A stretch of DNA of 59,251 bases, the filler included, from Sphacelaria rigidula (taxonomy: Eukaryota): assembly GCA_964200075.2 (NCBI GenBank). It is 9 parts of 9 records of this genome, joined end to end, with 100 filler letters (N's around TTAATTAATTAA, not from the genome) between each part and the next. Parts side by side here need not be neighbours in the genome. Positions count along the whole stretch, not along the records: positions 52,758 to 59,251 come from CAXNAA020019748.1; 8 more parts are not named here. One strand, 5' to 3'. Shown one piece after another: positions 1 through 59,251 of the stretch. The position numbers and the translations under genes were made by a program. Numbering within the stretch: position 1 is the first letter of the stretch; every line of letters starts with the position of its first letter. The notes beneath the pieces were generated by a model, which was not told where the DNA came from, made no database searches, and saw only the letters and a list, made by a program, of their open reading frames with translations.

Positions 1-329
1 ACACTCGCCAGACATGTCTACCCTCGGGTGGGCATGTCTAACGGGTGGAGCGACTCGAAGCGCTGCACGAAACTAGAAATAGCGAAGTGCATGGTTTAAG
101 GTTCCTTCCTGTCCTCAGGGGACAAAATATATATATATATATATATGTGTGAACAGGGGCCAAATGGCCTACCCCATGATCCGAATCATCATACTAATGA
201 TAAGTAATAGGTTCAGATAGCTTATGAGCTGTTGCACATGTGAAATCAATCGGAAAATCGATGAACCAATATCAAAAATGTTTTCGTGAGATTGAGAGTA
301 GATCGCTGATTGAGAGTGGCTTTGATCAT

Positions 330-575
330 TCTCTTCACCTTTAGCCAATTTTTCGTTCCGTGTGTCTTTCTTTGCCTCTATCTGTCGCTGGCGTGTGCTT
401 GCAGCTACACATCGATATCCTACTCAGGGATATCAAGGGCCACAGTGGCAAAAGCTACTACAGAAAGTATATTGGGCCTCGTGGAGGGGCATTTCGGAAC
501 TGAAACGATTTATTCACTCATTGACCGCTTTTCAATCTCAATCGTATCCTCTACTCTCAATCTCACGAAAACATT
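330..575 (+). repeat. Dispersed repeat, second copy at ~22090-22300
   Basis: Both sites share gatatcctact(c/t)agggatatcaagggc...agctactacagaaa...gggcctcgtggaggggca. Confidence 0.8.
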
Positions 576-759
576 GTTCATTGTGGAGCTCATCGATCAA
601 CGATTACTGTGATGAAACCGCTACTCAAAATACAGATTTGGAGCGCAAGCTGATGGCAACGGTGCACGCGCAAGACAAGAATCGGTTCCGCGTCGGTGGA
701 ACGATCGCCCTCACCATGGTGAGATTGTTTGTTTTGGTTGATCGATTGTCGCACCTTAA

Positions 760-1046
760 CCCCTTTTGGAACCGTGGACGACGAAAAAGTGACGATTTAC
801 GATTGGCGTTTTGTTGGGCAATATATTATGGTTGTTTTTCTGCAAGTGTTGATGATGATGATGTTGATGATGATGTTGATGATGATGTTGATGATGATGA
901 TGATACAGCCCACCAAAACGGTGCGCCACTCTAAGTTCAAGTATACTAATGTGACACATTTGTGCACCGAACTCGAACTGACGTTTTCCGGGTGACGAAA
1001 ACTCGCACACGGGAGTTTGTACTGTTTTTCGCGAGTTCCAAAAGGG
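760..1046. mobile_element. piggyBac-like MITE with TTAA target duplication; contains a (GAT/GTT)n tract at ~846-903
   Basis: TTAA(756-759)-ccccttttggaaccg ... cgagttccaaaaggg-TTAA(1047-1050): terminal inverted repeats with CCC/GGG ends. Confidence 0.75.
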
Positions 1047-1606
1047 TTAAAGGGATCCCTACTCTGAGGAACCCAGCCACGGTGACAGGAATAAAGTACG
1101 CAATGATTTGATTGTGCCACGTTAAGGGATCCCTAGGGATCCAGCTGTAAGAATGAAGTGCTCTGGTATGGCAAGTACCACATACCTCATACTTTGTGAA
1201 GAAACGGAAGCACGCTGCTTGACTCCCCTGATCAAGATGAAAAGAAATCACTAAGCTCCGTTTGAGCACCCGCTAGACCGTAGGTGTTGGACTATGAAAC
1301 CCTACGTGAGCTGGGTTTACGGACCTCACAAACCTCTAACCCGAGGATGCTGTTAAGGGGGGGGGGGGGGGGATATGTGCTCGAAACTCATGGATGGTGT
1401 CCTTCGTGGTCATTTTGAGTAAACGCAATTTTGGGTGATTTCGTCGAAAGAGTTTTGGTGTTGGAGAGGCGACAGCATGATGTGGACTGGACTCACAACG
1501 GGTCTCCTAGGCAGCCAGCAGGGAGCAGTGATGACAAGGGGTGGTGGCGATGGAATGCTCAGCAGTTAGGGTGAACGGGGGGTGCAGACAGTATCGAACG
1601 TGAACT

Positions 1607-1723
1607 ATTTTGGAACGCATTTGACGATTTTAGTTTTTGTGAATCGGGATCATTTTCAGTCATTTTCAAGTCAAAATGATGCCGATTCACAAAAACAAAA
1701 ATCGTCAATGCGTTCCCGAAGGG
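1607..1723. mobile_element. Short foldback MITE of the same TTAA-end class; an isolated right arm at ~58006-58062
   Basis: Left arm tttggaacgcatttgacgatttt..tttttgtgaatcgg..atcatttt pairs with aaaatgatgccgattcacaaaaacaaaaatcgtcaatgcgttcc..gaaggg, which is followed by TTAA. Confidence 0.65.
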
Positions 1724-2051
1724 TTAAGCAACAAAGGAGTTGGAAATGTCAGTTCGATGCCGTCATGTGTAGACCACACCCTGGGCAAAATATGATATTG
1801 GCAAAAAAAGTATGGGGTACAGTATTAAAATATTTCGTCGCAAGGTACATGAGTGACATGCCTGTATCTGGACATGACTGTGATTCTATACGAGGGCTTC
1901 CCAGGAGGGGTACGATCCCAAAAGGCCACTTGCGGTGCATCTTCTTCGTCTGATCACGGGACGCTGTAGAATCGTGTAGGAAGCCCCCTTTGTGCACAGC
2001 CTGTTGAGGCGAGCATACACTTGTTGTCGAAGGGGAGGCAGGGGGGGGGGT

Positions 2052-2445
2052 GGGGGGTACTCGTGATGATGCATACCGTAGTCATATGGCTATTGACCTC
2101 GCACTCCTACAAAGCCGGGACAGAGCACGCCGGGTTTTGCCAGACCAGGCTCGCAATCAATCACCAAGCGCGAAGCGCCGTGGTGTGTTCGGCGAGTCGC
2201 ATGAAGGGTGAGCTGCTCCCTGCTGAGATTGTTCTGCTTGGCTCGAAGTGTATGGATTATCTTGCATTTGGATGACGCCCTCCAGTGAGTTGCTTCATTT
2301 TCAGGTATCGCCATTTCCAGAGACAGCCACAGGTTACACACTGCCTCATGGGTGTCTCACCATATAAACACTACGTAGTATGATCATCCCCTTTGCGCGG
2401 AGTTCAAGTTCTCCACCCCACCCGACAGCATGATCCGGCTCGACC
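2052..2445 (+). mobile_element. Dispersed repeat family A (G-run head, gtactcatgatcatgcatgcc...), near full-length copy
   Basis: Other copies: 24600-24968(+), 40725-41302(-, internally duplicated), 39570-39700(-), 32819-32875(+), 41635-41737(+), 36495-36558(-), 42066-42110(-), 3518-3558(+), 13192-13262(-). Confidence 0.85.
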
Positions 2446-3956
2446 ACCATCATTGTTACCACAAAAAAACGAAAGCGCACCCCCCCCCCCGGTAACCTTG
2501 CCTAACCTATGTAGTGCTGGGCGTGTTTTACAGCGTCGTTGCCAACCGACGCCAACCCCAAGGAGGGGGGGTGTTCAGGGTACGGGTGCAACAGATATCC
2601 CCATGCCATCTACGCCTGGTAGCTCAATGACTTGGATTGATGGTAACCTCAATCGGGGCTAATGTTATAAGTGGCGTGTGTTCCAGTAATTTAATGATGC
2701 ACTACCCCTCGATATAATCTGTTGGAAGCACGGCTGTACATGTCTACGAACAGCGTGACCCTCCCGCAAACAATTCTGACTCAAAAGCAAGTGACGAGCC
2801 AAGGACAGTGTGACGTGTGTTATCGACGACCTTCGACTGAACAGCTGGAGTGCCGTTTTCAGGCAAACTGTCCAAAGGTTTACCTTTTCTCAAACCGAAG
2901 TCCTCTGCGATATTCATCAGAAATACACGACACGAGAACGAAATACGCACTGAAGGTGATGTCTGGCTTGTCCAGCATAGGGGTCTGTCTAGCTATCAAC
3001 GAAGCAGTGCTGAACGATGAGCTGTATTTCGGCGTAGCTCGACCATACAGATCACACGGTACATGAAAATGCTCTAGTGCTTCCTCCCCCCCCCCGGTTG
3101 ATCGAGGAATGTCAATACCCGTAGGTCGTGGAAGGAAGTATTGGTCCACCGTCTGAGGGGGTGGGTGGTATGCTGCATACACCGTATGATTTTAATGACG
3201 GTTCTTGTACCGAGGAGGGATGGGTTGATCCCTTGAGACCACGGACTCTTCTCGAGGAAGGGGGGGGGTTCAAAGTGCGATGAATAAAAATCGATAAAAA
3301 AAATCAATGACGAGTGCAGAAAATGACCATACCCTGGACAATCGATCACGTTGTCAAAAATTGGGCTGCGTACAGTAGCGAATCCATTGTCTATATTGTC
3401 TATTGCAAAAGACAAGTACATTCGATACTGCACGAATTTCAATTTTTTGACAATGTAGTAATCTATAGTCATTATCCATGGTATGAATGGCAGGGAGATC
3501 ATTAGCGCGGATCTTTGAGGGTGTACTCATGATCACGCATGCCATAGTCATAAGATCTTTGAGGGGGTGGCATGTGACACACGGGTGGGTGATATTCCGT
3601 AGCCCGTGGTAGCCGATCCACTTCACATATTGAAAAACCCTACGCTACAGGGCACGACGTGAGACGCTATGGATACCATACAAAAAACACGTTACCGACT
3701 TTGGTAGATTGAGGTGTCATAGTTGGCAGAGGGTGGTAGGAAGATCGACCTGCAATGCTGTTACGAAGAAGGCGTCAGCGTGTGGATATATTAATCTCGT
3801 TTCGTAACGAAAATGACGGCGCTATAAATACGTCAGCTACTCATGAACGTGAAATTTGCACCATTTCTTGTCACTGTATCCGACATGTGCAACATTTCAT
3901 GTCGAGTGGAATGCTTTTCGGCGTGAAGCTCCCCTTCAATTTGCACTGATACATGA

Positions 3957-4125
3957 ATCAAACAGAGTAGTTCACTGAGCTTGTTTGACGTGAGTTGGCG
4001 CGGTGCGGGAGTGCTGACCCAATCCGCGAGACAAGAATGCAAGGCGTGTACCGGCGGAGAGATGGGTTGACCCCTTGGGACCACGGACGCGTCCCGAGGA
4101 AGGGCAGGGGTTCAACGTGCGACAT
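3957..4125 (+). mobile_element. SINE-like family C, body and 3' end, followed by (TA)n
   Basis: tgacccaatccgcgagac..aatgcaagg..gagatgggttga.ccctt..gaccacggac..gaggaag..ggggttcaa recurs at 3205-3283, 10852-10952, 17152-17345(-) and 42478-42550(-), with a partial copy at 38195-38270. Confidence 0.75.
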
Positions 4126-4534
4126 ATATATATATATATATAATATATATGAAAAATAGAGCACCTGATGACTGAGACAAGTATTGGGGATGCACATTCA
4201 TACTTGGAGGGGGGCTTTATGCCGACACTTAGCAACGGCTTCTCGACGCTCGGGCTTCACTCACGGTTACACGTTTGCCACGCGCATTGATGCCAAGGAC
4301 CTTCGCGAGCGTCGAGCATTTTGGAAGCCGCCAGGGCTTGAGATCTTCTGAGGCCTCTCGAAATCTCATGCAATGGCTACCACTTCTGCACCCGTGCACC
4401 TCTGTTTTTGAAATGCTAACATGTTGATGCCCTCTCAACCACCAACAAAACCACCCCGGGACGCGGGCCCAGAGAACGTTTTACCCCAGATTTTAGCCCC
4501 AAATTCTTGACTGACACATTTTCGAAATGAAGCT

Positions 4535-4690
4535 TACCCTGATACTAAACCTCATATTCATTCTTATCCCAACCAAGGGATACCGAGAACCCTCGGGTAA
4601 GGCGGGTGCAATGGGTAGGTACCCTAGGCAAAGTGCGCGTTGGCAGATCTCGAATCAGCGCCTGTGGCGCCGTTTTGGATGGGAAACGCC
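4535..4690 (-). repeat. Dispersed repeat with a decayed telomere-like end; homolog at 31370-31520(+)
   Basis: The reverse complement matches ggcgccacaggcgc..ccaacgc..cactttgcctagg..ttgcccgagggctctcggtat at ~31385-31475, which runs into ggttagggttagggg. Confidence 0.65.
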
Positions 4691-6436
4691 TCCTGCGCAA
4701 GCTAGGAAGCACTCCGGACTGTGAGGCCCGGTGAAGATACGAGTGTTGGTGTTGACATCAAAATCATTTTTTTTTAACCGTGGATTTGGCGCTACGAACT
4801 GGGGTAGACCTCTTCTGGATGGCATGTACCGAGAGGTTGACGTCGAAGGTCGCACTTCTTGAGGGGATGGCGGAAACACGGCACCTCTGTTCGAGTTTAC
4901 TCCGCTATCCGTGGAGTATGGTAAAGTATGGTGACCGATACGGTGATCCTGAATTAAATGGCCGCGAGCTGCTAAAGTGACTGGACGTTATTTATGCAAG
5001 ATTGGTCGCCGCAAGCTTGCTTCCAAGAGGTCGGGGCGACGTGTAACGATTCGTCGTCAACCGACGCGAGGTGTCGGGTATTATCCTCCCTCCCGGCACC
5101 GAGGTCTTGCTTAATCATCCTGGTTTTCAAAGGCGCCACCAACTGAAGAGCATGGATTTAGTAAACTTGAAACCTTACGTTAGTGTTGGCCGATGCCTGG
5201 CGATGTTGCGGAAGGGCCGGTATCGTGGATGGTAAAGCATCACGCCCCCACTGATACAAATTCCAATCGCCATTTATTTTCGTTCCGAATTGCAGCAGCC
5301 ACGATTCAAACTGGGCACGCGTTCGTCGACTGATTCAGGGGTGCACTTATTCATTCAGAGGGAGCTAAGTTTGCATGCAAATATGCGTGACTGGAGTTCC
5401 GTTTACCGTAGTTTTTTTTTTTGTGAAGTGCCAGGGTGCGAAGGATTTGAGGAGTGGGAGTCTCAAAAACTGCGGTAGTATTATTAGCCCCGTACTATAT
5501 TACATGTACAGTCGGAACAAAATCCATTCGTTTGACCCATCGTTCAGTTGCGTTGTGGCTATGTTACTGTAGTAACCGCGGCGTGTTTGCCGAGAAAAGC
5601 TGGTGTTCGGATAATGTTGCCGGAGTGGCGTTCTCGACAGGTTTACGGTGCGTGTCTTGAGCCTCGACTTCTGCCGCTGTGTTACGTGTCTTCGCCACGG
5701 GGCGTAATTGTGATCATGCCAACGGAACTTGTCGAAAAGGATCCCGTACTCCACCGTATCTCTTCGGGCGCGGGGTCTGCCCTTTGGAACGAGATCGTTG
5801 GCTCTGCGGTGTTGGTGACCCCCCACGGTACAGCTGTGCGTCCCGTCTCCGTTGAGACAGTCACCCAGTGGTTACGGCATATCGTGCAGTCTGCGTTCCT
5901 CATTTGTCTCACTCATGTTACAATCGTGTGATGTTTCAGCTAATAGCATGGAATTGCTCTCAGCATCTTTCCAGTGATCGGCACGACGTTTATCTGAGGC
6001 ATCTTGCACCCGAAGGGTTGGCACCAACCCCGATAACTTGCAGATCGTGAAGCCTGGATCACTGCAGGCCTGCGTACGGGAGGTGCCCTTGACACATATG
6101 GCATAGGCAGAGTTCAACCGCGCGCCGTGGTATCTATTGGAGCAGAACACGGTCTGTGTATGCAGCCGACCTTCGTGGCCACCATACGCTCTTGGGGTAG
6201 ATGCGATGTCCTCGTGGGCTTTCTTCTACCCGTCGACTCTCTGCCGGGAAAGTAGTGGGATCCCACTACTCGTAGCATAAAAGTCTGCGGGGAGTATAAT
6301 TCTACTACACGATCTTCCGGTAAAAGCGATATCCTCTCGCATTTCTGACCATCGAATTTCTGCCGGGGAAGTAGTAGAGCTCCACTACTTTTTGCGTCAA
6401 AGTCTACGGGATGTAAAATATATATTTCGGGTAATA

Positions 6437-6496
6437 CCCCCGGTGGCTCAGTTGGTAACCTCGTAACATTCTGATGGTTGAGTAGGGGGGTTCGAT
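6437..6496 (+). mobile_element. tRNA-derived SINE head truncated by the contig end
   Basis: A-box TGGCTCAGTTGG (6444-6455) and B-box GGTTCGAT (6489-6496); no complete cloverleaf. Near-identical copy at 46011-46063. Confidence 0.7.
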
Positions 6497-6596
6497 NNNN
6501 NNNNNNNNNNNNNNNNNNNNNNNNNNNNNNNNNNNNNNNNTTAATTAATTAANNNNNNNNNNNNNNNNNNNNNNNNNNNNNNNNNNNNNNNNNNNN
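6497..6596. other. Artificial 100-bp contig spacer (N44-TTAATTAATTAA-N44); identical spacers at 13092-13191, 19687-19786, 26282-26381, 32876-32975, 39470-39569, 46064-46163, 52658-52757
   Basis: TTAATTAATTAA gives stops in all six frames. The contigs between spacers are 6496, 6495, 6495, 6495, 6494, 6494, 6494, 6494 and 6494 bp. Confidence 0.97.
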
Positions 6597-6720
6597 TGTC
6601 TTTTTTCGATCGAAAGCTTGAAAATCCATCCGGACCCAACTGCATCAAAACGAGAAATTTTCACCTGACTCAATTCCACCGCTCGTTTTTTCGATCGACG
6701 AAAAAAGTGTTAGGACACGC
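6597..6720. repeat. Dispersed repeat, inverted copy at ~52345-52473
   Basis: tgtcttttttcgatcgaaagcttgaaaatc.atccggacccaactgcatcaaaacga is the reverse complement of ~52417-52473. Confidence 0.8.
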
Positions 6721-8239
6721 CCTCAACCTCAGGAATACACTGTTTGTTGTACAACACCCCCAGATGTTCCTGAAATATCCTAGGGTTATTTCTGCTTCTG
6801 TGGGAAAACAATTGTTGGAACATCGTTGGTTCGTGGTTTTTGGTTCATGGTTCATGGTTCGTGGGGGGGGGGGGGGGGTTCTAGTGTTGTGGTGCTGATG
6901 GTACGTTAGTTTTATCGTTGTATTGCGAGGGCTGTAATCAGATTTTGTGTTGACAAGTCACGACAGGCACCACCAAGATTTGACTGAAACAAAGCTGTCA
7001 CAACAGTCAAGAAGAATATAAAACATGCAAAAAATGGATTTGAGTCTCGGTTTGGTCACCTCCACTGTACGATCCCCCGTCCTGAGTTGCTCCACCCTTC
7101 CGGATACTGTGTCCCGCAGGTTTTCGAGAGGGTGCCTGTTTGCGCCGAGTTGGAGGGAAAAAAATACCGTTACGTATCAAGCAGCAACATGACGGGCACA
7201 GAAGAACGGCCGCATACCGTACGTTAAACTACGACCGATGGATGGCCAAAACGTGCTCTTTCATAAAGCGACATGATGACAAACGACAGTAAGACGGATA
7301 TACACGAAGGGCAACATGTGCCAAACAACGACAAACTCCGCACAAAACTGCTTTATTCTCGAGCTGTACACGTCTTCAGCAAATATGCGCAGCGTAACTG
7401 CGTCTCTCACTCCTGCGGTGCTGCAAACTGATGACGGCACCACCTTCACCGCAACGATATGATCAACGTCACCCTGAAATTACCTCCCGTTCTGGGGTTT
7501 CCTAAGCCCCGGTTCTCCACATTCCCTCCCTCTCCGAATGTATGATAGTATGTACACGAGCTGGGCCAGCCTAAAAACGGATTCAAGCTGTCACAATCAT
7601 ATATCATCGACGGAGATTATTAGATCGTGATCCACACATCTTATTAATCGTTTAAACCAGGCGCAGATGCCCATCTACTCAACAACCCGGTCAGATGCTT
7701 TCCGTGAAATAAACACCACGTCGAGTAAATCCTGTGACGTACGGGGACATCTCGATTCCGAAATCTTAACGCACCCCTGTCACGATACAATCAGCGAATG
7801 ACGCTGAATTTTCACGTCAACCTTCCGTGGGACACGGGGATACGATTAATACCTATACCCCCACCTAATTCGATATCTCGACATGGCGCGCATGATATCC
7901 GATGTTAATTTCAATATGTTGCACATGCACGATATCTGGATACAACAGCTTAGTCTTCAGAGTTGTGCTTTGAAATTTGGTATCGAAAATCGCAAGAGCA
8001 TAACCCAAAACGTTACGCCAAGACTAGAGCTTCCGAGTATATCTTCGCTGCCGAAAGCTTGGCCAGCGATTCCCCCCAACTTTTTTACCAGCTTCTTTCC
8101 TTCAAGATCTCATAGACTTTATGTACCACTTGGTGCTCCTTCTCGTAGGTCATGTGGTCGGCCATAGATGAGGTTTTTACACGTCGGACGAGTCATTACT
8201 CGTCGAAACGAGTGCACTCGTGGACGTTTTTTTGAAAAC

Positions 8240-9716
8240 ACAATGAACATGACTCGTGAGCTCGAGCCATAACTATTTTTTACAACGAGCAGTGACTCGT
8301 GTGCTCGAGTCATTACTTTTCTTTACAACGAGCAATAACTCGAGTGCTCGCCGTATTATTTTTTCCACAACGAGCAATGACTCGAGTGCTCGACATATAA
8401 ACCCTTTTGAAACCGACCCCCCACCAACGCGGGGTTGACTATGTGTTGGTGAAATAGTAAAAATAAGTCAGGGAGCGACCTGCCCAATCACGGCGAGGCG
8501 AGATTTATCGACCAGACCCGAACGACCAGCGCGGGGACTGTTGCCGAGTGTGATGTCATTGCAAAGATCGTGAGGGGGCCCTATCCCTGGCCCAGATAAG
8601 CCTTCCCAGGTTTCCGAAGCCAGGATGCTCGAAGCATGGCTTATCGTATTACTTGCATCGAGTATAGCGTTCCCGGGATTTTCCTGGAGTTCTTTCGGGT
8701 CGCCAGCATATACTAAAACGAAGTAAATACACCAACACAAGGTGTAGTGGGGAAAACTCGGGAAGGAGTGTACATGCCACCACGTGGTCATTTTCACGAG
8801 GCACTGAACCCAGGTGGACCGTGGAAAGACAAAGGGAGCTACCGTCATGAATTCCGCGTATCCCTTTGCCGATCACTTGCAGAACACTGTGAACATGTAT
8901 GTAGTGGGCAGGGATGGACAAGCTGTGTATAGGCAGCTGATCTCCGTCGCTGAGAACTGCCCACAACGTGCAAGGGAGTATGCAGCGGCCGCTGCTGCTG
9001 CTGCCGTCGGAGAGGCGTGCTGCACTGGACTGGACTGGACTGGACTGGACTGGACTGGACTGTATGTGCGCCGCAACACCCATACCGTTGGAAGAAAATT
9101 TGTGGCACGCAACAAGGAGGGAAATTGCGGCCCAACCCGACCACAAGAGGCTTCGTAGCAAGGTGATGGGGACAACAATATCATCCGAAGCCACAAGTGA
9201 CGGGCGGCCCGCCGGTCGCCGTATCCTGTTGAAAGCTCTCTACGAAGACATATACTGCTCGCTACATCAGATGTACATTACCTAATGAGCACCCTGCACC
9301 TGAAAATATATTGGATGAGAATTTTAGTCTTCCCTCATAACCCTGCGGTTACATACGCGGACTTTCAGCAACATGCCCCTGTTTCGTGCAGACGCCAGAC
9401 ACGTCTTTCCTAACCAGGCCCGGTCCCAAAGGGCTTATTTTTTTCCCCAACGAGCAATGACGCGAGTGCTCGCCCTAGTATTTTTTTCGACAACGAGCAA
9501 TGACTCGAGTGCTCGCCCTATTAGTTTGTTTCCTCAACGAGCTATGACTCGAGTGCCCCCCCTATGATTTTTTTCGACAACGAGCAATGACTCGAGTGCT
9601 CGTCCTATTAATTTGTTTCCGCAACGAGCAATGACTCGAGTGCTCGCCCTATTAATTTGTTTCCACAAAGAGCGATGACTCGAGTGCTCGCCCTATTCAT
9701 GTTCTTCACAACGAGC
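8240..9716 (+). repeat. Tandem array of ~10-11 hairpin units (period ~42-44 bp), split by a 1-kb insertion
   Basis: Core CAACGAGCAATGACTCGAGTGCTCG at ~8283, 8326, 8368, 9448, 9491, 9535, 9578, 9622 and 9666, partial at 9708. The intervening segments are homologous (ccctattaatttgtttcc-like). Confidence 0.9.
8402..9433. mobile_element. ~1-kb non-autonomous piggyBac-like element with an internal (ACTGG)n tract at 9024-9063
   Basis: Ends cccttttgaaaccg / cggtcccaaaggg. It sits at the TTAA position of the array unit. A diverged inverted copy lies at 38451-39469. Confidence 0.8.
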
Positions 9717-22537: not shown

Positions 22538-25500
22538 TTACCGCATTGGTCGCAACATGTCAACTCTACAGGATACCACCGGGCTCAGCAAAATCTCTCG
22601 GTTAGCCTCCAGCAACCGACGCACAATCTCATTCCTCTCTCGGATGCCAACGTTGGTCGGCTCTACATTGCCGACCATCCCTCGACAGCTCCCCGACACA
22701 TCGTTGTCACCATGATAGTCATTCTCCGGGCCACGAGAAGCACATCCATCCCTGCCGCTACGACTGCTATTGGAAGACGTGTCGTTAGGATATCCCATGA
22801 ACTTCACTCGTCGCTCTTGCCGCAAAATCGCCTGCGCTCCTTGAAGATCCTCGGGCGTCTCGTGCTTCAAAGTGTCCATCGATTTGGCGTCTGGAGTCAC
22901 CACTACCGGGGGAGGAACATTGGTTATCCGTGTCCCCAGAGGGGTACGTTCGTGACGGCGATCACGCCGTGCGGGCGTCGAACTCTCCCCGTCGACAAAC
23001 GCACAGGTAATATCGTTTTTTGCTAAATGATATTTCGCGCTGCTGTGGGGTACGGCGGATGAGGACGATCGTTGCTGTTGCAAACGCCTCAGGGTTACGA
23101 ATCTACGGTTTTTCTCCGCCTCTACAGCTGCCGCGCGATGGGCACGTTCGGATTTCTCGGACCTCGCGCGCCGTTCACAGGGTTCCGCGGCGGCCCACTC
23201 GACAAACCGGCGCACGGCGAGCACGTAGGGTCTGAGAGCCTTCGCGCGTGAGCAGATATTTCCGTCGCTATTTCCGTGACACTCCCGCCGGGAAAAACAG
23301 TGGCGAGTCAAGCGCAACACGGTTCCGTCCGGCAGGACACAGTCAACGAGATCGTTCCCTACTCGCTCAGACAACCTCCGTCCACCAATGCAGGAATTAC
23401 ACCCGCTGCCGACCACCCCCACCGTGGCCACTCGAGCACCACCGGCATTTGAGACACGAGCACATTCTGTTCCCGGCCACGACCATTTCCCCGCGCCATC
23501 GGGTAGGGAGCAGTCAGATGGGGCAGGGAGACGGACGATAGTTCGGTCCGCGAACACCCCGCGCGACCGACCGTCGGCGAACAACACGAACGACGCGCCG
23601 GAGCGCTCCACCCGTTCGACTACCTTGGTCGAATCGGGGAGATTTTTGCACGTCGAGGGTACCGGCTCACTTCGATAGCTCTCACAGTTATGATGGTGGT
23701 AGTGACGGTTCCCCGTGATGGCCTCGGAAAGTGCTTCATTTCTGCAAGAACAGGCCGTGGGCATGAGAAGTGGAACGAACAATATTTGGGGGTCCGCAGT
23801 CATCGTGGTCGTCATCGCGCGCTCAACGGCGGAACCGAGCATCAGGACATGTTCCATCCCGCCGAATGCGACATGAGCACCAGCATCACGACCTCCCGCA
23901 CGGAGACGACCAGAACCAACACCACCCGCTATACTCCTAGCACAACCAACTCCACCGCCATACCCCATTCTAGGGCAACTCGTGGCGGCGGGTATCCCAC
24001 TCGGAACTGTCCGGTTCTCCCCGGATCTTCGACATGTTGTCCAAGAAACGAATTGCTGCCGAAAAGCCTGCGCGCGGGCCGTGATTTCCCCCACGGAAAT
24101 CCCCCCCCCTCGGTGTCCCGTGGCAACAGTGGAATGCAGCGCTGGTGCGCGCGGACTGGAAAGGTCTCTACCGGAGCTGTCTGCCGTGTGATGAGATCGT
24201 GCCGCGGTTGGGGCACTTGTATTGGCACCGGCGGGGGTACCGGCGTTGCGTTCATTGGGCGTTCGCCGCCCAGTAGCGTTCGCAGTTGAAGCTGGTGGCA
24301 GGGGCGGGGGCGGGGGCGAAGCGACCCCGACAATGTCCAAGCGAACGGTTGACGTGGCGGAAACATGAAGAATACGGGACCTGAGTCGAGGATTAGTCCG
24401 GGATGCGGGGCGCAGAATTCGGATGAACTCGCCCTCCAGTAGTACCTCGGATCCGTCTGCGTGAATGACCACCTTCAAGCAGGAGGGAACGATAGGGTGG
24501 AATTGAAGAAGAGAAGGAGCGCACGTAGGAGGGGGGTTACTCATGTTTTTCATGCGCCAGAGTATAGTTGATGATTGGCGCGCGCGCGGGGGGGCGGGGA
24601 GGGTGCACTCATGATTATGCATGCCAGTCATATGACCAATGACCTCGCATCCCCGTAAAGCCGGGATGTAGCACGCCGGGTTTTCGCCGGACCAGGCTCG
24701 CACTCAATCACCAAGCGCAACGCGCTGTGATGTGTTCGGCGAGTCGCATGAAGGGCGAGCTGCATCCTGCTGAGATTGATCGGTCCGAAGCGTACTGTGT
24801 ATTTGGATGATAGCCTCCGATGAGTTGCTTCATTTTCTGGCATCGTCACTTCCAGGGACAGCCACGGCTAGTACATTGCCTCATGGGTGTCTTACCACTT
24901 GAACACTACGTGGTACGGTCATCTCCTTCGCGCGGAGTTGAGGTTCTCCCACCGCACACAATATGATCTAGTGGGGGGCGGGGGGACTCGAGCCTCTTCT
25001 GGAGCTTGGCAGTCACTCTTGAAATGTCGCTGCATGCAGGAAAAATAATTTAAATGCTTTTGGGCACGACAACGCACAAGGCCACGAGCTCCTTTGATTA
25101 TGACTTACATGTAATCCAACACGCCCTTTCCCCCATCGTACAAACACTTGTTAGCTGTTGCTGTTAAGATTATCTATCCCGCATTCTCGAGAGGTCCAGA
25201 CGCGCGTGGAAGGGGGCACAGAGAGTAATAAATTGCGCTAATTTCTTCACATGCACTCCGGAGGTATAAGCGTGACATATATGGGAACGTGAACAGATAA
25301 AAGGGCCTTGCCGTCATAACAAACAGCTGTACGTTGTAAGAAAAGACCCTAATGACCACTATGTTACCGTGGGCAGCTGAAGGTCATCTCCATGGGTGTA
25401 AGGGAAGTTTTTTTAAAATCTCGATTTTTGCCCAACCGCGGCGATCGTGACGATCACCCGAACGTCATCGAATTAAAAAAAACTCGTCGACATCTTCCTC

Positions 25501-26281
25501 TGTTGAAAAGGCGATTTTTCAGGAGAGTGCAAGGTTTTTTATTTCGAAAAAATCATAGCATCATGATGATTGTTTCACCAGCGGTAGTGTTGTCTTCCGC
25601 CACCAAGGAACGAGCGGTTCCCGCACTCCGGCCCATCACTGCCATACTTCATTCCAGTGGTCAACGCTGAATACTGTACACCCGAAAACCCTGCACACTG
25701 CCAAGAGCTGCATCATACGTACATCACGGCAGCCACCTTCACTCACGTGCACGTTGACCCCGTCTCCCCCATGTCGCCCCCCCCGGTCGACGGAATGATC
25801 GTGCACGATTCTGTAGGTGCAGCCGTGAACAATCTCCACGGTTGCCGCTATGGTCCCAGCGTAACCGTCACCGTGCGATATGCCCAGAACGTCTACAGCC
25901 AGCAGGTGCGGGGGCTCGGCATCGGCATCGGAAAAACGGGAAGTTTCGCTCGGGTAGAGTTGCCCAATCAAGTGTCGGTGCTCGTCGTAATAGACGCCCT
26001 GCGTGCACGATCCTTTCACTGTATCCCACCTGAAAGCATAGATGTGTACCAGAGAGGTTCGGTTCAGTTCCCAGGGGAGGGGAGAGGTGGTGGGGGTGGG
26101 GTGGGAAAGGAGACCGTAGAGGGCAGCACGGTTTTCACAAAGCAGACCTTCGACCACCAAACTAATGAGCGGGGGCAGCGTGTTGTCACACGACGAAATC
26201 ACTCCCCCCCCCCACCCCGGCCCCCCCCGCGCCGACCCCGCCACCCGCAGAGCGAAGTCGTCCAGCCGTCCGCCGCAAAGC
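22538..26281 (-). CDS. C5orf34-like protein, 3' part: exon >=26281-25747 and terminal exon 24472-22538
   Basis: A phase-0 donor CAC|GTGAGT (25746) joins a phase-0 acceptor with a pyrimidine tract, ttgaag|GTG (24472). The spliced product reads ...TVEIVHGCTYRIVH...VNVH|VVIHADGSEVLLEGEFIRI...GASFVLFADGRSRGVFADRTIVRL..., resembling C5orf34-family motifs from memory. The terminal exon is open for 1.9 kb. The 5' end is cut by the gap. Confidence 0.7.
24600..24968 (+). mobile_element. Family A copy inside the C5orf34-like intron
   Basis: Colinear with 2052-2445. It supplies the spurious N-terminus of the 721-aa ORF in the track. Confidence 0.85.
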
Positions 26282-26594
26282 NNNNNNNNNNNNNNNNNNN
26301 NNNNNNNNNNNNNNNNNNNNNNNNNTTAATTAATTAANNNNNNNNNNNNNNNNNNNNNNNNNNNNNNNNNNNNNNNNNNNNCCCTTTTGGGCAATCAGGC
26401 CGAAGAAATCGTGAATTTGGTGATTTTGAGTCGTGATGATTTGTCCTAACCGTGAACTGTTCGCAGGGGAGTCCTAGGGAGAAAAGAAAGACCAGAAACA
26501 ATCCCAAACCCAACGATGCACGAAACTCGTCGTGTATGAAACCACAGTTTCGGAATAGCTCGAGTTGATGTTGTTCTGCACGGTACGGTTTTCT

Positions 26595-26750
26595 CGTATA
26601 CCCGGGGAGTTTACCCGGGTACTACCCGTACCCGACAGGTTGTGAGTTCTGTAAGCTTCCCATACCGGTACTCGACACTTCTGTACGATTTGTGCGAAAC
26701 GTTCACCGTTACCTGGGGCACAGGTATACCCTTGTGGATATTTCCGGTTG
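26595..26750 (+). repeat. Dispersed tacccg/ttctgta-rich repeat; related copy at ~37790-38075
   Basis: Shared gtacccgacagg, cttccataccgg..ctcgaca and gttcacc.ttacc.ggg..ggtat.ccct.gt.ga.at..ccggttg motifs. Confidence 0.65.
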
Positions 26751-27404
26751 CAGCATTAGCGCGCAAAAATAGCAAATGCAGCTAATGTTCTCGCGGTTTC
26801 AACCTTAAATCGCAAAAGGTCATACTACGGTCCTGTGACGTGTACAAGTGTCCGACACACCACACACAGTCAGCACTGCAGTAGCACTTGGATTCGCAAG
26901 CCCGTCAACAGCTCCGTGGTGAAGGAGCATCGACCAAGATCGTGGTGCCGGGCCAACCTCCACAACGCGGTGCCTATCTTTCCATGAGTCATCTTGACCT
27001 TGGAAGCGACGCAGGTAGACTCTCCTTGAATATAACGCATATACGAATGTGTCAAAAGTGTGTACAGTTTTTTTTCAAGGTGTATGGGTAACCGTCCACG
27101 CCATGACTTCAGTTACAACATGTTCAGTTCCTCCGCATGTCACCCCATCATTTCTGCACGTTCACGCAAGCTATAGTCCCAGGTTTGAGTGAAAGCCCTA
27201 GAGGTGAACCTAGGCCTCAAACCCACGCCCAGATTCCCCCCCCCCCCGAAACTCACTTTAGCTAGGGAAATTGTTTTACAAATTATGAAGAAGTACACGA
27301 AAAAACAACATGAGCAACGAGAGCCTCTGCTCCAACATTCGCGCAATCAGTCTTGTTGAGACAACAAAATGACCCCTGAGGACACGCAAAGCAACTAGTC
27401 CAAC

Positions 27405-30400
27405 CTGGCCAAGGCGGCAAACTTGTCCCTCGTGGCCTGCCTCCAGGAGCGTTTGAGCAGCAGTCCGAACTGAGTGTACCACTTGCTTTTCCGTCGTGCG
27501 TGCTGTTGAGAAAAATCAACGAAGTAGACGTAGAGTGCGGCAGACAAGAACAGTTTGGGAAAAATCACACTCTGGACTCAGGATGAAAGACTCCGCGATG
27601 TTATCAGGATATAGTGTTTGCGAAGCCCCGAGTCAAGTGAAGTGTCAACGCCCTTAGGGTGAAAAGGCGGTGCATCGCCATTTCTGTCGTATGTTTGTAC
27701 ACGTTGTCGTTATCTTGTTCCAAACCTGCAGTCTGCTGCGGCACCATCCGCAAGCGGCAGGGCGGGGTCAACCAGGTCGTGTAGCTAGCTTTGCTATCGA
27801 GGCTGCCTTCACGGAACAAAGCGTCTGTTTTTTCCCGCAAGAATTCTTCCGACAGTCGATGAAGTGAAGGGCAAGGCGCATCATCTGCTGGGTATTGCTC
27901 GTTTTGGTGAGTTACGATCGCCCCCAAACACACCGGTTCCAGAGTTCTGTGCTTTACACCGTCTACAAGAAAAACTGCATGACCAACTCGTATACGGTCG
28001 CTTCCGATGACCCTGCACCCACACCAAGCAATCCGAAATTAACCGATGAAAAGTTCGTCAGCGGGCTACCGGAGTCCTTTCTCGGGAATGCAGTGCAGCG
28101 GCTCGGTTGAGGAGGAGAAAAGCCAAAAAGCGCCGAACTTGATAGCCCCATCGGTTCACTTTTTGTTTCCCGAAACTGCCTATAGCGGTGTAAAACAAAC
28201 CCCGCACACAAAGCGGGTGTGCCAAAAAAACAAATTAACCGAAATCGCAAAATAACACATGAGAGTGTGTATAAAATGGTGATCGACCTGAGGAAAGAGT
28301 GAACGAAACGTCAATTGTTTTAGACAAGACCTGAAAAGTCTGCGCGAATCAAATGCATAATCTTATGCGGGACGTGTGGATATGTTTTGTTTCTGGTGTC
28401 ACGTGACAGCCATCTCCATGTTTGATCGCAGCACCATCCATCCTTGGCCGGATTTCCCAGATCTAAGAAAAGTGCGGTTGCATGATCTTCACCTATCCTA
28501 TATCGTCGGGAAATAAAAAGCTTTCATCTAAACGCTGCTACTATACGAGGAAAAAAATAAGGCAAAAACATCAAGTTACTGTTGCACACCATATACTACA
28601 GTCACAGAATGCGGTGTATCTCATGAATACGGCCCAAAAGTCTGATTTCAACAAAAACCTGGCTCATACGGAGTGTGTAAATTCTGTCCATCATCACACC
28701 TCGCCGTCTCTAATTCTGTATAGGGATCTGAAAGAACTCTCCACATTCTACCATGACCGTGCTTACGCAAACATATACCACGTGTATACTTTCTGTCCCA
28801 TAACTTAGAGTAGTTTTGGGCGTCTGAGTATGAGGGTGCCAGTGACAACGGTATAGTTGAATTTGCTGCAGTCGTGTGAAGCGTAGACGAAGCTGGTGAA
28901 AATAAAAACGAAGCTACATTTAAAAAAATGAGCCAAAATATTACCAACGTTATTATTATCATCAAATTTATAATTGGCGTAAATGTTACGCCGCACCATA
29001 CATGACTCAGTACCTGTGTGTCCGGTTTGTTTCCATCCTTTTTATCCAAATAACAAACGGTCCTTTTCGGAACAGTAGTTTACACTTCCTAACCACATGC
29101 ACGCCGAGATATGACCATTAAGTAATGCTTCTTCCAGCCGTGAAAAACAAAACCGTTCAGCGTCACTGCATCACTGCATCACGGCCGTCGGAAAATACAA
29201 CCAGGCATAATTGCATAAAAAGAAACTGACGGTCGTGGCATCGGAAAAACTCCTTCATCCATTCAGCGTGACTGGATCGGAAAAAAACGCCGTGACTGCA
29301 TCGGAGAAACTCATTTTTTGTGTACAATACGCTCTTGTGTCCAGGTGCCAACGTCACCTCTGCCGTTCAGGGAAACGGTTAATTATGACGGGAAAAACGG
29401 TCAACCCTTTGACCGCGAGGGTAAGTCACCTACTGAATCGGCATCAATTTCACTTGAAAAAAGTGTGTGATCCAGATGGACTACCCGCATCGCGGTCCAA
29501 GGGTAAATTACATACACTGAATAGACAGACTAGACAGGCCGTCAATCCAGCTCGTGGTGATTTGTCTCTGCGTGTTTGCTCTCAAGACAATCGCAGGCAG
29601 ATGTCTCTACGAGTGATATGATGGTGCCTTATATGAAACACGAAAACGACAGCTCACCGTACTGCCTCGCTTCATACTCCCCCGCAACACGCTCGCGGAC
29701 GACGTAATTTCCTTTTGGTATGGATGATGTTGACTAAACACCAAGGTTTGATTCTGATTTGATAGTACACATACTTTCATGCATTGTGTCAGGTTAGTCG
29801 CAGGAAATCGTCGCTCCCCGAGTGATGAATTCCATGCCGGCTCTGTTGTCGGTGGGTGGATTCGAAATATAGTTCATTGGACGAGCGGATCTATGCGCAA
29901 ATGTCCTGTGAAAATGGATATACTTTGACGGCAGGTTCTGTTGACCCTTGGACCGCGATGCGGGTAGTCCATCTGGATCACATATACTTTATTCATGTGA
30001 AATTGATGCCGATTCAGCAGGTAGTCTACCCTCATCGCGGTCGAAGGGTTAACCCTTAGAGAAAGGGCTAACCCTTAGACTTAGACAGGGTTAATCCTTA
30101 GGCCACACGAAAAGTTGGATGCTGCGCCAATTTTTTGGAATATTTGGCCGAAATTGCACCAGGACTTCCTCCACACAAGGACGCACAGCTACACAAGGGA
30201 TGCCCCCGTATGTCTTTTATTTTCACGGAGTTATAGCATTTTTTTTTTCAGTTTTTGCAGAAACTTCAAATCGCTTTAACTTTCTGTTTGTTTTTTCTTG
30301 GCATCCCCGGTAAGGTTGTGTCAATAAGATAGTCATGATAAAAATGTTGTGTCAAAATTTCAGCGCCCAACGCTTCGGATTACCCACCGCCCGGCCCGGA

Positions 30401-32782
30401 TACATTCGCAAATCACTGTCAGCTGGCCGAGCTTGTATCGTCGCGAAGAAGCAGGCCGAAAGATGACCCTTGACGAACGGTCAAGCTGTATCTCTACACA
30501 CAGAATCTGACAACCCCGTCGTCTGGGGTATACAGATACTACTCACTTACTGACTGTATCCATGCACAGCAATACAGTTTTTTTCAGCGTCACGAACCAC
30601 CTCCACCTACCCTACACACCCATCGGCCAATAGCGGGGGTCCAATGTACGTGCGCCACTAGAACGTAGTGTGATGTGCGCTCTCCGCCCTCACCAAACTA
30701 TCCAACTGCACTGAGTACCAGCACGGTGGAATGTTCAGCTCTATTCTCTCTCGTGGACATGTTATGCTGTGCACTTTATGCAATACCCACCACTTCCGAA
30801 ACGAACATCTGCGCCCTTATAAATAAGACGGTCCACGACTCCATGTTGAGAAAAAAATGTTGCGCAAACACGGCTAGCCCTGATACAACACCACACGGAT
30901 TGCCGTGAAACAAAGAGCATCGTGTATGGACTAGCAAGAGCTAGCGCCAAGCGTGCTGCACTTATGTTTTGGATGTCTGTGCGTGTCCTCAACGTGTAAC
31001 GCGTTCCAGTCATGTGTTCCAGTCACGCCTGTTGAGATTTCCAGACCTGTCTCCAAACGAATTTCCCACGAACGAAGGCTGCTGTGTGTACATTATAGCA
31101 AGGGGTACCGCTAATGCGCATAGATTAGCAAGGATTACAAGCCAGGAAGAGCGACCTTATGCACGTACCTGTACGTCTTTCTCGGGGCTCGATGTGTACG
31201 CGCTATGTTGCCGCCTTGCGTCTCCCGTACCGTAGCAGTCGAGTTAATTACCCGGCGTTGGGCTACAATATATTCATGGTTGATATTACCTAATTTGGCT
31301 GTGAACAACGAGAACAAAATCGGAAGTGGGACTGACAGGCTCGTGTGCTCCTCGCGTGTGCAGAACACGGTTTCATTCGAATCGGCGCCACAGGCGCCGT
31401 GTTGGGGTCTACCAACGCCACACTTTGCCTAGGAAACCCTATGCACCTCCCTTGCCCGAGGGCTCTCGGTATGCCTGGGGTTGAGGTTAGGGTTAGGGGT
31501 AGGGGTAGCGCCTTCACTACCAAAACCTAAAAGCTACCAGTTTGCTTTACTGGACCTCGAAATCCGCTGGGGATTGGGCTATTGGGCAATACCTGCCTGT
31601 TTTCACTATCATCATTGTTATTGCACATTAGCCCGATCTCTCGGACCCGTGCTTTATGCGAGGAACTTGAGAATTGTTCATTCGTCATGTGTTTGCGCAA
31701 ATTCTTGACTCTCGCGTGACATCGAAATCTTGTAGACAACACATGTGCAATATCACACGCACCGTGGAAAGCATTGTGGAGCGTGACGATGTGGGAATGA
31801 GTGCGAGCATATCCTTTTTGCCTCGGCGTCTTTTCTGTGCTGTTGCTGCATCAGATCCGCCGCTCCCTCCTGTCATAACGATAGCCCCGTCTAGATCTTG
31901 CTGGTCTTCGGTCACATGAAGTGATAAGCATGGGCAGCGAGCATGTTCGGACGAGTGGTGCCTCCCGCATGAAACAAACATGGAACGTGTTCGAACGGTC
32001 AACCCATGGCCAAACCGATGTACCTACTGATGTAGTGGGTATAAACGAACGCAACCTTCATCCAAAGACGACTCAACGAGCAATCAGATGCTCAATTCAT
32101 TGATTGTTAACGAAGTACATTCATTCTCTCTGCAGGAACAAACAGAAATACAAGGCCATGCATGCGATCACCAACAAAAAGCGCAAGAGATTGATTAATC
32201 ACATTGACTATTGAATATACACGAACGTGTGCCAATAAACAGCGGAAGAGAAGAACGCACTCTTGACCGTGATATATATATATATATATACATATTGGGA
32301 GCGACAACTTATCCCACCGGAAAGACAGTCCTATTGCCCTTTCCTCGCGTGTAGACAAGGGCGCTTTTATGAACTTCTTCCGATGCGGGAACACTACAAG
32401 TGTAAACATGCACCGTGACGGAAAATGTGCAAGCTGGCCATGCAATGAAGAGGGTCACTTGTCGACAGATCACCCGTCGATACATGCAGACCATATCACG
32501 AAAGATCGAATCTCTTCGACACATCCCAAGAACGCGACAATTACACAGCTGTCATCGACAACCAATGACGATAAATGACAACCAACAAGGAGAAGGGACG
32601 TGCATGCAAGGGTAACAATTACCGGAGCGAGTCACTCTCTCACCGCCTTCCTCTTTTTGGACAGTACCAGCCCCAGTCCCAGGTTGCCCCTGCCACAGGT
32701 ATCCCTTCAACCCAGCTTCTCCTCGTTGCTGGTGGCTGTCTCGGCGAGCGCTTGATTTCTTGCTCCACTCCTTGCTCGCCGA
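27405..32782 (-). CDS. ABCG-family ABC transporter, internal exons 32782-32644, 31905-31763, 27502-27405
   Basis: AG/GT-bounded exons with compatible phases. The last encodes HARRKSKWYTQFGLLLKRSWRQATRDKFAALAR, the typical W-x-Q-F-x-LL-KR-x-W-x-Q-xx-RD start of the ABC-2 membrane domain. The two upstream linker exons rest on splice signals and phase only. Confidence 0.75.
29405..29503. mobile_element. ~100-bp piggyBac-like MITE; inverted sister copy at 29945-30048
   Basis: TIRs ccctt(t/g)gaccgcga..ggta / taccc.catcgcggtc.aaggg with TTAA-like flanks (tcaa/taaa; ttga/ttaa). Confidence 0.8.
29945..30048. mobile_element. Second copy of the ~100-bp piggyBac-like MITE
   Basis: Reverse complement of 29405-29503; ends aaggg-TTAA. 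Confidence 0.8.
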
Positions 32783-33445
32783 CTGTCAGCAGGGGAGAAA
32801 TGGGGCGGGCCGTTGGGGGGGGTGTACTCATGATCATGCGTGCCATAGTCATAAGACCATTGACCTCGCATCCCTNNNNNNNNNNNNNNNNNNNNNNNNN
32901 NNNNNNNNNNNNNNNNNNNTTAATTAATTAANNNNNNNNNNNNNNNNNNNNNNNNNNNNNNNNNNNNNNNNNNNNGATCCCCCCCCCCCCCCCCCTCCTT
33001 CGAAGGGGCCGTCGGGTCTCATGAAAAAAAAACAAAAGAAAACCACAAGGTACGCCCCCCCCCCCCCCCCCCTCCAAAAAACAAAAGTGCACGGGAGACC
33101 GTCCGACAAACCGGCTCCGATCCCACTATTGGGCTCGTTTTCAGCAGTTTCATCCACATGAGGAGTTTAGCAGTCCAAAATCAGCTATAACGCCCAAATA
33201 TGTCGCGTCGTGCAGCACGAAACCAGCTCTAACGGCATATATGATCATCGCCTCCGTACAAGTTTTTGGCCGGTCCGGGGGAGGGCTATCTTGGCAGCAG
33301 TCACTCCCCCATCCCTTTCTGTGTTCGTCTCGACTCGTCTCTAATCGTCTTCTGTGGCCGCATATATAGATCAAAACTCCGCTGCATACTTGAGGTTTTT
33401 TTTTTTTCATATTTACTCTCCTTCTTCTTGGTCGTGACCTTCCAG

Positions 33446-36336
33446 GGGTACTCGAGCGAATCGAATGACCAACGCGATGAGAGACTAGCGCGGGAGGAGA
33501 CGGCTAAGGAGACTAGAGATAAGAGGTACATGTTTTGGTATGTTACTGTTATTGTTAGCAGTGGTAGGAGTAAGTATACCGGAAGTTCAGTATTGAAGGT
33601 GCTGGTCTCCTATCCACCACCAGTCGCGTGACCACACACTGGCTTGCACCTCATGATCCGTGTCAGTGTATCGTGTGGGCCCGCCCTCGAAGTTTTTTTT
33701 TTTTTGCGTCTGCCTCCGTTGCCATTGGATGGTGTGTCTCAAATCCTTTCGGGCGAGAGCGTGCTTCCCATTTCGAAACGTATCTTGAATTGTTTTTGAT
33801 TGTGTCGACGTTTGTGTGCTGAAGTTATTCTCCGCAGGCCCACCTGGTCATTATCTCAAGATCGAGTGTAAGGATCGTACAGCAGTCATGGCTTTTCCCA
33901 CGCGAATACATATCATGTGCAACAAACATACCAGCCCCATGTGAGCAATTGACGGTGTCAAATAGTCCCCCCCCCCCCCCCCCGCTCGAAAGAGGGGATA
34001 CGTACAGTACAAAAGTAGTGAAATGAACCAGTGTTCGATTCGCGGTCTTGTGAGAGAGGGGTGAATGAAGTCGTAGTACCACCCTACGTCTCCTCCTCCG
34101 CCTTAATTGTTGGCCAACTTCAGACTAAGGAGGGCCCAGCAAGCGGCGGACGTGGCCAAGAAAAATCTGGAACGCGCCGAGGAAGAGTCCGCGGAAGGTT
34201 CCGAGGCCGTGAACAACAAGCGTCTGTCTCAAGCTCAAGAGAAGAAGGCTGCGGCGGTCGCGTCCCAAAAGGCGAGCGGAGAGGAGGTGGAGGACGGTGC
34301 GGAGGAAGTGGGAGAGGGGGACTGGGAGAGATCGACGGATGAGAGCCTGGAAAAAGCTCTCGCTGAAGCTAAGGAGGCGTTTCAGCATTCTCTTTCCTAC
34401 GTCATTGGTGGGTACTCTCCTTTAATTCCGGGGGGGAGGCAGGGAACATAAACATGCTTTTGTGGGTGCCCTCTCTTCTGTTCTTGGTGGAGGGGAGGGG
34501 TGGGATGTTGTCAGTGCGCCTCATCCTGTAGGGGGTATAGCTATACTCGTCAAGCGGGAGTGAAGGGATATCAGAGGTGGATACTTCCTTTTTTATTCAG
34601 GAGGGTAGGGTGCATGAGTATTGTTGAATACTTGATTTTGCTTGTTTCGGGGGATGCGGGGAGATGGTACGAAGTTGTATCGGTTGATACCCCCCTTTCA
34701 CTCGGAGAGCGTATGGGGGGCGGGGGGGGGCGTACTCATTTATTGCTTGCCTGAGTCGTTTGACCATTGACCACGCATCCCTCTCGAGACGGAGCACGGG
34801 GGGGGGGGTTGTGAAATTACACCGGGGCAAATCAAAATGTTTGTATTGACCATTGACGTGGGGTATATCTTCCCAGAGGAGCTACAGGCAGGAAAACACG
34901 AAGCCTACAGTTCAGGGAAGGGGGTCGAAACACTAACGAACAAATGTATGTCGAAGTTCAAACAACACCCACCCACCCACCCACCCACTCACCCACCTTA
35001 GCGCTTTGGATGTTGTCGTCTTCGTGAGATAGGTCTCAAGGGGGAGCTGGCGGTGGAGGAGGCGGAGGAGGCGGAGCAGGAGGAGGCCCGGCAAACAAGG
35101 CGCAGGGAGAGGAAAGCAGCTCGCGACCACGAGCGGCAAAAGAAGAGAGACGAAGCCCGCCAGACCATGGAGGAAGAAGGTTAGGAGGATGGGGGTACCG
35201 TGTTAAGGTTGTTTAGGTAATTGTAGAGTACTGAAAGATGAATTACGGCTCCAAGAGGGGATCTTACGGTCGAAGGTTTGACGTGAGTGCTAACCACAAT
35301 ACTATGTGTGAGTTGCAGGACTTGATTCGCACAGCGTGCGTGTTTTGTCTCCATTCTCTCTGCATCTCTCTCTTATGGGGGGTATTTTTGGATACGCGGG
35401 TGGAGAGGGACACCACGTTTTGGGTGGTTTGACCAGGAAAGGGGGAAAAGGCTTGGGAAACGAGGGCAAGGGGGGGCATGGGGGGGAAAGAGATTAGAGA
35501 TTCCGAGGAGGTTGGGACATATTGTTGAGTATATTTCGAGATGGAGCTGTGTTCGATTTGTGAGTAAATGACAGCACGCCTATTTCGGAGGGTGAGTATC
35601 GGGGCTGTTCTCATGTCTGCTATGTACTGTGCATATCTTCACTGTGAGCTTGTGCGTCTTACCCCACACCCCCACACCCCACCTATCCTCCCGCTTCACT
35701 TGTGTCTTGCTTCTTCGGCCAGCTTCGCTGTTCCCGTCTCAACAATACTCGTACATGCTCAACAGTCAAGAAGAGGTTGAGCTGAGAGACATGCAAGAGT
35801 ATCTCGCGCTCGTCAGCCTCATGGGTGAGTTTTCTTTGTGTGTATTGGAAAGATATTAACGGGGCAAATCAAGCAATCTCTACAGATCAAGTCAGCGTCT
35901 TGTGTATGGGAGTTGTGTGTATGTGTGTGTGTGTGGGGGGGGGGGGGGGCGTACTCATTCGTTTCTTGCCTTGGTCCTTTGAACGTTGACCACGCATCAC
36001 ATACTGTACGACACGATAGACCATGATATTCATGTTCGAGTACAGATCATCTTTATGCTCTGCTGCTGGATGAGCAAATGACGAGACCATTCCGTACCCT
36101 TACGAACCTTTCGTCCGTAGTCATTTTCCGAATAAACCCTCTTCCCCATGACCATGACTCAGGCGAGGCAGACGAGAAACTTCGGGCTGCGGCGGCTGAC
36201 GGTGGGCAGAGCAGACGACCGAGGCGAGCAGGACGCGCAGACGACAATCTCTACAGGGCGGCACGACAGGCTGGTCTTCGCGGTCTGGCCAATAAGTTTT
36301 CCATCACTGCCTCGCAGCTCGGTGAAGTCCTGGACG
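33446..36336 (+). CDS. SPT6: Transcription elongation factor Spt6, internal exons 33446-33525, 34124-34407, 35033-35179, 35723-35824, 36163-36336
   Basis: All five exons are AG/GT-bounded and phase-compatible. YMLNSQEEVELRDMQEYLAL and DDNLYRAARQAGLRGLANKFSITASQLGEVLD match the Spt6 segments I recall ([41 protein letters not shown]). Confidence 0.85.
34722..34800 (+). mobile_element. Short repeat family B (G-run head, related to family A); also ~35940-36000(+), 36770-36835(-), 51555-51630(-), 55605-55660(-)
   Basis: gcgtactcatttattgcttgcc..gtcgtttgaccattgaccacgcatccct..gacggagcac. Confidence 0.75.
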
Positions 36337-36687
36337 GTACGTACAAGATGTGTGTGGGGATATATGGCGGAGGGTGGTATGTTGTTCTTGATTGATTGGT
36401 TGGTTGACTTTTGGATATTAACTGATCCCTGAGAGATCCAGCCATGGTGACGGCATGTCACGTCACGAGTGATGACGCGGTAGCCCCCCTTCCCAAGTCT
36501 GGTCCGGTGAGAAAACCCGGCGTGCTCCTTCCCCGCTTTGTAGGGATGCGAGGTCAATGTGTGGAAGAAACGTAATGAGCGCCAGCATGTTGAAGGTGTC
36601 TCTATTATGAGTAGTAGGGAGTAGTAACGTCTGCAACCACGGGTTCGCGAGATCGGGCTAATGTGCAGAAAAATAATAATGGTGATG

Positions 36688-36688
<1 letters not shown>

Positions 36689-36753
<65 letters not shown>
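36689..36753. repeat. (AAT)n microsatellite
   Basis: Directly visible. Confidence 0.97.
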
Positions 36754-36755
<2 letters not shown>

Positions 36756-38450
36756 CGGTGCTCCGTCCCAAAAGGGATGCGTGGTTAATGGTCACACGAC
36801 TAGGGCAAGCAACACATGAGTACGCCCCCCCGCCCCCCAAATCAGTCCCAAAACTGTCACGGAGAAAATGGCCATACAGCGCATCAGAGCTGGAGTCAGA
36901 CTGCATGAAGCGCCTCAGCCTCATACGAGTGACCCTGATCAAGAACGATCCCAAGCTTGGGAGTTCCCTGCTGCTCGGTGTGGACGGCTTTTGTCGTTTT
37001 GATTTTACATGTACATTTTGCCCCCTCAAACCAGCCACTTTTCTGGGCGGAGGGGGAGGGGGGGGACTATCGCGGCATCAGTCTCACGTATCCCAAGTGA
37101 ATGAAACAAGAATACCCGCTGAAGGAAAACTAGAGCAAGGTAGACAATAGATTTCATTATTAAAAAGTGTAGAAACGTGAAGTATCGACTATCGCGTCTA
37201 TTTCAATAGACAAAAGATTCCAAACTGTGCGCAGTACATTTTTTCACAACTGAATCCATTGTACAGGGTGCGGAAAGAACAATCGGATCTTCGTGATCAC
37301 GTGCAAGTTCCTCATGAAGGACACTTTCTACGATAGCCCCCACCCAAAAAGCGCCTGGGTTGGCGAGGCAGAATGTTCACGTAAATCGAAGCGGAAAAGT
37401 TCGAGCACAACGAGCAGCTGGGAATTCCCACGCTTGGGTTCGTTCACGCAAAGTCGCCCAAACACATGCGCAGTATGTCTCGTGACATTTTTGGACTGGT
37501 TTGGGGGGGGTAACGTGAAAAATGGCAAAGGTGATGTTGTTGGTTTGCGAGTTGATTGTCCCATCATGTCGAGACATGGAACTCCATGTGCGCGCCTGCT
37601 GCATTTTCCCGACTGCAATACAATTGAAAACGATTTTATGCGATGACATGTGTCTTCATCAAAATCAATGACCCTTTTCACTTGGAAAGCCATGTGTCGT
37701 ATGCGAAAACACTTCACATCAGCTCGTAGATATCCCAAAACAAAAGCAAAACAGTGTTCTGTAGGGTGCAATTTTTTTGTACACCAGCGGTATTTACCCG
37801 AATATTACTCGTACCCGAAAGTTCTGTAACATCTGTACAAAATGTTCACCCTTACCCGGGTATGGGTATGCCCTCGTAGAAATACCCGGTTGTGGGTAAG
37901 AGATCATGTACAACTTCCATGTCGTACCCGACAGGTGCTGTAAGTTGTGTAAAACTTCCATACCATACCCGGCAGGTTCTATAAATTCTGTGAGCCTTCC
38001 ATACCGGTTCTCGACAGTTGTGTGGGTTCCGTTGGAAATATCATGCCCTACAGAACACAACCTTGAACCCTAATTTAGCTTGCCATTCCGCCGTGCGCCA
38101 CTGGTGTTTCTGATCCATGTTGACACTGGTTAAGGTTGAGTTGATCGTTTGAAGCCCATCAGATTTTTTTTTCGCTTTTTACGCCGTAAATACGAGAGCA
38201 CGTGAGTAATGTAGCGGGGAAACTTTGACGAGAATTGGCGCGGTGCGAAAGTGCCGATCCAATCTTTTCCGTAACATAATATGGGGGCAGATATCGGACG
38301 AGAGGAAAAATATGGGTTTCAGCTCCTGAGACGACGTCGCAAGAGAGGCGGTTTAAAAGTATGACGAAAAAGCGAATGGTACACACACTTGTTTTTTATT
38401 GGGTACGTCTTGTCATGTGACCACGGTTGGATCCCTGGGGGGTCAGTTAA

Positions 38451-39469
38451 CCCTTTTGGGACCGGGCCTCCAGAACAACCAATGAGGCTGGTCAGGAATG
38501 ACGTGTCTGGCGTAATTTATGCACGAAACACTTGCGTGTTGCTTGAGATCCGCGTATGTAACCGCAGTGTTATGACGAAGATCAAAAGTTTCATGTATTT
38601 ATTTTCAGGTGCAGGGTGCGCATCGGGTGGTGCATCTCATGTAGCAAGCAGTGTGGGTCGTGCTAAAGAGCTTCCAACAGGATGCGGCGACCGGCGAGCC
38701 GCCCGCCACTTGTGGCTTCGGATGATACTTTTGTCCCCACCACCTTGCCACGAAGCCCTTCGTGATCGGGGTGGGCCGCCATTCCCCCCCTTGTTGCATG
38801 CGGCAGATTCTCTTCGAAGGGTATCAGCGTGAAGGCGCGCATGCATCCAACATTATATATTAGTACAGTACAGTGCAGTAAGCCTCTCCGACTGAAGCAG
38901 CAGCTGCCTTTACATCGTCCCTTGCACGTTCTGGGCAATTCTCAGCTACCTACATACAGCTTTGTCATCCCTGTCCACTACATACATGTGGACTGCACAC
39001 TGCAAGTCATCGGCAGAGGGATGCGCAGAATTCATTACGGTAGCTTTTTTTGTCTTTCTACAGTCCACCTGGATTTTGTGCCTTGTGAGGATAACCACAT
39101 GGTGGCGCGTACACTCCCTTCCGTTTTTTTTCCGGTCCACCCTGTGTTAGTGTAAGTTACTACGTTTCAGTATAAAATTGGGACGCAAAAAACTCGCCGG
39201 AAAAACTTGGGAACGGTATACTGAGTGCACGTAATACTATAAAACCAAGCTACGACCACCCTGCACTTGGAAACCTGGGAAGGCTTTTCTGGGCCAGGGA
39301 TAGGGCCCCCACACGATCTTTGCAGTAGCATCACACTCGACAGCAATCCCCCGCTGGTCGTTCGGGTCTGGTCGATACATTTCGCCTCGTCGTGATTAGG
39401 CAGGTCGCTCGAAGACTTACTTTTTATTTTTCCACTAACACAGGGTCAACCATGTGTTAGTGGGGGGGG
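38451..39469. mobile_element. Second, inverted copy of the ~1-kb piggyBac-like element, truncated at the gap
   Basis: Starts TTAA|cccttttgggaccgggcc. The interior is the reverse complement of ~8420-9433. Confidence 0.85.
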
Positions 39470-40391
39470 NNNNNNNNNNNNNNNNNNNNNNNNNNNNNNN
39501 NNNNNNNNNNNNNTTAATTAATTAANNNNNNNNNNNNNNNNNNNNNNNNNNNNNNNNNNNNNNNNNNNNACCACGGCGCTTCACGCTTGGTGATTGAGTA
39601 CGAGCGGGGTCCGGCGAGAACCCGGCGTGCTCCGTCCTGGCTTTGTAGGGATGCGAGATCAATGATCTTATGACTACGGTATGCATAGTCACGAGTAACC
39701 CCCCCCCCCCTCCCAATAGAAGTTGCGGTCATTGGCTAATAGTAGTGGTATGTGGACTCCATTGGAATATGACTCATTTGGAGTTAGTGGGTGGATCGAA
39801 GGGAGCCCCGCGAGATCGATATGCTCCTGTCGCGGCTGCTGCTACGTGCCCATGTGATAGATTGCAGGCGGGACATATGAAAACACCAACAGAAATACAG
39901 AGGAAGATGGAAGTAGCGGGCGAGAAAATAGATACATGTGCAATCCATAAAGCAACGTATGAACAACACAGAAGGAAGGACAGCTGTGCTGGGATATTTT
40001 ATTCATCAACGATATTTTTTCGCGGTGTCTTCCTGATACGTTGTTTCGAAGGTCTAGGTAGTTAAGGGTATACACTTGTTGAATTGCACACCCTGGGTAA
40101 TGACAATATATGAGATCGCCAGTAAGAGTACTGCGTACAGTATCGAATCTAGTGTCTAGTACAATAGACGCAATAGTCGATACTGTACGCGGTACACTCT
40201 TTTTTTGACAAAGCTTTTGTGGAATGATACTACACTTCCAACTCGTTCATGTAACACGCTTTCACGGGGCGTCACATGTCCAATCAACACGGGTACCATC
40301 ACGGATGACGCCACCGTCGTTTCGTTTCGGTTGCCCCCGCGCGCGCCATGTGTTACCTGATGCTTTGATCGGCCCATTTTCGATCGGCAAG

Positions 40392-41513
40392 GCGACCCGT
40401 CGACGGATTTCTATCTCGAGGGGAGCCGTGGTGGGTCATTCTGTCCAGCGGACGGGGGGGAACCGATCTCCTTGGGGTCGTACCCGTGTTGGTGGAGAAT
40501 TTGGGCAGCGGACTTGCGGACTGCAAGGTGGGTGGGGTACTGTCGGCCAAGTGAGGAGGGGGTGGCTGGCGGGGATCGCGCGTTACAGGGACGGACCCCC
40601 GATGGGGTTGGCGTCGGTTGGCAATGACGTTGTACAACACGCTACTCCTTGCTTCACTTTCTGATATTGTGGGTTACCGGTTTTTTGCGCACTTGAGTTT
40701 TTTTTTTCGGAAATCAAGGTAGTGGTCAAGTTGGATCATATTGTGCGCGGTGGGAAAACCTCAATTCTGCGCAAAGGGGATGGTCACCCTGCGTAGTAAT
40801 TTGGATGACGAGACACCCATGGGGCAGTGTGGAACCCGTGGCTGTTTCTGGAAGTGGCGATACCAGAAAGTGAAGCAACATGCGCGACTGCTATCCGTAT
40901 GCGACATCATCAATACGCTTCGGGCCGAACAATTTGAGCAGGATGCAGATCAGCTCCGCACAATGGGAATGATCGTACTACGTAGTGTTCAAATGGTGAG
41001 ACACCCATGAGGAAGGGTATAAGCCGTGGCTGTCTCTGGAAGTCACGATATCAGAAAAATGAAGCAACTTATTGTAGGTTGTCATCCAAATGCAAGATAA
41101 TTTGTAGGCTTCTGGCCGAACAATCTCAGCAGGATGCAGCGTCACCCTTCATGCGACTCGCCCAACACATGACGGCGCTTCGCGCTTGGTGACTGAGTGC
41201 AAGCCTGGTCCGGCGAGAACCCGGCATGCTCCGTCCCGGCTTCGTAGGGATGCGAGGCCAATGGTCTCATGACTACGGCATGCAAGATCATGAGACCACA
41301 CCCCCCCTCCCGCCCCCACGTTCCCCACGCCCCCCTCCTCTCTTCGGTACAAAGCAGATCAAGTTCGATGCACCTCGGCGGGCTTGCATGATGCCGCTGA
41401 CCGTTAGTGTGAAGAGCCCCGTCTTCGTCGGGGTGGACTGCGAGGGGAGTACTGCCTTGAGGGTGTACAGGCACGATGAAATCAAGGAGGATTATGACAC
41501 GGGTGGCTGGTAG
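40392..41513 (+). CDS. Sec63/Brl-domain protein, last two exons 40392-40527 and 41358-41513
   Basis: Spliced translation RPVDGFLSRGEPWWVILSSGRGGTDLLGVVPVLVENLGSGLADCK|IKFDAPRRACMMPLTVSVKSPVFVGVDCEGSTALRVYRHDEIKEDYDTGGW*. It fits the E-x-WW...F-x-AP...S-xx-(Y/F)-x-G-x-D pattern of the C-terminal Ig-like Sec63 subdomain. Phase-0 intron AAG|gtgggt...cag|ATC. Confidence 0.75.
40725..41302 (-). mobile_element. Family A copy with a partial tandem duplication, inside the Sec63-domain gene intron
   Basis: Reverse complement of family A. The gagacacccat...gcaggatgcag segment occurs twice (~40810-40950 and ~40999-41140). Confidence 0.85.
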
Positions 41514-44034
41514 CCACGTGAAAATGTCCTCATATCATGTGGGGATTCCGGTGTGCTTCTCGTGAGCTGGTTTGTCGACTCGGTCATCCAACTCTGTGGT
41601 TAATGGCTACGGTAGATTCGTGATGGGAAGGAGGGGGATACTCATGATCTTGCATGCCGTAGTCATCTGACCATTTGACCTCGCATCCCTACAAAGCCGG
41701 GACGGAGCACGCTGAGTTTTCCTCGGACCAGGCTCGCCGTGATGGGGGGGGGGGGTACCTAGTCCATGAACTTTCCAATTACATGCAGTGAGTCATGAAT
41801 CTGGTCGGTGGATTTTATGCGGTCGTCGGGGTTTTTGAATTTATCGCTGTTGAAGGCCTGGACCTAAAAGTCGGTCAGGCATGTACGATCAGATGTGGTT
41901 CTAGTCGTGAGAGACTTGGTGGAGGGGGAGGATAGGTGTGGGCTCGTCAAGTTGATGGTCGTTAGCGTGTGTCCATTATGTCGGGCGTAAGCTAGATCTC
42001 CTCCAGTACGGACCAGGTCACGGGGTTTGCGGTGAGTACTCATATATTTCCCCCCTTCCTATTAGGCAATGGTCTTATGACTATGACATGCATGATCATG
42101 AGCACACCCTGAGTACACCCCTTCCTATTAGGCGGCTCTTGAGCTTTTGTCAAAAGCTACCTACTGGTGGGGAAAAATGATGAGTGCTATAGTGGTGAAC
42201 TCCGTGACCCGACGCCTGAGTGTGGGCGTAAGCGCTGGGTAACAGGTCTTGGATAGTGAGACGCCAAATGCCCAGTTAGAAGGAATTCTCGTGAGCTTCA
42301 ACCGGGTACCGCAGGTGAGGGTATACACGATGAGTTCTTGGGACCCTCAGGAGTCATATATCAGGTGTCTTTGAAGTAGTGAAAAACTGTACAACGTATC
42401 CCGATACAGTACCGTAGATATGAAACATCGTCACCCGGGAGTGATGTATCATTACTATTTCTTTGTTTTTTTCATTTCTCGCACTTTGAACCCCTTCCCT
42501 TTCTCGGGACGAGTCTGTGGTCTCAAAGGGTCAACTCATCTCTCTCCGGTAATATAATCTGCCGGGGATTTACGTCATCATCCACCGTTGGCAGTCACGA
42601 GCTTGAAGAGTAGGTTTAGTGGTCGCCCCAACAGTGTTTTTGATGAGTTGGCGTGCATGCTAGAAATAGTGCACGGAAACGCGGAATTATGAAGGGAGTG
42701 TTGATCAGGGGGAAAAGCTGGAGTGAAGATGAAGAAACAGTGTCTCGTAGATTTAATTCGGAATAGATCAGAATATTTCTCAAAACGCGATGCGGATTTT
42801 CTTCGCACATGAAGCTCTCGTCGAGCTTTTTTTCCCCCCGTTCATTCCGTTGTCGTTCCTCGCTCTGCGGTTGCGTAAATTTGTGTGACTTCGACTCCGG
42901 CGTCTGGGACTTTTCATCTTTGGCTTCCTCTTCCTTTTTTGATTTTCTGGAGGTCCATCGAGGTCTACAGAAGTCTGTACGTCATATCCGAAATGTAGTT
43001 GAAATAACTAACGTGCTATGTATACTTGTCGATTTCCCGGCAGTCGGGACGGAGTGCCCACTGTCACGCCAAAAATTGTACATGTTGCATTACGATGTAA
43101 GAGAATGGTCTGCGGCCTCACCCGATGTGGGCGGGGCCATCATTTACGGTTCAAAACAGTGCCTGGGTGTTCGTCAAGAGCCCTATATTCAAACATTTAT
43201 TTCTTGAATCCAAGTGGCGTGTACTGTTTTCATTATTAGGAGACTGGACACCTGTCCCCCTCTACATGATTGACGAACGAATGAGAGAAGGCATGAGTTA
43301 TTATTTCATTGTCAACAAGTCTTAGTTTACTGCTTGATGAGACGAAATATCATCCGTGTTACGTGCTGCGCAGTTTGTTTCATCACAAAGCTTCTCCGCC
43401 CGTAGCGTTAGGCAGCAAACGGTCAAATGCCTCACAAGGTCAATAACATCCGTCGTTTAGTTGAAGGAAATGCATATGTTTCCCATTTCACTATGTTTCT
43501 CGGTGTGGATGCCCTCAGGAGACAGCCAGAGCTGCGCCTCCTCGTTCGCGCATGTCACTTGAAACCGTCCTCAGCAAGAGTCTTCCCATGAGGGGTGAAT
43601 ACAGCACAGGAAACATGTTGGAGAACTCAACACGTTCATTTCTTGTTTTCTTGTCATTTTGGGTGCAGGCAGTGCTCATCACTGGTGGTGTATGTCCCGG
43701 CTGGCACCCTATGAAGTTGTGTGAACAGTGCCAACACGGGATATTTCAAATGGCGGGTGTGTTTTCTTCTAGGGATGAACAAGGTCGCGGATCACGACCG
43801 GAGAGTGCATTTGTAATTCTTTTTCGACATATTATTTCGATGCGTGTGAAGCTTCCCGAGGTTCATCCCCAACAATACAAGACCCATCCCCAGTTTGTAA
43901 AATCACGCGCGTGGTTGCTTCCGATTTAGACGTGACACTGCTCAATCGGAGCGCTTCCGATGTTCGTGCCCCTGCGTCACCCCGCAGTGCCATGGATGGC
44001 GGGAAATAACATCCCTGTCCCGGGTGCATAGATC

Positions 44035-45257
44035 CAAGGGTAGGTCGAGTAGAGTATACTCAATTCTCAGTATTTTTGAAGAATCATACTTTTAGTACTC
44101 GAAGTTTGAGTGGAGTATTTGAGATCATAAAATACTCAACGTATTCAAAATTTGAGTAGAGTATTGAGGTCATACTCAAGCGATACTCTATACTCAGAGT
44201 ATTACTGAGAGTGCTTACTCAACATTCGAGTAGAGTTTTTGAGGTCGTACTCGATCTACTCAAAATTCGAGTAGAGTATTGGAGGCCGTACTCTCGTACA
44301 CAAAAATTGAGTAGGGTATTTGAGGCCGAACTCGATCTGCTCAAAACTTGAGTAGAGTATCGGAGGCCGGGTCCGATGTACCAAAACCTATACCTTCAAC
44401 GTATTTCTTCCTCTGGCGACTGTTGCGATGTTTCCCCGTCTTGCACTATTTCCACCGCTGACTCTCCCGTGGAGGAGTCACATAATATGTGGCCAGTAGA
44501 GTCGCTCATTTTGATAATACCTACTCGACTACTCGTCTATTCGATTACTCCATAATGATGAGTAGCGCTCTGTACTGAAAGTAATATCGACGGCGTTGCG
44601 AAGTATCGAGTATGAACTGCCGTGGGTGGGGGATGGTGAGATTGGGCGCTGGGGCAGGTAGGTTCACTCATCTGCACGCTATTTTTATTTTTTTATGGTC
44701 ATCGTTCGCCCATGCATTCAACATAGTCTGTAAAGTGACGTCACGAAGTCGCCGACGGTCAGGGGCACTCACCATACCCAAGGGGTACTCTATACTCAAG
44801 TATTACTGAGAGTGGTTACTCAATATTTGAGTAGAGTATTCGAGGTCGTACTCGACGTTCTCAAAATTTGAGTAGAGTATTTGAGGCCGTACTCGACGTT
44901 CTCAGAATTTGAGTAGAGTATTTGAGATCATACTCAACGTACTCAACATTTGAGTAGAGTATTGCAGGCCGTACTCGACGTACTCAAAATTTGAGTAGAG
45001 TATTGAGGTCATACTCAGGTGATACTCTATACTCGAGTATTGCTGAGAGTGCTCACTCAATATTTGAAAAGAGTATTTGAGATCGTACTCGACGTACTCA
45101 AATTTTGAGTAGAGTATTGGAGGCCGTACTCGACGTACTATAAGTTTGAGTAGTGTATTTGAGGCCGTACTCGACCTACTCAAACGTCGAGTAGAGTAAA
45201 TACTCGAGTATTTTACTCGAGTAGTCAAAAGTACATACTCTACTCGACCTACCCTTG
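44035..45257. mobile_element. 1.22-kb TIR element filled with ~41-bp hairpin tandem repeats
   Basis: Perfect 23-bp TIR caagggtaggtcgagtagagtat / atactctactcgacctacccttg. The unit TACTCAAAATTTGAGTAGAGTATTTGAGGCCGTACTCGACG is arrayed at ~44090-44380 and ~44785-45230. Confidence 0.85.
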
Positions 45258-46010
45258 AAAACCTCGCTGAAGAAAAAACAAAAAACAGAAAAGGTAGAAC
45301 AGAACAACAGAGTGAACTAGTAACTGAAAAAAAACGGAGCACGAAGGATATTATTGATTTTTAATCGATTGATTGTCGGACCTTAACAGACCACTAATGG
45401 GTCCAGTCATGGTCGCATGATAGACGTACCCACGAAAAGCAAGACTGAAACACTCGTTCAAAAAATCGAAAGAGCAGAAAAAAATCGAACAGAACGACAT
45501 AGTAGAATAGGACGTAAATATATATAAATATATATGATAAAGGGCAAGCGTCATTTTATCTGTGGTTGTTCTTGCTCACCCTGTGGTGAGATTAGATTCG
45601 TTGCGAAGGCTGACCCCCATGAAGCGCTCGTAATTCCCAAGGTCGAGATCAGTTTCGCCACCATCATCCAGTACAAAAACCTGACGCAATGAAAAAATAG
45701 AAACGCACGAACATCCCACAAGAAGGGAATGACGGGAAATTAAAAAACAAAGCACCCTCCCAGGTATTTAGCTTTGACATGCACATATAGTGAATCGTGA
45801 CACACGGACCCACATACAATGGATTATGACACATCAACTGTAGACGTGAGAGAAGGGAAACGTTTTTTTTCTCTATTTTTCCGTTTCACACCAATGTTGT
45901 TGGAGTTTTCTTCCGTAGACCGTTTCTTACACTTTTTGTTCTCAGTTTGGGGACATTTGATGCAGCTCTTGGCCCCTAAACAGGTGAATTCACGATCACA
46001 TGAGCCGGTC

Positions 46011-46063
46011 GCCCCGGTGGCTCAGTTGGTAACCTCGTAACCTTCTGAAAGTTGAGTTGTGGG
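46011..46063 (+). mobile_element. tRNA-derived SINE head truncated by the contig end
   Basis: gccccggTGGCTCAGTTGGtaacctcgtaac..; near-identical to 6437-6496. Confidence 0.7.
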
Positions 46064-46163
46064 NNNNNNNNNNNNNNNNNNNNNNNNNNNNNNNNNNNNN
46101 NNNNNNNTTAATTAATTAANNNNNNNNNNNNNNNNNNNNNNNNNNNNNNNNNNNNNNNNNNNN

Positions 46164-49100
46164 TTTATCCTCTCGACTTTTCTTTTTTTCTTGTAGGGTT
46201 GTGGGGTTGTGGTGGTGGGGTGTGTTGGGTTGGGCGGCAACGCGGGTGTATGAGCGATATTGCAAGCTCGCAGACGCTCCATGATAAAATCATGATGGTC
46301 CCTCTTCCCTTGCGGGACTGTGACTTGCACCCTTGTTCGGTTCACCACTTTTATACCTACCCCTCACCACATTGGGAACAGAGGGGACGGGGGGCAGCGA
46401 AACCAAAGACGGCGGGACATACACCCAGGTGAAAACGTGCACGGAATCAACCCGCTGCGCCGGCGCGCGTTCATCAACGGCCCGTGATCCTCACCGGAAC
46501 TTCGCAAGTGTCGACCCGCAATCAGCCAAAACGCCAACTTTCACTCCAACGTTTTTTTTCGATCGTGTGTGGTGCAGCGCCAGTGCAAATCAAGCGAGGC
46601 CAGAAATTTGAAGTAGTGGGAGCATTCTAGTTTATCCTTCGATGGCGACTTTTTGTTCAGGCTTTTACGAGTACCACGTGCGGATTTCATCATGGGCACC
46701 AGGCGCTCGAGACTGTGAGGCAGCTACTTTCCCACCACATGTTCCGTACGTGTCTTCTAGATGGATCCCAAAGAGACAACACGATCATGATTGGACGGCA
46801 ACAACTCGTGACAGGGGGATCAGCAAAGAGGAATATATAAAAGCAATGGAACATACGCATGACGTCACGTATTTCATTAAGTCCGCATGACAGCTGTATT
46901 TGGGAAATGGTTGATAAACTGAAGCTCCGGCACCGAGGTAATGGGGGATAAATCTTGACCAAAAAGCGAGTAAACAACGATGGTTTCCCCCACGTGGTTC
47001 TCCCATCACGAAGGCACAGGCAAGACTGTGCAACAATAGTCACTCACCAACCCCGCCCTTGCCCTTCTCCATCAGAGAGTCCACGTTCTCTGCTTTCGTC
47101 AAGTCATAGCCCGATTGACGGATCTCTTGGAGCTGCACGATCAGGAAATAAAATACGGCACAAAGCGAAGCAAACAGCGACGGGGACGATTCAAGATCGG
47201 TGAAGGAACCACGGATTAACACAGAGCAGATATCATGTCAAAACCCTTGTGCTTAGCACGATCACTGGCTAGATCTCGGCTTTTTTGGCACCATGCCGTC
47301 AATATCCAGAGCGAATTTTTTGGCTCTCAAAAGATACCCCCCCACAACTATCCCTCTCAGATGTTACAAAAACTGGGACTACAGTGACACGACAAAGGGT
47401 TGTCGCACCCAACGAGCTGGCAACCCGAACGTTGACACCAGGGAGTAGGCGTACGTCACCCCGACTCCAACTAATCAAATAGCCCTCACGATTTTGGATC
47501 GATGTGGTACAAACTCAAGAATTGTTGTGACTTATAACAGGAGATACAGCTTTTCAGCCCCTGCAGAAGCTCTCGGGGCTCCCCCCTCCCCCGCGTTCAA
47601 CTGACAATGCCGGGCCTGGTGTGACAATATCTCGATTAGTGTTCCAGGAGCAACGACAACTGGTGTACACGCTGGGCAGTGCAAGTTGCTATGCTTTAAC
47701 CGACTGAGGCAGCACAATAAACGTGATAAGACACGAGCTCGTTGTGCTGAGGTTGAAACAATAAAAAGGTGTTCGTCAACCCCTCAAGTCTTCCTCGAGA
47801 GGAAAAAGGAAAATATACAATTCTTGGTGGTGACCCCTCAATAGCAACGCCGTATTGCTTCTTTTGCGTGCTCGGAATTCTTGGACGCAAATGCGGAACA
47901 GTACCACTGCCTCCCCAGCCGTTAGGACCTCACTGGGTGGGTGGGAAGGAGGGTTATTCTACAGTGTGCCGAGCTCAACGTTTGGGTGAGATTTCCGTCG
48001 AATCTAGGCCAAGAAACGTTCATTTCTCATGCCAAATGTTCAGCGTGATTGTTCAACATTTATCGTGTGTCTGAGTCATCCTACGATTGGGAGAGGGGGG
48101 GGGATTAATTGCACGAAAAACGGGCTCGTAGCTGGGTCGGGCGACCTAACTTACTCGCGGTGCCCTTGTATTGGAGTGAACATGGTTCCAAGAAGTATGA
48201 AGGTTATTTATCGGTAACAAGCGCATTCGGACGAAAGATAAGTGATACTTTCAAAGGCGATGCCAAGCGGAATTTCGAGGGAGGAATAGCCAAAATTCTC
48301 CCCCCCCACGTCCTAGAATGACTCGTCTGTCGCGTTTCCTCTTCCCCACTTTTCGTTCTGGTACAACGAAGGTCAGGGGGCGATATGCTCGGTCCTGATT
48401 GCATATACAAAACAGATAAGCCGGCACCGATATGTTCAACGAAATGTTGTCGAAGGTAAGTCCACTGAACCGTCATTGCCACCAAAATGTGCATCGGTGT
48501 GCACATCTCGTCACTGCGATATGTATCAGATGTTGCATGGCGCTGGTGCACCTTGTTCTTTCCGTCCGCCTCCCTCTTGTCCGTTACTTTGAACGGCGAC
48601 TTGTCCGATGTGTGAAACACCGAAACCGGCGCGCGATAGATCGTTCCTCGCGCTTGCTGTACTGCCATGGCAAGGCCTCGCCCTGCAGAACAGCGAGGTA
48701 GCAGGAGCGGAAGATTGGGGTCAGATTCGGTGTTGCTCCGGACGGGCTTCAAGGGTGCAACACGTTGACTGTCGGTTTGAGGGTGCACGTACATGTTTGC
48801 TTCTGTTTATTTACATACAACCCGTTGGGAGCGTGCACGGCGTACGATAACAACACCTGGCGGAAGTCGTCTACGAGCGAGGTGAAACCACCAATGCAGG
48901 ATGCGAGCGAGAACACGACGGAGAATACATTTGTACCATGTGTAACAACAGCAAAAATCGGAGGCGAATGCACACAAACGCTTGAACCTTGCCGAAGGAG
49001 CTGGTGTGCTGAGTCAAAGTGGAAGGAACTCTCGCACAAGTTTACAATATGGACAGCTCGTTTTGACCTAACGAGAACAGCACGGTGGGACCTGGGGGTG

Positions 49101-49686
49101 TGCCAGAGCACGTCAAGGTGCTTGATTCACAACGTGTCATGAAGATGGTCATGTAGATCTACTCATGGCACCACCCCTCTACTCCTCGCTGTCGTGAATC
49201 CATCGCAAAGTCTGCCTCTGTGCGATACTGTCTGTGTGGTGTGCTGAAAGGGGTATTTGTACACAACAGCTGTATCGTACCGTCTGTACCCTTGTTGTAT
49301 TACAGACAGAATGTCTCGCTCGCGGCCAATTTTGGGCGATGCGCCAAGTCAGTACAAAGTGGATAGAGAAGAGGTAGAAGGTCAAGACACAGTTGGTGAA
49401 AAAGTGTCAACAAGCGCTCAATCCGCAAGAGTATCCGCCCGGACAATCCTCGCCATAGTATCCTGCATCTTTGTTCTACCGCACCGACATCATGCTCGTA
49501 CCGCAAGGCAAAAGGGTGTCCCTAGAGATGTGACAGGCAAGACTGGTGTCTCTCCCAGGTCACAACGAGAACGAACGCCACCTTCGTCCATCGTAGACAT
49601 GCAACACACATGACGACACAGGCACTAGCATCTAGAAGAAAAAATGCTTGCACAGGATTCAACTTACGAGGTAGGAGGGACATCAT
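46164..49686 (-). CDS. Unidentified protein, 5' part, probable mitochondrial presequence: exons 49686-49668, 48682-48552, 47132-47048, 46356-(<=46164)
   Basis: Canonical splice sites in compatible phases give MMSLLPRRGLAMAVQQARGTIYRAPVSVFHTSDKSPFKVTDKREADGKNKLQEIRQSGYDLTKAENVDSLMEKGKGGVGIKVVNRTRVQVTVPQGKRDHHDFIMERLR... The N-terminus is Arg-rich and lacks acidic residues. The end of exon 4 is uncertain. Confidence 0.6.
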
Positions 49687-52600
49687 GGTACTCCTGGTAT
49701 AAGTGGGACACCCTCGGCTGGGCCCTCTGTTCGCTCGCCGTATTGCTGGGGAGCCCTCATGGAGAGGAAAATCTACGTATATCATTTTTTTGTCATTTTC
49801 TATTACGGTGCTGAACATCGTCATGTTCTAATATAGCCTCTATGTTGCGTTGGAGGGCGTCTTTTCCTACCAGCTACACTACCAGGACATCTCGAGGACA
49901 CACGGTATTCCGGCCTCCCTTTCTGTCCTTCGTGTTCGTGGGTAGATATCTCCATACACGAAAAGCTGGAAAAAAATCTATTCAAGCATTTTTATAAACA
50001 AAACAGGACAGCTGCTGTGGGACAGCTGATGTACCCATTGCAGCAGAGAAGCCGCCACTGCAACAGCATCAAGAGCACGGCAACAACACCGGGCCCAGGG
50101 CTGCAAAGCTGATCCCAGCTCATGGGTCGACGAGCGTTGAATGCTGTAGGCGTAGCAGCAGCTTTACTACAGGCACCAGCGGACTCCCTGCTAGGACCAT
50201 CCCCCGCAGGCACAAGTGGGGGCACTCATAGCACCCGACCGCCCGCACGGGTAACGACCTCCAGCACAGCATCGTGCCCGACGCTGAGATTACAAAGGCC
50301 TGAGGGGACTTGGGGAGTAACGTGGACTCTGCGCGGCGGACATGGGGAGACTGCGGGGGAGGGAAAATGGGGAGGGGATACGGGAATGGATAGGTATGTG
50401 TGCAAGGAGGGGGGAGGTCGGGTAGCAGGTTTTACCGAACGACGAACAGAAAGGAAAGCATGTTTCGTTACAGACAGACAGTATATGTAACTACTATACT
50501 TGCTGAGGTCAGTACACCAGCGGTCAGCGGCCGGGTAGCACGTAGCAGGTGTACTACGTAGCCTACCGGCCAGCTCAAACACAGGTATAATGGATGGCGG
50601 TACATGTACTTTGTGTGAGATGTTTTCGCTGCAATGCAATGCGAGATCCAACTTAGATGCTGGGTGATATAGTTGCGTAAATTCTAGCTGGGTTTGCATG
50701 TAGCAGCGACCGTGTTGATGTTGGCAACGCAATCGTTCCTGTTCGTGCCTTACGCATAAGCTCTGGTGAAGCGGCTGTAGAGTAGTTGGTGTCATGGTGT
50801 GTACAAAGCTGCAGGTCGGAGGGACCTGTGGTGATGTAAACTGGAATGTTCCGTGCTTCCCAAAAAAAACGCCATAGTGATCGTCGCCGTCTCGCAACTG
50901 GCATGCTTTTCCCTGTTCCGCACTTTATATCGCTATGGGATACGCGCAGATGCAGTAGTGCAACCCCCCCGCATGCAAGGCACATTGTTGGCAATTGCGG
51001 CCATGAAGCTCGTTCATGCGATTTTGTCGTCCAAACTGTCAATGGTTGACGCTTTAAAATTGCCGAACTCTCCCTCCCTCTAGCCCAGACCAGCCCTAAC
51101 CCGACGCAGACGGACATATTTCGGGCAAGGGGTATGAATGGGATATCCCCAAGGCAAGTGTGCACTGGTATATAGCTCGAATCGTCGCCCGCGGCGCCAA
51201 TTCGAGCACAGACGTGCTACGTACGTCGCTTGGGAATGTCAGCCCCCCGAAGATTCAAATCTCAGCGTCTATACTAGATCCTAATGAAACAACCATTATC
51301 TTTTTCTTCACCGAGAACCCGCGTAAACCCTCCGGGACTGCAGGTGGTTTCAATCGCTGCGGACAGGGGCGTGTAGCACCGTTAACCCCTTAACTGCGAA
51401 GGTGTTGATTTTTTGCCCGTATACGCCCCTCTTCACGGTGGACTTTCTTTACTCGGTTTTCAGGTCATGAATCTATCTGCAGTAGGGACCCGTAAAATGT
51501 CTCGGAATCAAAGAGTAATGATTATAGTGTGAATTCCCCCCATTCGTCGCCCAGAGCTCCGTCTCGAAAGGGATGGATGCGTGGTCAATGGTCAAACGCC
51601 GGAGGCAAGCATAAAGTGAGTCCCCCCCCCCCCTCTCCCATTTGTCGCCCAAGAAAGCATCCTGGGTGTATGGTGTAGTACAACTAGTAACGGCAGTTTA
51701 GGGTCACATCCCTTGAAAAAGCACCAGAGATTCATATAGTTGGCCCGCTACTGTAGGCAACTGCTTTGGGTACCTCCCTCTCCAAAGACAAGCACATGAC
51801 CATGCTACAACATGTGGCCCCTTGTGAGGTCGGCCCGGCCTTGAGTCGTGTGCCGCAAAAAATCCGGCCTACGAAGCGATCGGCCTGGTAGGGGTTTGAC
51901 CTCATAAGGAACCATCCACTGTTTTTCGCAATGTAGTGCGCATGTGCTGTACCCTCCAAGATCCGTGTTGCGGACTGTTCTCGTTACAATATTACTCCGC
52001 CTCCTCGCCAAGTTTTTTTTTGTTTACCCGCCCCTACATTCGAGGGGAGGTGCGTACACGCGACTGCGTCGTCAAACATCAGAGAACTTCTTGTTGACAC
52101 CCTATAGAACTGACGAAACCCTAACCAACACTCGAACCCCGACCCCAGGCAGATCGAACATCCTTGTATAAGGGGGATTCAGGGAGTAAAAAGTACCTTG
52201 CATCGAGAGTGCGACAGTAGAGCTTGCGGCCGGCGCCTACGTGAGCACAAACGCGCACTCGTCGCTGCTTGCGACTAGTAGCCACCAGAGGGTCCGAATA
52301 TTTGCGTATACACTTGACCCTAAGTCAAACAATCATGGATCATTTGACGGCGTGTCTTACCATTTTTTTTTCGATCGAAAAAACGAGGCGGTGGAATTGA
52401 GTCAAGTGAAAAATTATCGTTTTGATGCAGTTGGGTCCGGATAGATTTTCAAGCTTTCGATCGAAAAAAGACAGTGAAATTCGTGAAACGGTACATGGTC
52501 TGTATGTACTGTTTGCACTGCTTGTAGGGTGACTTGAGTGCGTGTGTCCGTGCTTGGTGCAGGAGAAGATAAAGGGGAAGCGGACAGTGTGCAGTGCAGA

Positions 52601-55084
52601 CAGCCCAAGACTATCAGTTCTCTCTGCTTACGATGCGACTGGATAATAACTTCAGCANNNNNNNNNNNNNNNNNNNNNNNNNNNNNNNNNNNNNNNNNNN
52701 NTTAATTAATTAANNNNNNNNNNNNNNNNNNNNNNNNNNNNNNNNNNNNNNNNNNNNGGGGGCAGTGGCCGATCGTCATCGACGGGATGTGTTTAGGCGC
52801 ATTTTTTTCAGACCTTTCGTACAAAACGTAGCAGATTTCAACGCCACAGTTCTGAAGTAACATGCAGTCGGACTTACATTGTGCAGTTTGTCGACATAAT
52901 CGACAGCTCGGCTGTCGCCATTTATCATGCCGATTCTTATGACAGGCAAGAATAACCTGACACGAACTTTGATGTGGTCCAGATGCGTCGGGTTACGGCC
53001 CAAACGCAGACACCTCCGAATGTCGTGCTTCAGCTGTTAAGATGATTGCAGGACATCTTCGCGTTTTTCTGGTGGCCATTTTTAATTTTGGCCGAACGAA
53101 CACCTTCGTACGCGATTGTTGACACCTGCGATTGTATTGCTGCACTCGTTGAGACGGTTCAAAAACGCCTTTGCGTGTTTTCCGGTGGCCGCAGGTGATT
53201 TTTGCAACAATTTCATTTTTTCCCAAGAACGGTTGGTCTGTTGGATAAAACACGGGACCTTTTGTTTCCCGGCTGACCGTGCTCGGACAAACAAACGAGC
53301 CTGGCAATTGTTCTACCTCTGTCCGCCTTCAAACGCAAAGTGTCTTGGGATCGTCCGAGCGAATACGGAAAGACATGTGAAGGACCAGAAAGACGACTTT
53401 ATAGATTTATGTTGTTGTTGACCAGCATCAGCTGTGTCAGAGAGGAAATTTTTTCGAATAAAAAGTCTGTAACATCGGAGAATAACAACCGCGTCAACCG
53501 TTGCTGCTGCCTGCGTGCCTTCGAACAGCTTTAAACGATGTCGGCGAGACTCTTTCCCCCCGCAAAACGTACGACAAGCTTTACATGTTAGTTGGGATCA
53601 TAACCTCGGTCCAGGAGAGGACGGGGAGCGATGCCATCACGGGGGAACAAATAGCAAAGGAGTTCACGAACGTGAGTAGTGTAATGTGAAATACGAGGTA
53701 CTACAAAACCGGGTCTGCATTACACGGGGACGATAGTTGGTATTGGGTCATGTTTAAAGTCGTGTTGTACCATATGTGCGCCGCGGGTCATGTACGTTAC
53801 ATCTCGGAACCGAGTCAAGTCCGCTTGTATTGTTGTAAATTAGTTGCCGGACGTTTTACGACGCGTGTACTGCGTCTCCCACCCGCTCGTACGCCGAGAA
53901 ACAATCCAGGGAGATGTGAACGACGCATCCGTTGGGGAGGCCGGCGGCGAGGGTGAGGAGGGCCGGGACCGCCCAGCAGCGGGTAGTCGCGAGGGTAAAG
54001 TGTGCGAGTCGTGCAACCCCCCACCCTACACGTCAGGTGAGAGTGAAATTAGCGCACATAGAGTATCTAGTCGCAGGGCGGGCACCGAGATACACACCCA
54101 TCGACGAAAGCATTGCTCGCGAGACTGTCGATCGATTCGCCGCCGACATACATTCCTCTGTCCCCATTCCCGCAGGTACCGATGCACGCACTGCAGGGTT
54201 GCACACCATACGCTCTGCGACCTGCTCGTCCCTATCTCAGAAGATGCGACTCTGGCCGAGCGAAAAAAGCGCCTTTGCATATATCGTGCGAGGGCGAGCC
54301 CGAGCGCCGGAAGAGGAAAGAATCTCAGGATCCAGCCGGAGGCGGCGTCACATCAAATAGCGGGAAGAAAGCGAGGAAGGCAAGCGTTCCCCGACCGACC
54401 GCTGGCGCCATCATGGAAGAGCAAAGGTGCGAAGATCGAAGATCCAGCCGAGCGTTCCCCCGTGTGAAAACAGTCGCCGGTGAATTTCATCTTTTCGACG
54501 CGTGTCTCTCAGCGAGTGTCCTTGGCCACATAACCCTTACTTCCTCGCGGATACACCAACGATAGAAATTACCGATCGGTTGGCAACTATGGCTGTGTCG
54601 CGTTCATACTCTCGGAGTACACCGTGAGAGTGTTCCTACGTCAGGGTGGGGGAGGGGAGGGGCGTGGCGGCGTAAGGCATCACCGTAGGTCTTGATCAGA
54701 CCACAACACTCGATACATATTGTTGTCTTCTATACTGTGTTTTTTTGTCACCGCTCTTATAATACTTGCGGTTTTGTTTGTGCCACGATTCGTCGAATTT
54801 GACAATGTGCCGATGTAGACCCCCCCCCGCCCCTCCCCAAGAGTTGCGCTCGTAACAAAAACACAACACAGGGTAACGCAATGAGACCATACATGAAAGG
54901 GAGTCAGCGTTAACTGCAGGCTAATAAAAATGAAAGCGGAAGTACGTAATGATGCCCCGTCGGGTAGGGTGCGTGTTCCGACGGTGCGTTGGTTGTCCGC
55001 CTCAGGATCGCACTTCACCCGCGTTCTTCCGTCGGGTATCGATATGTACCGTGTGGAATGAATGACCTTTGTTTTTTCGCACAG

Positions 55085-55290
55085 GCGCAAGAATTCTACC
55101 ATGCACGCGGTAAACCTACTTCGTAGAGGGTGTGAGCTCATCGATGGAGGCGACCCCCTGTCTGTGGCACGCCAGCCAAAGCTCATCCTCGTCTCCTTGG
55201 ATGCCGAGAAAAGCATTCTGACACTAACAGACGACCACGTGAAAAGGTACTTCAAGCGGTTCGTGGGCAAACTGCTGAGCGCCTTGCGTC
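55085..55290 (+). pseudogene. Candidate upstream exon (N-terminal header domain?) of the CR-type pseudogene
   Basis: Acceptor ttttttcgcacag| followed by protein-like RKNSTMHAVNLLRRGCELIDGGDPLSVARQPKLILVSLDAEKSILTLTDDHVKR. Linkage to the downstream exon is not demonstrated. Confidence 0.35.
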
Positions 55291-56201
55291 TTTTGGGGAC
55301 GATCGCATTTGCCGTGCCGCGGCCGTGGTTCCCGCATGGAAATCGAATCAGAGATACCACCCCACACGCAATACATAGAGGGGGAAATGCGGGATTTAAA
55401 TGAAGGTGGTATGGCATCGTTTGGTACCTAGAATTATAGCGAGAAAACGACCGCTATGCTCGGAAATAGATGGTGGCCACAGAAGGTGAAGCAGGAAGGG
55501 GATAAGATGTGTAAAGAACTTTGTGTCATGTATGCAAGAAGCGTCATGAGTGCCCGAATGTTGGAGCTATTCATTAGTTGTAGGAATGGTGCTCGGGCTA
55601 AGTGTCGCGCGGTCAATGGTCAAATGGCGAAGGCAAGCAAAAAACGAGTAGCCCCCCCCCCACCCCCCACCCCCCCGCCCGACCGCCCCACCCCGCCCCG
55701 GCCGTCGCTGTCGCCGGCCCGTCTGCACCACGTCACAGACGCCATCACTCAAGACCAAACCATGGCGCTCGGAGAAGATCCTGTCCTCATCGAATATTCA
55801 CCCCCCGTGGGGGCTCTTGGAAAAGAGAAGAGAAATACGTGTCGCAGACGCTCTCTCCCCCTGAGTTTCGTGTGTTTTTAACCTTACCGAACTTGCTTGG
55901 TGGTGGGTTTGGCCTATTTCACCATGGCCTGCGTTCGGACCTCGGATACGCTGCCCATCTTTCACGCTCATCATTCGTTTGTTGACCCGCAACATGACCG
56001 TGTGTTTGTTCATCATATCTCGTGCCTTTGGCGAAGCAGGGCCAATTGTGCTATTTGCTTGATGCAATGCCCGTCGTTTCATTATTGCTCCCTTGTGCGA
56101 TTGCTGTAATCGGCTTCGCCGGCACAATGGTGTTGCTCATCCACGGTATCTGACGCCTTCCTATTCCGCCGTCGTCCGCTTTGATCCTGTGCCCGTTGTA
56201 G

Positions 56202-57584
56202 CCGACAACAACGTCACAGATTTTGCGGCCACACTCACCGAAGCCGTGGTAAACAACAACACCCTGGAACTGGTAAACGACACCCTGGGTGATCCGATGC
56301 TCGGATCCAAGCTGGTTATCCGCCCTTGTTACAAGGAATTATCCGAGATTATCTTGGACGGTGCTAGGCTTGTACCTGCTGTACCTGCTTCGATGCCAAG
56401 GGAGAACGGTTGTGTTCGAACGGAAGGGCTTCTGGTACCGTTTTAGTGATGAAGGAGTGGCCGAGGGAGAGTTTTCTAGTTCCAAGACGGCGGGGTATTT
56501 GACAGGAGACCCAACGGCTTGGTATTTGAGTGACCCGAAGGACCGGCCGGAAGAGATGTTCAGGGGTACAACGGTTGTGTTGGTGTCGCCCAAGGCGATC
56601 AGGGTCAACGAGTTCATGATACAGGTCAAATCCATTCGGCTTTTCATGGGAGTGTGAGGCCTGGGTGAGCTGTTGGAATGTCAGCGAGCTATTTTTCCTC
56701 GTGCACGATGTTCCGACGTGCAGGATGCTTTTCGTGATGTGGGAGGTGTGGCTAGAGCAGAGCCAGCTCAAACTTCTGAAAGGAAAAATGGTGATAGCGG
56801 CAGAAAGCTAAGTTTGGATCGGCTACGAGACGCAGTTCAGCCTGTTCAGACACCCTCCAGCACCGAAGGCCTTGGTGACGTGCTCTTTCATATCTTTCAG
56901 GACGATACAAACGGTTTCTGCGAATGCAAGGTCACCGTTGCCGGTGAATTCGCCGCAAAATCGATTTCTGAACAACTTTCCAAGAGGGGAACGACGGCGA
57001 TCGGAAATTAAATGGCGGTCCTTAGCGGGGACGAAAAACTTCGAACGGCGGTTGGACCAAATGTTTGGGCTTCTTTGTTTGAACAGTATGCTTGCTCACA
57101 GTGTCATCGCCGGCGAGCCGGGGGGCGGTGGACGAGAGTTTAAAGTGAATATCCCTACAGGTGGATTGGGGGAGGGCCGATTGAGCTTGAATGTCGATGG
57201 ACGACACGAGCAATTTATTGGGGAGACTTCTCCTATGACTTTCAACATTTCGACGTACTATGTGCCGAAAAGTCGGACTTTTCAATCGATCGATTCGTTC
57301 GGTGTGGACGGGCCGAACAAAACCATATATTTCTTCCAAATGAAGTCTGCAGACGTGAAGACTGTGGAAGGGGACAAAGTAGAGGAGTACTGGACCACTG
57401 CCTCCGAGTTGGAGATCGATAGGTGCGTGTTGGTGTATGTGGTTCCAGTCGGCGAAAGATGGGAACGGGCTAAAAAGAATTGCGAAGAGGTGATGGGCTT
57501 CCCGGAGCGAGCGATGTCTTCACGAGGACCTGTCGTGTATGCGTTATGGAGCTGTCGTTTGCTTCTGGCGGCAGTGTAGCGTAA
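56202..57584 (+). pseudogene. Crinkler/RHS-type (CR) P-loop NTPase + PD-(D/E)xK-like REase pseudogene
   Basis: Stitched translation: KLVIRPCYKELSEII/[Walker A missing]/TVLGLYLLYLL..TVVFER..WYLSD..TVVLVSPK..FMGV*..ELL..VGGVAR..LFHI..SLFEQYA/HSVIAG..YYVPKSRTFQSIDSF..IYFFQMK..VLVYVVP../VCVMEL. Stops at 56655-56657 and 57009-57011, plus several frameshifts. Confidence 0.85.
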
Positions 57585-59251
57585 CCTGGTACGCAAGAAA
57601 GTTCAAGATAGTGCTTTTACCATCCTCCACCATGCTTCCTACGATTTCAAGTTGGGAGTGGGTGTTTGTTCTAGGCAGCTCCGATAGCCGTAGTAGCGAC
57701 GACCGAATATTCGCCAACAACTAACTGCTTCGTTGTACATCATCACCCTCTGATTGAGGTCTTCCTCTATCTCAGGCTCTCACTCCAGGATTGGCAAAGC
57801 AATCTCTAGTTTCTGCTGTGTGTGCTACTTCGTTGCCCAAGGGAACTGCTCTGTTTGAACGCAAGAGCGTGTGGTGTGTCGATTAAGTGATGAAGGAAGG
57901 GTTGACGCAAGGAATTCAATTTAGACACGTTTGCAAGAGATGGGTTATATATCTGGATGATCACGTGACCAGCTGGCATAAGAGTGCAATGTCAGTCAAT
58001 GTAGAGTCAAAATGATGCCGATTCACAAAAACAAAACTCGTCAGGGGGTTCCAAAAGGATTAATAAGTATAGACATTGGATTATCCAGACCCGGGCGGGA
58101 AAAGAGGAAAATATCAACACCTTGACCCAACGTAAAAAAATTACGAAGCGTCCCTGGAAGCAAAGAGGTGTGCGGTAGTCCCACCGGCCCATTGTTTCAT
58201 CGATAGTTCATGTGCATTTATTTTTCCATCTTGCTAAAAGTGTCCCAAGACTCGAGAGATACAGGTCAAAGCCAAAGGCGGCAGTGCTGAACAAGCTGAT
58301 ATTATTGCTGCACCGAAGTACGTCAAGTCTTCATGCAAAATCTGCTCTCTTCATACAGTTGCGGCCCGGAGATCAAATACGTCAAAATCGTGTCGAGGCT
58401 CAGTTTCTTATTTCATCACCGCCGTTGAGCATAGGTTACTATAGATTTTTTTTTCGCGCAGCGATAGTGGAGTTTTTTTTTTTCAAAAAAACTATTTCTC
58501 CTGGTTCCTGCCTGTGTGTGCGCACCTTAGATAACACCCCTCTGCTGACCGAGGCCTGGATTAATTACTGATCTTATTTCCTTGTTTGTTCTTTCGTTTG
58601 TTCGTTCGTTCCGTGCCCTTTTAGCACACCTTTTCGCCGATTTAGAAACCGTTTGGGCACCGATTCCAGTGCAGAAAAGTGCACAACCTCCCCATTTTTT
58701 TGAGAAAGCCTGTGGGGTCTTTCGCTCTGCTAATCGAAGCCCGGTTCAGCTGTTGACAGTCGTTTTGTCCTCTCTTTGGAGGTAGCCTTGTGAGCCAGCC
58801 TGAACCATGCAACCGGGTACATCGCCACAACACACGCGATGATGCACACGACAGACACATGAAAGACCAGAGACAAGCTCCCACAGCAGGGGTAGAGCAG
58901 TGTCTGCTATGGTGACCACCTTTCAGCAGCACAGAAAGGCCCTTCAACCTCGTGTGTGGTGGTGTCCGCAAGGCAAAACGAACACAGACGGCGGTTTGGT
59001 TTTTGATTTTTCACCTCGGCACACACGAGGTACCAACTTTGATGCTCATGGTGGAGGCGTAAGGACGGAGCTTGTCCTGTACAGCTCCCGGCTTTCACTA
59101 TCTACATATAACAGCGAATTGTGCGAATTAAGGTTTAACTCCGAGATGAGGTTCAAGTGGGCAACCCGACTTGCGAACTGTTTGTAGTAGAAGTACCGAG
59201 GACAAGCTCTTATTCGGAAGAAGTAACCTGTGGAGGTGAACACGTAACACG

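What the first reader, a model, noticed from the sequence alone, without database searches (positions are those of the whole stretch)
56202..57584. Crinkler/RHS-type NTPase-endonuclease gene, pseudogenised, in an apparently algal genome
Seen: four ORF fragments in different frames join into one colinear protein with the motif order LxxRxCY, hydrophobic strand plus D (WYLSD, Walker B position), VxxSP, MxxW..EEL, GGxxR, LFE..AH, YxxP...FxxIDS, FQM and VYVVP. Established: this order is typical of the CR-NTPase + CR-REase architecture of oomycete/fungal Crinklers and trypanosome RHS proteins, which are linked to mobile-element origins and conflict roles. Inference: this is a dead member of a fast-turnover nuclease-effector or mobile family in a probably non-pathogenic stramenopile, so intact paralogs may form an uncharacterised defence or selfish system.
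Basis: partly seen in the sequence, partly recalled or inferred. Interest (0 to 1): 0.75.

Follow-up and report, generated by a model that had tools for sequence, protein, structure and literature searches.

The report
Dead Crinkler-type nuclease gene, brown alga
This is a broken copy of a seaweed gene from the Crinkler/RHS family of DNA-cutting conflict proteins; the copy itself is dead, but intact relatives in other brown algae carry what looks like a chloroplast address label, which has not been described for this family in the papers I could search.

Summary
Confirmed. Window 56202-57584 is the NTPase+REase exon of a Crinkler/RHS-type (CR) gene. It is dead: a 62-nt deletion removes Walker A, four more frameshifts and two nonsense codons follow, and a high-copy repeat sits where the upstream exon should be. 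Contigs from other samples show the same breaks. The genome is a fucoxanthin-containing alga. The window is a chain of unrelated contigs, so only 52758-59251 is real context. One other copy was found in this assembly, independently broken and split by a repeat; no intact paralog was found here. Intact relatives occur across brown algae and group with yellow-green algal proteins, apart from oomycete and fungal Crinklers, so this is not contamination. Best reading: a birth-and-death family of NTPase-gated DNA nucleases, possibly plastid-targeted; function untested. No sign of an autonomous mobile element.

The parts
52758..55836 (.). Truncated high-copy genomic repeat standing where the upstream (header) exon(s) would lie
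   Evidence: 58 matches on 40 scored contigs of 2938 candidates, mostly 81-93% identity; all 6 distinct other copies whose alignment reaches 55836 continue with a shared sequence that the window lacks. An X3 contig bridges the junction.
55837..56201 (+). 3' remnant of the intron: branch-point-like CTGAC at 56150, pyrimidine-rich tract, AG acceptor at 56200-56201
   Evidence: Sequence. A contig of run X15 (RNA by guess) matches from 56200 and has an unrelated 5' part of at least 255 nt, as expected of a spliced upstream exon.
56202..56366 (+). Segment 1: start of the NTPase exon with LVIRPCY; ends at the 62-nt deletion that removes the Walker A strand and loop
   Evidence: 78-89% identity to P0002 residues 12-113. 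Walker A is present in C7430 and in 27 of 27 aligned relatives. X5 contig 56292-56461 has 0 differences across the deletion.
56367..56760 (+). Segment 2: NTPase core (WYLSD Walker-B position, VLVSP, MGV-stop, GGVAR); nonsense TGA at 56655-56657
   Evidence: X5 contig 56563-56760 has 0 differences.
56761..56811 (+). Segment 3: short helical piece between an 11-nt and a 1-nt deletion
56812..57093 (+). Segment 4: helical linker and the first REase helix (LFEQ, candidate catalytic Glu at 57081); nonsense TAA at 57009-57011; 4-nt insertion near 57089
   Evidence: X3 contig 56852-57313 has 0 gaps and reads TGA, still a stop, at 57009.
57094..57472 (+). Segment 5: REase core (YYVP, IDS with Asp at 57292, FQMK with Gln 57337 and Lys 57343, VYVVP)
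   Evidence: The matching part of P0002 is nearest to oomycete, euglenozoan and RHSP-bearing clusters.
57473..57584 (+). Segment 6: C-terminal helix and strand, natural stop TAA 57582-57584
   Evidence: 83% identity to P0002 507-535
57585..57989 (+). 3' flank (putative 3' UTR) shared with the second copy and with the X15 contig
57990..58078 (.). Fragment of a high-copy repeat interrupting the 3' flank
   Evidence: The X15 contig skips 57989-58079; summed depth jumps to about 85,000 in X3

Best explanation
The stretch is the dead effector exon of a two-part brown-algal CR (Crinkler/RHS-type) gene. SHOWN: it encodes an AAA+/STAND-like P-loop NTPase, a helical linker and a C-terminal domain with restriction-endonuclease-type motifs (E...D...QxK); it carries seven disabling lesions and has lost contact with its upstream exon; the family groups with yellow-green algal proteins and has intact members in other brown algae; headers and effector exons are exchanged between members. 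INFERRED (about 0.75, from what is established for CR proteins): the intact protein is a DNA nuclease whose activity is gated by the NTPase, used in biological conflict, and copies are born, shuffled and lost quickly. INFERRED (about 0.55 for the family, about 0.45 for this copy's ancestor): a bipartite presequence plus coiled-coil header delivers it to the plastid. COMMITTED GUESS on role (about 0.4): a cell-autonomous defence or suicide nuclease that destroys invading or organellar DNA in a compromised cell. The confidence figure refers to the shown part plus the gated-nuclease inference.
Against: No nuclease or NTPase activity was tested. The REase fold is not confirmed against a solved structure: both fold searches were filled by the NTPase, the separate REase model was unusable (pLDDT 44.6), and a REase-only profile found nothing in the PDB. 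Pfam finds nothing relevant on the four window fragments. The presequence test is my own heuristic on hand-picked gene models; 8 of 17 fail it, four models start at a Met internal to the presequence (truncation or a cytosolic isoform), and the Tribonema case needs an internal Met. This copy's own header was not found, and X15 is RNA only by guess. The tree is the quick one, without bootstrap, and the window copy was not in it.
Confidence: 0.8

Rival explanations
1. Intact members are plastid-targeted nucleases acting in plastid-genome conflict: competition, sorting or elimination of one parent's plastid DNA after fertilisation.
For: Plastid-type presequences in about four header types, from Ectocarpales to Tribonema. 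Most named intact models come from Ectocarpales, which inherit plastids from both parents and have rearranged plastid genomes (PMC7005149, abstract). Copies here and one in Undaria are broken.
Against: Databases over-sample Ectocarpales. An intact-looking member exists in Ascophyllum (P0188; oogamy recalled), and a close relative of this copy appears expressed (X15). No gamete or zygote expression data were seen.
Confidence: 0.15
2. A selfish nuclear toxin of the Medea or gamete-killer type that spreads by killing non-carrier cells or offspring and then decays.
For: Medea1 has a CR-NTPase+CR-REase architecture (PMC11342252, passages). Repeated independent deaths and proximity to mobile DNA. 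The nuclease half differs more between the two copies than the NTPase half (about 12% vs 5%).
Against: No antidote gene seen on the contig; low copy number; family retained across brown and yellow-green algae; no segregation data.
Confidence: 0.15
3. A secreted effector aimed at other organisms (epiphytes, endophytes, competitors), with the N-terminal hydrophobic stretch acting as a plain signal peptide.
For: Strong hydrophobic N-termini (mean hydropathy 2.85-3.65). Oomycete Crinklers are secreted and translocated (PMC5289972, section 11).
Against: Phe right after the likely cleavage site followed by a Ser/Thr-rich, non-acidic stretch fits plastid import better. No ubiquitin-like LxLFLAK header in the brown-algal models scanned.
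Confidence: 0.15
4. The gene is the enzyme of an autonomous mobile element.
For: CR NTPase+REase modules are thought to derive from mobile elements. One Undaria model fuses a PIF1 helicase fragment to the exon.
Against: Two copies found in 244 Mb; spliced gene structure; no terminal repeats or target duplication around the gene. The neighbouring repeats are insertions into the gene.
Confidence: 0.06
5. The contig comes from an oomycete or fungal contaminant.
For: Homology to Phytophthora and Glomeromycota Crinklers.
Against: The contig shares a repeat with dozens of other contigs of the assembly. The assembly has 56 light-harvesting matches, one tested and of the fucoxanthin type. The nearest proteins are brown-algal at up to 81% identity, against about 25-30% for Crinklers.
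Confidence: 0.01

Closest known systems
CR (Crinkler-RHS) proteins with NTPase + HTH + REase C-termini (Zhang et al. 2016, seen only through PMC5289972 and PMC11342252)
   Same: Header + P-loop NTPase + helical linker + REase-type domain; profile homology over the whole module; exchange of headers and C-termini; occurrence in non-pathogens is already reported.
   Different: Header is a signal peptide + Phe + transit-like stretch + coiled coil, whereas the review says signal peptides were ruled out for CR headers, one Angomonas case aside. The brown-algal clade keeps Q-x-K (24 of 27) where the wider set has QMT...H. This copy is dead.
Oomycete and fungal Crinkler effectors (e.g. Phytophthora lilii GMF31914.1, Diversispora RHZ71427.1; Pfam PF20147)
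   Same: Homologous NTPase/REase body (E 6e-51 and 3.9e-47).
   Different: No ubiquitin-like LxLFLAK header in the brown-algal models scanned; separate clade; host is not a pathogen.
Trypanosome retrotransposon hot spot (RHS) proteins (Pfam PF07999)
   Same: P0007 passes the RHSP cut-off; an RHSP-bearing cluster is among the nearest to the C-terminal domain; many pseudogenes and insertions by mobile DNA.
   Different: Most members score below the cut-off; no subtelomeric arrays or fixed insertion site could be shown; copy number here is two.
Tribolium Medea1 and Wolbachia CifB REases
   Same: CR-type NTPase+REase modules acting as selfish killers.
   Different: The CR-REase7 hallmarks and any drive phenotype were not tested here.

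Membership tests
CR (Crinkler-RHS) NTPase+REase proteins | P-loop NTPase of the CR type | tested here: met
   Walker A in 27 of 27 relatives and in copy C7430; hhalign 99.9% to a Crinkler; STAND/AAA+ fold. Walker A is deleted in the window copy.
CR (Crinkler-RHS) NTPase+REase proteins | C-terminal REase-superfamily domain with catalytic residues | tested here: inconclusive
   E, D and QxK conserved, helix/strand order fits, nearest atlas clusters oomycete, euglenozoan and RHSP; no match to a solved REase structure was obtained.
CR (Crinkler-RHS) NTPase+REase proteins | Separate N-terminal header, exchangeable with the C-terminal module | tested here: met
   Reciprocal header/body identities 88/52 and 48/85 among relatives; exon boundary at 56201/56202. 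Met for relatives; the window copy's header is missing.
CR (Crinkler-RHS) NTPase+REase proteins | Assignment to a numbered CR-NTPase or CR-REase clade | not testable with these tools
   Zhang et al. 2016 and its profiles are not held.
CR (Crinkler-RHS) NTPase+REase proteins | Nuclease activity or toxicity | not testable with these tools
   Needs bench work on intact relatives.
Classical CRN effectors | Ubiquitin-like header with LxLFLAK (PF20147) | tested here: not met
   No PF20147 hit in the brown-algal full-length models scanned (P0027, P0034, P0045, P0038, P0025; P0051; P0206); controls P0043 and P0083 hit strongly.
Trypanosome RHS proteins | PF07999 above cut-off | tested here: inconclusive
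   1 of 17 above cut-off, several more weakly; none for the window fragments.
Plastid-targeted proteins of ochrophytes | Signal peptide, F/W/Y/L at +1, transit peptide rich in Ser/Thr, few acidic residues, net positive | tested here: inconclusive
   9 of 17 hand-picked proteins fit by my heuristic (criteria). SignalP, ASAFind and HECTAR were not available. The window copy has no header to test.
Autonomous DNA transposon | Terminal inverted repeats and target-site duplication around the gene; multiple copies | tested here: not met
   Only short chance-level repeats in 55800-59251; two copies found. The upstream flank is overwritten, so an old end could be lost.

The most novel reading that the evidence does not exclude
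Brown and yellow-green algae have turned the Crinkler/RHS toxin module into a family of nucleus-encoded, plastid-imported, NTPase-gated restriction-like nucleases whose targeting header and nuclease exon are shuffled between copies. They would form an organelle-directed conflict system (defence by destroying plastid DNA, or control of which plastid genome survives), and the window holds one of its discarded copies.
Probability: 0.3. Interest if true: 0.8.

Novelty: new variant of a known kind. Interest (0 to 1): 0.45.

Why it matters
The window copy is an ordinary pseudogene, and CR proteins in non-pathogens are known. What matters is the family it points to. I found no description of CR genes in brown algae in the library searched: the brown-algal genomics preprint 10.1101/2024.02.19.579948 has no occurrence of crinkler, CRN, RHS or endonuclease in its main text, and searches listed none. 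Zhang et al. 2016 could not be read and may list such proteins. If the presequences are real, this is a CR nuclease aimed at the cell's own plastid and not at a host nucleus. That would give testable candidates in Ectocarpus for two open questions: how brown algae kill infected cells, and how plastid genomes are sorted or eliminated after fertilisation.

Tried and rejected
Pfam on the four window fragments: nothing relevant. Search of the assembly with an Ectocarpus header: 0 matches; with P0219: one weak header-like exon on C11203 and no NTPase on that contig, so it cannot be linked to either copy. Metagenome scan for genomic context: 10 loci, all distant (26-40% identity), not examined further. 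Single-sequence fold of the window REase piece: pLDDT 44.6, discarded. PDB sequence searches with REase-only and wide profiles: no REase; only weak P-loop matches. Viral fold library: generic AAA+ matches only. Atlas search with the header: no usable hit. Pfam on ORFs of the upstream repeat and two other window ORFs: nothing. An ORF at the end of the upstream repeat (55762 onward) was considered as the first exon and rejected because it lies inside the repeat. Neighbouring 'genes' left of 52758 were rejected as context because of the linkers. Expression of the window copy itself: no RNA run held more than 0.14 of its words; the X18 RNA contigs are of relatives and one runs into the intron, so they show nothing about this copy. 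One X5 contig (56731-57087) has window-type gaps but second-copy-type letters and may be an assembly chimera; I did not rely on it. Supplements of the papers were not read and could list brown-algal CR genes.

Full report
Context. The window is not one piece of chromosome. Eight N44-TTAATTAATTAA-N44 linkers divide it into contigs of about 6.5 kb, and the finding lies in G000 contig C19748, window 52758-59251. The assembly has 244 Mb in 27,214 contigs. It holds 56 matches to the light-harvesting family PF00504; the one I tested is closest to fucoxanthin-chlorophyll a/c proteins. With the protein relatives below, this places the host among brown algae. C19748 shares a repeat with dozens of other contigs, so it belongs to this genome.

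The observation. The stretch scores 341 bits against the intact relative P0002, against at most 23.1 in 200 shuffles. There are six frame segments and seven disabling lesions: a 62-nt deletion at 56366/56367 that removes Walker A, nonsense codons at 56655 and 57009, deletions of 11, 1 and 1 nt near 56761, 56812 and 57472, and a 4-nt insertion near 57089. These are not assembly errors. Contigs of run X5 (another sample, same study as the best holder) cross the Walker A deletion, the first stop and the last frameshift with no difference. Contigs of run X3 (another study) cross the repeat junction at 55836, the Walker A deletion and the 4-nt insertion, and read a stop at 57009 (4 of 22 listed runs were laid). 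Position 56202 follows an AG acceptor. A contig from run X15 (RNA by guess, another organism) matches from 56200, continues upstream in unrelated sequence, contains the extra bases at Walker A, and shows gaps relative to the window; this fits a spliced transcript of a less damaged relative. In the window, a truncated high-copy repeat fills 52758-55836, where the upstream exon would be.

Other copies in this genome. Seven searches with the gene or its relatives returned the same three pieces: the window, C7430 (5' half, 93% identity, Walker A present) and C25379 (3' half, 87-88%). C7430 ends and C25379 begins in the same repeat of about 650 bp with TG...CA ends, with a 4-bp duplication at the two junctions. 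They are therefore most likely one gene split by an insertion. That copy has its own frameshifts and stop and a different repeat just upstream of Walker A. No lesion is shared between the two copies, so they died separately. Across 376 codons, dN/dS is 0.56 (Fisher p = 0.012), as expected if selection acted for part of the time since duplication. From the rows of that call, the NTPase half differs by about 5% with a ratio near 0.3, and the nuclease half by about 12% with a ratio near 0.8. No intact paralog was found, but counts from this search are lower bounds and the assembly may be incomplete.

The family. P0002 found 44 proteins; 40 have E below 1e-70, and all 12 named among those 40 are from Ectocarpus, Pylaiella or Laminaria. 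Cluster members add Undaria, Scytosiphon, Hapterophycus and Ascophyllum. In 27 aligned relatives Walker A, L.IR..Y, W[YF]L.D, GGVAR, YY and D[SG] are present in all 27; FE..AH, the SP motif and M..W...EL in 26; D...QxK in 24. The profile reaches 5187 proteins. Among the 10 looked up, the nearest outside brown algae are from Heterococcus and Tribonema, followed by Phytophthora, Diversispora and Volvox. Of 80 hits scanned (80 of the 150 listed), 8 carry the Crinkler header PF20147. The profile aligns to the Phytophthora protein at 99.9% over 308 columns, and one relative passes the RHS Pfam cut-off. In a quick tree of 53 proteins the brown-algal sequences form one clade (SH-aLRT 99), grouped with the Xanthophyceae and one long unnamed row (99), and apart from the Crinkler-domain proteins. 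This fits inheritance within the brown/yellow-green algal lineage; I did not run a clade test. The window copy was not in the tree. Its closest relatives by identity (P0001, P0002, P0003) sit with Undaria, and the Undaria model P0045 carries an out-of-frame stretch in place of GGVAR, so it too is damaged.

Headers. Full-length models have a coiled-coil header ahead of the same exon boundary. Headers and bodies do not travel together: P0206 and P0027 share 88% in the header and 52% in the body, while P0027 and P0034 share 48% and 85%. This is the modular exchange described for CR proteins (PMC5289972, passages and section 11). Unexpectedly, 9 of 17 hand-picked proteins begin with a hydrophobic stretch followed by Phe and 25 residues rich in Ser/Thr with at most two acidic residues. 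These are the features of a bipartite plastid presequence in PMC4329603 (passages). Three of the nine are header-only models and one (Tribonema) needs an internal Met; together they represent about four related header types, not nine independent cases. Of the eight that fail, several start inside the presequence or the coil and are probably truncated, though a cytosolic isoform is possible; two are chimeric Undaria models. Among 53 proteins with long N-termini, the five most hydrophobic starts all belong to the brown-algal clade. The review states that signal peptides were ruled out for CR headers apart from one Angomonas case. My test is a heuristic, and the window copy's own header is missing. 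The 30 letters seen upstream of the splice in X15 read as an Ala-rich stretch like the end of the P0034 header, which is the only link between this copy's lineage and a presequence-bearing header type.

How it most likely works. Shown: architecture, death of this copy, family range, header exchange. Inferred from CR biology: the REase cuts DNA and the NTPase gates or loads it. Inferred from sequence pattern: import into the plastid. My committed guess is a cell-autonomous defence or suicide nuclease (about 0.4). Rivals are plastid-genome conflict, Medea-like drive (PMC11342252, passages) and secretion against other organisms (about 0.15 each). An autonomous element is unlikely, and contamination is excluded.

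Literature seen. PMC5289972: passages and section 11. PMC11342252, PMC4329603, PMC6131194, PMC3174193, PMC5795050: passages. PMC7005149: abstract and outline. 10.1101/2024.02.19.579948: term counts in the main text only. Zhang et al. 2016: not held, known only second-hand. Searches listed no paper on CR genes in brown algae; no supplements were read.

Verdict. A real, dead member of a known protein kind, in a lineage where I found no description of it, with a header type that may be new. Interest 0.45; the plastid-nuclease reading has probability about 0.3 and would deserve 0.8.

Noticed in passing
window 6497-52757 (eight linkers): The window is an artificial chain of size-sorted contigs joined by N44-TTAATTAATTAA-N44, so apparent neighbourhoods across linkers are meaningless for other findings in this window.
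   Followed up: yes
window 57089-57097; G000 C7430:1-144 and C25379:5398-5673: Both dead copies were hit within a few bases of the same spot at the start of the nuclease domain: a 4-nt insertion in one, a TG...CA repeat of about 650 bp with a 4-bp duplication in the other. With two cases this may be chance, but it recalls the insertion hot spot of RHS genes (recalled).
   Followed up: partly
window 52758-55836; L054:2670-3305 (C6822): A large high-copy repeat (over 8 kb in other copies) of unknown class; one ORF in a fuller copy has a motif that I recall as ParB-like. No Pfam hit.
   Followed up: partly
L090 (G000 C11203:7769-7897, minus strand): A header-like coiled-coil exon between AG and GT, with no NTPase exon on the same contig; possibly an orphaned header.
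   Followed up: partly
L011:950-1060 (C7430): Part of a short repeat with hundreds of candidates in the genome, often in inverted pairs about 270 bp apart (MITE-like), lies just upstream of Walker A in the second copy.
   Followed up: partly
proteins P0255 and P0212: An Undaria model joins a PIF1 helicase fragment to the NTPase exon, and another model joins a header and the exon start to a copia-type gag; both are probably gene models running into mobile DNA. Helitron association is reported for Phytophthora Crinklers.
   Followed up: no
proteins P0105, P0122, P0137, P0148: Distant CR relatives, including one from Volvox, have N-termini that look by eye like organelle transit peptides; organelle targeting of CR proteins may be wider than brown algae.
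   Followed up: no
window 22541-24703 (minus strand): A 721-codon open frame on another contig of the window, without a Pfam hit.
   Followed up: no
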